A DNA stretch of 64,000 bases, taken from contig CANLTW010000001.1 of NCBI GenBank assembly GCA_947494155.1, positions 128,001-192,000 of the forward strand. The letters are read 5' to 3'. The position numbers were made by a program, and so were the translations under genes. Positions 1 through 64,000 of this stretch are shown piece after piece (position 1 is the first letter of the stretch; every line of letters begins with the position of its first letter). The notes beneath the pieces were generated by a model. It saw only the letters and a list, made by a program, of their open reading frames with translations, did no database searches and was not told where the DNA came from. This DNA comes from Chlamydiota bacterium. Lineage in GTDB: Bacteria > Chlamydiota > Chlamydiia > Chlamydiales > RGXB01.

Positions 1-1313
1 CCCTCAATATAGGTGATGTCCTGTTTTAGCTTTCCCCCCTCAAACCAACAGAGCCAGCGCCCGTGCGGCACGTCAGCTTTAAATTCGATATCGGCAATCT
101 TATCCCCTTTCTCATTGAATTCGACATGACGCCCCTCTTTTTTCCCCTCATGGAAAAATCCTTGCGTATGGAGCTTCCCATTTTCAAAAAAGGTCTTAAG
201 CTCAGCATCGGGTTTTCCGTATTTGTAGGATCCAACGATGCGCAAATTCCCGTTAGGGTACCAGGACTCGTACGGGCCATCGAACATATTTTGTGAGCGG
301 CGAAATTTCCCAATGAGCTGCCCCTTGTCGGTATATTCATGGATAAAGCCCACAATAACTCCGTTATCATCGTAATCGGCAACAAAAGCTATTTGCCCAT
401 TTTCATGTTTGAGATAGTGGTGACCATAGGGTACCCCCTCTCTAAACTGCGCCTCTCCAATCACCTTCCCATCAGAAGAGCGGGTCGTAATTTGCCCATC
501 GATTTTCCCCTCTTTGAAGAAAATCCTTTGTCGCTCTTTCCCATTAGTATGGTATTGAATATGAAAATTGGTTGGGACCCCCTTTTGGAACTCCTGTATC
601 TCCTTGATCCCTTTTTGCTCATGATAGATCACAACCGCCGGATTAGAGGCATCATTTTCTAAAAGATCCTCTGCATAGTGCAAAACGGCAGCCATCACCC
701 CATTTTCGTACCACGAGGTCTCTTTCCCCTCTTTTTTTCCACTCTTCCATTGAATTGTTTTTGCTTTTCGTCCAGAAGGGTAGTACTGGATTGTCTCCCC
801 CTCCTTTTTTCCTAAGACGAAATTGGATTCATCCAGCTTCGAACCATCTTCGAAGTATTGGGTAAAAGGCCCCTCTTCAAAACCATTTTTATACTCCCCC
901 TCGAGTCTCACAGATCCGTTTGGAAATAGAACGCGCATTTTCCCATGTGCTTTTCCAAGTTCGTAGTGCATTATTGAATGAAGGTGCCCCTCTCTATCGA
1001 CTTGGACTTTGACTCCATGATAAACCGGTTTATGGTCAATCTCGGTTAAATCGGCCTCTTCACAGATTTGCCCATTTTCGAAGTAACTAATCTCTTTAAC
1101 GGCGATATCATCCTCAAAAAAACGGATTTTTGCGATCTGACCGCTAGGATGAGTAGCAAGAATAGTGTTCGTCCATTCAGGGTGTCGAGGTTTAAGAAGT
1201 ATCTGCTCTTGACGCGGCTTTTGGGACTGACCCAAAGTTTTGGGGGGCAAAGCGTGCATAACACCTGTGGTAAATGCTAAGTGCAAAATGAAAGCCCAAG
1301 AAAATCTGTCCAT
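1..1313 (-). CDS. MORN-variant repeat (YwqK-like) protein with N-terminal signal-like segment, truncated by the window edge
   Basis: Manual translation from ATG at 1313 (MDRFSWAFILHLAFTTGVMHALPPK...) stays open to base 1, with repeats such as YFENGQI, FPNGSVRLEGEYKNGFEEG, WYENGVMA, WYPNGNL and FFENGKL. It is missing from the ORF track because there is no stop codon in the window. Confidence 0.85.
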   Translation of the reverse strand, partial: MDRFSWAFILHLAFTTGVMHALPPKTLGQSQKPRQEQILLKPRHPEWTNTILATHPSGQIAKIRFFEDDIAVKEISYFENGQICEEADLTEIDHKPVYHGVKVQVDREGHLHSIMHYELGKAHGKMRVLFPNGSVRLEGEYKNGFEEGPFTQYFEDGSKLDESNFVLGKKEGETIQYYPSGRKAKTIQWKSGKKEGKETSWYENGVMAAVLHYAEDLLENDASNPAVVIYHEQKGIKEIQEFQKGVPTNFHIQYHTNGKERQRIFFKEGKIDGQITTRSSDGKVIGEAQFREGVPYGHHYLKHENGQIAFVADYDDNGVIVGFIHEYTDKGQLIGKFRRSQNMFDGPYESWYPNGNLRIVGSYKYGKPDAELKTFFENGKLHTQGFFHEGKKEGRHVEFNEKGDKIADIEFKADVPHGRWLCWFEGGKLKQDITYIE

Positions 1314-1382
1314 GACGCCTCGAATCTTTGGTAAAATTGATCCGTTATTGTAATGAAGTGTCTGTTTTTGGCGCAATAGCTG

Positions 1383-2189
1383 TTACAACCTGTCTGGCTC
1401 TAGTAATCCCTCATAGGTAATTTGAAAAAGCTCTTGATGGATGATTTTTTCTAACCTGTATCGAAATACTGCATCCCCCTCGAGCTTGACCTGGAAAAGG
1501 AAGATCCCCTCATCCATCTGTTTTAGAACTTTCAAAGGGCGATGAAATTTATTTTCAAATCGATGCAAAAGGTGCCTCGTAATAGAGATATTTTGGGCAT
1601 CGAAAAATTGGGCAAGGGTTTGATTTTGCTCAAAGATATTTTTAGAGGCCCCCTCGACCAAGGAACTCTTATTTTTGAGGAGCAATTGCGCAAGATCTTT
1701 CGATAAAATCGTACATGCCCCCTCAAAAAAAAGGGGGGGGTTCTTGTCGAGTGGAGACAATTCTTGGTCTATAGAGGCTGTTTTTTGCAACGGGAGGTAA
1801 CTTAAAAATTTTAAAAGATCGGGAAAGACTAAAAAAGAGGAATGGCTGGGACAAATGATAAAATCATAAAGATCGAGCTGTGGACTAAAAACCTCTACTG
1901 CATCTAGGAGTTTACAGAGGGGTGTTCGGGATGTGGTTTGGGGTTTTTTTAGCCAAAGAACATCTTTTTCAAAAGAATACCATGGTAGATTTGGATGGGA
2001 TTTTACAAACCAGCACGTAAAATTATCGGGATACCTATGCATATAGCGACGCCAGGAGGTGGTATAGGCTTTATCCACGAGATCCTGATCTAAAACATCG
2101 ATAAGGACGAGATTTTTTTTAGTCCGTGCGCACTCATAAGCACACAGGGGCAAAACCAGCAGTAAGAAAATTGATCCAAGGGGTATCAT
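1383..2189 (-). CDS. Hypothetical exported protein, possibly a degenerate GT-A (GT31-like) glycosyltransferase
   Basis: 268-aa ORF with a hydrophobic N-terminus. YDFIICPSHSSFLVF and FFEGACTILSKDLAQLL resemble GT31-like blocks. ATGA overlap with the upstream pseudopilin gene. Confidence 0.5.
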   Translation of the reverse strand: MIPLGSIFLLLVLPLCAYECARTKKNLVLIDVLDQDLVDKAYTTSWRRYMHRYPDNFTCWFVKSHPNLPWYSFEKDVLWLKKPQTTSRTPLCKLLDAVEVFSPQLDLYDFIICPSHSSFLVFPDLLKFLSYLPLQKTASIDQELSPLDKNPPLFFEGACTILSKDLAQLLLKNKSSLVEGASKNIFEQNQTLAQFFDAQNISITRHLLHRFENKFHRPLKVLKQMDEGIFLFQVKLEGDAVFRYRLEKIIHQELFQITYEGLLEPDRL

Positions 2190-2560
2190 GAGGGGTGCTC
2201 TTCTAAAATTTTTGGCTTACCATCTTTTGCAAAAAGGACCTTTTTCTCTTTTATTTTTGCTGCAATCACAAACTTTTTACCACGAAAAAAACCGGGCTTT
2301 AGCCCTTCAATATTTTCCAAATCGACATATGTTTGCCCATTTTTTTGGATAAAATCGACTACAAATGGGGTCGATTCGAGTTTTGCGTACTCTGAGAGCA
2401 AAGAAAAAATTAAACTATGCTCTTCTTTGGCGCAGGCTTCCCGGTAAAGCCTCCAGTAGCTAAAACCTTTCGTGGAAACGACCCCCATCAAGGTACCAAG
2501 CAGAACCATCACAATCAACATCTCAAAAAGAGAAAAAGCTCTCCGTCTTTTAGGATTCAT
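2186..2560 (-). CDS. Type II secretion minor pseudopilin-like protein
   Basis: Prepilin-type N-terminus KRRRA|FSLFEMLIVMVLLG with Glu at +5; located in the gsp cluster. Confidence 0.75.
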   Translation of the reverse strand: MNPKRRRAFSLFEMLIVMVLLGTLMGVVSTKGFSYWRLYREACAKEEHSLIFSLLSEYAKLESTPFVVDFIQKNGQTYVDLENIEGLKPGFFRGKKFVIAAKIKEKKVLFAKDGKPKILEEHPS

Positions 2561-2569
2561 TCCTTAAAG

Positions 2570-3001
2570 TTAGCCTATTTTAGCTGGTGGAAACATCCAG
2601 GAGTATTTTTCTTTCAGGTCTTCATCAGAGATGTTTTTTTGTTTTTGGACGTAGGATAAAAATTTTTCGGAGCGGACAAAAACCTCGTCTTCTTGCGACA
2701 CCTCAATACGGTAAGGCACACCCCAGCCATCTTTGAGCATCGATTTGGGATCTTTGAACATTTTTGCGTTTTTTAGAACAAGCTCAGGCTCCTTTTGAAT
2801 AGATTCTGGATCGACCCCCATAGCAATCTGCATGGAAAAAATCTCCTGAATTTGTTGGGATGCTTGTTCGGTTTTAAAAGCTTTCCCCTCCTCAAGGCTC
2901 CCCTTCATATTGAACATAAACAGACCCGAAATTAGCCCTAAAATCAGCATAACAATCATGATCTCGATCAACGTAAGCGCTTTTTTTCCTTTCTTTTTCA
3001 C
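2570..3001 (-). CDS. gspG: Type II secretion major pseudopilin GspG-like protein
   Basis: KKA|LTLIEIMIVMLILGLI prepilin motif and KDGWGVPY (GspG DPWG-like) motif; immediately downstream of gspF. Confidence 0.8.
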   Translation of the reverse strand: MKKKGKKALTLIEIMIVMLILGLISGLFMFNMKGSLEEGKAFKTEQASQQIQEIFSMQIAMGVDPESIQKEPELVLKNAKMFKDPKSMLKDGWGVPYRIEVSQEDEVFVRSEKFLSYVQKQKNISDEDLKEKYSWMFPPAKIG

Positions 3002-4185
3002 GATGCCTCCATAAAAGATCTGATATCCGTCATTGGTAAAAGGGTACCTATCATAATCAATCCAACAATAAATCCGATAAAAATGATTAAAAAAGGTTGC
3101 AGAACTCCCACCATTTTTTTTAGAGAGGACTCAACATTCTGCTCGTAAAGCTCTCCAGCTTGAAATAAAACAGTTTTTAATTCTCCACTTTTTTCGGCCG
3201 TTTCTAACATGCGACAGAAAAGTGGAGAAATCAAAGGGGACTCCCTGAATGAGACCGAAATTGCATTCCCCTGATGGATAAGGAAAAGGGCTTTATCGAT
3301 TGTTTGAACAAAAAAACGGTTTTCCATGACCCCTTTGCAGAGCTCTAGAGCCTCTACTAAGGGTACATTAGCTGCTATAAGGGCATAAAGGGCGCGACAA
3401 AAACGGGCCATGAGGAGCTCTTTAAGAAAAGTCGATAACACAGGGATTTTTAGCACCGTTTCCCCTAAAAAAATGGAGACTCTCTCCATTTTTAAAAAAA
3501 AGCGCACTAAAAAAGGGGTCACTAAAAAAAAGGCCCCAAACAACAACCCATTTTCGGTGAAAATTTCTGAAGATTTCAATATCGCTCGCGTAAGAAGAGG
3601 GAGATTTTTTTCAGAAAAGAGCTCTTTGAGGGAGGGGACAAGAAAAGTCAGTAGGACAACTAAAATTAGTAATGCCAAAGAGAGCAAAAAAGCGGGATAG
3701 CTTACTGCAGAGAGGACTTGCTTTTTAAGGGCCTCTTTTTTTTTCAGCATCTCGGTAATTTCTTTTACCGTAACAGCTATTTGGCCGGAGGTCTCTGCCA
3801 TGCGGATCATCCCCACGATCACCGGATCGAACGCCTGGTTGGCTTCTTCCATCGACGAGGAGAAGCTTTTACCCCTTTTAAGGGATTCTTTTAGCCCTAA
3901 AAAAAGGGGGTACTGTTTCGTCCCCTCAAATTTTTGCTGTATAAGATCCAAAGCATCAAAAAGGACGATCCCTGCTTGCAAAAGCTGATACAAATCCTGA
4001 AAAAAAAGGATTGTTTCATGAAGACTCAGAAGCTCTTTTTTTGCACCCTTTTGGGGCAGAATTTCTGTAAACCAGATCTCCTCTTTGATCAAAAGCTCTT
4101 TTGCCCCCTCAAGCGAGTCTGCCCAAATCTCTTTTTTTAGTAGAGCACCGGAGGCATCCATCCCTTTATAGATAAAGATAGGCAT
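2998..4185 (-). CDS. gspF: Type II secretion inner-membrane platform protein GspF/PilC
   Basis: MPIFIYKGMD start, two AExSG repeats, SYPAFLL and QPFLII...LLPM segments typical of GspF. Confidence 0.93.
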   Translation of the reverse strand: MPIFIYKGMDASGALLKKEIWADSLEGAKELLIKEEIWFTEILPQKGAKKELLSLHETILFFQDLYQLLQAGIVLFDALDLIQQKFEGTKQYPLFLGLKESLKRGKSFSSSMEEANQAFDPVIVGMIRMAETSGQIAVTVKEITEMLKKKEALKKQVLSAVSYPAFLLSLALLILVVLLTFLVPSLKELFSEKNLPLLTRAILKSSEIFTENGLLFGAFFLVTPFLVRFFLKMERVSIFLGETVLKIPVLSTFLKELLMARFCRALYALIAANVPLVEALELCKGVMENRFFVQTIDKALFLIHQGNAISVSFRESPLISPLFCRMLETAEKSGELKTVLFQAGELYEQNVESSLKKMVGVLQPFLIIFIGFIVGLIMIGTLLPMTDIRSFMEAS

Positions 4186-4186
4186 A

Positions 4187-5719
4187 CTACACTGCCCCTT
4201 TACCTGTTACCCGCACAATCTCTTCGACTGTAGTGATCCCATTTAAAACTAGTCTAATCCCCTGTTCGCGCAAAGAGATGAATCCCTGATTTTTTGCAAA
4301 CGCCGCCCTTTTCACAGGATCCTGCTCTTCATGGTACACTGAGCGCATCGAGGGTGTCATTACAAGTAGCTCATAAATTCCCATCCGCCCTTTATATCCG
4401 AGCTCAAAGCATTGGGGGCATCCACGGGCACGATAGAGAGACGGCCTATCCCCCTCAAGACCAAGATCTTTACACTCCTCATCACTGGGAGAGTAGCGCT
4501 CTTTGCAGGAATGGCAAATCACACGCACCAGGCGTTGGGCTAGCACCCCGATAAGAGAGGATGAGATCAAAAAAGGTTCTATACCCATATCAATGAGTCG
4601 GGTTGGGGCGCTCAATGCATCGTTTGTGTGTAATGTGGACAATACCAGATGCCCAGTTAAAGAGGCCTGAATCGCAATCTCTGCTGTCTCTTTATCCCGA
4701 ATCTCTCCCACCATGATCACATCTGGATCCTGTCTTAAAATGTGTCTTAAGCCTGTGCTAAAGGTGAGATGTATCTTGGAGTTGACCCCGATCTGCGCCA
4801 TATGGGGCAACTTGTATTCCACCGGATCTTCAATCGTCATGATGTTGATTTGAGAGGAGTCCAATTCTTTCAAAGCGCTATATAAAGTTGTTGTTTTCCC
4901 ACTTCCCGTTGGACCGGTAACAAGAAGAATCCCCTGCGTTTTGGTTAAAAGGGTTTTTAGCTTTTCTAACAGCCCCTTTTCTAATCCAATCGCATCCAAC
5001 CCCAAATGGATATTTTTTTTATCCAATATCCTTAAAACAACCCTCTCCCCAAAAACGACCGGAACAGTCGACACGCGGAAATCGATCTGCCGCTCCCCTA
5101 GAGCGAGCTTCATCCTTCCGTCTTGGGGTAACCTGGACTCTGCAATGTCCAGCTTAGCCAAAACTTTCAAGCGTGTGATCAGCTCATTTTGCTGGGAACG
5201 CACCACGGTTTTTTTTTCGTGCAAAACACCATCAATTCGATAGCGCACAAGAAGAAAATTTTCCTGCGGCTCAAAATGGATATCGGACGCTTTTTGGCTA
5301 ATGGCCTCTAGAAGGATACGATCACATAAGTGGATCACCCCATTTTCTAAGCGCTCTTCCAAAAGATCATAATGCTCGACCGAGATCTCCTGCTGCGCTT
5401 GGGGGCTGTCCAACATCCTTGGACTATTTTTATGATAGCATAGCTCAATCGCCTGCTCGATCTCCTCCAGAGATTTTTGAACGGGGACAATCCGTTTTTT
5501 TGTCTTGAATCTAAGATCTTCAAGCGCTTCAAAGCAGAAAGGATCGTGAACCGCTACCTCGATTTTTTCCCCATTTTCAAAAAAGGGGATACACCGGTGT
5601 TTTTTTGCAAAAGCATAGGGAACTATCTGCGTCCCCTCGATCAAAAATCTGGATTGCAACCAATGGGTATTTTTTTCTAGCTCAAGCTCAGTAGCGGCAA
5701 GAGGGGTCTTTGTAGTCAT
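4187..5719 (-). CDS. gspE: Type II secretion ATPase GspE/PilB
   Basis: ASDIHFEP, RLPQDGR, Walker A GPTGSGKTT, TIEDPVEY, LRQDPDVIMVGEIRD and a CxxC...CxxC zinc motif. Confidence 0.96.
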   Translation of the reverse strand: MTTKTPLAATELELEKNTHWLQSRFLIEGTQIVPYAFAKKHRCIPFFENGEKIEVAVHDPFCFEALEDLRFKTKKRIVPVQKSLEEIEQAIELCYHKNSPRMLDSPQAQQEISVEHYDLLEERLENGVIHLCDRILLEAISQKASDIHFEPQENFLLVRYRIDGVLHEKKTVVRSQQNELITRLKVLAKLDIAESRLPQDGRMKLALGERQIDFRVSTVPVVFGERVVLRILDKKNIHLGLDAIGLEKGLLEKLKTLLTKTQGILLVTGPTGSGKTTTLYSALKELDSSQINIMTIEDPVEYKLPHMAQIGVNSKIHLTFSTGLRHILRQDPDVIMVGEIRDKETAEIAIQASLTGHLVLSTLHTNDALSAPTRLIDMGIEPFLISSSLIGVLAQRLVRVICHSCKERYSPSDEECKDLGLEGDRPSLYRARGCPQCFELGYKGRMGIYELLVMTPSMRSVYHEEQDPVKRAAFAKNQGFISLREQGIRLVLNGITTVEEIVRVTGKGAV

Positions 5720-8024
5720 GGGTATTACCGGTCAAAAGCTTCATGCTTTGCTCGAAAAGCTTCCTTTTTTGTTTCATTTTTGCCTCTTTGCGACACTCAA
5801 GAAACGGAGGCAAATCTCCAGGTCTGCGGCAAAGCTCCTCTTGTCTGATCGCCTCTAAATCCGCATGGGTACTTTTTATTACTCTAGGGGTAATGAATAT
5901 GTACATATCGGTTAGTTGATCGGTCATTTGGGAGGCACCAAAAACTTTTGCTAAACCGGGGATCTCCCCCAAAAAAGGAAGCTTTTCTGTTTTATCAAGG
6001 GAATCTTTCCGTTTTAGCCCTCCCATGATGATCGTCTCCCCATCCAAAACCCGCACCTGGTTGATCACATGACGGCGATTGACATCGGGTTTGAAGGCTA
6101 TGTCATTTTTAATCGTATCAAACGTTACATCGGCATCAATAGTGATGTAGTTTCGTCGTTGGTCATCATCAGGCTCTGGTTCATGAACGGTAGGGGTCAT
6201 GACAAGAGTCACACCATACTGTGCCCGGGAGTAGGAGTCCTGGTATGAGATAGATCCGCCTGTGTTGTTTACTGCGGCGGCTCCATTGTTGATCGAAATC
6301 TCCTCAACGATAGCAATTGTTGCCGGCGTTTGGTTTATAGTGGTTACCGTAGGAGAGGAGTGGATCCGAATGTCCTCTTGATTCATCAAAAAATTATACG
6401 TTAGATCAAATGCGGGAAAGGCTTTGGATCTTGGGCGACTAAAGAAAAATTCGAGAATTCCCCTGTTGGGTTGTGCAGGCTGGTTCAAGAAATCCAGCCC
6501 ACCTGCAACTTGGCTTAAGGCATTTGTGCCGATCCTTAAGAGGTTGAGCCCCGAATTAGTCTGCATGTTGGTCCGCTTTTCACACAAAATCACCTCAAAA
6601 TGAACCATTTTTTTAGGCACATCGAGCATTTTCAAAAGATCTTTGATCCGATCCAACGTATCTTTGCGTACAACCATCATGATCCCCCCGGCTTTTCCAT
6701 AAGGGATGAAATTTTTCAGTTTTACCGTTTTCACCGGCCCTTGTGGATCGGGGGTTTGGACTTTTGGGGGGTTCACCAGCCCTCTAACTGCAGGATCAAT
6801 CGTATTATAAGCCCCCGGTGTTGGCTCATTGAGGAGAATCTCTTTTGAGGCTTGTTGCTCTTTTGTCTCTTTTTTATCAGCAGACTCCAAACCAAACTTC
6901 ATTAAAGAGGCGTAAACCTGCTCTAAAATCTCAGAGATATCATTCGGATCGCTGTGTCGGCAAACGTACCAGAAAACGGTCATTTCGGAGGGGTCGATTA
7001 ACTGATCCTCGGTTTGTTTCACGATTTCCATCGCCCGTTCGACGAGTTTTTTTGGCCCAACAAGGACAATCCCCGACTCTTGCACAAGCGGCAGAACAGA
7101 TAATTCGGTCGGATTTTTCCCCATCATACTCATATTTTCGGCAAGGCCGCCAAAAAAGGCCTTGAGGATATTCTTCATTTCCTCCGGCGAGAGCTTTTGT
7201 AGCGACATGACTCTCGTGATCCGTTCCGCCTCGTCATCAAAGGCTCCGTCATACATCTCTACAAGGCGCATAACATCCTCTTTTGTCCCCACAAGAGCAA
7301 TTTTAGCCCCAATCTGGTAGACAAATGTCCGTTTTGTATCCCGAAAGCGATCAAAGAAAAAGAAAGTGTTTTTGATATTTTCTACAGGCGCCTCAAAAAG
7401 ATGCATCACCCGGCTGGCGGGGGGAACAACGGCCAGATGCTCTTTTTTATAAGTGATGCGATTGCAGGTGATGAGATCTTGTTTTAAAAGAAAAAGCTGT
7501 CTTGCAAAAGGGTTAATCTCAATTACCCCGACTCCGTTGTATTGCAAAATAAGATCGATCATCTCCTGCCAGGAATCCCTAGGTATCGCAATCGCCGATT
7601 GCATCGAGATTTTTATAGTGGAGACCTCTTGAGGTAGAATATAGAGGAAATCTTTGGAGCCGTACTCGCTTATGAGTTGCCCAATGGTGGTCTCCTCCTG
7701 GTCAAAAAGGGCAAATTCCTCTTTTTTGGGGGCAAAAAGGTAGGAAAATCGACTCTTCCAATCTTTTTGTTTCTCCTCGAGGGCTTGTTTCTTTTCGTTG
7801 ATTCGCCCCAATAAATCTTGATACTCGTCTAACTGGGCATTAGCAGAAACCAAAGAACCGGCTTGTAAATAGAGTTCATCGATCTCTTTTCTCAATAAAG
7901 TGAGATCACTTTGCATTTGGGGAAGAATCTGCTTTTTTTCTTCCGCTAAAACTGGCCTCTCTTTTGCACATAGAGAGCTAAGTGTTAAACACACCCCAAA
8001 AGCTGAGAGGGCAAAAAATCTCAT
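5688..8024 (-). CDS. gspD: Secretin GspD (chlamydial type)
   Basis: Signal peptide; C-terminal secretin motifs VLDGETIIMGGL, KLPFLGEIPGLAKVFG and IFITPRVI; upstream of gspE. Confidence 0.92.
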   Translation of the reverse strand: MRFFALSAFGVCLTLSSLCAKERPVLAEEKKQILPQMQSDLTLLRKEIDELYLQAGSLVSANAQLDEYQDLLGRINEKKQALEEKQKDWKSRFSYLFAPKKEEFALFDQEETTIGQLISEYGSKDFLYILPQEVSTIKISMQSAIAIPRDSWQEMIDLILQYNGVGVIEINPFARQLFLLKQDLITCNRITYKKEHLAVVPPASRVMHLFEAPVENIKNTFFFFDRFRDTKRTFVYQIGAKIALVGTKEDVMRLVEMYDGAFDDEAERITRVMSLQKLSPEEMKNILKAFFGGLAENMSMMGKNPTELSVLPLVQESGIVLVGPKKLVERAMEIVKQTEDQLIDPSEMTVFWYVCRHSDPNDISEILEQVYASLMKFGLESADKKETKEQQASKEILLNEPTPGAYNTIDPAVRGLVNPPKVQTPDPQGPVKTVKLKNFIPYGKAGGIMMVVRKDTLDRIKDLLKMLDVPKKMVHFEVILCEKRTNMQTNSGLNLLRIGTNALSQVAGGLDFLNQPAQPNRGILEFFFSRPRSKAFPAFDLTYNFLMNQEDIRIHSSPTVTTINQTPATIAIVEEISINNGAAAVNNTGGSISYQDSYSRAQYGVTLVMTPTVHEPEPDDDQRRNYITIDADVTFDTIKNDIAFKPDVNRRHVINQVRVLDGETIIMGGLKRKDSLDKTEKLPFLGEIPGLAKVFGASQMTDQLTDMYIFITPRVIKSTHADLEAIRQEELCRRPGDLPPFLECRKEAKMKQKRKLFEQSMKLLTGNTHDYKDPSCRY

Positions 8025-9313
8025 CAGAAATCCTCTAGTTCGTCGTCGAAATCATCCAGCATCGGGTCAACCGCAGGGGGAAAGTGGCGCATACCCTCTT
8101 TAGACTCCCCCTTTTTTTCCGTTTTAGCACCAGCCTTAGGAGGGTTTGGTGCCATTACTGATAATTTGGTATCTAATGTAACTCTTACTGTCTCTTTTTG
8201 TATATGAAGACCATCAAAAACCTCAAATTGGGCGACCCATTTACCCCCCTCTTTTTTCATGGAGGAAAAATGTAAGAGGCCAGCGTTAAACCTACCTTCA
8301 AACGCCTCCTCGAGCCTTGCTTTTTGCGCTCTTGTCCAGTCCCCATTCTCCTCAATCAGCCAGTCCCCCACGTATACCGCCATCCTGCTCCCTTTTTTAA
8401 GCCAAATCGCCTCATAACCAAAAGGCTTCGCCCCTTCTAAAAAAGTCTGCACTTTAGGGGCAAGCCTCTCAGGCTTTTCAAGGGGTATTCTTAGGGGCTC
8501 TTTTTGGAACCCTTTTTGATCCCAAACGACAAGCTCAATAAAGGTATCTTCTACGCTCTGTAATTTTGACAAAAAGCAATCGCCTCTTTGCCCTCTTTCT
8601 GCGGCAAAAAAAAGGCGCCCCTCTTTAAAATACAAAAGATCATTTTCTACGAGAACATATAGCCTTTGTTGGATAGGATCAAAAAGGCGTAACGTCTCTT
8701 TTCTCTCCCTTTTTAGGTATTCAGCCAAGGCGTCTTTCCCCAAAAATTTCAAGCGTCTGAGATGCTCTTTGAAAATACGTAGTTTTCCCGTCTCAGCTCC
8801 CCCCTTTTTTTCCTCCAAAGAGTGGGCAAAAAGCCGGTTTTTTTGTCCGTTCCAAGCAACGTATAGCTCCAGCCCATCATACTGGGCTTGGTATACCCCT
8901 GTGTTTTCGTCGGCAAAACAGAGCTGCCCCTCATTGTCGTATCCAAGGTAAAAGGGGGTTTTTAAAAACACCGTCTTTTCCTCATTTTTCCCCTTAATTC
9001 TTAAAAGGGCCTCGTCTGCTTCCCTATCGGGACGTGTATTGACCCCTAAAAGTTCCAGTTTTTCAAAAAAAAGGGGGCAAAGCTCATCGAGCTCTGTATA
9101 GGAGGTTTTGCACCAGTTAGGACTCCAATCGGGAAAAACAAACTGCTGAATTGATTTGCCCCCCTCTTGAGGATCAGCTAGAGGGGATTCAGGGAGTTTT
9201 TTAAGATAAAGCCCGTAAGTAAAGGGGATTATGGGTACCAAAACGGCCGCTGTGGTGATTGTGCTCACCCATCTTTGATAAAAGGGAATCCATCGGGAGA
9301 AATAGGACCACAT
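8024..9313 (-). CDS. Hypothetical protein with N-terminal membrane anchor, first gene of the T2SS cluster
   Basis: 429-aa ORF with one hydrophobic segment near the N-terminus; its stop overlaps the gspD start (TGATG). Confidence 0.75.
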   Translation of the reverse strand: MWSYFSRWIPFYQRWVSTITTAAVLVPIIPFTYGLYLKKLPESPLADPQEGGKSIQQFVFPDWSPNWCKTSYTELDELCPLFFEKLELLGVNTRPDREADEALLRIKGKNEEKTVFLKTPFYLGYDNEGQLCFADENTGVYQAQYDGLELYVAWNGQKNRLFAHSLEEKKGGAETGKLRIFKEHLRRLKFLGKDALAEYLKRERKETLRLFDPIQQRLYVLVENDLLYFKEGRLFFAAERGQRGDCFLSKLQSVEDTFIELVVWDQKGFQKEPLRIPLEKPERLAPKVQTFLEGAKPFGYEAIWLKKGSRMAVYVGDWLIEENGDWTRAQKARLEEAFEGRFNAGLLHFSSMKKEGGKWVAQFEVFDGLHIQKETVRVTLDTKLSVMAPNPPKAGAKTEKKGESKEGMRHFPPAVDPMLDDFDDELEDF

Positions 9314-9407
9314 GTGATAAGTATATAGAAACTAGGGTTTAACATCCATTTATTGAAAAATATTCATAAATGTTTATTGTGAAGAAATAAACAAGGAAAT
9401 CCATTTC

Positions 9408-9794
9408 ATGGCAAATAATGACCAAAATAGATCAAAGAAAGAGGGTGTTTCAGTAGAGGAAATGCAATCCTTTTTCAAAAATTACGGAGCTGAAATCAGT
9501 CTCTGTCTTATTTTTATTCTCTCAGCTATAAGTGCCCGTTACCTTTTTGGTATGGAAACGTGGTGCATCATCCTCTTAGGTATTGGCGGTGTTCTAGGCT
9601 GTTTATTACCTAGACCAATTAGACAAGGGGTGGAATCCGTAATGAGATTCAGTGTCGGATCCGGAAACAAATACAGTCAGCTCATCATAGCGATTGTAGC
9701 AATAGTGGTTTCGCTCGTTGCATCGCCTCTAACTTTCTTGATCTTTGGTCTAGTTGCAGGTGAAACACTTATCATGGCCAGAAAGGGGCATTAA
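9408..9794 (+). CDS. Small multi-pass membrane protein, unknown function
   Basis: 128 aa with about four hydrophobic segments; AAGGA upstream of the ATG. Confidence 0.75.
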   Translation: MANNDQNRSKKEGVSVEEMQSFFKNYGAEISLCLIFILSAISARYLFGMETWCIILLGIGGVLGCLLPRPIRQGVESVMRFSVGSGNKYSQLIIAIVAIVVSLVASPLTFLIFGLVAGETLIMARKGH

Positions 9795-9813
9795 CCTTTC
9801 GACATCCACCCTG

Positions 9814-9860
9814 TTCAGCCCCCGATTTATGGGTTTTTTCGACCGATAATGGGGGTTGAA
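9814..9860. terminator. Possible bidirectional terminator hairpin between convergent genes
   Basis: TTCAGCCCCC (9814-9823) pairs with GGGGGTTGAA (9851-9860), with an imperfect inner stem; lies between two convergent stop codons. Confidence 0.45.
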
Positions 9861-9868
9861 TGATCTTT

Positions 9869-10459
9869 TCATGAGTAGAGTGTTTCTACCGTAATATCCC
9901 CTATCTTATAAAAGTCGAGAACCTCCTCAACCTCTTGTGGAAAGGCGGCTTTTAACTCCTGCAACGATGCCAAGGTCTTTTGATGACTAGGGTTTTTAAG
10001 CGTCGATTCCAGAGCAAGAATCCTTAAAAGATTCAGACATTTCAAAGTGGGTGATTGCAGCTCTTCATGGTGTTTGAGAGATACATCCAAAGCCTCTTTA
10101 TATCTTTTTAAAGAGATCAGCCTGGTTGCCTGAGAAAATTGCGAAGAGACTTTTTTGGTTAGTTGCTCTACGATCACTGCATCATCAAGAAAAAATCTCC
10201 CCATCTCCCGCATCAAGTCCCGGTGTTTCACTAAAAAACGGCTCGCCTGCTTCTTTTCTTTAGTTGAGACAACCTCTTGTTCTTGCATATCCATCAGTGT
10301 CGAAAACACCTCCACCCCTTCTGTCCCATTTTTAGAACTTAACGCAGCAAAAACACTTAAAAAGAGTGCTATTGCAATCGCAACCGTGGCATAAACCCAG
10401 TATCGCTCAAGCCAGTTTTTTTTAACCCCGATAGCATCCGTGCGTAAAACCTCGATCAT
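9869..10459 (-). CDS. Hypothetical protein with N-terminal TM anchor and helical soluble domain
   Basis: 196 aa; single TM segment (YWVYATVAIAIALFLSVFAAL) followed by an alpha-helical-looking region. Confidence 0.7.
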   Translation of the reverse strand: MIEVLRTDAIGVKKNWLERYWVYATVAIAIALFLSVFAALSSKNGTEGVEVFSTLMDMQEQEVVSTKEKKQASRFLVKHRDLMREMGRFFLDDAVIVEQLTKKVSSQFSQATRLISLKRYKEALDVSLKHHEELQSPTLKCLNLLRILALESTLKNPSHQKTLASLQELKAAFPQEVEEVLDFYKIGDITVETLYS

Positions 10460-10621
10460 GATTGGTGATTTCCTTACTAAAACAGTCTTTGCATTCTACT
10501 GAAACAGAATCCCCCTTTTCAAGAAAAAACAACAAAGAGGAGATCACTATCCAAACATGAGGGTTGAAAAGAAATTTTTAATTTTTCAAGATGGGAAAAA
10601 ATCCCTTATTTTAGGACTTTT

Positions 10622-11128
10622 ATGAACTTTTCTTTAATAAAAGCGGCGATTGTGGCTGGCCTTGTTGTGTTTTTTGCAAACCATTTGATGTGGCAAGCCA
10701 CGCCGTTTCGAGCGTCTAGCTATTTTAAAAGCGATTGCGCCGTTAGAAAATGCCTCAATGAGAACACCAAAGAGAGCGGAATCTATTCGATTAGACCAGA
10801 CGGGAGCGAGGCTACACCAGTACGAGTGGTGGCTTTTATAGACAAATCGGTCTCTCATCATGAATGGGCTATTCGCCTAATCTCGATCTTGGAAAAAATC
10901 ATTGTGGCAGGACTCATCGGAGGAATCATGCTTGTATTAAGAGCCAATAACATCCCCGGCCGCATTGAAACCATCTTGATGATTAGCTTGATCATCACAA
11001 TTGGTGGTTTTGGATCGATGCTCTTGTGGTGCTCGGTCCCCTTTTCCATAAGTGCATTTGTTTTGGTTACGACATTTTTAAGCTGGACAATAGGCGGTCT
11101 TGTTGTAGCAAGAATGCTCAAGATCTAA
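10622..11128 (+). CDS. Hypothetical membrane protein (about 4 TM)
   Basis: 168-aa ORF with hydrophobic segments; AGGA upstream. Confidence 0.7.
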   Translation: MNFSLIKAAIVAGLVVFFANHLMWQATPFRASSYFKSDCAVRKCLNENTKESGIYSIRPDGSEATPVRVVAFIDKSVSHHEWAIRLISILEKIIVAGLIGGIMLVLRANNIPGRIETILMISLIITIGGFGSMLLWCSVPFSISAFVLVTTFLSWTIGGLVVARMLKI

Positions 11129-11171
11129 CTAGAGATAGGCTTTTTAGCTTTTGATTCAGCTTACCCGTTTT

Positions 11172-12149
11172 TCAAGTGTTTAAAAAAGAGGCCAACTGGT
11201 GTAAAATTTTTCTATGTCCAGATGAAAACGGCCTCTTTAAGCACTCTTCGAGGGTGAAAAACTCTAAATCCTCCTTAAATGCATCGAGTTTTTTTATATT
11301 TGCTATCAGATGAAATCGATAAAAAGTAGCCGTTGCGGTTACCATTTTAAAAGGCCCTTGTTTGCAGAGGGCAAGAAATTCTTTTTCACTAATCTCTTCC
11401 TCTTCAAAAAGATAAAGATCTCTAAAAAGCTCCTTTTCTCCCTTTTTGCGTATACCGAAAAGATTCTTATGCTCATAAAGGTGCACCTCTTTATACACTT
11501 TTTGAGCCTCTTTCCTTTTTTTGGTGCTTAAAAAATTATCCACAGCTCCCCCTTTATACGCCTGGCAACCTTGAGCTAACGGGCATAGGGCACAGTCGGC
11601 CTTTTTTTTACAAATGGTTGCCCCAAGTTCAATAAGCGCTTCTGCTATTTCAAACGGACGATAAGAACTTAACTCCTCTTCTCCCCTTCTTTTGCACTCC
11701 TTAAGGTCAGTTGAGGCATAATACCTGGATAAAACCCTATCCACATTCGCATCTACTGCTATCACCTTTTTTTGGAAGGCAAAACTTAATAGGGCATCCG
11801 CTGTATAGGGGCCAATCCCTTTGATAGCAGTCAACGAATGGAAGTCCTCCGGAAATGTTTCAGAGAGTATCTCTGCAGCTTTGTGGATGTTTCTAGCTCT
11901 TGAATAGTATCCCAAGCCCTCCCAAGCTTTGAGCACCGTCTCTATGGGGGCTTTTTTTAAATCCTGTATTGTAGGAAAAAGTCTCATCCATCGGTTGAAA
12001 TACTCAACGACAACATCTGCCCGGGTTTGTTGGAGCATCACCTCCGAAATCCAAACTCTGTAAGGGGTGATCTCTTTTCTCCACGGAAACTCTCTCTTTG
12101 TTTCTAGGAACCATTTTCGTAAAGATTCTTGATCGGTTTTAAAAGACAT
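11172..12149 (-). CDS. mutY: A/G-specific adenine glycosylase MutY
   Basis: PYRVWISEVMLQQT, WEGLGYYSRARN, HhH motif IKGIGPYTA, VDANVDRV and Fe-S motif CxxxxxxCxxCxxxxxC. Confidence 0.95.
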   Translation of the reverse strand: MSFKTDQESLRKWFLETKREFPWRKEITPYRVWISEVMLQQTRADVVVEYFNRWMRLFPTIQDLKKAPIETVLKAWEGLGYYSRARNIHKAAEILSETFPEDFHSLTAIKGIGPYTADALLSFAFQKKVIAVDANVDRVLSRYYASTDLKECKRRGEEELSSYRPFEIAEALIELGATICKKKADCALCPLAQGCQAYKGGAVDNFLSTKKRKEAQKVYKEVHLYEHKNLFGIRKKGEKELFRDLYLFEEEEISEKEFLALCKQGPFKMVTATATFYRFHLIANIKKLDAFKEDLEFFTLEECLKRPFSSGHRKILHQLASFLNT

Positions 12150-12165
12150 GGTAGGTAAAGGGTCT

Positions 12166-13143
12166 ATGGCATCAATAGGTTTAATCTACGGCAGCCGTTT
12201 TGAGGATATCGACCACATGGCTCCTTTAATGGAGATCTTAGGTCTCCCCTTATTTGTTACGGATGAAAAAATCTTGGAAATTATAAGGACTTTTTATCCT
12301 GCTGTCAATGTGCAAATCTACGCTCCTCCTCTCTTAGGCAAAGCCCTCCTTAAAGAGGGAAATACCCTCATCTCGTGCCTACTCACCACAAAAATTAGAC
12401 GCCTTTTTGGCCTTGAGGAGATGATGGAAAAAAGGGCTTTACATACCGTTTTTGTCCCTCACGGATATGCCCAAGAGGATCTTTCCAGGGGAATTTTGGG
12501 AGAAAAGCACATCCTTGTTCTGGGAAAAAAAATGGTGGATTTGCTCTATTCACTTACCACTATGTACAATTTTAAAACTCTTGTCAGCATCGGAAACTAT
12601 CGCTATCTGTATTTCAAAAAACACCAGACATTTATGGAAGAAAAGATCGAGCGCCCCTTTTCTTTTGCAAAAGAACACAAGGCTCTTTTTTTTCCAACAA
12701 ATCTGGAGGACCCTTCACACATCGCTTTTTTAAGGGATCATCTGAAAGAGGGTTGGAAACTGTTTGTTAAGTACCACGCAAAAACTTTCAATGATCTTTT
12801 CGATAGGGCGATCCATTCAGAGGAGAAATTAGACACCCCTTATGTCTACCCCTACTTAGAAAAAGGGTCTCTTTTTGTTGTTGAGGACTCTAATGCGGTT
12901 TACGATGCCCTATTCTTCAACACACCCACCTTTTTTTTCAAAGATCATCCAGAACTTGATACCCTGGGAATCCGATTTCAAGAGAATTTGGACAAGAGTT
13001 TGAAAAAAGTAGAAAATCTACAAATAAAGAAAAAAGAGATTCTCCCGTATGCATTTGATCAGTATAATTCTTTAGATGAGATCAAAATAAGAGTACTTGC
13101 TCTTTTAAAGGACATCAACGAAGGTGACGACACCATCTATTAG
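12166..13143 (+). CDS. CDP-glycerol glycerophosphotransferase (TagF/TagB)-like protein, divergent
   Basis: VFVPHG, IGNYRY, FVKYH and EDSNAVYDALFFNTP motifs; paralog of the next gene. Start placed at ATG 12166 because 12148 overlaps the mutY start. Confidence 0.55.
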   Translation: MASIGLIYGSRFEDIDHMAPLMEILGLPLFVTDEKILEIIRTFYPAVNVQIYAPPLLGKALLKEGNTLISCLLTTKIRRLFGLEEMMEKRALHTVFVPHGYAQEDLSRGILGEKHILVLGKKMVDLLYSLTTMYNFKTLVSIGNYRYLYFKKHQTFMEEKIERPFSFAKEHKALFFPTNLEDPSHIAFLRDHLKEGWKLFVKYHAKTFNDLFDRAIHSEEKLDTPYVYPYLEKGSLFVVEDSNAVYDALFFNTPTFFFKDHPELDTLGIRFQENLDKSLKKVENLQIKKKEILPYAFDQYNSLDEIKIRVLALLKDINEGDDTIY

Positions 13144-13972
13144 GGGTATTCTAGCCTCTTTCCCCCACCACCTGGATCATTTAGCCCCCCTCTCTTTCTA
13201 CGAAAAGATCCCCCTTTTAGTGCGTAATAACGAAACTGAGGAGGCGCTCCTCGATTTTTACCCTTGGGTCCCCTACTATCGCCTAGAAAATTTCCCAAAA
13301 ATTCACGATCTGGACGCTTATATCAGCACCTCTACAAGCGAAACACCTTTGCGGGAGTTGCATCATGCGCTGTATGGTAAAAAACCCAAAATGGTCCGTT
13401 TTCACCACGGTTTCTCCGATAAATTTCAAGATTTTTCTCTTTATGACTCGGTGTTGTCTTATAAGGACTTCCCCAACCATCGACTCCGTTTCTATCATGA
13501 GTTTAAAAAAGAAATTTTTGAAAAAGCGAAACCTTTTTTACCAGTTCCTGAAACAGCTAAACCCCTTCTCGTAGCTTTAACCTGGGATTCGCCCAACATT
13601 GAAGAAAAATTAGTACAGCTTTGCCAGCACCCTTTCAAAAAGCGGTTTGTCTTTAGACTGCACCCCATTTTAGCCGAAAGAGAGCTTTTGCATATCCGAT
13701 TAGAGGCCAAATATTCTATCCAACTCCTTTCCCATACTTGCCCCTATATTTACCCTTTTTTGGAGCTACATAGCGGAGTTCTCACCGATAGGTCAAGCAT
13801 CGGATACGATACCCTCTATTTTCACAAGCCCCTTTTCGTAATGGATGAAGTCCCTTTAAAAAAATTCTCGTTTGATTCTATGGAGAATTGGGTAAAGGCC
13901 TGTGATCAAAATAGGGAATCACCCAACTTTCAACACGAGTACACTAAAATATTCGGCGCTTATCCCCATTGA
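13124..13972 (+). CDS. CDP-glycerol glycerophosphotransferase (TagF/TagB)-like protein
   Basis: RFHHGFSDK, ALTW, FRLHP and LTDRSSIGYDTLYFHKPLF match the HG / PTW / KLHP / ITDYSSVxFD pattern of this GT-B-fold family. Confidence 0.65.
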   Translation: MTTPSIRGILASFPHHLDHLAPLSFYEKIPLLVRNNETEEALLDFYPWVPYYRLENFPKIHDLDAYISTSTSETPLRELHHALYGKKPKMVRFHHGFSDKFQDFSLYDSVLSYKDFPNHRLRFYHEFKKEIFEKAKPFLPVPETAKPLLVALTWDSPNIEEKLVQLCQHPFKKRFVFRLHPILAERELLHIRLEAKYSIQLLSHTCPYIYPFLELHSGVLTDRSSIGYDTLYFHKPLFVMDEVPLKKFSFDSMENWVKACDQNRESPNFQHEYTKIFGAYPH

Positions 13973-14907
13973 GGGGGTAAAATCTGGACGTTATCCAGAT
14001 ATTGCAATTCATGGACCGAAGGGGTTGCCGAGAGCCCGTACGCGTATCCACCCTCTTTGAGAGGATCGATTTTTGTGACCACTCCCACATGTAGTCCTCT
14101 TGGAAAAATCCCATCTAAGCCCGTAGTGACCAGAAGGTCTCCCACCCGGATCAGGTGCTCTGTTCTTAAATCAAAGGGGCCACCCTCGCTATCTGCAAAA
14201 TCATAATTGAACCCGTAGCCACTTAAGGTGTCGTAAGCTACCCTCCAACCCGGATTTGCTACCCCTTGAATCACCCCTTTTGCTAAAAGCGCCCCCCTTA
14301 ATGGTCTCACCTTCTCCAATAAAACCTGAATCCAATCATTGGTGAGCTCTTTATGCTCCTGGTTTTTAAAGATCTCCTCCTCTTTTTCTAAAAGATTCTT
14401 AAGCTCATAAAGCCTCTCTTCAAGATAGATCCCTTTTTTCCCCCGGTCCACGCGCACAGCTATTTGTAATTTCGGGTCTGTAATTAGACGCACAAGGCTC
14501 TTTTTTTCTAGCACCTCCTCGATCACCCCCACTACCCCTTTACCTAAAACAACGGGGCTTTTTTTTGCGATGACTGTGGCCCCCAATCGTTTGTTATCCG
14601 CCTCTCCCCTGTCTACCCAAAGAAAGGAGCCGAAAGAGATATTTTCCCTAAAGATCACTTTAGCCTGTATCGCATCCCAGTCTTTTAGGTCGTAGTTAAG
14701 CTGGTTGCGTATTGCATCCAACTCATCCTTCAAAAGAAGATTTTCCAAACTTAGTAGCTCAAGTGTACTATCTCCCCCCGCTTGTGCCGAGCTAAAAAAC
14801 TTTTGCACGCTCGATCTTAGGCGGATCTCTTTCACAAAAGGGATTTGAAAAATCAAAAATAGGATCAGAGACAAAAATAAGAGTGTAGAACCTAGTTTTT
14901 TATCCAT
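13960..14907 (-). CDS. mreC: Rod shape-determining protein MreC
   Basis: N-terminal TM, ENxxLK coiled coil, GVVGVI, SLVRLITDP and VGDLLVTTGLDGIFPRGLHVG. Confidence 0.9.
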   Translation of the reverse strand: MDKKLGSTLLFLSLILFLIFQIPFVKEIRLRSSVQKFFSSAQAGGDSTLELLSLENLLLKDELDAIRNQLNYDLKDWDAIQAKVIFRENISFGSFLWVDRGEADNKRLGATVIAKKSPVVLGKGVVGVIEEVLEKKSLVRLITDPKLQIAVRVDRGKKGIYLEERLYELKNLLEKEEEIFKNQEHKELTNDWIQVLLEKVRPLRGALLAKGVIQGVANPGWRVAYDTLSGYGFNYDFADSEGGPFDLRTEHLIRVGDLLVTTGLDGIFPRGLHVGVVTKIDPLKEGGYAYGLSATPSVHELQYLDNVQILPPQWG

Positions 14908-16078
14908 GACGCAACCTTGAAAAAACCTGTTTAAGCCGCCCGATGTTTGCCGAGTTTACCCCTAAAACATTTAATCTCGAGTCATCGAGCAAATATATGC
15001 TCTCTTTTCTCAACTCCAGAACCGCATCTTTAGATATTCCCAGATAGGAAAAAAACCCTTTCGCCTCTTGGAACTCTTTTTTATGCTGAATCCAGCCCCC
15101 AAATTCTTTCAGTATTAGCTCTCTCATGGCACAGCTTCTCAGCCGGTGCTCCTCGAGCTCATCAAGCCAAAGTTTTTTTCTTTTTAAATCTGTTAATACT
15201 GTTTTGACAACCAGTGCACCATGCGCCGGTGGACTAGAATAATTGCGACGTATGATCTGTTTTATAGTGCTTTGCATCCCCTCATGAGTATGACTCCGAT
15301 TGACAATCATCAGCGCCCCAACCCTTTCCCTATAGAGATCCATAGTTTTTGAATAGGAGAAGGCAACGCACATCTCGATCCCGCTTTTAAAAAAGGTGTT
15401 GACTGCATACCGGTCTTCATCGATTCCATCTCCAAGCCCTAGATAAGCGATATCAAAGAGAGGTAAAAGCCCCTTTTTGAGACAACAATCTAAAATTAAA
15501 TCCCATTCACTGTGGGTAAAATCGATCCCGGTGGGGTTATGGCAACAGCCATGAAGCAAAAGAATGGATCCTTTCTCCAAACGGTGTAAAAAATCAAAAA
15601 ACTCGCCCTTTTTGGCCGTGTGTGTTGTCCGATCATAGTAGGGATAGGTTCTCACCTCAAGACCTGCAGCTTTGAACACACCGTGGTGGTTAGCCCATGT
15701 GGGGTCCGAGACATAGATGGGATGATTCCACTCCAATCTAAGATAATCGGCAAGCACCCTTAGAGCACCAGTCCCCCCTAAAGTCTGTGCTGCTGTAACC
15801 AGAGGAGCATTTTCTAAGAAAAGGAGTTTTTTCGTCTCCTCAAGAAAGTCATGATCCCCCTCGATAGGAAGGTAAGTTTTGGAGACCTCATTCTCGATTA
15901 AAAATTCTTCAGCCTCCTTTACCGCTTTTAAAACGGGGCACTTCCCCTTTTCATCAAGATAGATACCCATTCCCAAATTTATTTTTTCAGAGTTAGGATC
16001 TTTGGCCCACATTCTGCCTATCTCAAGCACCGGATCGACAGGTTGTGATCCCACATGTTCAAAAAAAAGATGCGTCAT
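14900..16078 (-). CDS. aspC: Aspartate/aromatic amino-acid aminotransferase (class I)
   Basis: KINLGMGIY, QTLGGTGAL, LHGCCHNPTG, DIAYLG and PLP-lysine motif SYSKTMDLYRERVG. Confidence 0.92.
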   Translation of the reverse strand: MTHLFFEHVGSQPVDPVLEIGRMWAKDPNSEKINLGMGIYLDEKGKCPVLKAVKEAEEFLIENEVSKTYLPIEGDHDFLEETKKLLFLENAPLVTAAQTLGGTGALRVLADYLRLEWNHPIYVSDPTWANHHGVFKAAGLEVRTYPYYDRTTHTAKKGEFFDFLHRLEKGSILLLHGCCHNPTGIDFTHSEWDLILDCCLKKGLLPLFDIAYLGLGDGIDEDRYAVNTFFKSGIEMCVAFSYSKTMDLYRERVGALMIVNRSHTHEGMQSTIKQIIRRNYSSPPAHGALVVKTVLTDLKRKKLWLDELEEHRLRSCAMRELILKEFGGWIQHKKEFQEAKGFFSYLGISKDAVLELRKESIYLLDDSRLNVLGVNSANIGRLKQVFSRLRHG

Positions 16079-16192
16079 AGAGCCCCTGAATCAAAAAAAG
16101 TTTTTTAAACTATTATCTAAAAGTTCACGAATAGAGACAACTAGAAAAGTTGTTTATTGGCATGTATTCTTGGAAGTAAAGAAGGGATGAAA

Positions 16193-16265
16193 TGGAGTAT
16201 AGCGGACTCGAACCGCTGACCCCAACGCTGCCAGCGTTGGGGTCTACCAACTGAGCTAATACCCC
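16193..16265 (-). tRNA. tRNA-Ala(GGC), aberrant copy with disrupted D-stem (possible pseudo-tRNA)
   Basis: GGGGTATTAGCTCAGTTGGTAGACCCCAACGCTGGCAGCGTTGGGGTCAGCGGTTCGAGTCCGCTATACTCCA. It differs from the second copy at two positions (GACCCC vs GAGCAC), which breaks the D-stem. Confidence 0.75.
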
Positions 16266-16272
16266 GTCAGAC

Positions 16273-17940
16273 TTATTCCTTACCCTCAACAGCCTCAAGG
16301 AAAGCTTGTAGCTGCTTGGATCGGGTGGGATGACGCATTTTTCTCAAAGCTTTGGCCTCAATTTGGCGCACCCTTTCACGAGTTACCTTAAATTGCACAC
16401 CTACCTCTTCAAGAGTTTTCGGTTTTCCGTCAAGTAAACCGAAACGTTCGATTAATACTGTACGCTCTCTGTCAGTTAATGTAGAGAGAACTTCGTTTAT
16501 TTTGTCTTTTAAAATTGAATAGCCGGTGGCATCCGCTGGCGATTCTGTAGCGGTATCCTCAAGAAAATCACCAAATTGGCTCTCTCCGCTGTCTCCCACT
16601 TCTGCTTGTAAAGAGATGGGGTGTTGAGCGATACGATAAATCTCACGCACGCGATCAGGTGTCAACCCAAGCTCTTTTGCCAGCTCTTCTGGAGTAGGCT
16701 CTTTACCTGTCTCCATCATGAGCTTTTTGGCCCCCCTTAATACACGATTGATTGTTTCAATCATGTGCACAGGGATACGGATCGTGCGGGCCTGATCGGC
16801 AATAGCTCGTGTTACTGCTTGTCGAATCCACCAGGTGGCATAAGTAGAAAATTTATAACCTCGGCGGTATTCAAACTTTTCCACAGCCTTCATTAGCCCC
16901 ATGTTCCCCTCTTCAATCAAATCCAAGAAAGAAAGGCCACGGTTAGTGTATTTTTTTGCAATCGAGATCACAAGGCGCAGGTTGGACTCTACCATTTCTC
17001 TTTTAGCTTCCTGGCTCTTGTCCATCCAGCGCTGCAACATGCGGACATCTTTTTTATATTCGTCCAATGTCCTTCCGGCAGCAAGCTCTCTTAAAAAAAG
17101 TCGGCGTCTGGCAGAAAAAAGTTTTTGCGCTGCAAAGCGATTTTTTTCAGCTCTAGGGGTAAGATCTTTGATCTCTTTTTCCAAATGCAAAAGTCTGTCG
17201 TAGCTTGAGAGGATTACTTCGCCGAAATCTTCGATCACCGAATATTTCAGGTGCATGCGTCGCAAGTAGGCTTGAGTTCTTATACGACTTTTTTCTATCG
17301 CCTCGAGAACTTTGATCCTTTCTGCCTTGTTGTTATCCACCTTTTTCATTTTCAAAAGCTGCGGCTCTAAAAAAGCATCCTCTTTAGAAAGGAGCTCCTC
17401 TAGCTTAGGCAACAATTGCATGAACTTAGCGCGGTCTTCCACCTCTTTTTCAGCAGCAATTTTATCAAAACGTTCTTTACCAGCGATAAGGTAACGGATT
17501 ATGGAGCAAGTCTCCCTTTCGGAATAGCGAAAGCGCATAATGATTCTTTCGATCTGCATTTGCGCTTTTTCAATCCTTTTGGAAATTTCGACCTCTTCCT
17601 CGCGAGTAAGAAGGGGAAAAGAACCCATCTCTTTGAGATACATCCTAACGGGATCATCTGCAGCTGCATCGGAGCGTTTTGGTAAGAGTTCTAATTCTTT
17701 AGCCTCTTTTTTACGCTCTTTTTGCTTCTCAATCTCTGCTTGATTGTAGATCTGGATATCCATCCCACTCAAGAAAATCAATACTTGATCGATCTCTTCC
17801 GCCGTGTCAAATGTCATCGGAAGGATATCATTGATCTCTTCGTAGGTGATGAATCCCTGTTCCTTAGCAACAGCGACCAGCTCCTCGATTTTTTGCTGAT
17901 ATTGAGGATCCGTGTGTTGGTTGTCGGATGGCTTGCTCAT
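16273..17940 (-). CDS. rpoD: RNA polymerase primary sigma factor (sigma66/RpoD), derived copy
   Basis: Regions 1.1, 1.2 ([11 protein letters not shown]), 2 ([12 protein letters not shown]...[11 protein letters not shown]), 3 and 4 (TLEEVG...[15 protein letters not shown]) are all present. The SD AAAGGAG before ATG 17940 favours this start over 17973. Confidence 0.95.
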
Positions 17941-18053
17941 AGTCTCCTTTAGTGAAAAAAGGTTTTTTATCAACTACCTAGTCCAGTGACAATAGAGACA
18001 ACTAGAAAAGTTGTTTCTTTACGTGTGTTTTTAGAATTAAAGAAAGGATTAAA

Positions 18054-18126
18054 TGGAGTATAGCGGACTCGAACCGCTGACCCCAACGCTGCCAGCGTTG
18101 TGCTCTACCAACTGAGCTAATACCCC
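18054..18126 (-). tRNA. tRNA-Ala(GGC)
   Basis: Canonical cloverleaf: acceptor stem GGGGTAT/ATACTCC with G3:U70, D-stem GCTC/GAGC, anticodon arm CAACG-CTGGCAG-CGTTG, T-loop GTTCGA; CCA not encoded. Confidence 0.96.
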
Positions 18127-18133
18127 GTCAGAC

Positions 18134-19807
18134 TTATTCCTTCCCCTCAACAGCCTCAAGGAAAGCTTGTAGCTGCTTGGATCGGGTGGGATGACGCATT
18201 TTTCTCAAAGCTTTGGCCTCAATTTGGCGCACCCTTTCACGAGTTACCTTAAATTGCACACCTACCTCTTCGAGAGTTTTCGGTTTTCCGTCAAGTAAAC
18301 CGAAACGTTCGATTAATACTGTACGCTCTCTGTCAGTTAATGTCGAGAGAACTTCGTTCATTTTATCTTTTAGGATCGAATATCCTGTAGCATCTGCAGG
18401 GGACTCGGTAGCGGTATCCTCAAGGAAATCACCAAATTGACTCTCTCCGCTGTCTCCCACTTCTGCTTGCAAGGAGATCGGATGTTGAGCAATTCGATAA
18501 ATCTCACGCACCCTATCCGGAGTCAACCCAAGCTCTTTAGCAAGCTCCTCGGGCGTCGGCTCCTTACCTGTCTCCATCATGAGCTTTTTAGCGCCCCTTA
18601 ATACACGGTTGATAGTCTCAATCATGTGTACAGGGATACGGATCGTGCGAGCCTGATCGGCAATCGCTCGTGTTACTGCTTGTCGAATCCACCAGGTGGC
18701 ATAGGTAGAGAATTTATACCCGCGTCGGTATTCAAATTTTTCCACCGCCTTCATTAACCCCATGTTCCCCTCTTGGATCAGATCCAAGAAAGAAAGGCCA
18801 CGGTTCGTGTATTTTTTCGCAATCGAGATCACAAGGCGCAGGTTGGACTCTACCATCTCTCTTTTAGCTTCCTGGCTCTTGTCCATCCAGCGCTGCAACA
18901 TGCGGACATCTTTTTTATATTCGTCCAATGTCCTTCCGGCAGCAAGCTCTCTTAAAAATAGACGTCGTCTCGCCGAAAAAAGTTTTTGCGCTGCAAAGCG
19001 ATTTTTTTCTGCTCTTGGAATAAGATCTTTGATCTCTTTTTCCAAATGCAAAAGCCTGTCATAGCTTGAGAGGATTACTTCGCCGAAATCTTCAATTACC
19101 GAATATTTCAGGTGCATGCGTCGCAAGTAGGCTTGTGTTCTTATACGGCTTTTTTCTATCGCCTCAAGGACTTTGATCCTTTCAGCCTTATTATTTTCCA
19201 CCTCTTTCATTTTCAGAAGCTGCGGCTCTAAAAAAGCATCCTCTTTAGAAAGGAGCTCCTCTAGTTTAGGCAATAGTTGCATGAATTTGGCGCGGTCTTC
19301 CACCTCTTTTTCGGCAACAATTTTATCAAAGCGTTCTTTGCCGGAGATGAGATAACGGATGATTGAGCAGGTCTCTCTTTCAGAGTAACGGAAGCGCATG
19401 ATGATCCTTTCGATCTGCATTTGCGCTTTTTCGATCCTTTTGGAAATTTCGACCTCTTCTTCGCGAGTAAGAAGGGGGACAGAACCCATCTCTTTAAGAT
19501 ACATCCTAACGGGATCATCTGCAGCTGCATCAGAGCGTTTTGGCAAGAGTTCTAATTCTTTAGCCTCTTTTTTACGCTCTTTTTGCTTCTCAATCTCTGC
19601 TTGATTGTAGATCTGGATATCCATCCCACTTAAGAAAATCAATACTTGATCGATCTCTTCCGCAGTGTCAAATGTCATCGGAAGGATATCATTGATCTCT
19701 TCGTAGGTGATGAATCCCTGTTCCTTAGCAACAGCGACCAGCTCCTCGATTTTTTGCTGATATTGAGGATCCGTGTGTTGGTTTTCGGATGGTTTGCTCA
19801 TATTCAT
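18134..19807 (-). CDS. rpoD: RNA polymerase primary sigma factor (sigma66/RpoD), canonical copy
   Basis: All conserved regions present, including canonical MGSVPLL and DLIQEGN. The start could alternatively be ATG 19801. Confidence 0.96.
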
Positions 19808-19810
19808 GAT

Positions 19811-19839
19811 ATTGTTATATGAATATCACTTAATGTCAA
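19811..19839 (-). promoter_or_regulatory. Candidate sigma66 promoter of canonical rpoD
   Basis: Perfect TTGACA (19839-19834), 17 bp, then a weak -10 (AACAAT) only a few nt before the start codons; no SD visible. Confidence 0.4.
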
Positions 19840-19913
19840 GTTTTGAACAGTCCACCTCCGCTAGCCCTCATAAAAGAAAAAAAAGGGGGGAGCCTTCTGA
19901 CGCCCGTTTTCGT

Positions 19914-20345
19914 ATGGCCAAAAGCTCCTTGCATAGAGACATTCAGCTTTTTTTATGCAACTACTACTCCGGTGAAGATCTTTTAATGGAAAAAAAATTC
20001 CCCTCAATTAAAAGGACGGCAGACCTGGTTTTACTCAAACAAAAAAAGGTCTTTGAGGTGCAGACCTCTTTAATAGGGATTAAAGAGCTTTTAGAGCGCG
20101 AAAGGGATTACCGCTCACTAGGGTATGAAATTACCTGGCTCCTTTACGATAAAATTTTTTACTGTGAACCGCCGCTTCTAGTCACACGTGTTTTTTCTTC
20201 CAAAAACACCTATTATTTCTCGTTTCACAACGAGAAGCTCTTTTTATTTCGTAATCTAGACCTCGAGCCAGTCCCGGTCGATTTGTTTTTTCAACCCGAT
20301 CCATTTTACAAAAAATGTTTGCGATTTTTTAAAGGTTTTCTTTAG
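19914..20345 (+). CDS. CoiA-like PD-(D/E)XK nuclease-family protein
   Basis: SLHRDIQ...RTADLV...VFEVQTSLI...ERERDYRSLGYEITWLL follows the CoiA pattern. Start trimmed from 19773 to ATG 19914. Confidence 0.7.
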   Translation: MAKSSLHRDIQLFLCNYYSGEDLLMEKKFPSIKRTADLVLLKQKKVFEVQTSLIGIKELLERERDYRSLGYEITWLLYDKIFYCEPPLLVTRVFSSKNTYYFSFHNEKLFLFRNLDLEPVPVDLFFQPDPFYKKCLRFFKGFL

Positions 20346-20770
20346 CGGCTATCTTTGGTAAAAGAGAATCTATGCGAGTAGGCATACAACCAGATAAAAT
20401 AGATGCTGACGGCCAAAGCCAATCCAAAATGGACCAACTCTTTCATCGGAAAATATTTTTGCAGACTAAACGAGCTGTCATAGGAGTTTTTATACACCGT
20501 CCAGCTCTCTTTTCGCATTTCCTCCATCGCCTCTTGCGCAACGAATTCATTTAAAAATCTTTCTTTAAACCTGTAATCGACCTGTCTATCGCCAACTTGG
20601 AATGCAGCCTCTAAAAAAAAGGTCCCTTTAGGTCCGGGTTGGATATCAAAGTGGGCGATCTCCACTTGTTCAACCGGATACTGACAAGAATATTCAAAAA
20701 ATTTTATTACAAAATTTGCGCCTAAATAAAGATTACTTGCTAAAATAAGAAAAAATAGCCCCTGCCACAT
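20342..20770 (-). CDS. Hypothetical protein with two terminal TM segments
   Basis: 142 aa; hydrophobic N- and C-terminal helices flank a beta-rich region. Confidence 0.7.
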   Translation of the reverse strand: MWQGLFFLILASNLYLGANFVIKFFEYSCQYPVEQVEIAHFDIQPGPKGTFFLEAAFQVGDRQVDYRFKERFLNEFVAQEAMEEMRKESWTVYKNSYDSSFSLQKYFPMKELVHFGLALAVSIYFIWLYAYSHRFSFTKDSR

Positions 20771-20840
20771 GAAAATCCTTTATGCAAAACGACCACCCTG
20801 TTATAGTTGGAACAGTAGTTTTTAGGAAAGTACAATATCT

Positions 20841-21119
20841 ATGGCCGAAAAGAAACCAAAAGGTCCTCAAAAGCGTCCAAGCGCTCTCAAAAGAGACGAC
20901 CAAGCTGAAAAGCGCCGCTTGAGAAACAGATCCCGCAAAGCTCAAATCTTTACTGAACGCAAAAAATTAGAGGCGGCTTCTGCTGACAAAAAATCTGCTC
21001 AACTCAGTACTGTCGTAAGCCTTTTAGATAAAGCTGCGAAAAAAGGGACTATTCACCCAAACAAAGCCAGCCGTCTGAAGTCCCGTCTAGCGTTACGCAC
21101 AAATAAAGCTTTAGCTTAA
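20841..21119 (+). CDS. rpsT: 30S ribosomal protein S20
   Basis: SALKR..QAEKRRLRNRSRK and LDKAAKKGTIHPNKASRLKSRL. Confidence 0.96.
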   Translation: MAEKKPKGPQKRPSALKRDDQAEKRRLRNRSRKAQIFTERKKLEAASADKKSAQLSTVVSLLDKAAKKGTIHPNKASRLKSRLALRTNKALA

Positions 21120-21146
21120 GATCTTTTTTCAAAAAATTGATGGATC

Positions 21147-21177
21147 AAGGGGCCCTTAATGGGACCCCTTTTTTTTT
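21147..21177 (+). terminator. Rho-independent terminator after rpsT
   Basis: AAGGGGCCC-TTAAT-GGGACCCCTT stem-loop followed by a T run. Confidence 0.75.
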
Positions 21178-22905
21178 CTATCTCGCTACTACCCTGCTGG
21201 GAAGTTGAGGCAAGAAGGTCACCTCATACTTTTTCGACTCTAGTTTTTTATAGACTGCCCGAAGGATTTCGACATTGATTTTAAGATTCTGCATCAGCTT
21301 TCTAAAAAAGAGGCTCTCTTTGAAATCTTCAAGCGATTTGCGCGAGGTGAAAATCAAAAATGGGCATCTCTCCTCTTTCATGATCGCCAGCTGAAATTGA
21401 TCCAATGAATTTTTTGAAGTGTAGATGTGTACATTTGCAAATAGGTTCAAAAAATGGTCCACTATCCCTTTTTTCTCCTTTATAAAGTAGAAATGGATGT
21501 TGGGGCTATAGGTGGTTAATAGGGCCAAATCCATCCAGGTGCGCGGGATAAACATATACATCCGTTTGCGCATCGATTCCTCTAGTTCGGGCTCGACAAG
21601 ATCCACTCTGTATATCCGTCCGATTGTGGAGCGCAAAAGATAGTGCATGGATCTAGCGGACAATCGACTGAACACATAGGCAAAAAAGGCAAGGGTAACA
21701 AAAGCAATAAAGAAAAAGCCGGTTTTTGGACTGTCGAACAAGGAGATTGCTAAAGAGGCGATTGCTACCCCTAAAAAACTCAAGAAATTGGTTGCAGCAA
21801 CTACTTGCCCCCGCCTCTCCAAAGGGGTATTAGTCTGGTAGAAGGCATCAAACGGGACAATATACATCCCCCCCGTAAGCCCTAAAATAAAGAGACATAC
21901 AGCTGTAGACCAGTAAAACGGGATGATAGGCATCAAAAGTAGCGCCAGACCCGATATAAGCCCTGCAAGTGCCGATAGACCAATTTCGGCCTCTTTGCGC
22001 GACAATTTACCAGCAACCCAGCCCCCGATCGAAATCCCCACGGCGGCGGCCACAAACACATTCCCCCCATCCTCTTTCGTCAGCCCCAGCGATTCGATTG
22101 CATAGGGAACCATGTTCATTTGCACAAAAGCAGCCACAAATAAAAAGAAGGTTGAACCAAAAATTGAGGTGAGCAGAAAGGGGGTTTTTTGACAGAATTT
22201 CAGCGTCTCGTACACCTCTTTTACAAAGAAAGGGGAGGCTTTACAATCGTTGGCAACAGCAGGGGTTGGCCTCACACACAACGAGGCGAAACATCCTATC
22301 AAAGCAGCCCAGAGGCAAAAAGTCGATGCAAACGTGTAGTCCCCCCCTGAATAGGTAGACAATACCCCCCCCATCACCATCCCCACAATCACTGCAAGGT
22401 AAGTCGAAGCGGTGATTAACCCATTTGCTCTGGGAATCTCTTCTTTTGTCACCAATTCAGCTATGATGCTGTATTTGGGCGGCCCCATCAAGGCGGCTAC
22501 AACAGAGAGCATAAAAAGGAGTGCATAGCAGGCTAAAGCGCTTTGACAATAGAAAGCTAATATCCCCACTAATGTGACCACCACCTCGCCACACTTCAGG
22601 GCCGTCATGAATTTTTGTTTGCTAATTTTATCCGCAAGCTTTCCTGCAAAAGAGGAGAAAAGCAAAAACGGTAACACGTACACAATTCCCACCGTTGACA
22701 TGATTTCGGCAGACCCTTTGTCGCCCTGGATGGAGATTAACAAAAATATCGTTAAAAACTTAAAAAGGTTATCCACAAGAGCCGAGGTAAATTGGGAAAT
22801 ATTGTGAAACATCAAGGAATTTTTAAAAAAAGGGTTCCCCTCTCTGTAAAAAGAAAAATTTGAAAGATGGGCTCGTTGAAACGGAGTTTTCGATTTAATC
22901 CTCAT
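21178..22905 (-). CDS. MFS transporter, LplT/Aas-like lysophospholipid transporter with degenerate C-terminal domain
   Basis: QFTSALVDNLFK, LPFLLFSSFAGKLADKISK, GPPKYSIIAEL and RANGL motifs; about 12 TM. Start set at MRIKSK to avoid overlap with recC. Confidence 0.8.
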   Translation of the reverse strand: MRIKSKTPFQRAHLSNFSFYREGNPFFKNSLMFHNISQFTSALVDNLFKFLTIFLLISIQGDKGSAEIMSTVGIVYVLPFLLFSSFAGKLADKISKQKFMTALKCGEVVVTLVGILAFYCQSALACYALLFMLSVVAALMGPPKYSIIAELVTKEEIPRANGLITASTYLAVIVGMVMGGVLSTYSGGDYTFASTFCLWAALIGCFASLCVRPTPAVANDCKASPFFVKEVYETLKFCQKTPFLLTSIFGSTFFLFVAAFVQMNMVPYAIESLGLTKEDGGNVFVAAAVGISIGGWVAGKLSRKEAEIGLSALAGLISGLALLLMPIIPFYWSTAVCLFILGLTGGMYIVPFDAFYQTNTPLERRGQVVAATNFLSFLGVAIASLAISLFDSPKTGFFFIAFVTLAFFAYVFSRLSARSMHYLLRSTIGRIYRVDLVEPELEESMRKRMYMFIPRTWMDLALLTTYSPNIHFYFIKEKKGIVDHFLNLFANVHIYTSKNSLDQFQLAIMKEERCPFLIFTSRKSLEDFKESLFFRKLMQNLKINVEILRAVYKKLESKKYEVTFLPQLPSRVVAR

Positions 22906-22925
22906 CGGATATCCTCTTTTATACG

Positions 22926-24692
22926 ATGACTTTACCACATTTAACCCAATCGAGCAAAGACCTTTTCGCCCCGGCGAACCTAGGTACAATCCTCCAAAGC
23001 AATCACCTTCAACATCTTATTGAAGAATTAAAAAAAAGGCTAACATCCGATTCTTTGAAAAAAACCTCTGTACTAGTGGAAACCTCATCTATCAAAAATT
23101 ATTTGAAAACAGAGCTTGGCAGCTTTGCCGGGGTCGATTTTGTCGAACCCGCTCAATTTGACCCTTTTTTGCGCTATAGAATCGATAAAGAGCTTGCCGA
23201 TGTTTTCCATCTCTACGCCAAATTCGGGGGTGATGCCCTAGAAAATTGGCTTAAAATACCCTCTTTGGAGGCCGATACTTACCGCCAGCACGTACGTCGC
23301 AGCGTCCCGGTGCGCGCTTTTGAGCTACACATCTTCCACCCCACCTACCTCCCCAAATGGTATCTCGACGCTCTCCTGAGGCACTCCCCTAAGGTAAAAT
23401 ATTTTTTTTACATTCTGTCCCCTTCCCCCTTTTTCCTTATGGATCTTGTCCAAGAAAAACACCTGGTATCGGATGCTTTAGAACGTGTTTATGTAGAGGA
23501 CCAATTCAGGCTTTTAGCCAACCTCATCCCCTACAAACTTTCATTGTTCAAAACGCTGGAAAAATATGCCTTGGACTCTATTGATCTTTTTCAGGAACCC
23601 TTAGGAAATTCGAGCCTTCAAAAGCTCAAAAGAAACCTCTTTAGCCAAAGAGCCGAGCCCATTGATCCCGACGCCTCGCTTAATGTGATACCTAGCCTTA
23701 ACCCCCTTGATGAGGTGAAAAACTGCTTTACTCATCTCTATACTCTTTTAGACTGCAACCCAAACTTAATACCTAGCGACATCACTATTTTTGCCGATCT
23801 TAAAAAATACGGCCCCCTTTTGGAGCTGGTTTTTGCCGACAAACTTGCTCTTCAAATCGATCAGGTTCCCCTTATCCGTTTTGACCCTGAGGTAAAACAA
23901 TTTTATCGTCTTTTTCAATTGATCGATGGCCCATGGAATTTAAGAACTCTTAAATCCCTGTTTTTCTCAGAAGAGCTTGCAGATTGGCTTGAGCATGTGG
24001 GATTCCACTCAGGATTCCATCCTGCGCACCAGAAAAGCTCGTGCGGTGTAAAAGAGGAGCTGGGGAAATCTTTTGTAGAGTGTTTTGAACAACTCATCGA
24101 TCGGATGGTATTTGCTGAAAATGGGCTCTTACCCCCTTTTCCACTCTCTTTAGGTCTATCTCTTTTAGAAACCTACGATCGGCTCGAATCTCTATACAAA
24201 GAGACTGTTTTTCTTAAGAATTTTCAAGCTCCGCTCGATGCTTGGCTTGAGCGGTTGCGAGATTTTTTTTTAAACCACCTCAACGTCTCCCCTTCCCATG
24301 ACTTTTTCAAAGAATGGGCAAATTATCAGCCGTTGGTGACGCAAGAAGAGTGTGATTTTTCTTTTCTTAGACAAATCTTTTATGATCTTTTTGAGTCGCT
24401 AAAAGGGCCCCTGCTTCTGAATGAGGGTGATAGGATTCGCGCAAGCAATCTCAAAGAGGGGGCGATACTTCCGAATAAGATTCTTTTTGTCCTTGGAATG
24501 GGGATTGAAGATTTTCCCGGCTATAGGCACCTCTCGATGCTTTATCGACTAGAAAAGTACCCCCCGCCCCAGGGAATGGTGGATCGTTACAAATTTCTAG
24601 AAGTCCTTTTAGCGGCCGAGGAGCGACTCCTCTTCAGCTACTCTACAAAAGCCCCTTCGACCCTTTTAGAGGAGATCTTCCGTCCTGTATGA
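22926..24692 (+). CDS. recC: RecC (exonuclease V gamma), N-terminal helicase-like part
   Basis: QSNHLQHL, DEVKNC, PSDITIFADLKKYGPLL, KILFVLGM...FP, DRYKFLEVLLAAEERLLFSY and PSTLLEEI; upstream of recB. Confidence 0.8.
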   Translation: MTLPHLTQSSKDLFAPANLGTILQSNHLQHLIEELKKRLTSDSLKKTSVLVETSSIKNYLKTELGSFAGVDFVEPAQFDPFLRYRIDKELADVFHLYAKFGGDALENWLKIPSLEADTYRQHVRRSVPVRAFELHIFHPTYLPKWYLDALLRHSPKVKYFFYILSPSPFFLMDLVQEKHLVSDALERVYVEDQFRLLANLIPYKLSLFKTLEKYALDSIDLFQEPLGNSSLQKLKRNLFSQRAEPIDPDASLNVIPSLNPLDEVKNCFTHLYTLLDCNPNLIPSDITIFADLKKYGPLLELVFADKLALQIDQVPLIRFDPEVKQFYRLFQLIDGPWNLRTLKSLFFSEELADWLEHVGFHSGFHPAHQKSSCGVKEELGKSFVECFEQLIDRMVFAENGLLPPFPLSLGLSLLETYDRLESLYKETVFLKNFQAPLDAWLERLRDFFLNHLNVSPSHDFFKEWANYQPLVTQEECDFSFLRQIFYDLFESLKGPLLLNEGDRIRASNLKEGAILPNKILFVLGMGIEDFPGYRHLSMLYRLEKYPPPQGMVDRYKFLEVLLAAEERLLFSYSTKAPSTLLEEIFRPV

Positions 24693-25435
24693 AAAACCTT
24701 AAAGAGTTAAAAACTCTCCTTTGCGATCCTTTAAAATTTTTCTACGATGTAGGGCATAAAATTGCCGCTCCTTACACAGAAGACCCTTTAAAAGAGCGCC
24801 TTAATCATCCAAAATACCTAGTACAATCCATAAAACAGTCTCTGTACTTTTTTGATCTAGACCAGCTCTCTTTTTATGGGGAGTCGCTCTCAAAAATGGC
24901 TCGAGCCGAACTTTTAGCCGATCTTGAGGAGGAAGATAGGTGCATTATCCAACAGTTAAAAATGCACCAATTGACCAAAGATGCCCTTTTCAGCATAGAT
25001 ATTCTAGACCATATCAAAGAGCCCTATTCCAGACAAAACGTCCGTTTTATCCCGAAAACCACTTTGACAGGACACATCGGTGTCGTTGCAGAAAAAGGGA
25101 TTCTAGTGAATCAAAAAAGGGAGAAGAATTCGGAGTTTTTTAAGGCTCTTTTGCCCCCCCTTCTCCTTTTATCCACTATAGACACGAACATCCCTTTAAA
25201 AATGCTCCTTTTTAACGGTGAAGATTTTTCTATGACAAAAAACGAAGCGTCGGAACTTTTGGACTGCTTATTACACTTGTATCCGATTGCGCTCAAGCAA
25301 CCCCTTGAGCCCCTTACAAACCTTTCCGATAAGTTTGGAGCATACAGCCCGATCGCCCCTTTTTTCGAGGAGATAGACACCCCTTTAGTAACTACCCTCA
25401 ACACTCTAGTCAAGGGGCTGTATGAGAGGTTTTGA
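24689..25435 (+). CDS. Probable RecC C-terminal domain encoded as a separate ORF
   Basis: Begins LKELKTLLCDPLKFFY, resembling the start of the RecC C-terminal domain; ATGA-coupled to the recC N-terminal ORF and overlapping the recB start. Confidence 0.6.
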   Translation: MKNLKELKTLLCDPLKFFYDVGHKIAAPYTEDPLKERLNHPKYLVQSIKQSLYFFDLDQLSFYGESLSKMARAELLADLEEEDRCIIQQLKMHQLTKDALFSIDILDHIKEPYSRQNVRFIPKTTLTGHIGVVAEKGILVNQKREKNSEFFKALLPPLLLLSTIDTNIPLKMLLFNGEDFSMTKNEASELLDCLLHLYPIALKQPLEPLTNLSDKFGAYSPIAPFFEEIDTPLVTTLNTLVKGLYERF

Positions 25436-28166
25436 CGTCTTAGATAAAAATCAATCGATTCTGGGAAGCCTCCTCATCGAGGCATCCGCGGGCACGGGGA
25501 AAACTTTTACTATCGAGCACACCGTTCTACGGCTTGTTAAAGAGGAAAAAATCCCTCTCCACAAAATACTTCTTTTAACCTTCACTGAAGCTAGCCAAAA
25601 GGATCTAATGGTGCGCGTCCTTGGCCGCCTAAAAAAAGAGAATTTTTTCGGCTTCTTAGAGGAGATGCCGATCCTTACATTCCAAAAGTTTATCCACCGC
25701 TTTTTGAACAAACCCCAAGAGTCAACCCACTCCCCTAGTTTACATCAGGAATTGGAAACCTTTATACGCACGCTGGATCCTTATAAAGAATTTGGTCCAA
25801 AACAGCTAAAAAAGCTCCTTTTCGCCCCCCGGTCTGATACCCATAAAGGGTTGAAAGAGCTTACCGACAAGCCCCCCTTTAGAGGGGATTTAATCCGCTT
25901 TGACGAGACTAATGAGAAGATCCACTCTATTTTAGAGCACTATGGAAAAGACCCTTTTTTTGCTCTGCTAAATAATTTTAGCCGCATCGAAAAAGAGGAC
26001 TTAGAGCTTTTTACCCTCTTTTTTTCAAACCCGCAACAAGCTTTAGACCAACAGCTCAGCAAAAAAAAATATGGCTTCCCTAAAATTATCCCTAAACACA
26101 TTAAATCTAACAAAACAGTTGTGATCCCAGTCGAAATCGCCATGATTTCCTCATTGATAGAGAAACTAGCCGATAGTGGGATGCAATGGACGTTTTTAAA
26201 ACAGCTTTTTGAAGCAAAAAGAAATCAGCAAATCGGGAGTTTTTCGCTCGATTTTGATCTTTTTTTACAAAAGCTCGAAGACCCCCTTTTTGTAGAACAG
26301 GTTTCACAAAAATTTGCAGCGGTAATTGTGGACGAATTCCAAGATACCGATCCGAGGCAGTGGGAGATCCTATCGAGGCTTTTTTTCAAAAAACCCCATA
26401 TCAAAACATTTATGGTCGTGGGCGATCCAAAACAGTCGATCTACAGGTTTAGAAACGCCGATTACGCCTCTTTTTATGCCGCCAAAAAAGCGTTGGGAAA
26501 AGAGGAGATTTTCCATTTGACCACCTCATACCGCTCCTCAGTTCGTCTTACAAATGCGACGAATGCCCTTTTTGAAATAGCACCACGCCCCTTTGATCCG
26601 ATCGATTACACTAGTGTTTTGAATGGCCGGCATGAAGAGGGGCTTGAGGTTCCTGTTGAGCTGGTAGTTTTTGAAAACCTCCCTAAAAATAAAGAGAAAA
26701 TCAATGAGATTCTCCACCCTTGGATTCTCTCGATTTTGTGCCAACAAAACATCGAGCTCGATCGCACAGCTATTTTAGTCAATCATCGCTATGAAGCTAC
26801 CGCTTTGGAGCAATTTTTACGAAAGCACTCCGTCCCGGTGAAACGAGTCGACAAAACACCCCTCAAAGATCGACTCTGTTTTCAGGAGTTTATTCAGCTT
26901 ATAAAGCTACTTAAAGACCCTTTCGACAAAAGAGCTCTACGCACCTACCATTTTCTTGTGACCCAAGAGATATTAACTGATGCTGAGGAGATCTTTTCTT
27001 CGTCTTATCATGGTACTATAAATACTTTACGAGAGATGAGGCAAAAAGCTTTTGAAAATGACTTTTCACTCTTTGTTAAGTCGTTTGAAAAAACCCCCCT
27101 GTTTCCCCTCCTATTAGAAAACCCACTCACCTCAATGGTCGATTTAGAGGAGCTTTTTGAAAAAATCTTCTATCATAGTGAAACACTCAAAGACTACGAC
27201 GAAAAAATAGATGGGGTCGAAATCATCACCACTTTTTCCTCAAAAGGGCTGGAATACGACACGGTGATTGCGCTGTCTCTGGCTACCGACGAGCGCAGAG
27301 AAGAGCTCAGTGGGGAGGACATCCAGGAAAAAATGCGCCTTTTGTATGTAGGATGTACCCGTTCGAAAGAGAAATTGATCCTTCCAGTTCTTTTGTCCAG
27401 GAAAAGTACTATCTGCTATTTTTTAGAAAAAGCCTGCCCGCAGCTATCTTTAGAAAACCTGAAAAAGTTGTTTCAAAATACCTTGGTACATGTTTCTGAG
27501 CCTAGTATTCAGGGAGCTAAAAAGAGTTTTAGCCCGATTCAGCAAGAGGATTTTCCCTATCCGGAAAAACCCAAATTTTATCCTAAAAAAGAGGCGCCCC
27601 TCTCTTTTAGCTCCATGGATTTTGAGGATTTAGCCATTGAAAAGGCGGTTCAGGGAGAATATGAGCTTCCGCTTGGGATCGAGTCGGGGGTATTCATCCA
27701 CAAAATCTTAGAAAGGATTTTCTCAGACCAGAGCAAAGAACTCTCAAAAGAGGTGGTGGAACCCATAGTTGAAAAATCCCTTTTTTTAACCCCTTATGCC
27801 CCTTTTAAAGACTATATTTTGCGCAAAGTCGAGTTTGTTTTGGACTATAAAATTGAGGGAGTTTCTTTAAAGCATATCCCCCCGCAGCAACGTCTTGCTG
27901 AGTCCCCTTTTTCTTTTTTTAGACAGAGCCAGCGTGTAGAAGGGGTCTATGACCTTCTCATCTTACTTAAAGATAGGATTCACATCATCGATTACAAGTT
28001 GACCCACCCAAGGAGTTTATCCACAAAAGAGCTCATAGAGGCATTTCACTATGATGAGCAGGGCAAGCTCTATAAAGAGGCGATACAAACTTTGTACCCG
28101 CTGATGAAGGATAAAGTAGAAATGCATTTTATTTTCTTACGCAACGAGGTGCACTATGTCCTCTAA
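25422..28166 (+). CDS. recB: RecB (exonuclease V beta) helicase/nuclease
   Basis: IEASAGTGKT, LLLTFT, VDEFQDTD, VGDPKQSIYRFRNAD, SKGLEY, RLLYVGCTR and nuclease motif GVYDLL...IIDYK. Confidence 0.93.
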   Translation: MRGFDVLDKNQSILGSLLIEASAGTGKTFTIEHTVLRLVKEEKIPLHKILLLTFTEASQKDLMVRVLGRLKKENFFGFLEEMPILTFQKFIHRFLNKPQESTHSPSLHQELETFIRTLDPYKEFGPKQLKKLLFAPRSDTHKGLKELTDKPPFRGDLIRFDETNEKIHSILEHYGKDPFFALLNNFSRIEKEDLELFTLFFSNPQQALDQQLSKKKYGFPKIIPKHIKSNKTVVIPVEIAMISSLIEKLADSGMQWTFLKQLFEAKRNQQIGSFSLDFDLFLQKLEDPLFVEQVSQKFAAVIVDEFQDTDPRQWEILSRLFFKKPHIKTFMVVGDPKQSIYRFRNADYASFYAAKKALGKEEIFHLTTSYRSSVRLTNATNALFEIAPRPFDPIDYTSVLNGRHEEGLEVPVELVVFENLPKNKEKINEILHPWILSILCQQNIELDRTAILVNHRYEATALEQFLRKHSVPVKRVDKTPLKDRLCFQEFIQLIKLLKDPFDKRALRTYHFLVTQEILTDAEEIFSSSYHGTINTLREMRQKAFENDFSLFVKSFEKTPLFPLLLENPLTSMVDLEELFEKIFYHSETLKDYDEKIDGVEIITTFSSKGLEYDTVIALSLATDERREELSGEDIQEKMRLLYVGCTRSKEKLILPVLLSRKSTICYFLEKACPQLSLENLKKLFQNTLVHVSEPSIQGAKKSFSPIQQEDFPYPEKPKFYPKKEAPLSFSSMDFEDLAIEKAVQGEYELPLGIESGVFIHKILERIFSDQSKELSKEVVEPIVEKSLFLTPYAPFKDYILRKVEFVLDYKIEGVSLKHIPPQQRLAESPFSFFRQSQRVEGVYDLLILLKDRIHIIDYKLTHPRSLSTKELIEAFHYDEQGKLYKEAIQTLYPLMKDKVEMHFIFLRNEVHYVL

Positions 28167-29475
28167 ATGGAATTCTTTTAACCGCCCCCTACTGGAGTCT
28201 TTAATACGCAAAACAAGTTCCGGAGCATATGGGATGCCAGAGGATGAAAATCTTGTTTTCCCCAACCCTTCTAGGGGTTTTGTTTTAGATAAAGGCGTTC
28301 TGTATCTGGAGCGTTTTTACACTCAACAAAAACAATTGGAGCATCTCCTTCTTAAACGCATTTCCGAAACCACCTCCTGCATACCTATTTTAGGGGAGCT
28401 GGATGATCGACTTAACGAAGGGCAAAAAGAGGCTGTCAAAGCGATTTTTGAGACACATACACTCTTGCTCCAGGGGGGGCCGGGCTCAGGGAAAACCTTT
28501 ACTATCTCCCGATTGATTCCCCTTTTTTATGCCTCTTTTGAAAAGGCTATGCTGGTTAAGCCCCGTATTCTCCTTGCCTCTCAAACGGCAAAAGCGGTGC
28601 ACCACTTGGCTAAACAGCTCCCCAAAGAGCTAATTGAGGTCATTCAAGTGGAGACTTTGCATAAAGTTTTACACCTATCTAAAGAGCTTAAAGCTGTTTC
28701 CCCTACTCTCATAGATCACGATCTGGTGATTATCGATGAGTGCTCCATGATTGATGGGGCGATGATGAATCTTTTTTTGTTATCGCTAAAACCAACGACT
28801 AGGGTCATATTTGTTGGAGATCCTCAACAGCTACCCCCTATCGAAGGTGGGGCTCCGTTTAAATGGATGCTCGCAAGCAAAAAAATTAAGACCTGCTTTC
28901 TTGAGGGATCGCATCGTGCAGAAAATAGACATCTAATTGATGAGGCGAATGCCCTATTTAGAGGAGAAAAGCCTAAAACTCAGCCTTTAGATTCTTTCAA
29001 GATTGAGGATGTGCTCCCCCGCTTTTTTCAGCCAACACAGACAAAACCTGAACCCTCTTTTTTGACAAAATACAAGATTCTCTCCTCCTTGCGAGTTGGC
29101 CTTTACGGCTCGCTTGAGCTCTCAAATCAAATCTTTAACTCCCTAAAAGAACAAAAAGGGCGCTATCTTCTAGTCCCCATAATGATTACCCAAAATAGTG
29201 ATCCGATGCGGCTGTACAATGGCCAGGAGGGGGTGCATATTTTCGATAAAAAAGAAAAGGAACAGCTCGCCTATTTTCCTCACCTGGAGAACCCTATTCC
29301 ATTAGCACTCTTGCCCCCTTTCGAGATCAGTTACGCGATCTCTATCCATAAAAGCCAGGGCTCTGAGTACGAGGAGGTGGATATTTTACTCCCCTCCTCC
29401 AAAGAACCCCTTTTAACCGAACACCTTTATACAGCTATGACCCGGGCAAAAAAAGGTTTTCGCCTTTTTGCCTAG
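28156..29475 (+). CDS. recD: RecD (exonuclease V alpha) helicase
   Basis: GGPGSGKT, IIDECSMID, VGDPQQLPPI, LYNGQEG, YAISIHKSQGSEY and LYTAMTRAK. Confidence 0.93.
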   Translation: MSSKWNSFNRPLLESLIRKTSSGAYGMPEDENLVFPNPSRGFVLDKGVLYLERFYTQQKQLEHLLLKRISETTSCIPILGELDDRLNEGQKEAVKAIFETHTLLLQGGPGSGKTFTISRLIPLFYASFEKAMLVKPRILLASQTAKAVHHLAKQLPKELIEVIQVETLHKVLHLSKELKAVSPTLIDHDLVIIDECSMIDGAMMNLFLLSLKPTTRVIFVGDPQQLPPIEGGAPFKWMLASKKIKTCFLEGSHRAENRHLIDEANALFRGEKPKTQPLDSFKIEDVLPRFFQPTQTKPEPSFLTKYKILSSLRVGLYGSLELSNQIFNSLKEQKGRYLLVPIMITQNSDPMRLYNGQEGVHIFDKKEKEQLAYFPHLENPIPLALLPPFEISYAISIHKSQGSEYEEVDILLPSSKEPLLTEHLYTAMTRAKKGFRLFA

Positions 29476-29665
29476 AGCTGCCTGAATCGTGAGTAGAATG
29501 TTTCACTGTTGTTTTTTTCGTTAAAAAATTTTTTGTTGCCCATGGGAGTTGCCTTTAAAGGCTTTAAAACGACAGTTTGAAATTTTTTTAAGTTTTCAAA
29601 CTTCAGAGGAGCTTTTTTGTTTTTACCCTTTTATTTTATCCGAATCTTTCCAAAAGGAGTAAACC

Positions 29666-29694
29666 TTGAGAAATTAAGCAAAAGAGCTTAATCT
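29666..29694 (+). promoter_or_regulatory. Candidate sigma66 promoter of prfC (possibly leaderless transcript)
   Basis: TTGAGA-17 bp-TAATCT, ending 7 nt before ATG 29702; no SD in between. Confidence 0.45.
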
Positions 29695-29701
29695 TATCCT
29701 C

Positions 29702-31297
29702 ATGATCACTCAAAATCACCTAGAATCAGAGATCCTGAAAAGAAGGACTTTTGCCATCATATCCCATCCGGATGCTGGAAAAACTACGCTTACCGAAAAA
29801 CTCCTTCTCTATTCAGACGTACTCAACACCGCCGGAATGGTCGCTGGGAGAAAGGGGAGAAAAGGGGCCCACTCTGACTGGATGAGCATGGAAAGGGAAA
29901 GGGGTATTTCGATCACCGCCTCGGCTATGCAATTTCACTACAAGGACAAAGTGATCAATATTCTCGATACCCCGGGACATGAGGACTTTTCTGTCGATAC
30001 GTATCGCACGCTTACCGCCGCCGATTGCGCCATCATGGTGATTGATGCAGCAAAAGGGGTCGAAAAGCAAACGATTAAGCTTTTTGAAGCTTGCCGCCTC
30101 AGAAAAATCCCGGTGATGACTTTTGTGAATAAAATGGATATGCCCGGATTGGACCCAATCGATCTACTCAACGAGGTGGAAAAAGTTTTAGGTATTTTAG
30201 CCACCCCGATGAATTGGCCAATTGGAGGGGGGAAAGAATTCAAGGGTGTTTTTGACCGGAAAGAAAACAAGCTCATCGTTTTTGAAAAAACCGCTGCAGG
30301 TGGCGCCAAAAAAGCTTTAATGCATAAAGCTTCGAAAGAACAGCTTGATACGCACCTGACTCCACAAGAGATCTCTCAACTCGAATCGGACCTCGAGCTT
30401 TTGGATATGGCAGGCAACCCCTTTTCTTTAGAGCAATTCCTGCAAGCTAAACTCTCCCCCGTTTTTTTTGGGTCAGCCCTCACCAATTTTGGTGTGGAGC
30501 CTTTTTTCGATGCCTTTATCGCATTAGCTCCCTCTCCGAAACCCTACGAAGCGCTTGACAATGCAGGTGGACCCGTGTTTATCGATCCGACTCAATCCCC
30601 TTTCAGTGCCTATTGTTTTAAATTACAAGCAAACCTGGATAAACACCACCGCGGTGTCACCGCCTTTTTCCGAATTGTATCGGGTCTTTTTGAAAAAGAT
30701 ATGCTTGTTTTGAATCACCGATTAAAGACATCTTCCCGTATTTCCAGACCAAGCCAACTCAGCGGAAGCGATCAGGTAACTATAGAATCGGCTGTAGCTG
30801 GTGATATCATCGGTATTGCATCCAACGGCTCTTTTCAGATTAACGATACGATCTCGACCACAAAAGGGGGCTTTCGCTTCAAACCCCTTCCCCAGTTCCA
30901 ACCCGAATTTTTTGCAAGAATTCGTCCAAAAGAGGTCTCGGGCCGTAAGTCTTTTGATAAAGGGTGCGAACAGCTTTCGCATGAGGGGGCTATTTTACTT
31001 CTTAAAGAGGAAAACTCCCCCGATCCTATCTTTGCTGCGGTGGGTCGACTGCAATTTGAGGTGCTTGAGTGGCGTTTAAAGGATGAATACAATGTCGAAA
31101 CATCCATCACTCCCCTCTCCTTCCAATGCTCTGCATGGCTTGTGGGGGATCTGAAAACTTTCAAAAAAAATACGACGGCAATTATCGCTTTTGACCTCGA
31201 AAAACGACCTATCGTCCTCTTTCAGAGCACATGGGAAAAAGAGTATGCAATCAAACAAAATCCTCACCATAAGCTTGTAGATATCCTAGAATCTTAG
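29702..31297 (+). CDS. prfC: Peptide chain release factor 3
   Basis: RRTFAIISHPDAGKTTLTEKLL, SDWMSMERERGISI, DTPGHEDFS, NKMD and AVGRLQFEV. Confidence 0.96.
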   Translation: MITQNHLESEILKRRTFAIISHPDAGKTTLTEKLLLYSDVLNTAGMVAGRKGRKGAHSDWMSMERERGISITASAMQFHYKDKVINILDTPGHEDFSVDTYRTLTAADCAIMVIDAAKGVEKQTIKLFEACRLRKIPVMTFVNKMDMPGLDPIDLLNEVEKVLGILATPMNWPIGGGKEFKGVFDRKENKLIVFEKTAAGGAKKALMHKASKEQLDTHLTPQEISQLESDLELLDMAGNPFSLEQFLQAKLSPVFFGSALTNFGVEPFFDAFIALAPSPKPYEALDNAGGPVFIDPTQSPFSAYCFKLQANLDKHHRGVTAFFRIVSGLFEKDMLVLNHRLKTSSRISRPSQLSGSDQVTIESAVAGDIIGIASNGSFQINDTISTTKGGFRFKPLPQFQPEFFARIRPKEVSGRKSFDKGCEQLSHEGAILLLKEENSPDPIFAAVGRLQFEVLEWRLKDEYNVETSITPLSFQCSAWLVGDLKTFKKNTTAIIAFDLEKRPIVLFQSTWEKEYAIKQNPHHKLVDILES

Positions 31298-33069
31298 ATT
31301 CTTTGCCAAAGCCTTGGTGTTGTGTACGGTCCGCCGTATTGGAAAGGTCTTGTATATACCGTAAAGACCTCTTTTCCATCATAGAGGTGGATCCATTCCA
31401 ACATCGGGAAGATGTAGGAGCCATCGATTGTGCGACGGAATACCCCTATCTCCATAGTTTTAGGATCTAGTTGGAACGCTAAATATATTGGCTTTTGATC
31501 CGCTGTTTCCCAGTTTGAATCTCCAAAAATTACAAAAGGGCATCTTGCATGGAAACGGGAAAAAAAAGCCTCATAGGCTTTCTGTAAACCAAATGTCTTC
31601 TCTAATGCAGCAAATACATGCACCTCTTTTTCTAAACTCTTTTTACTTGGCTGAATTAAATGATCCCTCACCCAGGTGTAGCTAAACCCCGGATCCTCCC
31701 ACCCCTCCCGAAATGTTTCTGCTCCCGGAATAAGGGCAAACGCATGCGTTGGAAAAAGCGCTAGAAGGCGTTTTGCCGGAGTATTTTGGAAAAGTGCTAG
31801 AGTATCTCCCGAAAGAGATTTTATGAGGTCCAAGTAAAAAACTAATAGGTCTTGTGGGTTTTCAGGGTTGGATTCCTCTTTTTGAAAAGGGCCCTTTGTT
31901 TCAAAATACCCTTCCAAAAGGGTCTCCAAAGAACCCCCGGAAGGGTATGCCCAAGGTTGTTTACTCTCTATACGCCGACGAAAAGGGATCGATTGTAACA
32001 TCTGCTGAACAATGATCCCACTTGATTCAATTAGACCCTGTAGTTGCGGATGATCCACCACCATACGCCGCTCAAAGCTTAAAAAAAACTCTTTCACCGC
32101 AAAAATATAGGTCTCTAAATCTTTTAATCGAATGTGTTGGGAAATATTTTTTAATCCGTTTTTCCAAACCAGGCGAAATCCCGCCTCGGAATCCTGGTAG
32201 TTTTCTTTTTTTTCTCCAGCGATCTCAGGATCGTATACCTCATAAAATTCCTCTAAAAGGGCCAAATCGAGCTCCTCAAAAAAAAGTTTTGACCCCTCCT
32301 GAATATCAATGAGCTTTTTTTTCACCTCCTGCGCATCCAGCTCCAACATGTCCAAACGCATATTCTCCAGCTGCATTTCGGCCTGCACACGTCGCATGTC
32401 CTCTTCTCTATAGGCACTATTTAAACGCAGCTGCGCCCCTTTTAAAGCCGATTCATGATCCCGTATATCCTGAAATTTTTTTTGATACGATTCTTTTAAA
32501 ACGACAAAATTTTTTTCAAACTGCTCCCACAACGCTCTGCCAAGCCCCTCGGGTTCATTTGGGTCTAGACCCAAAGAGGAGTGAAAATTATAACGATAGG
32601 CTTTATGGTCATAATCAGTAAGAGAGGCTATAGTGAACTCCCAAGCCTTTAATAGAGGGTATCCTGCGCCATAAAAGGGGCTTAAAGGTGCGATGCATTC
32701 ATGCCCCTCAACAACTCTTACAAGCCCTCCCCTATAAAGAATGTCTGCAAGATCCTTGATCAGTAAATCAGCCCGCTCTTTTTGGATCAAAATAGCAACG
32801 CAAGTAGCAAAACAGGACCCCACACTCTGCCTTAAGGGGAAACGTAAAGCTTTTTCTACTGATTCTTGAACGTGAGAGGGCTCTAAAGGGGTAAAATCGT
32901 TCAACCCTAAAGATTTCCTGATCAGCATCTGCTGATAGGCCCCCTCGGGAACCTGAGCAAAACCTGAGATATCAAAACGCTCTTTATCCATAGTAAAATA
33001 TTCTCTTAACACAATTTCTTTTTCTAGGGAAAACCCTTGATCGAACAAAACATCTCTTCTAGGTAGCAA
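31294..33069 (-). CDS. Hypothetical protein with papain/calpain-like motifs and an internal coiled coil
   Basis: 591-aa ORF with LRQSVGSCFAT, YPSGG, THAFAL and FGDSNW. Start codon uncertain (TTG 33069 or the later ATG of MDKERF). Confidence 0.6.
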   Translation of the reverse strand: MLPRRDVLFDQGFSLEKEIVLREYFTMDKERFDISGFAQVPEGAYQQMLIRKSLGLNDFTPLEPSHVQESVEKALRFPLRQSVGSCFATCVAILIQKERADLLIKDLADILYRGGLVRVVEGHECIAPLSPFYGAGYPLLKAWEFTIASLTDYDHKAYRYNFHSSLGLDPNEPEGLGRALWEQFEKNFVVLKESYQKKFQDIRDHESALKGAQLRLNSAYREEDMRRVQAEMQLENMRLDMLELDAQEVKKKLIDIQEGSKLFFEELDLALLEEFYEVYDPEIAGEKKENYQDSEAGFRLVWKNGLKNISQHIRLKDLETYIFAVKEFFLSFERRMVVDHPQLQGLIESSGIIVQQMLQSIPFRRRIESKQPWAYPSGGSLETLLEGYFETKGPFQKEESNPENPQDLLVFYLDLIKSLSGDTLALFQNTPAKRLLALFPTHAFALIPGAETFREGWEDPGFSYTWVRDHLIQPSKKSLEKEVHVFAALEKTFGLQKAYEAFFSRFHARCPFVIFGDSNWETADQKPIYLAFQLDPKTMEIGVFRRTIDGSYIFPMLEWIHLYDGKEVFTVYTRPFQYGGPYTTPRLWQRI

Positions 33070-33186
33070 AACCTCGGCTAAATTATTTCAAAAAAAACAA
33101 TTCCTTAATCCTCCTTCAGAGTAGTCATTTAAGAAAATTTATGGTAATCTGGTTGGATACTTACCGTATAAAGAAAAGAGTAGATT

Positions 33187-35103
33187 ATGCGTATCATACA
33201 TAAAGGAGCAGAAAAGACCCTAATTGAGATTGCCAGAGACCATCACCAAACGGCAGCTGACATGGCAATTACCGCTACACTCAACGGAACGCAAACCGAC
33301 CTTTTCACAACGGCGAAAGAGGGTGACGTGATCGAATTTTTCGATTTCTCCACCCCTCTTGGAAAAGAGACTTTCTGGCACTCTTCTGCACACGTTTTAG
33401 CCCAAGCTATTCTGCGTTTGTATCCTGAGGCAAAACCGACCATTGGGCCTGCAATTGAGCAGGGTTTTTATTACGATTTCTACAATCTGTCTATCTCTGA
33501 ACACGATTTCAAAAAAATCGAGGAGATGGTTCAAGAGGTGGTAAACGAAAATTTCAAGCCCGAGAGGATGGAATTCAAAAATAAAAAAGAGGCTCTCGAG
33601 GCATTCAAAGAGAACCGCTTCAAATGCGAATTGATCCAAAGCTTTGAGGAGGGATCGCCTATTACTGCCTATCGGCAAGGGGAATTTTTCGATCTTTGTC
33701 GCGGCCCACACCTGTTTAACATCGGTAAAGTGCGAGCGATGAAACTCACAAAAGTTTCAGGCGCCTACTGGAAGGGGGATGCGAATAATCCGGTTCTTAC
33801 ACGTGTCTACGGGATCTCTTTTCCCGATAAAAAACAGCTTAAAGCTTATTTGGATCATATTGAGGAGGCGAAAAAACGGGATCACAGGAAATTGGGTGCA
33901 GAGCTCGATCTCTACTCTTTTCACGAATTTGGACCGGGAATGCCTTTTTTCCACCCCAGAGGGATGTTGATGCTCAACAAACTGATCGGTTATTGGAGAG
34001 ATTTGCAATATAAGGCCGGTTATATCGAGATCAAAACACCTATCCTTTTGAACCAGGGCTTGTGGGAGCAATCGGGCCATTGGGCAAATTATAGAGAAAA
34101 CATGTACACCACCGAGGTGGAAAAGGCAACATTCGCTGTAAAGCCTATGAATTGCCCCGGTTGCATGCTCTATTATAGCTGCAAGCAGCACAGTTATAGA
34201 GAATTTCCTCTGAGGGTGATGGAATTTGGTCAAGTACATCGCCACGAGTTTTCTGGAGCCCTTTCGGGGCTGTTTAGAGTCCGCTCTTTTGTACAAGACG
34301 ATGCCCATATTTTCATGCGCGAAGATCAGATTGAGTCAGAAATCCTCAATGTTTTGAAGCTGGTAGAAATCCTTTACTCCACTTTTGGACTGAAGTACTC
34401 CCTAGAGCTCTCTACAAGACCTGAAAAAAGCATTGGAACCGATCAGATGTGGGATGTAGCTACGCAAGGCCTTAGGAAGGCTCTGGTTGCATCCGGTCAC
34501 ACTTTCAAGATCAACGAGGGGGATGGAGCTTTTTATGGCCCCAAAATCGACTTTAAGATCTTAGATGCACTCGATCGCAAATGGCAATGCGGAACAATTC
34601 AGCTCGACATGTTCTTGCCAGAACGTTTTCATCTGAAATACACCGATGCCGATGGGCAAGAAAAGGTGCCTGTTATGATTCATAGAGCTATTTTGGGTTC
34701 GATTGAGCGCTTTTTGGGGATCATGGTGGAGCACTTTGCCGGTAAATTTCCTCTTTGGATCAGCCCAAGACAACTTGTGATCATCCCTGTTACCGATCGT
34801 CATGTTGCCTACGGGGAGAGCATTAAAGAGGTATTTGAAACCCAAGGATTTTTTGTAGATATCGATGCGACAAACGAGTCCGTAAGCAAAAAAATCCGCA
34901 ATGCACAGCTTCTGCAATACAACTATATGCTCATTTTGGGAGACAAAGAGACCGAACAGGAGACCATCTCGATTCGCGCACGCTCTAATGAAATGTTGAA
35001 CGATCTAAAGCTGCAAACCGTGTTAGATAGCCTCAAAGAAGAGGTTGCCACAAAATCCTTAAAAACCTTATTACCTTTTGGTGAGGTTTCCACATGCAAA
35101 TAA
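33187..35103 (+). CDS. thrS: Threonine--tRNA ligase
   Basis: HSSAHVLAQA, DLCRGPH, RDHRKLG, KPMNCP, QDDAHIF, AFYGPKID and HRAILGSIERF. Confidence 0.97.
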   Translation: MRIIHKGAEKTLIEIARDHHQTAADMAITATLNGTQTDLFTTAKEGDVIEFFDFSTPLGKETFWHSSAHVLAQAILRLYPEAKPTIGPAIEQGFYYDFYNLSISEHDFKKIEEMVQEVVNENFKPERMEFKNKKEALEAFKENRFKCELIQSFEEGSPITAYRQGEFFDLCRGPHLFNIGKVRAMKLTKVSGAYWKGDANNPVLTRVYGISFPDKKQLKAYLDHIEEAKKRDHRKLGAELDLYSFHEFGPGMPFFHPRGMLMLNKLIGYWRDLQYKAGYIEIKTPILLNQGLWEQSGHWANYRENMYTTEVEKATFAVKPMNCPGCMLYYSCKQHSYREFPLRVMEFGQVHRHEFSGALSGLFRVRSFVQDDAHIFMREDQIESEILNVLKLVEILYSTFGLKYSLELSTRPEKSIGTDQMWDVATQGLRKALVASGHTFKINEGDGAFYGPKIDFKILDALDRKWQCGTIQLDMFLPERFHLKYTDADGQEKVPVMIHRAILGSIERFLGIMVEHFAGKFPLWISPRQLVIIPVTDRHVAYGESIKEVFETQGFFVDIDATNESVSKKIRNAQLLQYNYMLILGDKETEQETISIRARSNEMLNDLKLQTVLDSLKEEVATKSLKTLLPFGEVSTCK

Positions 35104-35906
35104 TTACCGTAGCCAGCTTCAAAGGGGGTACTGCAAAGACCTCCGTCTCTTTGAATCTCGGTGCCGTCCTGGCGAAAATTCATAAGAAAAAAGTTCTGCT
35201 TATCGATTTTGATGCGCAAAGCAACTTGACCACCGGGCTTGGTTTTGACCCCGATGCGTACGACTCTTTAGCACCCGTTTTACAAGGGGCCAAACAACTC
35301 GATGAAGTGATCTTGGAGACAGAGACAAAGAACCTTCACCTTGTTCCGGCAGATACCTGGTTGGAAAGGATAGAGGTGACCGAACAACTGGCGCAGGATC
35401 GCTACTCTCATGAGAGGCTTAAAGGGATTCTTGGTAAAGCTGATTACGACTTTGTGATCATCGATACACCCCCCTCTTTGTGCTGGCTGACAGAGTCTGC
35501 GATGATTGCCTCCAACAAGTGTTTAATCTGCGCGACCCCAGAGTTTTACAGCGTGAAAGGGTTATATAGATTAGGGATCTTTATCAACCAAATCAGCAAA
35601 CGCCACCCTGTAGAAGTTTTGGGAGTTCTTCTCTCTTTTTGGAATGAAAGAGGCAAAAGCAACCAAGCATTTTTAAATGTGATTGAAGAGACTTTCCCGC
35701 AAAAAATCTTGAAAACCAAAATCCGTCGCGATAAGGTCGTAGCAGATGCTTCGATTCGTGGCAGGCCAATCGTGGAGATTTCTCGCACATCTCGTGCTCT
35801 TGAAGACTTCAAAAAATTGGCCCGAGAAGTGCTTCGTGGATGTAAAACAGATTTACATCTAAAAGAGATCGAAGAAGAGAAGGAATTGGTTCTAGAGGAA
35901 GTCTAA
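35094..35906 (+). CDS. parA: ParA family ATPase (chlamydial pGP5-like)
   Basis: Deviant Walker A FKGGTAKTS, LLIDFDAQSNLT and IIDTPPSL; directly after thrS. Confidence 0.88.
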   Translation: MQIITVASFKGGTAKTSVSLNLGAVLAKIHKKKVLLIDFDAQSNLTTGLGFDPDAYDSLAPVLQGAKQLDEVILETETKNLHLVPADTWLERIEVTEQLAQDRYSHERLKGILGKADYDFVIIDTPPSLCWLTESAMIASNKCLICATPEFYSVKGLYRLGIFINQISKRHPVEVLGVLLSFWNERGKSNQAFLNVIEETFPQKILKTKIRRDKVVADASIRGRPIVEISRTSRALEDFKKLAREVLRGCKTDLHLKEIEEEKELVLEEV

Positions 35907-36643
35907 TGGATGATGTGAATGCCATCTTAAAAGAGCGCTTGAAGAAAAACGAAAGCCTTTCAAAGAAAATGGATTCTTTGGCTGAGCGCTCAAACAAAGG
36001 TCAGCTTTCTAGCTTTGCCGGTGTTTTTAAGGTGATTCCGCTTCAAGACCAAGAGGTTGCTGAAATACGCAGCCTCATCGAATTCTATAAAGGAAAAATA
36101 CAAGATACCTCTTCAGACCTCGATGCACTCCTTTCTATCACTTCTGAGGTAAAGGCCATCAATTCCCAAGCAATTATTTTGCATGGAGAGCGAATCAAAA
36201 AGGCTCAAGAGCTCCTAAAAAACTATAAAGACGGAGCTTTTTCCCAATGGCTCCTTTTTGCCTATGGGAACAGACAAACACCTTACAATTTTTTACAATA
36301 CTACGAATTTTACAAATCGCTTCCGCAACCTCTCAAAGAGAGGCTTACAGATCTACCCAAGCAGGCAATTTATACTTTGGCTACACGTCAAGGAGATCTT
36401 GAAACAAAACAAGAGTTAGTGCGTACTTATCAAGGGGAATCAAAAGAGATCTTTTTAGAAAAAATACGCAATGCCTTCCCTCTCTCATTAGAGGATAAAC
36501 GCAGATCAACTCTCGCAGATCAAATCGCCCTTTCATTAGAAAGGCTCCTTGATAAGGCTTCTCTAAAGCCTCTCAAACTCTCCCAGATCGAAAAAAAGAG
36601 GTTGCATGCGCTGCTTAATGATTTAAATAAGATATTGCAATAA
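35906..36643 (+). CDS. Chlamydial pGP6-D family protein (chromosomal)
   Basis: EVKAINSQAIILHGERIKKAQELLKNYKDGAFSQWL..YGNRQTPYNFLQYYE and AIYTLATRQG; coupled to parA by TAATG. Confidence 0.85.
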   Translation: MDDVNAILKERLKKNESLSKKMDSLAERSNKGQLSSFAGVFKVIPLQDQEVAEIRSLIEFYKGKIQDTSSDLDALLSITSEVKAINSQAIILHGERIKKAQELLKNYKDGAFSQWLLFAYGNRQTPYNFLQYYEFYKSLPQPLKERLTDLPKQAIYTLATRQGDLETKQELVRTYQGESKEIFLEKIRNAFPLSLEDKRRSTLADQIALSLERLLDKASLKPLKLSQIEKKRLHALLNDLNKILQ

Positions 36644-36670
36644 AGAGCCTTTTTTTCTATTTGAAGGGGT

Positions 36671-37195
36671 ATGCAACCCCTCAAAATTATCCCTTTATTG
36701 GGTCCAAATCACTCCTTCACTGAAGAGCAGATCGACTGTTTTCACCTCCATTTGAAAAGCCTGGGGGTAGCTTTTGTCCCATTTTTGGATACATGTTTTT
36801 CCTCCTTACCCCATCAAATTTTAAAAATTTTAAAAGAGGAAAAAAGTAGCGTTGTTCTTTTAGAGCCCTCTTTAAGAATTGTTACACAGACTCACCGTTT
36901 TTTTGCTCCTGTATGTGATATGGCTTGTTTTGTAAATCCAAAAAGTAGAGCAGGTAGCGAAAATTTTATTGATCGGGATTTTCTCCTTTTTCATCCTTTT
37001 GAAAATACTGTAAATCTGATCGAGGATTGGGCAAAAAAATTAGAATCAAAAGGGAAACTGAATCTCTTTTGCTGTTTATCGCTTGCCATCAAAAAAAGAG
37101 CACTCTCGACAAGGATATTTTCGTTAGATCCGCTCCTAAAAAAAGAGGCTGTCAACGACAGCCCTTTTTTTCACAGATGGTTAGTAAAAATTTAA
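36671..37195 (+). CDS. Hypothetical protein, weak resemblance to nucleotide-sugar transferase-like proteins
   Basis: 174-aa ORF filling the gap between genes; GGGG SD-like sequence upstream. Confidence 0.55.
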   Translation: MQPLKIIPLLGPNHSFTEEQIDCFHLHLKSLGVAFVPFLDTCFSSLPHQILKILKEEKSSVVLLEPSLRIVTQTHRFFAPVCDMACFVNPKSRAGSENFIDRDFLLFHPFENTVNLIEDWAKKLESKGKLNLFCCLSLAIKKRALSTRIFSLDPLLKKEAVNDSPFFHRWLVKI

Positions 37196-37552
37196 TTACT
37201 CTTCTTCTTCAAGGTCCAAAGCCAGCTTCCAGCTTTTTGCCTCTTCCAGATATTTTTTCATGAATTGACGAAAAAGGGTATAGCGATTTGTTTTTTGAAA
37301 CTCTTTAACAAATAACAGCTCTTTTTTTTCGCTTTCATTGAAACGGATACAAGGATTTTTTTGCATTCCTAAGCTTTTTAGGACTTGCATATCCTCAGTA
37401 ATTTGTGGGTCTTGCGAAATAGAGGACTGCACTTTCCAGGTATCGTTATTTCCACCTAGTTTAAAAGAAACTTCACACTCTCCCCATTGCATGCGGATCG
37501 CTTTTTTTCTGTGCAACTCTTCGGTTATGTAGACAAAATTTTGATAACTCAT
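37196..37552 (-). CDS. Hypothetical protein
   Basis: 118-aa ORF with ATGA overlap to the upstream Rsm22-like gene. Confidence 0.7.
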   Translation of the reverse strand: MSYQNFVYITEELHRKKAIRMQWGECEVSFKLGGNNDTWKVQSSISQDPQITEDMQVLKSLGMQKNPCIRFNESEKKELLFVKEFQKTNRYTLFRQFMKKYLEEAKSWKLALDLEEEE

Positions 37553-38457
37553 ACCTGGTCGTTTTTGTAATCGTCAACGCCGGATAGTATACCTGAACTT
37601 ACCATTTCTCCCCACCCCTTTTTCTTAAGAGATTTGAAGAGTTCTTTGTTGTGGGCTTTACATTCAAATATTTTTTCCCCATCTGGAGTGCAAAGGTTTA
37701 GCCTTATACGATGTTTCTCCACTTTAGGCGTGTCCAGTATGGTAAAACAATTTTTATTTTCGGGCTTTTTTGAAGCTATGACAAAACAATATTTTTCATC
37801 TTCATAACCCAAAGTTCCCCCTTTGATTTGCCGGTGCACCCTTGAGCGCTCTACTCTGACGGAAAAATGGCACCATCCTTTCCCTTTTTTGGGGCACTCC
37901 TTTGTATGAAAACAGGGGGCATGTATAAAAAAATTGTTTTCGATCAAAAAATCTCTAGCCCTAAGTAAAGATTCGTACCCGTGCATGGTGCCGGGCTCAA
38001 GAATCACAATGGTATCTTTTGTCGCTTCAATAGCGCGAAAAAGCGTATCGATCTGCTCTTTGTTGCTGAGCTCCCCAAGAGAATAGGAAAAAAGGACAAG
38101 ATCGGATGGGGGATAGAGAAAATCGTCTAAAAAATTTCGAGTCATCCATGTCACGCCTTCCATTTCACGCCGAAAACCCTCTTCTTTTTCGATATAAACG
38201 ATTTTTTCTACAAAAAGGTCTTTGAGGTGGGGGTAAGATGAACCGGGGCCACAGCCAAGCTCTAAAGCAGTTTTAAAAGTTTTTCCCTCTAGATGCGAGA
38301 AAACTTTTTTTAGCGCAGCTTCGGTCGCAGGGGTGCGAAATAGAGTGTAGGCCTCAAGCTCTTTTGTATTTTCAAATCCCTCTTTTGCCTCAAGATTGCG
38401 GTACCGTTTTTGGATCGCTAGCACATGCTCTTTAAAGGTCTTTTTTGGCTTCTCCAT
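37549..38457 (-). CDS. Rsm22/METTL17-family SAM-dependent methyltransferase-like protein
   Basis: LELGCGPG, DLVLFSYSLGEL, VILEPGTMHGY, HAPCFHTKECP...WCHF and EDEKYCF. Confidence 0.85.
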   Translation of the reverse strand: MEKPKKTFKEHVLAIQKRYRNLEAKEGFENTKELEAYTLFRTPATEAALKKVFSHLEGKTFKTALELGCGPGSSYPHLKDLFVEKIVYIEKEEGFRREMEGVTWMTRNFLDDFLYPPSDLVLFSYSLGELSNKEQIDTLFRAIEATKDTIVILEPGTMHGYESLLRARDFLIENNFFIHAPCFHTKECPKKGKGWCHFSVRVERSRVHRQIKGGTLGYEDEKYCFVIASKKPENKNCFTILDTPKVEKHRIRLNLCTPDGEKIFECKAHNKELFKSLKKKGWGEMVSSGILSGVDDYKNDQV

Positions 38458-39126
38458 CTAATCCCTTTCTGTCTGATGCCAGACAATTTCTTGGGTTTCT
38501 TTTTCTTTTAAAAAAGCGTTTATTTTAGAAAAAGGCCTGGAGCCAAAAAATCCCCGGTGTGCCGCCAGCGGGGAGGGGTGACTTGAAAGGAGGAGAAGAT
38601 GCTCAAGTGACATTTGCTCCTTTAAGGGTGCAAAAAATTTCAGAGCCTGCTGCCCCCAGAGGCAAATCGCCAAAGGTTTTTTTTGCTTTAAAAGCTCTTC
38701 CAAATAGGTGTAGACGATCTCTTGCCAACCGAGATCTTTATGGGAAAGGGGGCAACCCTCTTCAACAGTTAAGATTGTGTTGAGTAAAATCACACCCTGT
38801 TTAGCCCAGGAGGTGAGATCCCCATTTTGGGGCATGTTGCAGCCTAGATCTTCACACATCTCTTTAAAAATATTTTTCAGGGAGGGGGGGAGGGGTATAT
38901 TTTTTTTTACACTGAAGCATAATCCATCGGCCTGGTTCTTTCCGTGGTAGGGGTCCTGGCCTAGTATAAGGACTTTCACCTCATGCATAGGTGTTAAAGT
39001 AAAAGCTCTGAGCCTCATAGAGGCCTCAGGGGCGATTTTTTTCCCTTGAGCTTCTAGTGTCTCAAGCCTTTTTTCTATCCTGGCTAGCCGCTCTATTACC
39101 TTAGTATTTGAAAAAAAAACTTCCAT
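38458..39126 (-). CDS. ung: Uracil-DNA glycosylase (family 1)
   Basis: KVLILGQDPYH, GLCFSV, PPSLKNI, WAKQGVILLN and HPSPL. Confidence 0.96.
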   Translation of the reverse strand: MEVFFSNTKVIERLARIEKRLETLEAQGKKIAPEASMRLRAFTLTPMHEVKVLILGQDPYHGKNQADGLCFSVKKNIPLPPSLKNIFKEMCEDLGCNMPQNGDLTSWAKQGVILLNTILTVEEGCPLSHKDLGWQEIVYTYLEELLKQKKPLAICLWGQQALKFFAPLKEQMSLEHLLLLSSHPSPLAAHRGFFGSRPFSKINAFLKEKETQEIVWHQTERD

Positions 39127-39239
39127 TCTTCCTTTTTAGGGTCCGTCACTATTTTGCTGATGGAAAGAGTTTAAAGATTTTGTCGATTTAAATCATGAAG
39201 ATTGCTATTGTTATCCAAGTTTTAACCCAATTAGTGCGT

Positions 39240-39494
39240 ATGAAAGACCTTGTGGAGAACAATCTGGTCCGTTTTAAGAACGTGACTAAAAAACCCGAGA
39301 CAATCGTAGCCAATTTTCGCGTCAAAGGGATCCGCAAAGGGGTTTCATTTAGCGCCTCTATATCTGTGGATATCGCTGCTGCCGAACTCGATGCACAAGA
39401 GCCACTAGAAAAAATTATTGAGGAGTGTGCCCGTATAGGTGTCAGAGAATTCAAGGATGCCGAATTTCAATTTGAAGGGATTGAAAAAATTTAG
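39240..39494 (+). CDS. Small hypothetical protein
   Basis: MKDLVENNLVRFKN...; 84 aa if ATG 39240 is used (the ORF track start is 39195). Confidence 0.65.
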   Translation: MKDLVENNLVRFKNVTKKPETIVANFRVKGIRKGVSFSASISVDIAAAELDAQEPLEKIIEECARIGVREFKDAEFQFEGIEKI

Positions 39495-39503
39495 TTTTTT
39501 TAT

Positions 39504-39578
39504 CTGGGTGTAGCGCAGCTTGGTCAGCGCGTTTGACTGGGGGTCAAAAGGTCGGAGGTTCGAATCCTCTCATCCAGA
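39504..39578 (+). tRNA. tRNA-Pro(GGG)
   Basis: Acceptor stem CTGGGTG/CATCCAG, D-stem GCGC/GCGC, anticodon arm TTTGA-CTGGGGG-TCAAA, T-loop GGTTCGAATCC. Confidence 0.95.
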
Positions 39579-39679
39579 TACTTTCTTAAATCCCTCTTCC
39601 TTTATTTTACCCTCATCTTTTCCTATTATTATTTTTTATCTTTGTTGAACCCTTTTTATTCGACCCGTAAACTACATCC

Positions 39680-39950
39680 CTTTTTCAGGCTGTGGAAAAA
39701 GCTGTTCAAAGGCTGTTTAAAGATTGTTTCTCCTCTGATGACAAAAGGTCACCTGTTGATAACCCCCCCCTTTTTACACACTACTTGAACAAACTATCGA
39801 CAGGTTTTTTCCCCCTTTTTTTCGATAGTGATTCTGTTTTTTTATGAACACTTCCACAGCCCCTAAAGAAGAGAATATATACGTATTAATATACTCCTCT
39901 GTTATATTCCGATCCATGTTGCTACAATCCAATCAACAGTTTTTTCCACA
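39680..39950. promoter_or_regulatory. Probable chromosomal replication origin (oriC)
   Basis: DnaA boxes TGTGGAAAA (39691), TGTTGATAA (39754), TTTTACACA (39772), TTATGAACA+CTTCCACA (39842-39858) and TTTTCCACA (39942); GCCCC plus an A-rich tract; apparent C-rich to G-rich switch on the + strand. Confidence 0.75.
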
Positions 39951-40512
39951 AGGTTTCAAGGTCTCTTTTTATGTGGACGATTTGTTTCCGTGGGATCTTT
40001 TAGACAGGATGCAAACAGCGCTTCAACAGCTTACTCCCGCTATCTTGAGCCCTATTCGTGAAGGAGTTTATTTAGAAAATCCAGAGAGCATTCTTATCCA
40101 AGAGGGTTGTGTGATTGAACCGGGAGCGTATATTCGGGGACCCTGCTGTTTGGAAAAAGGGGTTACTGTGCGTCATGGAGCCTACATCCGAGGCAACGTG
40201 TGGGTTTGTCAAAATAGCTTGATTGGGCACGGCTCTGAAGTGAAAAATAGTTTGATAGGGGAGTCCTCTTGTCTTGCCCATTTCAATTATGTCGCCGATT
40301 CTGTGGTAGGTAAGCATGTTAACTTAGCCTCGCATGTGACTTTAGCTAACCTCAGGCTCGACGAGAAACCTGTTTTACCGATGAATCGACCTAAATTTGG
40401 TGCCGTGATAGGAGATTATGCAAAAATAGGGTGTCATGTGGTTTTAAATCCGGGAAAACAGATTTTGCCCCGAACAAAAATCCATCTGCACCAACAATTA
40501 GTAACAATTTAA
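39916..40512 (+). CDS. GlmU-related hexapeptide-repeat (left-handed beta-helix) acyltransferase
   Basis: IEPGAYIRGP, VRHGAYIRGN, IGHGSEVKNS, AHFNYVADSVVG, LANLRLD and KFGAVIGD. Start moved from 39844 (inside the oriC boxes) to 39916. Confidence 0.85.
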   Translation: MLLQSNQQFFPQGFKVSFYVDDLFPWDLLDRMQTALQQLTPAILSPIREGVYLENPESILIQEGCVIEPGAYIRGPCCLEKGVTVRHGAYIRGNVWVCQNSLIGHGSEVKNSLIGESSCLAHFNYVADSVVGKHVNLASHVTLANLRLDEKPVLPMNRPKFGAVIGDYAKIGCHVVLNPGKQILPRTKIHLHQQLVTI

Positions 40513-40541
40513 CAATTTTCTTTAAGTCAGGTAATTGAGCT

Positions 40542-41399
40542 ATGAAAGAGGCATTTGAAAAAGCTTTGTTTTTAGAGGTTGCGTCGTGGGAAAACTCCCG
40601 GCTTAAAGAGGCTGCCCTTTATGCTCTTGAGGGGGAAGCAAAAAGAATCCGTCCCCTTACCGCTTTTTTAATTGCTAATACCCTTTCACCCGGATTTGAT
40701 AACTACCATCCCTTGATTGCTTTGGAGCTGGCACACACTAGCTCTTTGATTTTGGATGATCTCCCTATGATGGATGATGCCAAGCAAAGAAGAGGTAAAC
40801 CTGCATTGCACATTCGCTTTAATCAGCAAGAAGCCCTTTTAACTGCCGTAGGATTGATTTCTGAAAGCTTTAGGCAGTTGCAGTTGGCCGCGACAAGAAT
40901 GAACGATTCTAAAAGAGAAAAAGAGTGTTTTCACATTTTGCAAAATGCTCTAGTAACTACAACAGAAGCGGGTGGGTTGAGTGGAGCCCCTTTGGGTCAA
41001 TGGATGGATTTGACCCTTTCTCATGAGATTCACCATCCTCTTTTAACCATGATGCAAAAAAAAACGGGGGTGTTTTTTTCCTCCTCTTTCATTTTAGGAT
41101 GGATTTTTGGAGGGGGAGATTTAGAAAAAGTGCCGCTAGTAAAAGAAGCAGCCTATGTTTTTGGCATAATTTTTCAGCTTATGGATGATTTCATCGATCT
41201 TGAGGAGGATAGAAAAGAGCGACCGTTTGCGAATTATGTTTTGCAAAATTCAGAAACGGCCGCCCTTGAGTTTTTAGAAGAATTGAAGCAGCGCCTTGCG
41301 GCGCTCCTTTCCAATTTAGGCTTATCTAAACTTCAGCAAGTTCTTTTGGAGCCTCTGGAGAATCTTCTGTCGCTCCACCGATCGCTTCTACGTGGCTGA
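40542..41399 (+). CDS. ispA: Polyprenyl synthetase (farnesyl/geranylgeranyl diphosphate synthase)
   Basis: [33 protein letters not shown] and FQLMDDFID. Confidence 0.9.
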
Positions 41400-42402
41400 G
41401 CTTTGAGGATCCGTTTTGTAGAATCATCTTTTCCAGTTCTGTTGTGAGCTCTTCATTCTTTTTAAGCTCCACACGCATCATCTCTCGTCCCTGAAAACGG
41501 TTCCCCTTGAAGGCAAGCCATGTCCCTTTCTTTTCGACAAGCCCCATCTCGACACCGATATCGATAGCGGAGCCGTGGCGGGAGATCCCCTCATTGAAAA
41601 GAATATCAAATTCTGCAGAACGGAAAGGGGGAGCCAGTTTATTTTTTACAACCTTGGCTTTGACTCTGTTTCCGGTCTCTATGTTATCGCTCCCTTTGAT
41701 CGTATTCACCTTGCGGATATCGATCCTGATGGAAGAGTAAAACTTAAGAGCGCGGCCGCCGGTAGTTGTCTCCGGATTGCCGAACATGATCCCCACTTTT
41801 TCACGCAGCTGGTTAATAAAAATAGCGCAAGTGTTGCTTTTGGCCAAAGTAGAGGTGAGCTTTCGTAGAGCTTGCGACATCAAGCGGGCTTGCAAACCCA
41901 CGTGCGTATCTCCAATCTCCCCCTCAAGTTCGTTTTTCGGAACAAGAGCAGCAACCGAATCGATAACGATCACATCTACAGCATTCGAGCGTGCTAAAAT
42001 TTCGGCGATATTCAGCGCCTCTTCACCCGAATCGGGTTGCGAGATGAGAAGATCGTCCAGTTTTACTCCAATCTTAGCGGCATAGGAGGGATCGAGCGCG
42101 TGCTCGGCATCGATATAGGCTGCTGTCCCCCCCATTTTTTGGCAGTTAGCCACAATATGGGTAGCTAAGGTAGACTTACCTGAAGATTCAGGACCGTAGA
42201 TTTCAACGATACGACCTCTAGGCACACCCCCGATACCAAGGGCTATATCTAAAGCGACGGAACCTGTCGGGATGGTTTGGATTTGGCGTTGTGCCGAGTG
42301 TTTTCCAAGGGACATGATGGACCCTTCACCGAACTGTTTTTCGATGTGCTGTCTAGCTAATTCAAGCGCTTTTTTGCGCCCTTCATTTTGCGGTATAGAC
42401 AT
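41326..42402 (-). CDS. recA: Recombinase RecA
   Basis: [38 protein letters not shown] and [10 protein letters not shown]. Confidence 0.98.
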
Positions 42403-42461
42403 AAATGACTCCCTATTGAATAAAGGAGAATTATACGGGATTTACCTAAGGATAGCAAGTC

Positions 42462-43301
42462 ATGCAGCCTGTTTATATAGGGATGGATATTGGAGGAACA
42501 CATATTCGAGTTCTAAAAAATCAGACAAGAACAGTATTAAAAACGGCCGATTTTCAGGATTTTATGGATGTAATCGATTTATTGGTGCAGCCCTCGATCC
42601 CGACAGACATTGTCTGTGCATTAGCCGGACCTATCGATCATGAAGGGGGGGTATCTCCACCTAATATAAAAAAATGGGGAAGGGTTGATCCCAAAAAGAT
42701 AGAAAAAAAGTTTCCTCAGGTGAAAATCCGATTCATCAACGATTTGGTAGCCCATGCCCATGGATTAGAGCATGCGGAGCAAAAAGATCTCCACCTTTTG
42801 AAGAAAGGCTCTATGCCCGATGGAAAAAAAATTCTCCTTATTGCGCCGGGGACAGGTCTTGGTGTTGCCTTCAAAGATCATGCGCACGTATATCCATCCG
42901 AAGCGGGACATATCGATTGCCCAGCTTATGGGCAGGAGGGGGAAAAAGTGTACCAGAATATGTTAAAAAAATATGGGCATGTCTCTTATGAAAGGATCGT
43001 ATCCGGTCCAGGTTTAGAGGAGATAAATCAGATCTTGAATACGAAAGGTGTGCAACCCCTGTTTACCCAAAATCTGGCGAGATTTATAGCAAACATGACC
43101 GTTACTTTTTTGCCCGAGACAATCTTTTTAGGCGGGGGAATACTCATGCATCGCCTTGAGGAGATCGATAGAGCCCTTTTTAATGAGGCACTTTTAGATC
43201 AAGGGCGTTTTAAAGAGCTTGTTAACCGCCCGAATATCTATGTAGTTTTAGACGAATTCACCGCTTTAAAGGGGGCGTATTCCTTGGTTCACCCCAAATA
43301 A
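42462..43301 (+). CDS. glk: Glucokinase
   Basis: DIGGTH, ALAGP, INDLVA, PGTGLG, PSEAGH, ERIVSGPGL and LGGGI. Confidence 0.88.
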   Translation: MQPVYIGMDIGGTHIRVLKNQTRTVLKTADFQDFMDVIDLLVQPSIPTDIVCALAGPIDHEGGVSPPNIKKWGRVDPKKIEKKFPQVKIRFINDLVAHAHGLEHAEQKDLHLLKKGSMPDGKKILLIAPGTGLGVAFKDHAHVYPSEAGHIDCPAYGQEGEKVYQNMLKKYGHVSYERIVSGPGLEEINQILNTKGVQPLFTQNLARFIANMTVTFLPETIFLGGGILMHRLEEIDRALFNEALLDQGRFKELVNRPNIYVVLDEFTALKGAYSLVHPK

Positions 43302-43434
43302 AGCCGATTTTGAAGAGAAAAAAAGAAAGATTTTTCCTGTTTTGCTAAAAAAGGGTTTAGAAAAAAAAGGCAAAAACGTATACCTGATAATCACGATAAG
43401 TTTTTCACTCTTATAGATTTAGATGGGTATAAAG

Positions 43435-44541
43435 ATGAGTATAAAAAAATTAGGACTCCTATTTGGATTAGTAGGGGTGTTCAGTGGAGTTTTTGCTGGA
43501 GACGATAACTCCTGCAAAAAAGAGGGTAAAGACAAAAAGATGCAGGATTGCTCAAGCCTTTGTTTTGCCGGACCACATTTGGACGAGGATAATGCTATCA
43601 ATGTAATGGGTGCTGCGATTTATGGAGTGGCAAATGCTCAAGCAACTGAGGTAGCCCTCTATACAACTAGCCGTACTAACGCAAATTTTCCGGAAGGTGG
43701 ACAAGGGATCAACCCTTATGAAAACCCGGCTTGGGGATTCAAAGTGGGGTTAGGATACAGAGCAACCCATGATGATTGGCAAATTCAGGGGCGTTATACC
43801 TGGTTTAAATCTACCTACAACGGATCCTATGATACCGCATATGGTGGAGGCTATTTTCCCTCTTTTTACGCAAATTCTGCTGTAGATACTAACCCGGCTA
43901 ACGTATATGGGACCGTCACTTTGTATAACAACGTACAATACGGTACATATACCCTTTTACAGGCTTTGAATGTTTACCTTTTTAGACCAACACTTGTAAC
44001 AGCGCTGTTGGAAATTTCACCCTATTTTGGTGTAGATTATATCAATACAACACGTCGTCAAGTGGTCGTTTTCACTAACGATATCAACGCAAGCAGTGTC
44101 TATGCAAACGGGGGCTTTTTTAGAACGTACGATAAAAACCAAACCTGGGGCGTTGGCCCTATGGCGGGTGTAAGCTCTAATTGGTATTTAGGTTATGATG
44201 TGGGTATCTACGCTGATGGCTATTTTGGTGTAACCTACGGAAATGCCCGTTCTTTCTCTCAAAGTTTTGCGCTAAGATCAACTGGAACCAATCCGGCTTC
44301 CAATTCGCAAATCGCAAACTCACTATATCAATATGCCCCACACATGAATGTCCAATTAGGGTTTAATTGGAGTCATACATTTGACAATGAGAGGGCAGCA
44401 GCGAGCTTTAAAGCTGGTTATGAGTCTCAGTACTTTTTCCAAGTCAATAAAACGCTTTTTAACAGTGTTGGATACTTTGCAACCAATGGCGCAGGTATTG
44501 GTTTACAAAACCTCGTCCTTCAAGTGCAGGTCGATTTCTAA
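43435..44541 (+). CDS. MOMP-like outer-membrane beta-barrel protein (Legionella OMP/Lpg1974-like), paralog 1
   Basis: Signal peptide, Cys motif, WGFKVGLGY, DDW, WGVGP, GYE and C-terminal GIGLQNLVLQVQVDF. Alternative start at 43423. Confidence 0.85.
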   Translation: MSIKKLGLLFGLVGVFSGVFAGDDNSCKKEGKDKKMQDCSSLCFAGPHLDEDNAINVMGAAIYGVANAQATEVALYTTSRTNANFPEGGQGINPYENPAWGFKVGLGYRATHDDWQIQGRYTWFKSTYNGSYDTAYGGGYFPSFYANSAVDTNPANVYGTVTLYNNVQYGTYTLLQALNVYLFRPTLVTALLEISPYFGVDYINTTRRQVVVFTNDINASSVYANGGFFRTYDKNQTWGVGPMAGVSSNWYLGYDVGIYADGYFGVTYGNARSFSQSFALRSTGTNPASNSQIANSLYQYAPHMNVQLGFNWSHTFDNERAAASFKAGYESQYFFQVNKTLFNSVGYFATNGAGIGLQNLVLQVQVDF

Positions 44542-44566
44542 AGTTAAAGGCTAGGAAATTCTCTAG

Positions 44567-44595
44567 AAAAGCCCCTAAATCTAGGGGCTTTTTTT
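44567..44595 (+). terminator. Rho-independent terminator
   Basis: AAAAGCCCCTA-AATC-TAGGGGCTTTT followed by a T run. Confidence 0.85.
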
Positions 44596-44769
44596 ATTTA
44601 ACTACTTATTGATACGATAAAATTTCTAACTAGTTAAACAGGAATCGGTTAAATAGAAAGGGATCAGAAAAGTTTTTTAAAAAAATGTTTCAAAAAAAAG
44701 TTTTTTCCTTTAAAAAAGAAAAAACTAACAAGGTACTTTTTAGTACAACAACTCTATTCGAGGTAAAGG

Positions 44770-45912
44770 ATGAACTTACGTTATTTGAAGCAACTCCCTA
44801 TATGGATAACAACTTTAGGGCTATTTGCAGGGACAAGCGATCGAAAAACAGCCATGCAAGAGTATAATCCTGCGGATTGCGCAGACCTTTGCTGGAGAGC
44901 CACGGGTCTTGAATGTGACGAATCTTGGGATATTAACGCAGGAGCTATCTATTTTCAAGCTAGAGCGCAGGGGGTAGATATTGCTGTAATAACTCAGGAT
45001 CGTAACAATTCTTTGTTTCCTGTAAATGGTATCGGTGTACAACCTGAAGAATCTCTTTGGTGGGGATTCAAGATCGGGGGAGGCTATAAATTATTTAGAC
45101 AAGACTGGAGATTGACTCTAGACTACACCTTTTTTAACTCGGTCACGAATTCAGAATTATCAACAAGCTACGGTTCGGCGTTTGTCCCTTCAATATACAA
45201 TAACCAGTTCATTGGGGTGGGAATTCAACAAAACTTTCAGCTTTTTAACAACTTAGAGGTGGGGACACGAAACGTCATCAACAATGTCCAGCTATGTGCA
45301 ACAAGGCCCACCTATATTGACAAAAGGGTAGAGCTTTCCCCATTTTACGGACTAGATCTCTCCTTTTTAACCAGAAGGACCGTGAGCGTTTTCTCTAACG
45401 ACTTCATACCAGGGGTAACGTATCAAAGATATCCTACATCAGGTGGTGGATTTTATCAAACATACCAAAAATGGAGCTGGTGGGGTATTGGTCCTTGTGT
45501 TGGGCTAGCCACTAAATGGTTTTTAGACTACGATATCAGCGTCTACGGAGATGTTTACGGATCGGTAAATTATGGATCTAGCCGTTGTAGAGTCTCCTCT
45601 TTTTCTAGACCGGCATTGAGCTTGGCTTTTGCTTCACAAACACTATCTTCTGCAGGATTTTCTGTACCACAAGAGGCGGTAATTGATAATACACTTTTTC
45701 AATTTGCTCCAGAATTTTCCTACCAATTGGGCTTTAACTGGTCTAAATTGACTGAAGAAAAAGATCTTCTTCTCCAATTTAATCTTGGGTATGAAGCCAC
45801 ATACTTTTTTAATATTATTAAAACTGTTTCTCCTCAATTGGGTTACAAAATTGAAGATGGGGCAGGAATAGGAATCCAGGGCTTGGTACTTCAAGCTTTC
45901 TTAGATTTTTAA
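44770..45912 (+). CDS. MOMP-like outer-membrane beta-barrel protein, paralog 2
   Basis: SD GAGGT; motifs WGFKIGGGY, WWGIGP, LGYE and GIGIQGLVLQAFLDF. Confidence 0.85.
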   Translation: MNLRYLKQLPIWITTLGLFAGTSDRKTAMQEYNPADCADLCWRATGLECDESWDINAGAIYFQARAQGVDIAVITQDRNNSLFPVNGIGVQPEESLWWGFKIGGGYKLFRQDWRLTLDYTFFNSVTNSELSTSYGSAFVPSIYNNQFIGVGIQQNFQLFNNLEVGTRNVINNVQLCATRPTYIDKRVELSPFYGLDLSFLTRRTVSVFSNDFIPGVTYQRYPTSGGGFYQTYQKWSWWGIGPCVGLATKWFLDYDISVYGDVYGSVNYGSSRCRVSSFSRPALSLAFASQTLSSAGFSVPQEAVIDNTLFQFAPEFSYQLGFNWSKLTEEKDLLLQFNLGYEATYFFNIIKTVSPQLGYKIEDGAGIGIQGLVLQAFLDF

Positions 45913-45935
45913 ACACTATTAAAAATTATAAAAAT

Positions 45936-45968
45936 AAGCGGGTCATAAATAAGTGGCCCGTTTTTTTT
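45936..45968 (+). terminator. Rho-independent terminator
   Basis: GCGGGTCAT-AAATAA-GTGGCCCGT followed by a T run. Confidence 0.75.
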
Positions 45969-46098
45969 AGAGAAAATGGAAAAAATAAAAGAAAAATTCG
46001 GCTTTTTTAAAAAAACAGTTTTAAAAATTCTTAATTTTTCTTATAGGGGGTTTAAAAACTAAGCCATTGCTTTACCTTTTTAACCCATGAGAGGAAAA

Positions 46099-47214
46099 AT
46101 GAAAAAATATAGCCTTAACAAAATACCGATGATCCTAGCATCATTGGGTCTTTTTGCTGGCATCCAAGCAGAAGATACAACCCTAGACAAGATACCCGCA
46201 GACTGTTCAAGTCTGTGTGCAGATAAACCCAATTTTGATTGCTCGAAAGATTTCGAGATCATGGGTGCTGCAGTCTATGAGCAGGTACGTGTCCAAGGGG
46301 GAGAGCCTGCATTTATAAGTTATGATAGAAACCAGACGTTATTTCCTGTAAACGGTTTTGGTGTCCAACAACCAGAATTTGGTTCTTGGGGATTCAAATT
46401 GGGCGCAGCCTATAATGGGTGGTCGGATGATTGGAGAACAGGAGTGAAATATTTTTATTTCCAAGCGATCTCTGATTCTATAGTACAAAATGCGTACGGA
46501 TCTGTTTTCATCCCTTCAGTGTATGCGAACCAGTTTGTTGATAACAACTTCAAGCAAACAGCTACCGGTTTTGCTAACTTGCAGCTGGGGAATAAAACAA
46601 CAATAAATGATATTAAGGTTTTTCTAGGAAGACCTACCCTAATTACAGGTAGAGTATCAGTTGATACTTACAGTACAGTTGAAGCAACGATCATCTCCAG
46701 AAGACAAATACAGTTTTATACAAATGATGTAATTGCAGGCGTTGCCCCTATTGCAGCTAACGCCCAAAGGTATTCTACAAATATTGGTGGATACTTTCAA
46801 AACTATCAAAAATATACTTGGTGGGGAGTAGGACCGGGCGTAGGTGCAAAAGCAAACTATATGCTTGGGAAGGGTGTAAGCGTTTATTGTGACGGATCAG
46901 GTTCATTGAAATATGGACTGATCTCTACAAGAACTTCAACACTATCGTCACCAAAATTGGATCCGGCAGGTAACGAAGCTTTAATGTTGAGCAACCTTTA
47001 TCAGTTCTCACCAGGATTAGATTTTGAGTTAGGCTTTTCATGGTCTTATACTTTTGATGAAGATCAAACAAGAGTTAGATTCAATATTGCTTATGAAAGC
47101 GGATTTTATTTCTTCTCTATGAGAACACCGGTTCCTGATATCAATACTAGAGCTGAAAACGGTGCTGGATTAGGCCTGCAAGGGCTAGTCTTGGAGGCAG
47201 CAATAGAATTCTAG
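46099..47214 (+). CDS. MOMP-like outer-membrane beta-barrel protein, paralog 3
   Basis: SD GAGGA before ATG 46099; FQNYQKYTWWGVGP and GLGLQGLVLEAAIEF. Confidence 0.85.
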   Translation: MKKYSLNKIPMILASLGLFAGIQAEDTTLDKIPADCSSLCADKPNFDCSKDFEIMGAAVYEQVRVQGGEPAFISYDRNQTLFPVNGFGVQQPEFGSWGFKLGAAYNGWSDDWRTGVKYFYFQAISDSIVQNAYGSVFIPSVYANQFVDNNFKQTATGFANLQLGNKTTINDIKVFLGRPTLITGRVSVDTYSTVEATIISRRQIQFYTNDVIAGVAPIAANAQRYSTNIGGYFQNYQKYTWWGVGPGVGAKANYMLGKGVSVYCDGSGSLKYGLISTRTSTLSSPKLDPAGNEALMLSNLYQFSPGLDFELGFSWSYTFDEDQTRVRFNIAYESGFYFFSMRTPVPDINTRAENGAGLGLQGLVLEAAIEF

Positions 47215-47235
47215 TAAACTCTTAGAAATTTTTAC

Positions 47236-47269
47236 AAAAAAATGGAGATCGTTTTGGTCTCCATTTTTT
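47236..47269 (+). terminator. Rho-independent terminator
   Basis: AAAAAATGGAGATCG-TTT-TGGTCTCCATTTTTT. Confidence 0.8.
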
Positions 47270-47308
47270 ATTTAAATAAATTAAAAAAAATTTTTTCAAA
47301 AAAAACTA

Positions 47309-47337
47309 TTTACAATTCTTTTTTTTTAGATTATAGG
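47309..47337 (+). promoter_or_regulatory. Candidate sigma66-type promoter of porin paralog 4
   Basis: TTTACA-17 bp-TATAGG; a TATAGG also lies at the equivalent place before paralog 3 (46042). Confidence 0.35.
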
Positions 47338-47389
47338 TAGATTAAAAAATAAAGCCGTAGCTTAACCATTAACCTTTTTGAGGTAAACA

Positions 47390-48496
47390 ATGAACATCCG
47401 TAGTGTTCTTCATCTGCCACTCATCGTAGCAAGTCTAGGATTGATGGCCGGAAATTACAATGAGAATAAACAGGGGCAAGATTGCACTCCCTTATGTTAT
47501 GCAGGTCCAGTACTTGATTGCGATAGCAATTTTGATGTATATGGAGGTGCAATTTATGAGGTGGTGAATGCTCAGGGATCTGAAATCGCCGCTCAAGTAG
47601 ATAGATTAGGTATTACATTTCCTGCAAACGGATCTATGATCCAGCAAACAGAAACGCCCTCTTGGGGTTTCAAAGTCGGTCTAGGCTATAAAAATTGGAT
47701 AGATAATTGGAGATCCTATGCACGCTACACCTGGTTTAAAGCCATTAGCAACTTGAACTACCAGGCTTCTGTTGGTCAACTATATCAGCCCTCTAGTTAC
47801 GCTAACCAGTACGTAGAGAACCTGACGCTTCCACAAACGTTTGGATTTTTAAATCTACAAGCAGGTAACTATACTCTTCTCAATAATTTGGAAGTAGCTA
47901 TCGGAAGACCGACTCTGGTCACAGAAAGCCTAGAGTTGACAACATCCTATGGTGTTACAGCTACCTGGCTCACAAGAAGACAGATTGCTGTTTTTACCAA
48001 TAACACCGCAGGTACCGGCGCAGTTACAGATTTATATGCTTCAGCTGGTGGCGGATTTTTTCAAAACTACCAAAAATATACGTGGTGGGGTGTAGGACCT
48101 ATGGTTAACCTCCGCTCAGTTTTTTATATTGGTAGTGGCGTGGGAATTTATGCTGACACTTATATAGCGCTCACCTATGGGGCATCAGATGTCCGTACAT
48201 CTACATTTGCAAAAAGAAACATCAATACAGTTGCAGCACCTAATTATAACAATGTTGAGGCCGCACTGCATAACAAGATGTTCCAATTTTCTCCAGAGTA
48301 TAATTTTGAACTAGGATTCAATTGGTCGCAAACGTACAAAGAAGACTCGATAAAAGCCTCTTTTATGATCGGGTATGAGACATCCTATTACCAACAGGTA
48401 ATCAAAACATTAACAAATGAAATCGCCTACAGAAACGAAAACTCAGCAGGATTAGGAATCCAGGGTTTAGTAATCACGGCGATGCTGGATTTCTAA
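47390..48496 (+). CDS. MOMP-like outer-membrane beta-barrel protein, paralog 4
   Basis: SD GAGGT; DCTPLCYAGPVLDC, FQNYQKYTWWGVGP and GLGIQGLVITAMLDF. Confidence 0.85.
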   Translation: MNIRSVLHLPLIVASLGLMAGNYNENKQGQDCTPLCYAGPVLDCDSNFDVYGGAIYEVVNAQGSEIAAQVDRLGITFPANGSMIQQTETPSWGFKVGLGYKNWIDNWRSYARYTWFKAISNLNYQASVGQLYQPSSYANQYVENLTLPQTFGFLNLQAGNYTLLNNLEVAIGRPTLVTESLELTTSYGVTATWLTRRQIAVFTNNTAGTGAVTDLYASAGGGFFQNYQKYTWWGVGPMVNLRSVFYIGSGVGIYADTYIALTYGASDVRTSTFAKRNINTVAAPNYNNVEAALHNKMFQFSPEYNFELGFNWSQTYKEDSIKASFMIGYETSYYQQVIKTLTNEIAYRNENSAGLGIQGLVITAMLDF

Positions 48497-48517
48497 TACA
48501 AAGAGAAGAACACGTAG

Positions 48518-48546
48518 AAAAAAGGCCGGTAATCCCGGCCTTTTTT
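48518..48546 (+). terminator. Rho-independent terminator
   Basis: AAAAAAGGCCGG-TAATC-CCGGCCTTTTTT. Confidence 0.88.
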
Positions 48547-48764
48547 ATTTAATTGCAATAGTTGGTTCTTTAAAAAAACGTATTCAAAAAAAGCTATTGC
48601 ATCTCTTTATATTACTTGCTGTAATTAAAAATTATTTGCATGAGAAAACACAAAATGAAAATATTTTTTTAATTTTCTATTTTAAAAAATTCTCCTTTCA
48701 GGTATGAGAAGAGTTAATAGGAAAAAAAGCCGTTTGATGAATGTCTAACCTTTAAGAGGAAAAG

Positions 48765-50015
48765 ATGAAAACTTACTTTAGTCAATATCTTCCTGCAATT
48801 GTAGTTTCACTGGCGGTTGCCTCTGGAATACAAGCGGAAGAAAATAGATCTGCGGATGGAAAAAGTCCAGTTTGTGCAGATATGTGCTACGCTGGACCCG
48901 TTCTCGATTGTAACGATAACTGGAATGTTATGGGAGCCGCTGTTTACGAGCAAGTGCGCGTGCAAGGGGGCGATATTGCATTACTACAAGATGCTGGTGC
49001 AAGATCAAATCCATTATTAGGAGTACAATTCCCGCAAAATGCTACTACGATACAGTTTCCCGAAGATCTCTCTTGGGGATTTAAAATTGGTGTAGGTTAT
49101 AGAGATTTGATTAGTGATTGGACAGCCCAAATTCGCTATAACTATTTTAAATCTGTAACGAACGGTTCATTGGAGTCGGGATATAACTTTGGTTTTGCGC
49201 CCTCTTATTACGTAAATCGCGCCATATTTAGCATTTATTCACCTACTGGACCCTCTAATAGTTATACAAATGCAGGTACAGCATCAGTTCCAATTACAGG
49301 TTTACCAGTAGGTGCTAATGCTTCGAATGCGAATATTCTTTTCCAAAATATGGAGATGGGGACATCCAGCATAATCAACAACTTTAATGTGACTCTAGAG
49401 AGGCCTTCTTTAGTAACTCAAAACCTAGAAGTAACACCTTTTTATGGTGTGAACACAACTATTATTACCCGTCGTCAGCTTGCGGTGTTTACAAACGACT
49501 ATTCTCCCACTGGAACTACACAACAAGCTTTGAACTTTTATCCTTCATCGCTTGGTGCCTTTTTCCAAAACTACCAAAAATACACATGGTGGGGTGTGGG
49601 TCCATTAGCTGGGGTACACACAAGTTTCAAAATGGGTGATATGTTTGCCCTTTATGGCGATGCATTTGGATCATTGACCTATGGACAGTGCTCCTCAAGA
49701 GCAAGTACCTTTTCCAAAAGGGTTTCACAACAAGGAAGTTTGTCCGGTGCTCTCGGACCTTACACTCCGGTAGAGGCTGTGATGGAGCAAAGGATGTTCC
49801 AATTCTCTCCTGAAGTAAATTTCCAAGTGGGAATCCGCTTCGAGGACAGATTTGATAACGATTCTAAACAAGTGCGAGTAAACATTGGTTACGAAGCAGC
49901 TTACTACTTCTTAGTAATGAAAACTGTAGTTAACGATACTCTTACGTATCAAACCGCAGATGGAGCAGGTTTAGGATTGCAAGGGCTTGTGCTTCAAGCA
50001 CAACTCGATTTCTAA
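48765..50015 (+). CDS. MOMP-like outer-membrane beta-barrel protein, paralog 5 (long Ser/Thr/Asn-rich loop)
   Basis: SD GAGGA; family motifs; insertion SIYSPTGPSNSYTNAGTASVPITGLPVGANASN; ends QAQLDF. Confidence 0.85.
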   Translation: MKTYFSQYLPAIVVSLAVASGIQAEENRSADGKSPVCADMCYAGPVLDCNDNWNVMGAAVYEQVRVQGGDIALLQDAGARSNPLLGVQFPQNATTIQFPEDLSWGFKIGVGYRDLISDWTAQIRYNYFKSVTNGSLESGYNFGFAPSYYVNRAIFSIYSPTGPSNSYTNAGTASVPITGLPVGANASNANILFQNMEMGTSSIINNFNVTLERPSLVTQNLEVTPFYGVNTTIITRRQLAVFTNDYSPTGTTQQALNFYPSSLGAFFQNYQKYTWWGVGPLAGVHTSFKMGDMFALYGDAFGSLTYGQCSSRASTFSKRVSQQGSLSGALGPYTPVEAVMEQRMFQFSPEVNFQVGIRFEDRFDNDSKQVRVNIGYEAAYYFLVMKTVVNDTLTYQTADGAGLGLQGLVLQAQLDF

Positions 50016-50042
50016 GCACTCAAGATCCAGCAGTGTTTCAAC

Positions 50043-50072
50043 AAAAAGGTGCCTACGGGCACCTTTTTTTTT
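50043..50072. terminator. Rho-independent terminator (likely bidirectional)
   Basis: AAAAAGGTGCC-TACG-GGCACCTTTTTTTTT; overlaps the 3' end of the convergent ORF. Confidence 0.88.
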
Positions 50073-51102
50073 GAAAAAAAAGATCGGTTAAATGGAACTG
50101 GCTTTTGTTGCTTAATCCGAAAAAGAAAAATTGTTTTTTCTGGGCAAATTTTAAACTATTTTTTGGGGAAATATCCTCATCATAAAGCCACAGATTTTTA
50201 AATTTTGAGGGGTAAAGATTATCGGTATAGGGAAAATCGTTTTTATATTTCGAAAAAATGCAGGAGAGAACATGTTCTTCCGGAAAAACACTTAAGAAAG
50301 GCAGACCGCTTTCACAACATTTATAATAGCTATTTACCACTTGAACCGTGGGAGCAAAGGAGAAATCCAATCCAAAAATGGGGGTTGTAATACGGTATTG
50401 AATGAGGGGGTTCAAATCTGTCAATTCGGTGAGTTTCTCCAGAGCAGGGGAAAGAAAATTTGCCCTCACCATCACTTTATCTTTTATTAAAAAGGCGTGA
50501 TGCTTTTTGATCACATCAAAAATAGGATCAATCGAGCGTATCGGGATTAATCGGGAGTCAACCCAAAGAACATGACTAAAACCCAGTTTAGACGCCTCAA
50601 GCATTAAAAATATCTTGAAGCTATAGGGAACAGCAGCATAACGGATCTCTTTGCCTGTAGGGTTGGGAAATCCCCCTATTCTATAGAAGAAGTAACCGTT
50701 AAACCCATGCGCCTCAAGATTTTTGATGGATTGATGAATGAGCTCAGGATTCCTTAAATTTGAGCCGTCCACAGTCGTTACAACGCAGCAAGATGAGCCT
50801 TTATTAATCTTGATGAGGCATTTTGCCAGATTGTCGGCAGAAAACTTTTGATCGACCCCTCGAAACACTCTTTTCGATAGATGAGTTTTTACCTCTTCCA
50901 ACTCTTTTTGTGTTAACTCAAAATTCTTTTTTTCTTCTCTAAACAAGGATTCTATACATGTAGAAATATTTGCTTTTTGTATATTTTCCTCAAGCTGCTT
51001 ATAGTACTTGTTCTCTTCAGCAAACTCATCAGGAACCTCAAAAAGAAAAGGATTTATGCTTAGGGAAAAAAATAGATACATGGGGGTGAAGTAAAAAGAC
51101 AT
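50053..51102 (-). CDS. Putative GT-A glycosyltransferase-like protein (DUF1647-like), paralog A
   Basis: YRIGGFPNPTG, PYSFKIFLMLEA, VLWVDS (DxD-like) and PEEHVLS; hydrophobic N-terminus; clear paralog of the next gene. Confidence 0.6.
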   Translation of the reverse strand: MSFYFTPMYLFFSLSINPFLFEVPDEFAEENKYYKQLEENIQKANISTCIESLFREEKKNFELTQKELEEVKTHLSKRVFRGVDQKFSADNLAKCLIKINKGSSCCVVTTVDGSNLRNPELIHQSIKNLEAHGFNGYFFYRIGGFPNPTGKEIRYAAVPYSFKIFLMLEASKLGFSHVLWVDSRLIPIRSIDPIFDVIKKHHAFLIKDKVMVRANFLSPALEKLTELTDLNPLIQYRITTPIFGLDFSFAPTVQVVNSYYKCCESGLPFLSVFPEEHVLSCIFSKYKNDFPYTDNLYPSKFKNLWLYDEDISPKNSLKFAQKKQFFFFGLSNKSQFHLTDLFFQKKRCP

Positions 51103-51107
51103 AATAA

Positions 51108-52172
51108 TTAATCCTCTGATGGGGTAGCGCTATTAGCTCCCTCGTTCGAAATACCAAAAAAATAGTAATTTTTGCTTTTGGAAAATACCGCTAATTTTTG
51201 ATCCATTTTGGCATTTGGGGAGTATAAATAGAGCTTTTTCCAAATTTCAGGGTACAACTCGTTCAAAAAGGTCGCGCGAGAAAAATGCTTTTCTAAGAGG
51301 GCTGAAAGTACTATCTCCTCTGGATAACAAGATAAAAAAGGGGTGCCCAGTTGGGATGCGGTATAAAATCCATCAATCAGATTTTCTACTTCTTTCAGCT
51401 GCATATTAAGGCCAAATACCGGCGTAGCTAATGCGCGATTTTTCTCATAAGAGGTTTTTGTAAGGGCAAGTATAGCCTTTTGGGCCTCAAGAAAAATATT
51501 GTTTTTTCCCATGGTGTGCGTGCTATTAAAAAGCCCTCCTGCGTCCCGAATGATTGAGAAAAGGGGGGTGATATTTTTCAGTGCAACCAATCGAGCATCT
51601 ACCCAAAGAATAGTTTGAAATCCTAGTTGTTTTGCCTCTTCCATTAAAAAAATTTTAAAGGCATAAGGGGTAGCACTCAAATTGAGCTCGAACCCTCTAG
51701 GGGTCGGATATCCCCCTATTCTGTAATAAAGATATCCATCAAATCCTGTTTTCTCCAAAGAGTTCTTGAGGCGTTCAAGAAGTCCTTTAGGCCTCCTTTT
51801 TCCAAAGCCTACACAACTAACAACAAGATTACTCCCCCCACGATTGATTTTGATGAGGTTTTTAGAGGGTTGTTCTAGCTTCAACGGATCGGAAAGACGC
51901 ATCCTTAAAGCAATCCCCATCCTTTCAAGAACAGACTGGTAAAATAGACGGAAAAAGTCCTCCTCATGAATTCCGCAAAGACCTCTTTCATGATTGTAAA
52001 CCTCTTTAAGGCGGTTTTCCAATAGATGAGAATCAAGCATCTGATCGATATTTTGAAAATCTTCATTTGTTGGCTCTTTTTTTGGGGGATACTCTAAATA
52101 AAAAGGGGAAAGAGCGAGAAAAAATGGGGTTAGAATTTTTGTATAGGAGAATATTTCAAGAAAAAATTTCAT
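51108..52172 (-). CDS. Putative GT-A glycosyltransferase-like protein (DUF1647-like), paralog B
   Basis: YRIGGYPTPRG, PYAFKIFLMEEA, ILWVDA and PEEIVLS. Confidence 0.6.
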   Translation of the reverse strand: MKFFLEIFSYTKILTPFFLALSPFYLEYPPKKEPTNEDFQNIDQMLDSHLLENRLKEVYNHERGLCGIHEEDFFRLFYQSVLERMGIALRMRLSDPLKLEQPSKNLIKINRGGSNLVVSCVGFGKRRPKGLLERLKNSLEKTGFDGYLYYRIGGYPTPRGFELNLSATPYAFKIFLMEEAKQLGFQTILWVDARLVALKNITPLFSIIRDAGGLFNSTHTMGKNNIFLEAQKAILALTKTSYEKNRALATPVFGLNMQLKEVENLIDGFYTASQLGTPFLSCYPEEIVLSALLEKHFSRATFLNELYPEIWKKLYLYSPNAKMDQKLAVFSKSKNYYFFGISNEGANSATPSED

Positions 52173-52208
52173 TTGTAATTTCAGGAATTTTAAGCAAAAA
52201 TACTCTAC

Positions 52209-53246
52209 ATGAAAATCTTTGTGATTAGAATTGGTTTCTTTTTTTTATTTTGGACATGCAGTCTTAACGCAAAAGCACCCGATAGCTGGGGCAAAACCCA
52301 TTACATTTGGAATTTAGGTTTGAGGCAAGAATGTGATGTGGGGGTAGACTGTGAGCCAAATGAGTATTTCTCAGCGAGTGAGTTTCTCTATAAAAAAGAA
52401 AACTATCAGAGGATTAAAGATGGGGATATTGTTTGGATAAGACCCCCCTTTTTAAAACCTTTCTACAACGACTTTATAGAAAACTTAGACAAAGAAATTG
52501 TTCTTGTAATTTGTGATGGGGATGAGTCTTTTCCGAAAAATTGTGGCTTGAGCCCAACAGAGCTGGAGAATCTTTTAGCGTCTCCTTATGTGCTGCATGT
52601 GTTTACGCAAAATTTTGACTATAAAGGTCCTTCCAAAAAAGTCTCCCCAATTCCTATAGGGATAGATTTTCATTCGGTTGCTTTCAAAGGGGGTTATTGG
52701 GGAATGACAGGCTCTCCTGCACATCAAGAGCAGGTTCTAGAAAAGATCCTCCAAACTTCATGTCCTACAAGAAATAGAAAAAAAAGAGCTTTCGTCGATT
52801 TTCAGCATAGCGAATCGATGCGTGCTAGTTTCGCAAGATATAAAGAGTTTGGGGAAGATAGAGCCAGTATATTTGAAAAAATTAAGAACAGCGGTGTGGT
52901 AGACAGCTCGTCAAGATACCCTCGAGAAGCGCTATGGAGAAAAAAAAGCGAGTATGCTTTTTCCATAAGTCCTTGGGGAAATGGATTGGATTGTCATAGA
53001 ACATGGGAAGATCTAGTGTTAGGTTGTATCGTAATTGTTAAAACCTCCTCTTTGGATCCCCTCTACGAGGGTTTACCCGTTGTTATAGTGAATGACTGGG
53101 ATGAAATTCACGAGGAAAATTTGAATAAATGGTTTCAAATCTATCAAGACGCGTCTGAAAATGGGAATTTTAGAGAAAAATTAACCCACAAATACTGGAT
53201 GAAAAAAATCGTTGCAAAAACGAAATTTATAAATACCTTTTCATAA
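52209..53246 (+). CDS. Exostosin (GT47)-like glycosyltransferase with signal peptide
   Basis: PIPIGID and YAFSISPWGNGLDCHRTWEDLVLGCIVIVK...LYEGLPVVIVNDW; signal peptide ending SLNA. Confidence 0.72.
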   Translation: MKIFVIRIGFFFLFWTCSLNAKAPDSWGKTHYIWNLGLRQECDVGVDCEPNEYFSASEFLYKKENYQRIKDGDIVWIRPPFLKPFYNDFIENLDKEIVLVICDGDESFPKNCGLSPTELENLLASPYVLHVFTQNFDYKGPSKKVSPIPIGIDFHSVAFKGGYWGMTGSPAHQEQVLEKILQTSCPTRNRKKRAFVDFQHSESMRASFARYKEFGEDRASIFEKIKNSGVVDSSSRYPREALWRKKSEYAFSISPWGNGLDCHRTWEDLVLGCIVIVKTSSLDPLYEGLPVVIVNDWDEIHEENLNKWFQIYQDASENGNFREKLTHKYWMKKIVAKTKFINTFS

Positions 53247-53387
53247 AAAAGAGAAAAACAAACCTCCTGGGAGTACTATAGAAACTATTTTACCCTTTTT
53301 TTTCAAAAAATGTTTCCTCTAATTGGGATCTTTTGTAAATAGAAGTTAAGTGTAAAAAATACTGTTTTAAATTCTATAGGATTTACC

Positions 53388-54557
53388 ATGAACAGAAAAA
53401 TATCAAGTTGTTTACCGGTGCTGTTCGTGACAGCCGGTCTATTTGGGGCAGCAGGCAACAGCTCCAGTAATACAAAGGAGGCGATCCAAGATTGCGCACC
53501 CTTATGTTACGCAAGCCCCATTTTTGAATGTGAATCGCCTTGGGAGGTTTACGGAGGGGCGATTTACCAGCAGTTTAGAACCCAATCGCAAGAAATTGCT
53601 GTTCTCACTCAAGACACAGCTCAACAACCATTCAACCAGACTAACACAAACGGTTACTACCCTGCTCCCTCCTATCCTTTGAATGGCACAGGGATAGAAA
53701 ATATGGAAGATTTCGGTTGGGGTGCAAGAATAGGATTTGGTTACAGAACTTGGTACGATGACTGGAAGGTCAATCTCCGCTACACGTACTTAAAAATTAC
53801 AACCAATTATCCCTCTCCAAACCTATCCTACGGGATGGGTTATAATCCCTCAGGATACGCAAACCAAATAATAAATGGGCAAACCTTACTTCCTAGTCCC
53901 CAATTCCAACCATCTGGAGGACAGGTCTCCCAAAGATCCCTTTTTAGAAACTTGGATTATGGTGTCAGCACGATTTTTAATGATGTGAACATCTCTATTT
54001 CTCGCCCCACAAAGATCAGTAAAGATTTGGAAATAACTACCTATTTGGGATTTGATGTTTCTTTTTTTACTAGACGAGCAAACCCTGTATTCACAAATGC
54101 TTTTGATGGTGGTTACGCCTTATCGCAGGGACTTTTCTTTCAGAACTATCAAAAAATCTCCTGGTGGGGAGTGGGGCCGATGATTGGTCTTCATTCAAGT
54201 TGGTATCTCGCCTATGATTGGAGTTTTTATGGGGACGCTTTTACTTCTCTTGAGTATGGACTCTCTTCGTCAAGAACATCTACCTTCTCTAGGACAAGTC
54301 AGCAGACCACAACAAGAGAGGCAACGCTTCAAAACTTTCTTTATCAATACAGCCCAAACTACCATTTTGCTTTAGGGTTTTCTTGGATGAAAATTTTAGA
54401 AGAATTTGACACAAAAATCACCTTCAACATTGGTTACGAGACTACATATTTTAGTCAGGTGATCAAACCTCTTATTCCTGAATTGAACTACAAAACAACA
54501 AATGGCGCAGGTCTAGGTTTACAAGGTCTTGTGTTACAAGGTACAGTGGATTTCTAA
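53388..54557 (+). CDS. MOMP-like outer-membrane beta-barrel protein, paralog 6
   Basis: DCAPLCYASPIFEC, FQNYQKISWWGVGP and GLGLQGLVLQGTVDF. Confidence 0.85.
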   Translation: MNRKISSCLPVLFVTAGLFGAAGNSSSNTKEAIQDCAPLCYASPIFECESPWEVYGGAIYQQFRTQSQEIAVLTQDTAQQPFNQTNTNGYYPAPSYPLNGTGIENMEDFGWGARIGFGYRTWYDDWKVNLRYTYLKITTNYPSPNLSYGMGYNPSGYANQIINGQTLLPSPQFQPSGGQVSQRSLFRNLDYGVSTIFNDVNISISRPTKISKDLEITTYLGFDVSFFTRRANPVFTNAFDGGYALSQGLFFQNYQKISWWGVGPMIGLHSSWYLAYDWSFYGDAFTSLEYGLSSSRTSTFSRTSQQTTTREATLQNFLYQYSPNYHFALGFSWMKILEEFDTKITFNIGYETTYFSQVIKPLIPELNYKTTNGAGLGLQGLVLQGTVDF

Positions 54558-54580
54558 TCAACTAAAACGTTTAACAAAGA

Positions 54581-54612
54581 AGATTCCGGCTCATAAGGCC
54601 GGAATTTTTTTT
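54581..54612 (+). terminator. Rho-independent terminator
   Basis: ATTCCGGCT-CATAA-GGCCGGAAT followed by a T run. Confidence 0.82.
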
Positions 54613-54766
54613 GATAAAATATTAAAAACTAATGCTGAAGAAACGGCTGAAAGAGCATTTTGAGCAGTTTTTCAAACATAAACCTTTTTTTTAAAAAACG
54701 GTTTTTGTAAATGGAAGATAACAGATAAAGCCGTATTAAAAGCTAAAACCCTTTCAAAGGTGAGTC

Positions 54767-55876
54767 ATGAGTCTAAATAAAATTAGAATTCTTCCGATGG
54801 TTGTCGCATCAGCAGGTCTTTTTGCCGCGAGTGCGCCAAATCAAAAAAAGATCGATAAAAATGAAGCAAGAGATTGCAGTTATCTCTGTGTTCCCAGTCC
54901 TATGCAAGAGTGCGACGCGCCGTGGGATCTTACGGCAGCCGCCACCTATCAACAAGTGCGCGTGCAAGGTGCAGATCAGGCGCTAATACAAAACGATCGA
55001 TTAAACTTTTTTTTCCCTTCAGGCGGGCTTGGAGTGCAGCCTTACGATGATTTTGCCTGGGGTTTTCAAGTGGGTGCGGGCTATACCGACTATGAAAGAA
55101 GCTGGAGATTTGCTGCAGATTATAACTACTTTAAAGCTATTTTCAATAAGCCTCTAGATCTGTCTTACGGTCAAGCCTTTGTCCCTTCTGCTTACGCTAA
55201 CGTTGTTTTGGATAGCAACATCGGAGCTTTGGGTTTTAATAACCTCCAATTAGGAAACTATACCCTTTTCAACAATGTGGATTTGACGGTACAAAGACCT
55301 AGTATGATCACACCGAATCTAGAATTTACCACACTTTTTGGGTTTGATGTACAATTCTTACAAAGACGACAGCTTTCTGTCTTTACAAATGGTGTGACCG
55401 ATACTACCACTGTGGGATTTATCTCTTCTTTAGGCGGTTACTTTCAAAACTACCAAAAATATACCTGGTGGGGCGTAGGACCTGAGGTTGGATTCCATTC
55501 GAATTGGAACTTGGGATCGAACTTCTATTTCTTTTTCGATGGAAAAGGTTCCCTCTCTTATGGTCTATCCTGTATGAGAGCAGCGACTTTTGCTAAAAGG
55601 GTTCTCACTGCTCCACTCCTGACTTATGATCAACGTGAGGCTGCTGTGCAGAACTACATGTATCAGTGGTCACCGGCAATGAAATATCTTTTGGGTATAT
55701 CCTGGTCAAAAGTACTGGATTCTAGCGAATCCAGGCTTACCATGAGACTTGCCTACTCCTCTCAGTACTTTTTCTATCTAATGAGATCGGTGAATCCAGA
55801 GGGGTACTATCGCTCTGAAAACGGTGCTGGTTTCGGATTGCAAGGGCTTATTTTGAGCGCTTCGATCGACTTCTAA
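54767..55876 (+). CDS. MOMP-like outer-membrane beta-barrel protein, paralog 7
   Basis: DCSYLCVPSPMQEC, FQNYQKYTWWGVGP and GFGLQGLILSASIDF. Confidence 0.85.
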   Translation: MSLNKIRILPMVVASAGLFAASAPNQKKIDKNEARDCSYLCVPSPMQECDAPWDLTAAATYQQVRVQGADQALIQNDRLNFFFPSGGLGVQPYDDFAWGFQVGAGYTDYERSWRFAADYNYFKAIFNKPLDLSYGQAFVPSAYANVVLDSNIGALGFNNLQLGNYTLFNNVDLTVQRPSMITPNLEFTTLFGFDVQFLQRRQLSVFTNGVTDTTTVGFISSLGGYFQNYQKYTWWGVGPEVGFHSNWNLGSNFYFFFDGKGSLSYGLSCMRAATFAKRVLTAPLLTYDQREAAVQNYMYQWSPAMKYLLGISWSKVLDSSESRLTMRLAYSSQYFFYLMRSVNPEGYYRSENGAGFGLQGLILSASIDF

Positions 55877-55907
55877 AAAGAGAAATAATCTTAAGGTTAT
55901 TGAAAAC

Positions 55908-55940
55908 AAAGGACCCTTTTTTAAGGGTCTTTTTCTTTTT
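55908..55940 (+). terminator. Rho-independent terminator
   Basis: AAAGGACCCTT-TTTT-AAGGGTCTTTT followed by a T-rich tail. Confidence 0.78.
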
Positions 55941-56033
55941 TAAAACGGCTTGAGAAGACTGCTTAGATTCTGTTTTTTTGTTTTTCAAATATTTTATTGA
56001 ACATAAAAGGTTGAATCTCTAGAAGAGGGTGTT

Positions 56034-57206
56034 ATGGTCAAAAACACTCCCTATCTATTTGGAGGTGCCCTCACGATTAGTTCCATCGTTTGTCTCTCTT
56101 TTATAACCCCTTTAAAGGAGGTTTTTTTTAAAGATCATCATCTAATTTTAGCCCAAAACGGTTGTAAAAGCTCTTTAGAGAATCGAGATGGAATTGAACC
56201 TTGTACTGAGGGGAAATATCTAGCTTACGCAGCCCCCCTGGTAGGGTGCACCTATTCGTACGACTTGTCTTGTGCAGCTACTTATCAAATCTCCTCAGTC
56301 CAAGGAGTCGATATTGCCTGTATTACTAACGATCGCACTAACGTTTATTACCCTGTTGGTGGATTAGGTATTCAACCCCCCGAAATTCTCGCGTGGGGAT
56401 TTAAAGTGCAATTGGGGCATAAATTAGAACAAACCGACTGGGTAGTGCGTACTGAGTACAATTATTATAAAGCTGTAGCCAATTCAGGGACAAGAGTGCC
56501 TTACGGCCAGGGATTTTCCCCGTCAGCGTATGTAAATACTCAAGTGGATAAAAAACTTCCCGTATATACTATTTTTTCAAACCTTGATATGGGGACATCT
56601 ACTTTTCTGAATAATTTTCGGCTGAACATATCACGTCCCAGCAGGATCACCCCCCATTTGGAATACACAACCCAACTAGGTTTCGAAGCGAATTTTTTCC
56701 AAAGAAGACAACTTAGTGTATTTTCCAACGCTGTCGGTGATACAACGACAGGGTATGTTTCTAATCTCGGAGGGTTTTTTCAAAATTATCAAAAATTCTC
56801 CTGGTGGGGATTGGGACCAAGTATAGGTTTAACCTCACGTTGGGATCTGGGGAGTTATTTTTATTTTCTTGCTAATGGGTATGGTGCAATCACCTACGGA
56901 AATTCTTACTCTAGAACTGCAACCTTTAGTAAAAGAGTGATAGGAACCGCTACATTTGATGCACGCGAGGCTGCTGTTCAAAATGGGATGTCCCAGTTTG
57001 CCCCCTCAATGCGCTATCAAATGGGTTTAGAATATTGCTATTTATCTCAAGGGAGCGAAAGTCAGGTTAATTTTGAAATTGCGTATGAGACGGCCTACTA
57101 CTTTAATTTAATCCGTACGATTACCCCTGAAGGGGCGTTTCGAGGGGAAAATGGGGCAGGTTATGGACTACAGGGGTTGATTTTACAGGCCGGCATTACA
57201 TTTTGA
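56034..57206 (+). CDS. MOMP-like outer-membrane beta-barrel protein, paralog 8 (atypical N-terminus)
   Basis: WGFKVQLG, FQNYQKFSWWGLGP and GYGLQGLILQAGITF; appears closest to paralog 7. Confidence 0.82.
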   Translation: MVKNTPYLFGGALTISSIVCLSFITPLKEVFFKDHHLILAQNGCKSSLENRDGIEPCTEGKYLAYAAPLVGCTYSYDLSCAATYQISSVQGVDIACITNDRTNVYYPVGGLGIQPPEILAWGFKVQLGHKLEQTDWVVRTEYNYYKAVANSGTRVPYGQGFSPSAYVNTQVDKKLPVYTIFSNLDMGTSTFLNNFRLNISRPSRITPHLEYTTQLGFEANFFQRRQLSVFSNAVGDTTTGYVSNLGGFFQNYQKFSWWGLGPSIGLTSRWDLGSYFYFLANGYGAITYGNSYSRTATFSKRVIGTATFDAREAAVQNGMSQFAPSMRYQMGLEYCYLSQGSESQVNFEIAYETAYYFNLIRTITPEGAFRGENGAGYGLQGLILQAGITF

Positions 57207-58232
57207 TTCACTCTCAAAAGAACCTATTTTTTTAGATTCCGTTTCCCCGTTTTCGAACGTGAGTGAGGAGAAATCAAAAGAGATTAGATGATGAAACATC
57301 TCTTCAAGAGTTTGTGAGCGATTCACAAGATCCCTAAGCTGTTTAGCTCCTTGTAAATCTCTTAAATACCAACAAGCGACTCGCCGTAGACTAAGTAGAG
57401 CTTTGCGCGGCGATTCGTAATGCACAATCTCTTGGTAATGCTCTAGTAGTGTATTTTTAATGAGCCACGGGGTTACCTGAAATTCTTTTTTTTCGTTCAG
57501 GGCTTCGACAATTTCTTGGTGAATCCAGGGTTTACCCATAGTCCCTCTTGCAACAAGAATCCCACTACAACCCCTATCCAGAAGATCTTTTGCCGATAGG
57601 GGGTCGAAAATATCTCCGTTTCCGATGATATGAATAGATTTTGCATGATTAACGGCCTCTTGAATAAGATCCCTATTAGAAAAACCTCTATAGCCCTGCT
57701 CACGGGTGCGTCCATGGATGGTCAATGCAGTTACACCTGCTGCTTCAGCAAGTTCAACCATTTTTAAATGGATTAGATTTTTTTCGTCCCATCCCACACG
57801 TATTTTCACTGTAACCGGAATCGCTACACTTTTGACCATCTCACCTAAAATTAGAAAAAGCTTATCTAAAGTCTTTAAAAGAGCCGATCCGCTACCGTCT
57901 TTGGTTACTTTGTCCACAGGACAGCCACAGTTTAAATCAACGACATCGAAACCAAGATCTTCGACGATTTTAGCCGCTGTAGGTGCTATTTTGGGATCGG
58001 AACCGCATAGTTGCGCCCCGATAGGGTGCATCGAGGGGTCAAAATCCAAAAAACGGTAAGTCGAGGACTCCTTACGGACCAAAGCCTCCATTTTACACAT
58101 CTCTGTAAACATCAGTCCCGGTTTGTATTTAGCGCTCATACGTCGAAAGGGGTAGTCCGAGCAACCTGCAAGGGGTGCATACCAGACATTTGAGGGGAGA
58201 TGAAGTTTTTTTAGAGTTAGGGGTTTGATCAT
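57183..58232 (-). CDS. dusB: tRNA dihydrouridine synthase (DusB-like)
   Basis: APLAGCSDYPFR, QLCGSDP, DLNCGCPV, GSGSALL, PVTVKIRVGWD, IHGRTR and GNGDI. Confidence 0.9.
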   Translation of the reverse strand: MIKPLTLKKLHLPSNVWYAPLAGCSDYPFRRMSAKYKPGLMFTEMCKMEALVRKESSTYRFLDFDPSMHPIGAQLCGSDPKIAPTAAKIVEDLGFDVVDLNCGCPVDKVTKDGSGSALLKTLDKLFLILGEMVKSVAIPVTVKIRVGWDEKNLIHLKMVELAEAAGVTALTIHGRTREQGYRGFSNRDLIQEAVNHAKSIHIIGNGDIFDPLSAKDLLDRGCSGILVARGTMGKPWIHQEIVEALNEKKEFQVTPWLIKNTLLEHYQEIVHYESPRKALLSLRRVACWYLRDLQGAKQLRDLVNRSQTLEEMFHHLISFDFSSLTFENGETESKKIGSFESESKCNAGL

Positions 58233-58474
58233 AAAAAATGCCTCAAAAAGGTTTGCAAACCTTGTAAAAGAAAGAGGGCAAAAAGGGGCGAGAGATCAAG
58301 AATCCCTCCGATAGGTGGTATCTGTTTTTTAAAAAAAAGGAGATAAGGGTCGGTGATTTTTTCTATCCAGGAGGCCAACGTGTACTTTCTGAGTTCAGGT
58401 AGCCACGAGAGAATGATTCGAAGCATAAGACAAAACCCGTAAAGGGTTAGTAAGGGGTCAATCCAAGAAAGCAT
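58229..58474 (-). CDS. yggT: YggT family membrane protein
   Basis: RIILSWLP...ITDPYL...IPPIGGILDLSPLFA. Confidence 0.9.
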   Translation of the reverse strand: MLSWIDPLLTLYGFCLMLRIILSWLPELRKYTLASWIEKITDPYLLFFKKQIPPIGGILDLSPLFALFLLQGLQTFLRHFL

Positions 58475-58607
58475 ATTGGTCCTTATCCTTTAATTGTGCT
58501 ATTCTTTTTATTAAGAGAGCGACCCCTAATCTTAAAAACGCAAGTCGACATTTTTTTAGGAAGCTTCCTCAATAAACACCATCTAGAATAACCGATTATC
58601 GAAATCT

Positions 58608-59732
58608 ATGAAAGCGATTGGGACATCTTTTTTTGGGGCAGAACCGCTGAGAGCCCTTTTGGCTAAGGACGGCTTGAGTTTTACCGTTTATCAAAAAGAG
58701 AATTTAACAGTTCAGCAACAGCCGCTTAAAGCCCTTGCAATCGATTTTTTCGATACCAAGGTGCGTTTCTATCCTTTACCAAAAACAAAGAGCCATACGC
58801 AAAAAAAACTTCTATTTACAAGGCTGTCGAGTGATTTGATGCTCGATCTAGACTTGTTAAAGGTTTCTTTTAAAAATGCACCATTGGGAGTCGAGGTACA
58901 TTTAGTCGAAAAAAAATTGCTGGAGCCGTTAAAAAAAGAGTTTGACTTTATTACGAGCGCTGAGCAGGCCCTATTTCGCTACTTGCGCGATTTTAAAGGG
59001 GTAAAAGAATCTGTATTAGTCCTTGTGGATCGGGAAAAACAGACTTTATGTCTATACTATACCCCTAATCGTTGGGTGGCTTTTGCAACGGTGGACAACT
59101 GCCCTAAAAATCACGAGGCTATCCAAAAACATTGGGGTTTAGAAAAAGTTTTTTTTCTAGGCATAGATTCTTTAGAAAAAACAAAGGAGTGCCTGCCAAA
59201 AGAAACTCTGCCGCTAGAGGCTCTTGCGATTGGAGCTGCAATCGAAGCTTTAGATACTGAGGGGGTATTTTTTCATGAGCCTTTAGAAAATGGGGATTTT
59301 CGAAAAGAGCTTTTAAAAAAGAGCAAAAATTTCTCTCTTCTTCTAAGCTTGATATTTGCCTCTTTGTGTATTTTTTTTGAAATTCATACGCAATTCAAAA
59401 GCAAACAGATTGAGCGGGAAATTCTTGTGTATCAGCAGCTGGAGGATTTTCCAAAACAGCCCACAAAAAATCCGAAAAAAGTCAGCTTGCTGCTTAAAGA
59501 GCTGAGTAGTTCTTTAGAGCCGTTCGGACTTGAGCTAATCGAGTGCGAAGTACAACAGGAACTAATAGAAAAAAAACCCTATCTAGAGATGAGATTTCGT
59601 ATCGATGGGGAGAGTCAACAAATGGAAAAATATGAGCAGTCGGTCAGAAAAATTTCCTCATCCATTTTTTCAAAAATGCAGCCTATACCTGAGGAAAAAA
59701 AGGGGGCTTTTAGCCTCAGAATTCCTATTTGA
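58608..59732 (+). CDS. Hypothetical bitopic membrane protein (GspL/PilM-N-like architecture?)
   Basis: 374 aa: about 240-aa N-terminal domain, single TM (FSLLLSLIFASLCIFF) and an alpha/beta C-terminal domain. Confidence 0.7.
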   Translation: MKAIGTSFFGAEPLRALLAKDGLSFTVYQKENLTVQQQPLKALAIDFFDTKVRFYPLPKTKSHTQKKLLFTRLSSDLMLDLDLLKVSFKNAPLGVEVHLVEKKLLEPLKKEFDFITSAEQALFRYLRDFKGVKESVLVLVDREKQTLCLYYTPNRWVAFATVDNCPKNHEAIQKHWGLEKVFFLGIDSLEKTKECLPKETLPLEALAIGAAIEALDTEGVFFHEPLENGDFRKELLKKSKNFSLLLSLIFASLCIFFEIHTQFKSKQIEREILVYQQLEDFPKQPTKNPKKVSLLLKELSSSLEPFGLELIECEVQQELIEKKPYLEMRFRIDGESQQMEKYEQSVRKISSSIFSKMQPIPEEKKGAFSLRIPI

Positions 59733-60315
59733 GAGAAAAAATTTTTTTTGGGTCCAATTTTTTGGATTCCCTCTTATCCCTATTTTAGCGGCCGTAGTAT
59801 TTGTCCTAATATCCCGGATATCCTATGCAAGGTGGGAAAAATCTTTAGAAGAGAAGAAAGAAAGGCTGTATGGAGCTTTCTTGGAAAAGGGGCGCTACGA
59901 GGTTTTTTTCCAACAATATCCTCAAAAACAGAGCTTTGATCTAGAAAAAGCCCTCTTGTCGTTGACATTTCTTTTAAATCTAGAGAAGAAGGTAGAGGAG
60001 TTCCCCCTTTTAAAAAAAACCCCTTTTGCGGACAAAAAAATTTGGGATCAAAAAATTCTTTTCAAGAATGGTAAAACGAGAATGCAAAGCCCTTATATGT
60101 ACATCGAAAAGAGTTTCGAGAAACCGGTTTTTATGGATCAAGAAGATCTGCTCGTTTTTTTAAAAAAAATTGAAGAGACCACTCCGGAGGGATTTTCCTC
60201 AATTGGTGCGGGGGAGTTGTTTTTTCGCTATTTCCATATGAAAAAAACGAAAAATCCCCTTGGGACATTTTATCTTGTAGATGCTAAAATTACCGAGAAA
60301 AGAGGGGCTTTATGA
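59605..60315 (+). CDS. Hypothetical protein with N-terminal TM (start uncertain)
   Basis: TM segment FFWVQFFGFPLIPILAAVVFVLI followed by a coiled region; ATGA-coupled to the next gene; the annotated start overlaps the previous gene by more than 100 nt. Confidence 0.6.
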   Translation: MGRVNKWKNMSSRSEKFPHPFFQKCSLYLRKKRGLLASEFLFERKNFFWVQFFGFPLIPILAAVVFVLISRISYARWEKSLEEKKERLYGAFLEKGRYEVFFQQYPQKQSFDLEKALLSLTFLLNLEKKVEEFPLLKKTPFADKKIWDQKILFKNGKTRMQSPYMYIEKSFEKPVFMDQEDLLVFLKKIEETTPEGFSSIGAGELFFRYFHMKKTKNPLGTFYLVDAKITEKRGAL

Positions 60316-61559
60316 GATTTTTTGGGTGTATTCTTCTATTTTTTTTGGTTGGTTGTGCGCAAAAAAAACTGGCAAATGAACAAGCATTAGTCTCTATCCA
60401 GCTGATGGATAGAAATGGGGTGCAAGAGACGATATCGCAACCGGAGAGGTTGAAAAAGTTTGAAAGTGTCAATTTTTTAGAACCGCAACCTTACGAAAAG
60501 GTCACCTGTCACTATAAGCACAATGGGTTTTCCTCTTCTAAAGTGCTCTCTTACCATAAAAATGGGCAGATTATGCAATTTTTAGAGGTGGTCTCTTCCC
60601 GTGCAAAAGGGGCTTACAGAGAATTTTTTGAAAATGGAAGTTTAAAGCTAGAGGCAGAGGTCATTGAGGGGGTGGGAGACCTCTCTTACGTTGCTCAAGA
60701 GAGCTGGGTTTTTGACGGGGTATCCAAAGTCTACTACGAAAACGGAAATCTTAAGGCAACAGTATCGTACGCAAAGGGTGTTTTGGAGGGGAAAAGCACC
60801 TATTATCGTGACGAAGGGTCTATTTGGAAAACCACTCCATTTATTTCCGGTTTGATGGAAGGGGAAGAGCTCTACTTCTCCTCAGCGGGGGAATTAGTTG
60901 GATCTGTAACTTTTGTCCAGGGGCAAAAAGAGGGAAAATCTTGGTTTGGGCCCCAACTTGATGGATTGACAACCCATGAGGAATTTTCTAAAGGGAAGCT
61001 TTTGGAAGCAGAGTATCGAGCTATCGATGGGGAGCTTGTCTCTAGAGTGGCAGACGGGGAGGGGATAAGGACAATTTTTGAAAAAGGGAGGCTGTTTTCC
61101 AGGGAAGAAATTTCGGGTGGCATTCCGCAGGGAAAAGTGAGTTTTTTCCACCCTAAAGGGGGGTTAGAGCATACCATAATGCAAAAAAATGGGGTGAAAG
61201 AGGGCGAGGAGTGCTTTTTTCATCCAAACAGCAAACTGAAATTGAGAATCATTTGGGAAAACGATCAGATTCACGGAGTTGTCCAGTCTTGGTACGAAGA
61301 GGGGATGGTTGAGAGCGAAAGGATGTATGCCGGAAATAAAAAAGAGGGGACAGCCTTTGCCTGGTATAAAGACGGCTCACGGATGTTAATTGAAGAGTAT
61401 GAAAATGACATTCTTTTGTCGGGACGCTACTATAAAAAAGGGGATCAAGAGCCCGTTTCCAGGGTAAAAGAGGGTGAGGGGATAGCTACTTTGTATGACG
61501 CTAGAGGAAACTTTTTAAAAAAGATTTCCTACAAAAAAGGGCTCCCTTCCCATGAATAA
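60312..61559 (+). CDS. MORN-variant repeat (YwqK-like) lipoprotein
   Basis: Lipobox LVG|C; repeats YHKNGQI, FFENGSLK, YYENGNLK, WYEEG and WYKDG. Confidence 0.85.
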   Translation: MRFFGCILLFFLVGCAQKKLANEQALVSIQLMDRNGVQETISQPERLKKFESVNFLEPQPYEKVTCHYKHNGFSSSKVLSYHKNGQIMQFLEVVSSRAKGAYREFFENGSLKLEAEVIEGVGDLSYVAQESWVFDGVSKVYYENGNLKATVSYAKGVLEGKSTYYRDEGSIWKTTPFISGLMEGEELYFSSAGELVGSVTFVQGQKEGKSWFGPQLDGLTTHEEFSKGKLLEAEYRAIDGELVSRVADGEGIRTIFEKGRLFSREEISGGIPQGKVSFFHPKGGLEHTIMQKNGVKEGEECFFHPNSKLKLRIIWENDQIHGVVQSWYEEGMVESERMYAGNKKEGTAFAWYKDGSRMLIEEYENDILLSGRYYKKGDQEPVSRVKEGEGIATLYDARGNFLKKISYKKGLPSHE

Positions 61560-62058
61560 AGGGGAATTCAGAAAAAAAATTTTGGAGCTATTTCCTCATG
61601 ATCCAAGGCTTACTGAAGATTTCGTAGAGAGAGTTTCCCCTTTTTTAATGGGGAATGTGCTGAGTTATCTTCCCCTTGAAAAGGAGTGTAATATTGCACA
61701 GCTGAATAAGATTTTATTGAGTCAAGGGCGCCTTTTTCTACCAGAAATTGATGGGGATCAGTTGCAGGTAGTAAAGGTGCTTGATCTAGAGCCTTTGAAA
61801 GAGAGTGCATGGAATACAGCCATATGTCACTCATCCATTCCAAAAACGGTAAATGAGATACAAACAGTCCTTGTCCCCTGTTTAGGGGTGGATCTCTCAT
61901 TTCGTCGTCTAGGGAGAGGAAAAGGATATTATGACCGGTTTTTAAAACAGCTGAATCCTAAAGTAAGGCGCATATCGATTGTCTACAAAGAGCAGGTTTG
62001 TTTAAGTTTGCCTGAAGATGCTTGGGATGAAAAAGTCGATACGATTTTTGTCTTTTAA
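61552..62058 (+). CDS. ygfA: 5-formyltetrahydrofolate cyclo-ligase
   Basis: VLVPCLGVD...RLGRGKGYYDRFL and PEDAWDEKVD. Confidence 0.88.
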   Translation: MNKGEFRKKILELFPHDPRLTEDFVERVSPFLMGNVLSYLPLEKECNIAQLNKILLSQGRLFLPEIDGDQLQVVKVLDLEPLKESAWNTAICHSSIPKTVNEIQTVLVPCLGVDLSFRRLGRGKGYYDRFLKQLNPKVRRISIVYKEQVCLSLPEDAWDEKVDTIFVF

Positions 62059-62064
62059 ACAAAA

Positions 62065-62448
62065 TTAGTACTCAATAAACGGCCTGGTATTTTGGTTAGG
62101 TTCTTCATTTTTGGGGTTTTGGATTTTACATCCTTTAGGACCTTGAGGGGATCCCATAGCATTAACAAAGGCGCCGCTCGGGACGTCAGGCCATGCTCCA
62201 AAAAGATCTCCGGTATCACAAAAAAAAGAGACCCGAAAAGGGGTTGTAGTCCAGCTGGGATTTTTTTCGAAGCCAGTGTACCCCAGCTCCCACACAAGCG
62301 TTACCTGTGGTCCTAGGTCTAAAGTCTCCAATCTTGTTCCATCCCAGGCATAAATGGTACAGTGTAGATCAAAAGCAGAATCATTAAAGAGTCTTAAAGT
62401 TTGGCTAAAAAGAGAAAAGCCAAAGAATAATGGGGCCCATTTCAACAT
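62065..62448 (-). CDS. Hypothetical secreted protein
   Basis: ATG 62448 gives a signal-like MLKWAPLFFGFSLFSQ (the ORF track start is TTG 62484); beta-rich mature part. Confidence 0.6.
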   Translation of the reverse strand: MLKWAPLFFGFSLFSQTLRLFNDSAFDLHCTIYAWDGTRLETLDLGPQVTLVWELGYTGFEKNPSWTTTPFRVSFFCDTGDLFGAWPDVPSGAFVNAMGSPQGPKGCKIQNPKNEEPNQNTRPFIEY

Positions 62449-62480
62449 ATTTTGGATACTAAATCCGATTGTTTCGGTTG

Positions 62481-63989
62481 TCAATCTTCATCTGAAAAAT
62501 AGGCCCCTTTTATATCAATAAGCCCAAGACTACTAATATGAATCCCTTTTAAATGGGGATTTTTTACATATTGCATAGATATCTGATAGAGCGGGATGAC
62601 AGGAGACGCCTCAAGGAGAATCTCCTCGGCAGCCTCAAGTAATTTGGTTCTTTCCTCCCCCTTTGAAAAGAGAGCTTTATCAATCAGCTCCTTGAATTGG
62701 GGATCCTCCCAAAAAGTATTGTTTGTCCCCGTATCCGAGGTTCTAAAATTTTGCAAAAAGTTCAGAGGATCGGGTACATCTGCAATCCAGTTGCCTAGTG
62801 CAAGATCGTAGTCTTTTTTAGATACTCTCGAAAAGAAAACTTTAGGCTCCAACCGCTCGAGATGAATTTGAATTCCCACCGCTTCTAATTGGGACTGGAT
62901 TGCCTGCGCGATACGATTTGATAAAGGGGAAAAGGCATAGGAGAGGGTGAATATACGGGTTTGCGGACATCGATTAAGGAGATCTTTTGCCGCCTCTTTT
63001 CCCCCGTCTTGGTATTGAATCTTTGAAAAAGTGTTTGGACAGATTCTCAAAGCAGGGGTTTGTGAATTGAATAAAATGTGTTCACACAGGTCTTTACGAT
63101 GGATTGCAGTAGCAATCGCTTTTCTAAATAAAGGCTGGGATAACTCATCCCTGCTGGTATTTACACGTATCCATTGGGTGGCTAAAATAGGGTGGGTGGT
63201 CAACTTTCCTAGGTGGCTAAGTGCATCTCTACTATCGGGGGGAATCGTTCCGAATGGGGACCCCTCTAAATCCAGTTGCCCTTTTTCAAAAAGCTGTAAC
63301 CCCGTCTCACAATCACACATGTTCAGCTCAACCTTATCGATAGAAACACCCCCTTTGTCCCAATAGTGCAAGTTTTTCGTTAGAGTAATTTGGTAGTTGT
63401 GAAACCAATTAAACAGACAAAAAGGGCCATTGTACACCCCCTCTGAGCTAGGCGTGGGGAAAAAAATCGGAAGAGCAAGCAACTCCAGAAAGAAGGGGAT
63501 GGGGTGGACGAGTTGAAATTCTAAAATGGTATCGTCTAGCGCCTTTACCCCCAAGCTATCCATATCTTGGCGCCCTTTTTTGATCCGCTCAGCCCCTTTT
63601 ATGTAGTAAAATAAAAAGGCATAGTCGCTAGGGAAATCTGCGTGGAGCAGACTCTTGTAGGCGCGAACAAAATCTTGAGCTAAGATGGGTTTACCGTTCG
63701 ACCAAAAGGTTTTTTTTAACTTGAACCGGTAAAGAGTCTCCGTTTCATCTACGGTATAGTCTTCAGCGAGAGCTTTTATCAAACCCTCTTTTGTATTTCT
63801 AAAAAGCCCCTCATAGATCATATTTGCTATATTGATATCGTTAAGGGTGCGTAAACGCCGTGTATCTAAAGAGTGGGGCTCTGCTACAATATTTAAAGAG
63901 AGTTTAACCGGATCCTTTGGCCCGCTAGAGCACATGGCAAGGTAGAAAAATGCTATAAAGGAAAAAAGAGTGTGTCGATCTATACGCAT
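62481..63989 (-). CDS. oppA: Oligopeptide ABC transporter substrate-binding lipoprotein
   Basis: Lipoprotein-type Cys (LAM|C); EPHSLD, IYEGL, WSNGKPILAQDF, NGPF, WIADVPDPLNFL and AEEILL...PVIPLY. Confidence 0.9.
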   Translation of the reverse strand: MRIDRHTLFSFIAFFYLAMCSSGPKDPVKLSLNIVAEPHSLDTRRLRTLNDINIANMIYEGLFRNTKEGLIKALAEDYTVDETETLYRFKLKKTFWSNGKPILAQDFVRAYKSLLHADFPSDYAFLFYYIKGAERIKKGRQDMDSLGVKALDDTILEFQLVHPIPFFLELLALPIFFPTPSSEGVYNGPFCLFNWFHNYQITLTKNLHYWDKGGVSIDKVELNMCDCETGLQLFEKGQLDLEGSPFGTIPPDSRDALSHLGKLTTHPILATQWIRVNTSRDELSQPLFRKAIATAIHRKDLCEHILFNSQTPALRICPNTFSKIQYQDGGKEAAKDLLNRCPQTRIFTLSYAFSPLSNRIAQAIQSQLEAVGIQIHLERLEPKVFFSRVSKKDYDLALGNWIADVPDPLNFLQNFRTSDTGTNNTFWEDPQFKELIDKALFSKGEERTKLLEAAEEILLEASPVIPLYQISMQYVKNPHLKGIHISSLGLIDIKGAYFSDED

Positions 63990-64000
63990 ATAATGGTCAA

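Follow-up and report, generated by a model that had tools for sequence, protein, structure and literature searches.

A tandem rpoD array in a freshwater chlamydial lineage, with a second sigma-66 gene that is most likely redundant and drifting

Very few sigma factors are believed to govern the chlamydial developmental cycle. In other phyla, primary-like factors derived from rpoD duplication include the Hrd proteins of Streptomyces and the group 2 sigmas of cyanobacteria. One published account gives three known sigma factors for the Chlamydiae and describes environmental chlamydiae as lacking sigma-28 (PMC4652624), and a second study reports alternative primary factors in the Burkholderia cepacia complex (PMC2194791). 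In the window analyzed here (a 64,000-nucleotide stretch of a chlamydial genome), two copies of rpoD, designated A and B, lie in tandem. As in single-copy chlamydial sigma-66, both contain regions 1.1, 1.2, 2, 3, and 4, and both share 70 to 84% identity with RpoD from other families in the order; the known systems differ in having one copy where there are two here. The locus resembles group 2 or alternative primary sigmas of other phyla in placing a second primary-type sigma beside the housekeeping one. However, unlike those factors, the two proteins are 98% identical, their genes lie side by side, and they have every DNA-recognition residue in common; specificity has not diverged, and copy A retains region 1.1. 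The original prediction gave as background that characterized chlamydiae carry sigma-28 and sigma-54 beside one sigma-66, and this does not hold here, as neither was found in this genome, nor was any other sigma gene besides rpoD; sigma-54 was found in none of six genus mates. In a search of mainly open-access literature, no description of a second sigma-66 gene in Chlamydiae was found.

Another tandem pair was found in genus g153 (family f33), at the same locus and in the same synteny (CoiA-like gene, rpoD, rpoD, tRNA-Ala(GGC), aminotransferase), with both copies encoding intact full-length sigma-70 proteins. By tree placement, that pair results from an independent and much older event. Its copies are only 73 to 76% identical to each other, no tRNA lies between them, in contrast to the array here, and the diverged copy is the upstream one, which carries genus-wide substitutions in region 2.4. 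The g153 pair was present in 6/6 genomes sampled, compared with 1/7 genus genomes for the array described here, and sigma-54 was present in 5/5 g153 genomes, again unlike here. Retention of an additional sigma-66 is therefore feasible within the order, as this pair demonstrates. A search for twin rpoD genes in relatives had been proposed as a check; the genus mates are single copy, and the twin genes found in g153 stem from the separate event. Among 80 metagenome loci fetched, the array was absent from all four close ones (L040 to L043), and the sole two-copy locus (L073) was g153-like. Presence or absence of the array is also polymorphic within the population; a contig from sequencing run X2 joins exact copy B sequence directly to the aminotransferase gene, which is the single-copy form.

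The array lies on the minus strand and consists of two complete rpoD genes head to tail, with a tRNA-Ala(GGC) gene 7 nt after each; the repeat unit of about 1.86 kb comprises rpoD, the tRNA gene, and the downstream spacer. The features of the locus, in order of transcription after the two repeat units, are as follows.

17941 to 19801, minus strand: repeat unit B; the duplication reaches the start codons
16079 to 17940, minus strand: repeat unit A; the duplication reaches the start codons
19811 to 19839, minus strand: promoter-like site of rpoD-B (TTGACA, 17 nt, AACAAT; 10/12 matches)
18134 to 19801, minus strand: rpoD copy B, 555 amino acids from MSKP (frame open to 19807; regions 1.1, 1.2, 2, 3, and 4)
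18054 to 18126, minus strand: tRNA-Ala(GGC) copy B (canonical cloverleaf, 65.9 bits)
17941 to 18053, minus strand: inter-copy spacer IGR-B with the duplication junction (from spacer comparison and the bridging contig of run X3)
16273 to 17940, minus strand: rpoD copy A, 555 amino acids, the extra, mosaic copy (open frame 16273 to 17973; real start ATG at 17940)
16193 to 16265, minus strand: tRNA-Ala(GGC) copy A (substitutions at 16240 and 16242; 51.8 bits)
16079 to 16192, minus strand: IGR-A, the aminotransferase leader, of G006 type, with a promoter-like site (TTGTCT, 17 nt, GATAAT at 16140 to 16112)
14900 to 16078, minus strand: class I/II aminotransferase gene, downstream of the array, with a start codon homologous to the junction ATG

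The ungapped repeat (16130 to 17944 versus 17991 to 19805) spans 1,815 nt at an offset of 1,861, with 127 differences (93.0% identity). Within the coding sequence, 115 of 1,671 positions differ (third codon positions, 102; first, 10; second, 3); outside it, there are 2 differences in the 73-nt tRNA, none in the 7-nt spacer, and 10 in the 63 nt downstream. Open reading frames, tRNAs, and repeat alignment thus bear out the original prediction of a full-length rpoD-plus-tRNA array at this offset. A recount from MSKP likewise gave the predicted nine amino acid differences over 555 residues (positions 6, 108, 153, 162, 200, 202, 261, 343, and 481). None falls inside region 2.4, 3.0, or 4.2, so that the DNA-recognition regions are the same in A and B, as had been claimed. 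Both frames were also said to be intact, and the Pfam domains Sigma70_r1_1, r1_2, r2, r3, and r4 all scored above cut-off in each. When copy A was used as the query against the PDB, the best 47 rows were RpoD, SigA, or HrdB (E values of 1.5e-115 to 8.8e-85), with SigB and RpoS lower.

The spacer between the copies is itself composite. The first 38 nt of IGR-B match L040, the nearest relative and a single-copy locus, at 38/38 positions, and its final stretch of 52 nt is an aminotransferase leader of the type found in genome G005, a distant member of the genus (46/52 identical to G005, versus 34/52 to IGR-A and 31/52 to L040), the final 16 nt being identical to the G005 leader. IGR-A, by comparison, matches G006 at 52/52 distal and 37/38 proximal positions. 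IGR-B ends with AAGGAG and 5 nt before the ATG of copy A. At the junction, an aminotransferase leader thus runs into the ATG of rpoD, with the start codon as the bases in common; head-to-tail units joined at so few shared bases have the form described for microhomology (illegitimate) recombination. Copy A is thereby fused to an aminotransferase-type leader with what is predicted to be a strong ribosome-binding site (Shine-Dalgarno). The -10 box of the aminotransferase promoter, GATAAT in 4/4 aminotransferase leaders, reads GGTAGT in IGR-B. Copy B keeps a putative native promoter and would have nearly no leader: only 9 nt separate its promoter-like site from the start codon of MSKP, which would leave the mRNA with little or no leader. 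As a whole, the promoter scan was not enriched over shuffled sequence (6 sites found, 5.5 expected), and single matches therefore count only where they are conserved; the rpoD-B site rests on its conservation as a block upstream of rpoD in G005, G006, L040, L042, and L043. The suggestion that the copies are regulated differently is thus consistent with the predicted expression signals, a conserved promoter-like site with a near-leaderless message for B and a Shine-Dalgarno leader for A. An exact contig from RNA library X15 covered 18060 to 18397 on copy B, which establishes the presence of B-type sequence only and is no proof of transcription; on copy A, this library gave conserved pieces of 30 to 40 nt only, which say nothing either way about transcription of A.

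The two copies do not group as sisters. The quartet sites were divided 55 versus 2 versus 6, and the AU test rejected A and B as sisters (P = 8e-7). Copy B is 97.7% identical in nucleotide sequence to L040; copy A is 93.3% identical to L040 and 94.2% identical to G005, and nests within the genus clade of orthologues. Group 2 sigmas are distinct paralogue lineages conserved across species, and copy A has neither property, occurring in a single genus genome. The flanks follow L040 (98.5% identity on the upstream side and about 99% beyond aminotransferase nt 1000) and are only 77 to 81% identical to those of G005. Copy A is a mosaic in which nt 1 to 325 and 1506 to 1635 are B-like and nt 327 to 1437 (approximately) are G005-like, so that B-like tracts at both ends flank G005-like sequence. 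In run X3, the 5' B-like tract is longer, with positions 17617, 17619, and 17635 also B-like. These end tracts, varying as they do in X3, are probably the product of gene conversion between the copies. The aminotransferase gene is composite as well: its first 1,000 nt or so show 15 differences per 1,000 nt to G006 versus 119 to L040, and the relation is reversed after nt 1000, where the L040-like backbone resumes. Since A and B are not sisters, most of their synonymous divergence predates co-residence; it built up largely when the two alleles were still in separate lineages, each with no other rpoD. The pairwise Nei-Gojobori values (dN, 0.0084; dS, 0.37; ratio, 0.023) reflect this history. In the original prediction, the many synonymous differences were taken to suggest purifying selection on both copies; that conclusion does not follow. 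More generally, a low pairwise dN/dS between tandem copies of different ancestries is no proof of selection on both.

Substitutions were also assigned to branches. Eight of the nine amino acid differences are derived in A (V108F, S153A, V162A, E200K, E202D, I261T, Q343E, and M481I), and copy B has a single derived residue, D6E. The A branch carried 6 nonsynonymous and 15 synonymous changes, against 8 and 85 in the other four lineages, a four-fold higher ratio (Fisher P = 0.022); this result is modest, rests on 21 sites, and combines changes made before and after co-residence, which cannot be separated. The ratio on the A branch was about 0.11 by rough site counts, far below 1, and copy A is a full-length open frame, indicating that purifying selection on A has not ceased. 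Residue 343 is Q in 106/106 other chlamydial RpoD proteins and in B, and E in A. By an offset of 63 taken from the PDB alignments, it corresponds to E. coli residue 406, which a preprint lists among the core-binding sites of region 2.2 (bioRxiv 10.1101/2020.09.07.285775). Copy B thus retains the invariant core-binding glutamine and copy A does not, which makes it less certain that A can serve fully as a primary sigma and has no bearing on B. Residue 108 is V in 97/106 other chlamydial RpoD proteins and never F. The E343 codon (16912 to 16914) also lies in an exact X3 contig (16813 to 16987); since the populations of X1 and X3 both have it, the substitution is neither recent nor private and may have been selected. 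Both substitutions in tRNA-A (16240 and 16242) are derived; they disrupt one pair of the D stem and lengthen the anticodon hairpin. With its nonstandard D-stem pair, tRNA-A scored 51.8 bits, compared with 65.9 bits for tRNA-B, which is a standard cloverleaf identical to the tRNA of G005, G006, and L040; both passed Rfam RF00005 (gathering score, 29). The minimum-energy fold predicted for tRNA-A is without a D arm (-37.7 versus -28.8 kcal/mol). None of the listed independent contigs covered either tRNA-A substitution. Together, the substitution ratio, Q343E, the tRNA with a broken D stem, and the mutated internal -10 box show copy A to be under what appears to be relaxed constraint.

We therefore favor, at a probability of roughly 0.6, the reading that this freshwater (lake) lineage, whose only detectable sigma is sigma-66, carries a genuine array in which copy A is most likely a redundant, still-coding, polymorphic, and drifting second sigma-66 and not an established regulator. 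The array would have been made once, by illegitimate recombination that aligned the aminotransferase start codon with the rpoD start codon, and its present form would reflect later exchange of alleles with related species together with conversion of one copy by the other. Copy B would be the resident primary sigma, of ancestral type, cotranscribed with its tRNA from the native promoter into an almost leaderless mRNA. Copy A is the extra one, its center and leader descending from another lineage within the genus. As the -10 box of the copied aminotransferase promoter is lost, A is probably transcribed by read-through past tRNA-B, and it would be translated from the canonical Shine-Dalgarno site. 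Its promoter-recognition determinants are those of B, and A would thus send polymerase to the same promoters, possibly with core binding weakened by Q343E at the position equivalent to E. coli Q406.

The possibility that the array is an assembly artifact, with two strain haplotypes of a single-copy locus stitched in tandem, must be considered since the genome was assembled in 24 contigs from what resembles a metagenome, related strains coexist in the same runs (X1 has variant B-like contigs of greater depth, and X2 has the single-copy form), and the contig alternates between L040-like and G006-like sequence. Half depth on each copy and a junction that no sequence spans had been named as signs of such stitching, and neither was seen. 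In run X1, the likely source run, exact-match contigs specific to A (depths of 15.8 and 18.6) and B (13.6 and 17.5) were at about the level of the flanks (15.9 and 20.6). The junction is crossed by a 494-nt contig (17587 to 18080) assembled independently from run X3 of a different study, and since leader and rpoD share only the ATG there, k-mer overlap could not have created it. The estimated contamination of the genome was 0.03%. An exact-pattern scan for the 22-nt junction in metagenome_contigs and genome_contigs, from which the window's own or very near records may be excluded, gave no match, a result of little weight given that exclusion. The array is therefore confirmed as genuine, and an artifact is largely refuted and very improbable. 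It is also improbable, if slightly less so, that the copies descend from an ancient in situ duplication in the ancestor of this genome, L040, G006, and G005, followed by independent losses, with A and the G005 gene as orthologues of one paralogue. The central distances would fit such a history (A to B, 106; B to G005, 109; A to G005, 67), and the L040 spacer (B-type proximal, core, and type II distal) is the exact remnant expected from a deletion between spacer cores. However, the central distances from A to G005 (67) and from B to G006 (66) are similar even though the flanks of this genome differ by 19 to 23% from G005 and by about 8% from G006, which contradicts vertical orthology; moreover, at least three independent losses would be needed, and the 3' half of the G006 gene is unlike A. 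Single import, circle integration, and ancient duplication with losses were each tried as an order of events, and none accounts for all segment ancestries unless an unsampled donor already had the array.

A more serious alternative to redundancy, possible although we hold it to be the less likely, is that selection has kept copy A as a second sigma of the primary type, still at an early stage, with the same promoters, different regulation, and a core affinity tuned by Q343E, in effect the only sigma-level switch of the organism. The intact frame with its five regions, the identity of regions 2.4, 3, and 4.2, the differing initiation signals (Shine-Dalgarno led versus leaderless), the presence of E343 in two populations, the absence of any other sigma found in this genome or of sigma-54 in its genus mates, and the consistent occurrence of the g153 pair would all agree with retention, as would an array that has diversified and undergone conversion and so is not ephemeral. 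On the other hand, the array was confined to one genus genome and absent from the close metagenome loci, the nearest relative (about 99% flank identity) is single copy, the low pairwise dN/dS was inherited from separate lineages, the companion tRNA and internal promoter look damaged, and a change at a residue otherwise invariant in 106 proteins is more typical of decay than of tuning. A broader proposal, which we regard as more doubtful still, is that lake chlamydiae repeatedly generate a second sigma-66 at this locus, with the earliest stage seen here. The translation mode and core-glutamine change would then together act as a switch in dosage or affinity, one that could serve as a gate in the developmental cycle, and g153, with its conserved paralogue and altered region 2.4, would represent the mature stage.

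Instability is usual in tandem arrays. The one here is old enough to differ between studies and to have been altered by conversion; in view of that instability, its persistence hints at retention.

The genus studied appears to have sigma-66 alone. A real second sigma-66, even one that is young and possibly decaying, shows that the primary sigma locus is recombination active in environmental chlamydiae and that extra rpoD copies arise there and can pass between species. With the g153 pair, the array provides a natural series from fresh duplicate to diverged paralogue that could be used to study the origin of primary-like sigmas.

In a sample of the phylum, 378 of 400 genomes had exactly one RpoD match, 13 had two or more, and 9 had none. 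Among the genomes with two matches, G150, G232, and G291 proved to have single genes split across contig ends, and the second match in G155 was a partial sigma of 53% identity. Contig ends adjoin rpoD in G006, G004, and G007 and were considered as possible signs of hidden arrays; in G006, the 48 nt upstream matched the native promoter and not the junction, and the idea was dropped. The order of rpoD followed by tRNA-Ala(GGC) was found in all six genus mates and in 5/6 more distant loci scanned.

Two full-length rpoD open reading frames lie in tandem on the minus strand, each with a tRNA-Ala(GGC) gene 7 nt beyond its end, just as the original prediction described. The downstream unit is called copy A and the upstream unit copy B:

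16193-16265, minus: tRNA-Ala(GGC) of copy A (tRNA-A), 7 nt after its rpoD
16273-17973, minus: rpoD copy A, full-length open reading frame
18054-18126, minus: tRNA-Ala(GGC) of copy B (tRNA-B), 7 nt after its rpoD
18134-19807, minus: rpoD copy B, full-length open reading frame

The predicted offset of 1861 was confirmed by a 1815-nt repeat without gaps (16130-17944 versus 17991-19805; 127 differences, 93.0% identity). The coding part contained 115 differences, 102 of them at third codon positions. Counted from MSKP, the proteins differed at the predicted 9 residues, none of which fell inside region 2.4, 3.0 or 4.2. Pfam regions 1.1, 1.2, 2, 3 and 4 were found in both proteins, and among solved structures copy A was closest to RpoD and SigA.

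Parts of the window were present in 20 public sequencing runs from 18 studies, all freshwater or lake, and four of these runs were compared with it contig by contig. In run X3, a contig of 494 nt spans 17587-18080, differing at 4 letters, and so bridges the 5' end of copy A, the junction and tRNA-B. X3 belongs to a study other than that of X1, the run that matches the window best and is its likely source. In X1, the depths of exact-match contigs (15.8 and 18.6 for copy A, 13.6 and 17.5 for copy B) were at parity with those of the flanks (15.9 and 20.6) and not at half depth, contig depth being a coarse measure. Variant B-like contigs at depth 25-29 showed that X1 also holds a second strain. 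That two strain haplotypes of a single locus were stitched together is nevertheless highly improbable, given the bridging contig from another study and the flank-level depth of both copies. Moreover, the aminotransferase leader and rpoD have only an ATG in common, so a k-mer graph cannot create the junction, and contamination of the genome (G000) was 0.03%.

Among 41 relatives, two rpoD matches were found in G000 alone; its six genus mates had one each, and the four closest metagenome loci (95-98% protein identity) were all single-copy. In run X2, an 890-nt contig joined B-identical sequence (17991-18695) directly to the aminotransferase gene, which is the single-copy form, and an exact A-specific contig was found in the same run. 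Together with the single-copy close relatives, these contigs indicated that the array is a presence/absence polymorphism among close relatives.

The spacer between the copies (IGR-B, 17941-18053), which follows tRNA-B in gene orientation, is homologous to the usual spacer between tRNA-Ala and the aminotransferase gene. Its final 16 nt match exactly the aminotransferase leader of the congener G005, and its 3' end reads AAGGAG, 5 nt, then the ATG that starts rpoD copy A. Because IGR-B ends as an aminotransferase leader at that ATG, the true units are 16079-17940 and 17941-19801, and the duplication event fused the start codons of the aminotransferase gene and rpoD. Comparison with L040, the nearest single-copy relative (a metagenome contig), showed 98.5% identity over 3.5 kb of upstream flank, 97.7% identity between its rpoD and copy B, 38/38 identity in the first 38 nt of IGR-B and 0 to 4 differences per 200 nt downstream of aminotransferase nucleotide 1000. 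Copy B is accordingly the resident orthologue. Copy A was 93.1% identical to copy B, 93.3% to L040, 91.9% to the genus mate G006 and 94.2% to G005, the flanks of which are just 77-81% identical to those of G000. Quartet sites favored the (A,G005)/(B,G006) split (55 sites; alternatives, 2 and 6), and the central coding sequence grouped A with G005 (support, 80/80). For this part, AU tests rejected A+B as a clade (p 8.1e-07) and likewise A+B+L040 (p 3.8e-05), p values that are optimistic because columns and groups were picked after the pattern was seen. Site by site, copy A was B-like at nt 1-325 and 1506-1635 and mostly G005-like, with small B-like patches, at nt 327-1437. Its 5' leader was G005-type (46/52 to G005 versus 34/52 to IGR-A, the 16079-16192 spacer before the aminotransferase gene), and the stretch from its 3' end through IGR-A (52/52 and 37/38 identical to G006) to aminotransferase nucleotide 1000 was G006-type.

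The backbone of the locus is L040-like, and the whole is thus a three-way mosaic. Within the aminotransferase gene, the opening ~1000 nt (15079-16078) differ from G006 at 15 sites per 1000 nt and from L040 at 119, which marks them as a clean tract of inter-species recombination next to the array; the nearest relative flips sharply near 15078, from G006-like in the 5' kilobase to L040-like beyond. The B-like ends of copy A sit within G005-like sequence, and in X3 its B-like 5' tract is longer (17617, 17619 and 17635 are B-like there); gene conversion between the copies while co-resident is the best reading of the two findings. No order of events could be built without invoking either a donor outside the sample or an ancestor already carrying the array. 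The pattern fits a recent gain in G000 and equally well a recent loss in L040 in which the two spacer cores recombined; an ancient duplication followed by repeated losses is improbable. The divergent neighbor of rpoD copy B (19773-20345, plus strand) matches the nuclease-like domain of CoiA competence proteins (PF06054; E 4.7e-09), placing a competence-associated gene beside this recombination-rich locus.

The two copies also differ in their initiation signals. Copy B keeps its native upstream block, with a promoter-like TTGACA, 17 nt, AACAAT at 19839-19811, conserved in G005, G006 and the metagenome loci L040, L042 and L043. Only 9 nt separate the end of this block from the MSKP ATG, too few for a Shine-Dalgarno site, and the MSKP start is supported by L042, in which the upstream in-frame ATG is missing. 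About 50 nt 5' of rpoD (19799-19860; homologous blocks in L003, L004 and L040-L043) are near-invariant, in contrast to coding synonymous sites, which differ by up to 20% among genus members. This near-invariant block, which takes in the TTGACA box, suggests leaderless translation of sigma-66 and is possibly also an operator. Copy A is preceded by a canonical Shine-Dalgarno site. A promoter-like TTGTCT, 17 nt, GATAAT occurs in all four aminotransferase leaders compared (IGR-A, L040, G005 and G006), and the IGR-B counterpart of GATAAT reads GGTAGT. Copy B would then be made from a nearly leaderless mRNA and copy A chiefly from transcripts that run on past tRNA-B, with initiation depending on the Shine-Dalgarno site.

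Purifying selection on both copies had originally been read from their synonymous differences. Because the two copies are not sister sequences, the bulk of the 104 synonymous differences arose while each was the sole rpoD of its lineage, and the reading was not borne out. The proposed dN/dS comparison did give a low value (Nei-Gojobori dN 0.0084, dS 0.37, ratio 0.023), but with divergence mostly predating co-residence it is uninformative on selection since the copies met. Among five ingroup sequences, copy A singletons were 15 synonymous and 6 non-synonymous, versus 85 and 8 for B, L040, G006 and G005 pooled (Fisher p 0.022). Eight of the 9 residue differences were derived in A, and only D6E in B. 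Against 106 other distinct chlamydial RpoD sequences, copy A has E at position 343 (Q in 106/106) and F at position 108 (V in 97/106, F in none). By the offset in PDB alignments, residue 343 is the equivalent of E. coli 406, and a passage of one preprint names D403, Q406, E407 and N409 as the sites of region 2.2 that take part in core binding (bioRxiv 10.1101/2020.09.07.285775). E343 also occurs in an exact X3 contig (16813-16987); F108 is absent from X3. tRNA-A carries two derived substitutions, at bases outside the reach of every independent contig listed; one D-stem pair no longer forms, the D arm is missing from the predicted fold, and the Rfam score is 51.8 bits (tRNA-B, 65.9). Both substitutions lengthen the anticodon hairpin into a perfect stem (predicted -37.7 versus -28.8 kcal/mol), and tRNA-A may now be a plain hairpin instead of a tRNA. 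Together, these signs suggest weaker constraint on the A unit than on the B unit.

The finding is real, and more intricate than the original prediction could see. Judged from sequence, copy B is the working primary sigma, and copy A is an extra sigma-66, mosaic in ancestry and still coding, whose initiation context differs and whose sequence shows signs of relaxed constraint. We consider it most likely, with a probability of about 0.6, that copy A is redundant and drifts within a polymorphic array. Its frame is still open and its branch ratio well below 1; that it is a retained second sigma, regulated differently, is a tentative and rather unlikely reading.

The two rpoD copies were the only Sigma70_r2 and Sigma70_r4 matches in G000 (97.6% complete), and these queries found no sigma-28-like gene there. 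Sigma54_DBD and Sigma54_CBD had no match in G000; Sigma54_DBD was found in 0/6 genus mates versus 25/41 genomes overall. A passage of one article gives sigma-66, sigma-54 and sigma-28 as the only known chlamydial sigma factors and describes sigma-28 as missing from environmental chlamydiae (PMC4652624). Within reach of these queries, the genus may run on sigma-66 alone.

Of 400 genomes scored across the phylum, 13, including G000, had at least two rpoD matches. Ten of the other 12 were examined: six were all the sampled members of a second genus, g153 of family f33; three were single genes split at contig ends, and one had a distant partial second match. The proposed search for twin rpoD genes in relatives found none among the genus mates (0/6) but succeeded in g153, where both copies are full-length; in five genomes they stand in tandem on a single contig, and in the sixth they fall on different contigs:

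L035-L039 (genomes G357, G263, G307, G276, G400), plus metagenome contig L073: g153 tandem rpoD loci
L037, 1949-3613 and 3726-5402: rpoD copies of an example g153 locus

The g153 pair occupies the same syntenic locus (CoiA-like gene, rpoD, rpoD, tRNA-Ala, aminotransferase), the CoiA-like frame holding the same position. Unlike the G000 array, it has no tRNA between the copies, which are 73-76% identical; its upstream copy has genus-wide changes in region 2.4, where the G000 copies do not differ, and sigma-54 is present. One changed region 2.4 position presumably contacts the -10 element. The tree placed the g153 duplication as a separate, older event, and the pair looks like an established second primary-like sigma. 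Other phyla are known to have duplicated their primary sigma, a route apparently undescribed in Chlamydiae; a literature search found no description of either duplication. The array and the g153 pair together form a tractable series for study. Two short contigs from two other chlamydial genomes, L033 (G155:C91:47-889; 53% identity to rpoD residues 272-553) and L024 (G274:C59:1-729; 60% identity to residues 289-531), gave partial sigma-70-family matches, which may represent contaminants or sigma paralogues of still greater divergence.

Follow-up and report, generated by a model that had tools for sequence, protein, structure and literature searches.

A tandemly repeated rpoD–tRNA-Ala segment with its joint at a start codon sets a second primary sigma factor gene behind an aspC-type leader in a chlamydia-like genome

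The repeated segment and its joint

The DNA studied here is the minus-strand sigma factor locus in a 64,000-nt window (the whole stretch that was analyzed). The host genome (G000) is a 1.41-Mb draft in 24 contigs, with a completeness of 97.6% and a contamination estimate of 0.03%. Neither 16S nor other rRNA was found in this assembly, and the anti-Shine-Dalgarno (anti-SD) sequence is therefore not readable from it. On the minus strand, the gene order is rpoD2, tRNA-Ala, spacer J, rpoD1, tRNA-Ala, spacer A, and aspC (Table 1), the aspC product passing the NF006719 cut-off of 377 with 425.1 bits. The segment made up of rpoD, tRNA-Ala(GGC), and the spacer from the tRNA to aspC therefore occurs in two head-to-tail copies, which follow each other at a period of 1861/1862 bp and meet at a single new joint. 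The tRNA and rpoD parts of the two repeat units are 95% identical, the homology of the leaders is continuous with them, and the copies are colinear from the spacer via the tRNA through rpoD.

Table 1. Features of the sigma factor locus (positions within the window)
Feature	Position	Strand	Basis and remarks
aspC/tyrB-type aminotransferase, 392 aa	14900..16078	-	ORF and NCBIfam NF006719 (aromatic amino acid transaminase)
Spacer A, the present aspC leader	16079..16192	-	promoter-like TTGTCT-17-GATAAT at 16140..16112; SD-like CAGGGG
tRNA-Ala(GGC) copy 1	16193..16265	-	ARAGORN; Rfam RF00005, 51.8 bits; non-standard pair flagged
rpoD1, 555 aa, copy behind the new joint	16273..17940	-	NF004562, 1043.5 bits; five sigma-70 Pfam regions
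Duplication joint TCATA	17937..17941	n/a	same string at the aspC start (16075-16079) and the rpoD2 start (19798-19802)
Spacer J, aspC-type leader before rpoD1	17941..18053	-	SD AAGGAG 3 nt from the ATG; -35 TTGTCT kept; GGTAGT at the -10 position
tRNA-Ala(GGC) copy 2, congener-type sequence	18054..18126	-	ARAGORN; RF00005, 65.9 bits
rpoD2, genus-wide upstream region retained	18134..19801	-	NF004562, 1053.2 bits
Promoter-like TTGACA-17-AACAAT, ending 9 nt before the rpoD2 ATG	19811..19839	-	consensus scan only

At the start of rpoD1, the ATG is seen as its complement CAT at 17938-17940, within the plus-strand string gcTCATAg; of the parental ends, the aspC start reads cgTCATAg and the rpoD2 start gcTCATAt on the same strand. 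Four to five bases are common to both parental ends and are kept once at the joint (TCATA), and three of these five are the ATG itself. With a parent of the type found in the congener G005, in which aspC starts with ATGGCG, the shared bases shrink to TATG. The preliminary description of this DNA had pointed out these strings, which we confirmed in the sequence, and had proposed a microhomology-mediated duplication. The tandem duplication, its joint at the ATG, and the 4–5 shared nucleotides all stand, but the microhomology is weak evidence of a mechanism because three of its 4–5 bases belong to the ATG. The notable feature, as we read these strings, is that both breakpoints lie on start codons, so that an open reading frame has been swapped in with base precision. 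The 60 nt 5′ of rpoD are near-identical across all six congeners, and because G001 and G003 have ATA in place of an alternative in-frame ATG at 19807, 19801 is the conserved start of rpoD2 and the joint falls on the start codon.

A repeat search from 13000 to 22000 found no long repeat or mobile element at the ends of the segment, and returned the duplication itself together with two families of 30–32 nt at 64–75% identity. A mobile element inserted at the tRNA gene was also considered, and was ruled out given that the whole tRNA and rpoD are duplicated with no other end repeats. Among 41 related genomes, G000 alone has two rpoD matches at E<=1e-100. A 331-nt query spanning the joint is contiguous in G000 only and is split at the joint in all six congeners, where the leader-side match in G005 extends through the ATG and the rpoD-side matches start 4 nt before it. 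An exact scan for the 21-nt junction motif, in a set that possibly leaves out the window's own record, gave four matches in genome contigs and four in metagenome contigs, and none of these eight loci has similarity to rpoD, the tRNA, or the leader. We rejected them as further joints and regard them as chance matches in unrelated taxa.

Leader sequences and the mosaic history of the locus

Spacer J is colinear with spacer A (86/116 aligned columns), with 53/63 in the tRNA-proximal part and 33/53 for the 50 nt adjoining the ATG. The score of this 50-nt ATG-proximal alignment was reached by one in 5000 mononucleotide shuffles; with the spacer J stretch begun one base later, at 17942, the score was reached by 9 of 5000 dinucleotide shuffles and by 9 of 6808 GC-matched 49-mers from the window. 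No alignment was found between spacer J and the region upstream of rpoD2. A foreign 5′ region, consisting of aspC-leader DNA up to the ATG, is thus fused before an intact rpoD1 open reading frame. This bears out the preliminary description, according to which the DNA upstream of rpoD1 is unlike the canonical rpoD upstream region and resembles the aspC leader; in the comparison that it proposed, 16079-16192 with 17941-18053, the 50 nt next to the ATG by themselves do better than shuffled controls, and the sequence agrees with its account of AAAGGAG before rpoD1, CAGGGG before aspC, and no SD before rpoD2. Its further suggestion, that the ribosome-binding site was strengthened after capture, is refuted by a sister species. 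In G005, aspC is preceded by exactly the same 23 nt as the rpoD1 ATG (CCTTTTTTCACTAAAGGAGACT), with AAAGGAG and the 3-nt spacing included. Over the last 50 nt of spacer J, 44 positions agree with the aspC leader of G005, a score that none of 5000 shuffles reached. Because of this 23-nt identity, we conclude from the alignments that AAAGGAG is a pre-existing allele of the aspC leader, and that the SD of rpoD1 is inherited. Under either history considered below, the joint, as its sequence indicates, either arose with an aspC leader of the G005 type or has one now.

The present aspC leader has a different affinity, as spacer A is identical to the aspC leader of G006 at 113 of 114 nt (99%). Polarizing the two leader types with G001–G004 gave no result, as these genomes have an extra gene between the tRNA and aspC and their leaders are non-homologous. 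Folding of the leaders revealed no structure beyond chance (z of -1.14 for spacer J and 0.28 for spacer A). The sole hairpin common to both spacers is a small ACAACT/AGTTGT stem.

In G005 and G006, rpoD, tRNA-Ala, the spacer, and aspC follow one another as a single-copy form of the locus. All the comparison genomes are draft assemblies, and the single-copy state of G006 is not secure because that assembly is 79% complete and is interrupted at the start of rpoD, where two contigs share 55 nt. Nucleotide identities of rpoD are 95.6% between rpoD2 and G006, 94.2% between rpoD1 and G005, 93.2% between rpoD1 and rpoD2, 92.0% between rpoD1 and G006, 91.7% between rpoD2 and G005, and 89.9% between G005 and G006. 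At the informative sites, 55 unite rpoD1 with G005 and rpoD2 with G006, two unite rpoD1 with rpoD2, and six unite rpoD1 with G006; all but one of the 55 split sites fall within nt 270–1437, the exception being at 1659. In trees of this core, a clade of rpoD1 and rpoD2 is rejected (p-AU 3.9e-6), and the outgroup-rooted maximum-likelihood tree joins rpoD1 to G005 (83/86). For the ends of the gene, rpoD1, rpoD2, and G006 come together (98/96), and a clade of rpoD1 and G005 is rejected (p 0.029). Because the rpoD1 core groups with the rpoD of G005 and not with rpoD2, the locus is, on this phylogenetic evidence, a recombination mosaic.

The flanks of the locus are 89.5% identical to G006 over 17,968 nt and 77–79% identical to G005 over about 22 kb. 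In 200-nt bins, identity to G006 jumps from 82–94% to 98–100% at ~15000–16400, a patch that takes in most of aspC and extends across spacer A and tRNA copy 1 into the 3′ end of rpoD1. In our reading, the 5′ ends of the two rpoD copies have probably been homogenized, the stretch from aspC to the 3′ end of rpoD1 may have been recently exchanged with the G006 lineage, and the rpoD1 core would share with the rpoD of G005 a common ancestor more recent than the species split, with exchange in either direction.

The most serious alternative to such an exchange is an old duplication followed by vertical descent. In this case, the unit would have been doubled in the ancestor of G000 and G006, or earlier, under a G005-type leader; G006 (and G005, if the event was earlier) would have lost one copy, and rpoD1 would simply keep ancestral states, with no DNA from a G005-related lineage. 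We consider this possible, though clearly the less probable history. A core clade of rpoD1, rpoD2, and G006 with G005 outside is not rejected (p-AU 0.154), and at the 55 split sites the outgroups side with rpoD1 and G005 at 25 (9 of them in all four outgroups) and with rpoD2 and G006 at 16 (2 in all four), with 14 ambiguous. The contig break in G006 and the nearness of the tRNA-proximal half of spacer J to spacer A rather than to G005 (44/65) also fit with such a history. Against it, vertical descent requires a twofold inequality of rates, as the core dS is 0.256 between rpoD1 and G005, 0.597 between rpoD2 and G005, and 0.910 between G006 and G005 (0.314 between rpoD2 and G006, and 0.536 between rpoD1 and rpoD2). 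In addition, G005 is the more distant species by its flanks (78% vs. 89.5%), and the rooted tree joins it with rpoD1. Neither the trees nor the outgroup split fix the order of events.

The simplest scenario, in which the present aspC leader was copied in situ via microhomology and its SD then mutated from CAGGGG to AAAGGAG, was that of the preliminary description, and we find it very improbable. Spacers J and A are indeed homologous, and TCATA is shared at the joint. The 23-nt identity to the G005 leader, however, speaks against mutation in place, and spacer A appears to be a recently exchanged or divergent allele because its near-identity to G006 lies within the 98–100% patch in a background of ~89%. 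A simple in-situ copy is also contradicted by the rpoD1 core, to which the rpoD of G005 is closer than rpoD2 is.

Start codon, promoter-like sites, and the state of both copies

A start of rpoD1 at the in-frame TTG at 17973 would give an 11-residue N-terminal extension and would place the joint off the functional start. The frame is open from 17973 (a 566-aa ORF), but the added residues come from in-frame reading of the aspC leader, a stretch that also precedes aspC in G005, and the corresponding frame of spacer A holds a TGA. The N-terminus MSKPS is common to rpoD2 and all six congeners, and AAGGAG lies 3 nt from the ATG, with nothing comparable before the TTG. We therefore give the TTG start even less credence than a copy made in situ.

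The upstream region of rpoD that is typical of the genus has no SD and a promoter-like -10 ending 9 nt from the ATG. In a consensus scan that found 6 sites against 5.5 expected from shuffles, the promoter-like TTGTCT-17-GATAAT of spacer A was matched, and no promoter-like site was found in spacer J. The -10 is GATAAT in spacer A, G005, and G006, and GGTAGT in spacer J, which by parsimony suggests that the captured copy lost its -10 match. Promoter capture by rpoD1 is doubtful because of this GGTAGT, and because the scan passes the site in spacer A and not its counterpart in spacer J. Of the promoter and leader capture put forward in the preliminary description, the leader part holds, as aspC leader up to the ATG, and the promoter part is in doubt. 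Judging by the consensus scan, read-through plus capture of the SD is more likely to serve rpoD1 than a captured promoter. On the minus strand, neither spacer J nor spacer A yielded a terminator-like site. Contigs from two RNA runs (X15 and X16) cover rpoD2-type sequence, and one spans 18060-18397, that is, tRNA copy 2 and the 3′ end of rpoD2; none among the contigs listed covers 17923-18059, and contigs of this kind show neither transcript starts nor expression levels.

A possible reason for a joint at the start codon is that translation of an rpoD copy lacking its promoter would depend on a correctly spaced SD. SD motifs are found at 225 of 876 crude ORF starts in G000, vs. 92 of 876 at a control position, and SD dependence is not universal in this genome because only these 225 starts have one. 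The argument is weakened by this proportion, and also by the fact that a larger unit including the promoter would work too.

Both sigma factor genes are intact. Each copy lies well above the NF004562 equivalog cut-off of 779 bits, sigma-70 regions r1_1, r1_2, r2, r3, and r4 are found in both, and an omega of 0.02 between them indicates purifying selection on both. Nine residues differ, of which seven are specific to rpoD1 (F108, A162, K200, D202, T261, E343, and I481), one is specific to rpoD2 (E6), and one is ambiguous. Position 343 lies inside Sigma70_r2 (316–386) and is glutamate in rpoD1 (Q343E), whereas all 20 of the other sequences compared, namely rpoD2, those of the six congeners, and 13 from more remote relatives, have glutamine there. 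We take this position to be the region-2.2 glutamine implicated in core-polymerase binding in E. coli sigma factors. The tRNA genes differ in a similar direction: copy 1 has GACCCC where copy 2 and all six congeners have GAGCAC, two substitutions that break one D-stem pair and lower the RF00005 score from 65.9 to 51.8 bits. Both copies are called by ARAGORN, and they are the only tRNA-Ala genes in the G000 assembly. Overall, relaxed constraint, as expected of a redundant copy, is seen in the downstream unit (rpoD1 and tRNA copy 1), but both sigma genes are intact and constrained.

These copy-specific changes also bear on the least credible explanation, an assembly artefact in which a metagenome-assembled genome would contain two strain versions of a single locus joined end to end: G000 is a 24-contig draft without rRNA and the runs with a matching stretch are lake and freshwater metagenomes, but the contamination estimate is very low, 5 nt are all that the joint has in common with either parental end, which is not enough for an assembler to join on, and independent DNA contigs from two runs of two studies bridge 17940/17941. 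The contig from run X1 spans 17587-18080 with four differences, and that from run X2 spans 17893-18080 with none. One of these two is possibly the source sample, and the other is slightly different in sequence. Nor is the repeat a collapsed or doubled identical repeat, because the two rpoD copies differ at 6.8% of positions.

Proposed course of events and comparison with known systems

Taken as a whole, we consider a duplication at start codons, with an inherited SD, a decayed -10, transcription by read-through, and later recombination, to be the probable explanation of this locus. The 1.86-kb unit of rpoD, tRNA-Ala(GGC), and the whole tRNA-to-aspC spacer is duplicated head to tail, with founding breakpoints at the rpoD ATG on the left and the aspC ATG on the right. 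Because both breakpoints fall on start codons, rpoD1 has lost the genus-typical rpoD upstream region and taken the position of aspC relative to the spacer, 3 nt past the aspC SD AAGGAG. The donor leader, as comparison shows, was of the type still found before aspC in G005, and it brought its strong SD along; the promoter-like -10 of the captured spacer appears to have changed since then from GATAAT to GGTAGT. We infer that most transcription of rpoD1 comes from rpoD2 by read-through of tRNA-Ala copy 2, and that the captured SD then serves the translation of rpoD1. Recombination would later have homogenized the rpoD 5′ ends and left the rpoD1 core G005-like, and the DNA from aspC to the 3′ end of rpoD1, with spacer A and tRNA copy 1 in between, would have become near-identical to G006.

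A more far-reaching version of this scenario is conceivable, although we think it unlikely. In the genus, rpoD would be expressed from a promoter abutting the ATG, near-leaderless and without an SD, whereas rpoD1 would be SD-dependent and transcribed by read-through, with its own translational control, the altered Q343E, and a core from another species. It would then be an emerging variant of the housekeeping sigma factor, maintained by an obligate intracellular lineage in its natural lake populations, and only an ATG-exact joint that donates an SD could have given a translatable copy without a promoter.

The locus offers a clean natural example of how an essential gene can have its entire 5′ control region replaced, exactly to the base, by a tandem duplication. 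It further illustrates that a single genome is insufficient for such a reading, as it was the sister species that revealed the "improved" ribosome-binding site as inherited and the locus as pieced together from recombined alleles. For a chlamydia-like genome of 1.4 Mb, it is unusual to have a second primary sigma gene with slight alterations (one of 41 related genomes), and if both copies are expressed, this would be a tractable case of early sigma factor divergence.

Both copies resemble the usual chlamydial primary sigma factor of NF004562 (PRK05901.1-4 equivalog) in holding regions 1.1, 1.2, 2, 3, and 4. At E<=1e-100, however, two copies were seen in only one (G000) of the 41 related genomes, and glutamate replaces the glutamine at 343 in rpoD1. 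Cyanobacteria and actinomycetes have multiple group-1 and group-2 sigma-70 paralogues, which are old, dispersed, and clearly diverged. The locus is like these in having more than one RpoD-like factor per genome, and unlike them in that rpoD1 and rpoD2 are adjacent, share 98% protein identity, and differ mainly in the 5′ signals of one copy. In the literature searched, we found no paper on a tandem rpoD duplication in Chlamydiae.

In E. coli, promoter capture via spontaneous duplications and deletions at microhomologies of 3–12 bp has been shown experimentally (PMC6614815); the discussion of that report also cites a silent citrate transporter gene that gained a promoter through duplication in a long-term evolution experiment. 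A further paper, from 2024, is reportedly related. The E. coli case of PMC6614815 is alike in its head-to-tail duplication, in a joint that sets an open reading frame behind foreign 5′ signals, and in the short microhomology at the breakpoints. The locus studied here differs in being a natural variant, found in at least two lake or freshwater samples, rather than a selected laboratory event; in concerning a housekeeping sigma factor gene, with a whole leader and its SD swapped at two start codons; and in that the captured promoter-like site looks decayed rather than used. The event is therefore of a known kind, and what is particular here is the essential sigma gene, the start-codon joint, the inherited SD, and the apparently decayed promoter-like site.

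Sequences preceding aspC and the two rpoD copies

The present aspC leader (spacer A) and the aspC-type leader before rpoD1, the duplicate behind the new joint (spacer J), hold in common a block of 26 nt (minus-strand sequence AAACAACTTTTCTAGTTGTCTCTATT), which is flanked by divergent sequence. The block is the same, with no differences, in both spacers and in congener G006, and 25 of its 26 positions are retained in congener G005. Within it lie a -35-like TTGTCT and a 6-bp hairpin, and because the sole G005 difference disrupts the hairpin stem, it is apparently the sequence that is constrained.

Before rpoD2, the copy with the genus-wide upstream region, approximately 60 nt are nearly unchanged in all six congeners, including those in which rpoD itself is only ~84% identical. 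This upstream region is without an SD and carries a promoter-like TTGACA-17-AACAAT that ends 9 nt before the ATG; judged from the sequence, the rpoD2 leader may be very short or absent.

Features of the rpoD–aspC region (window positions)
Feature	Position	Strand	Remark
Patch of high identity to congener G006	~15000-16400		98-100% identity
26-nt block	16130-16155 (spacer A); 17991-18016 (spacer J)	-	
tRNA-Ala(GGC) copy 1	16193-16265	-	GACCCC here vs GAGCAC in copy 2 and congeners
rpoD1 copy-specific residues	16273-17940	-	codon 343 and six others
rpoD2 upstream region	19802-19860	-	near-constant across congeners

Copy-specific changes in rpoD1 and tRNA-Ala

Seven residues are specific to rpoD1 (F108, A162, K200, D202, T261, E343, and I481); E343 falls within Sigma70_r2, at a position that is Gln in all 20 other sequences examined. 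By sequence comparison, the GAGCAC replaced in tRNA-Ala(GGC) copy 1 is found in copy 2 and in six of six congeners. Copy 1 has a D-stem with one broken pair, and its Rfam score is 51.8 bits vs 65.9 bits for copy 2. These are the only tRNA-Ala genes among the 34 tRNA genes called in the assembly. Neither tRNA-Ala(UGC) nor 16S rRNA was found anywhere in it; the rRNA operon was probably left unassembled.

Relationship to the congeners

In G001-G004 (loci L005-L008), ~0.8-1.1 kb of other sequence separates tRNA-Ala from aspC, and direct tRNA-aspC adjacency is thus, on this sequence comparison, specific to the group of the present genome, G005, and G006. The ends of two G006 contigs (C4 and C125; loci L022 and L025) share an overlap of exactly 55 nt that reaches 7 nt into rpoD and 48 nt upstream of it, a sign that the assembly graph branches where rpoD starts. 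The G006 draft is 79% complete, and its single-copy state is therefore uncertain. The high-identity patch includes most of aspC and continues through spacer A and tRNA copy 1 into the 3' end of rpoD1. Around it, identity to G006 is 82-94% per 200-nt bin, and the patch has the appearance of a tract recently recombined between lineages.
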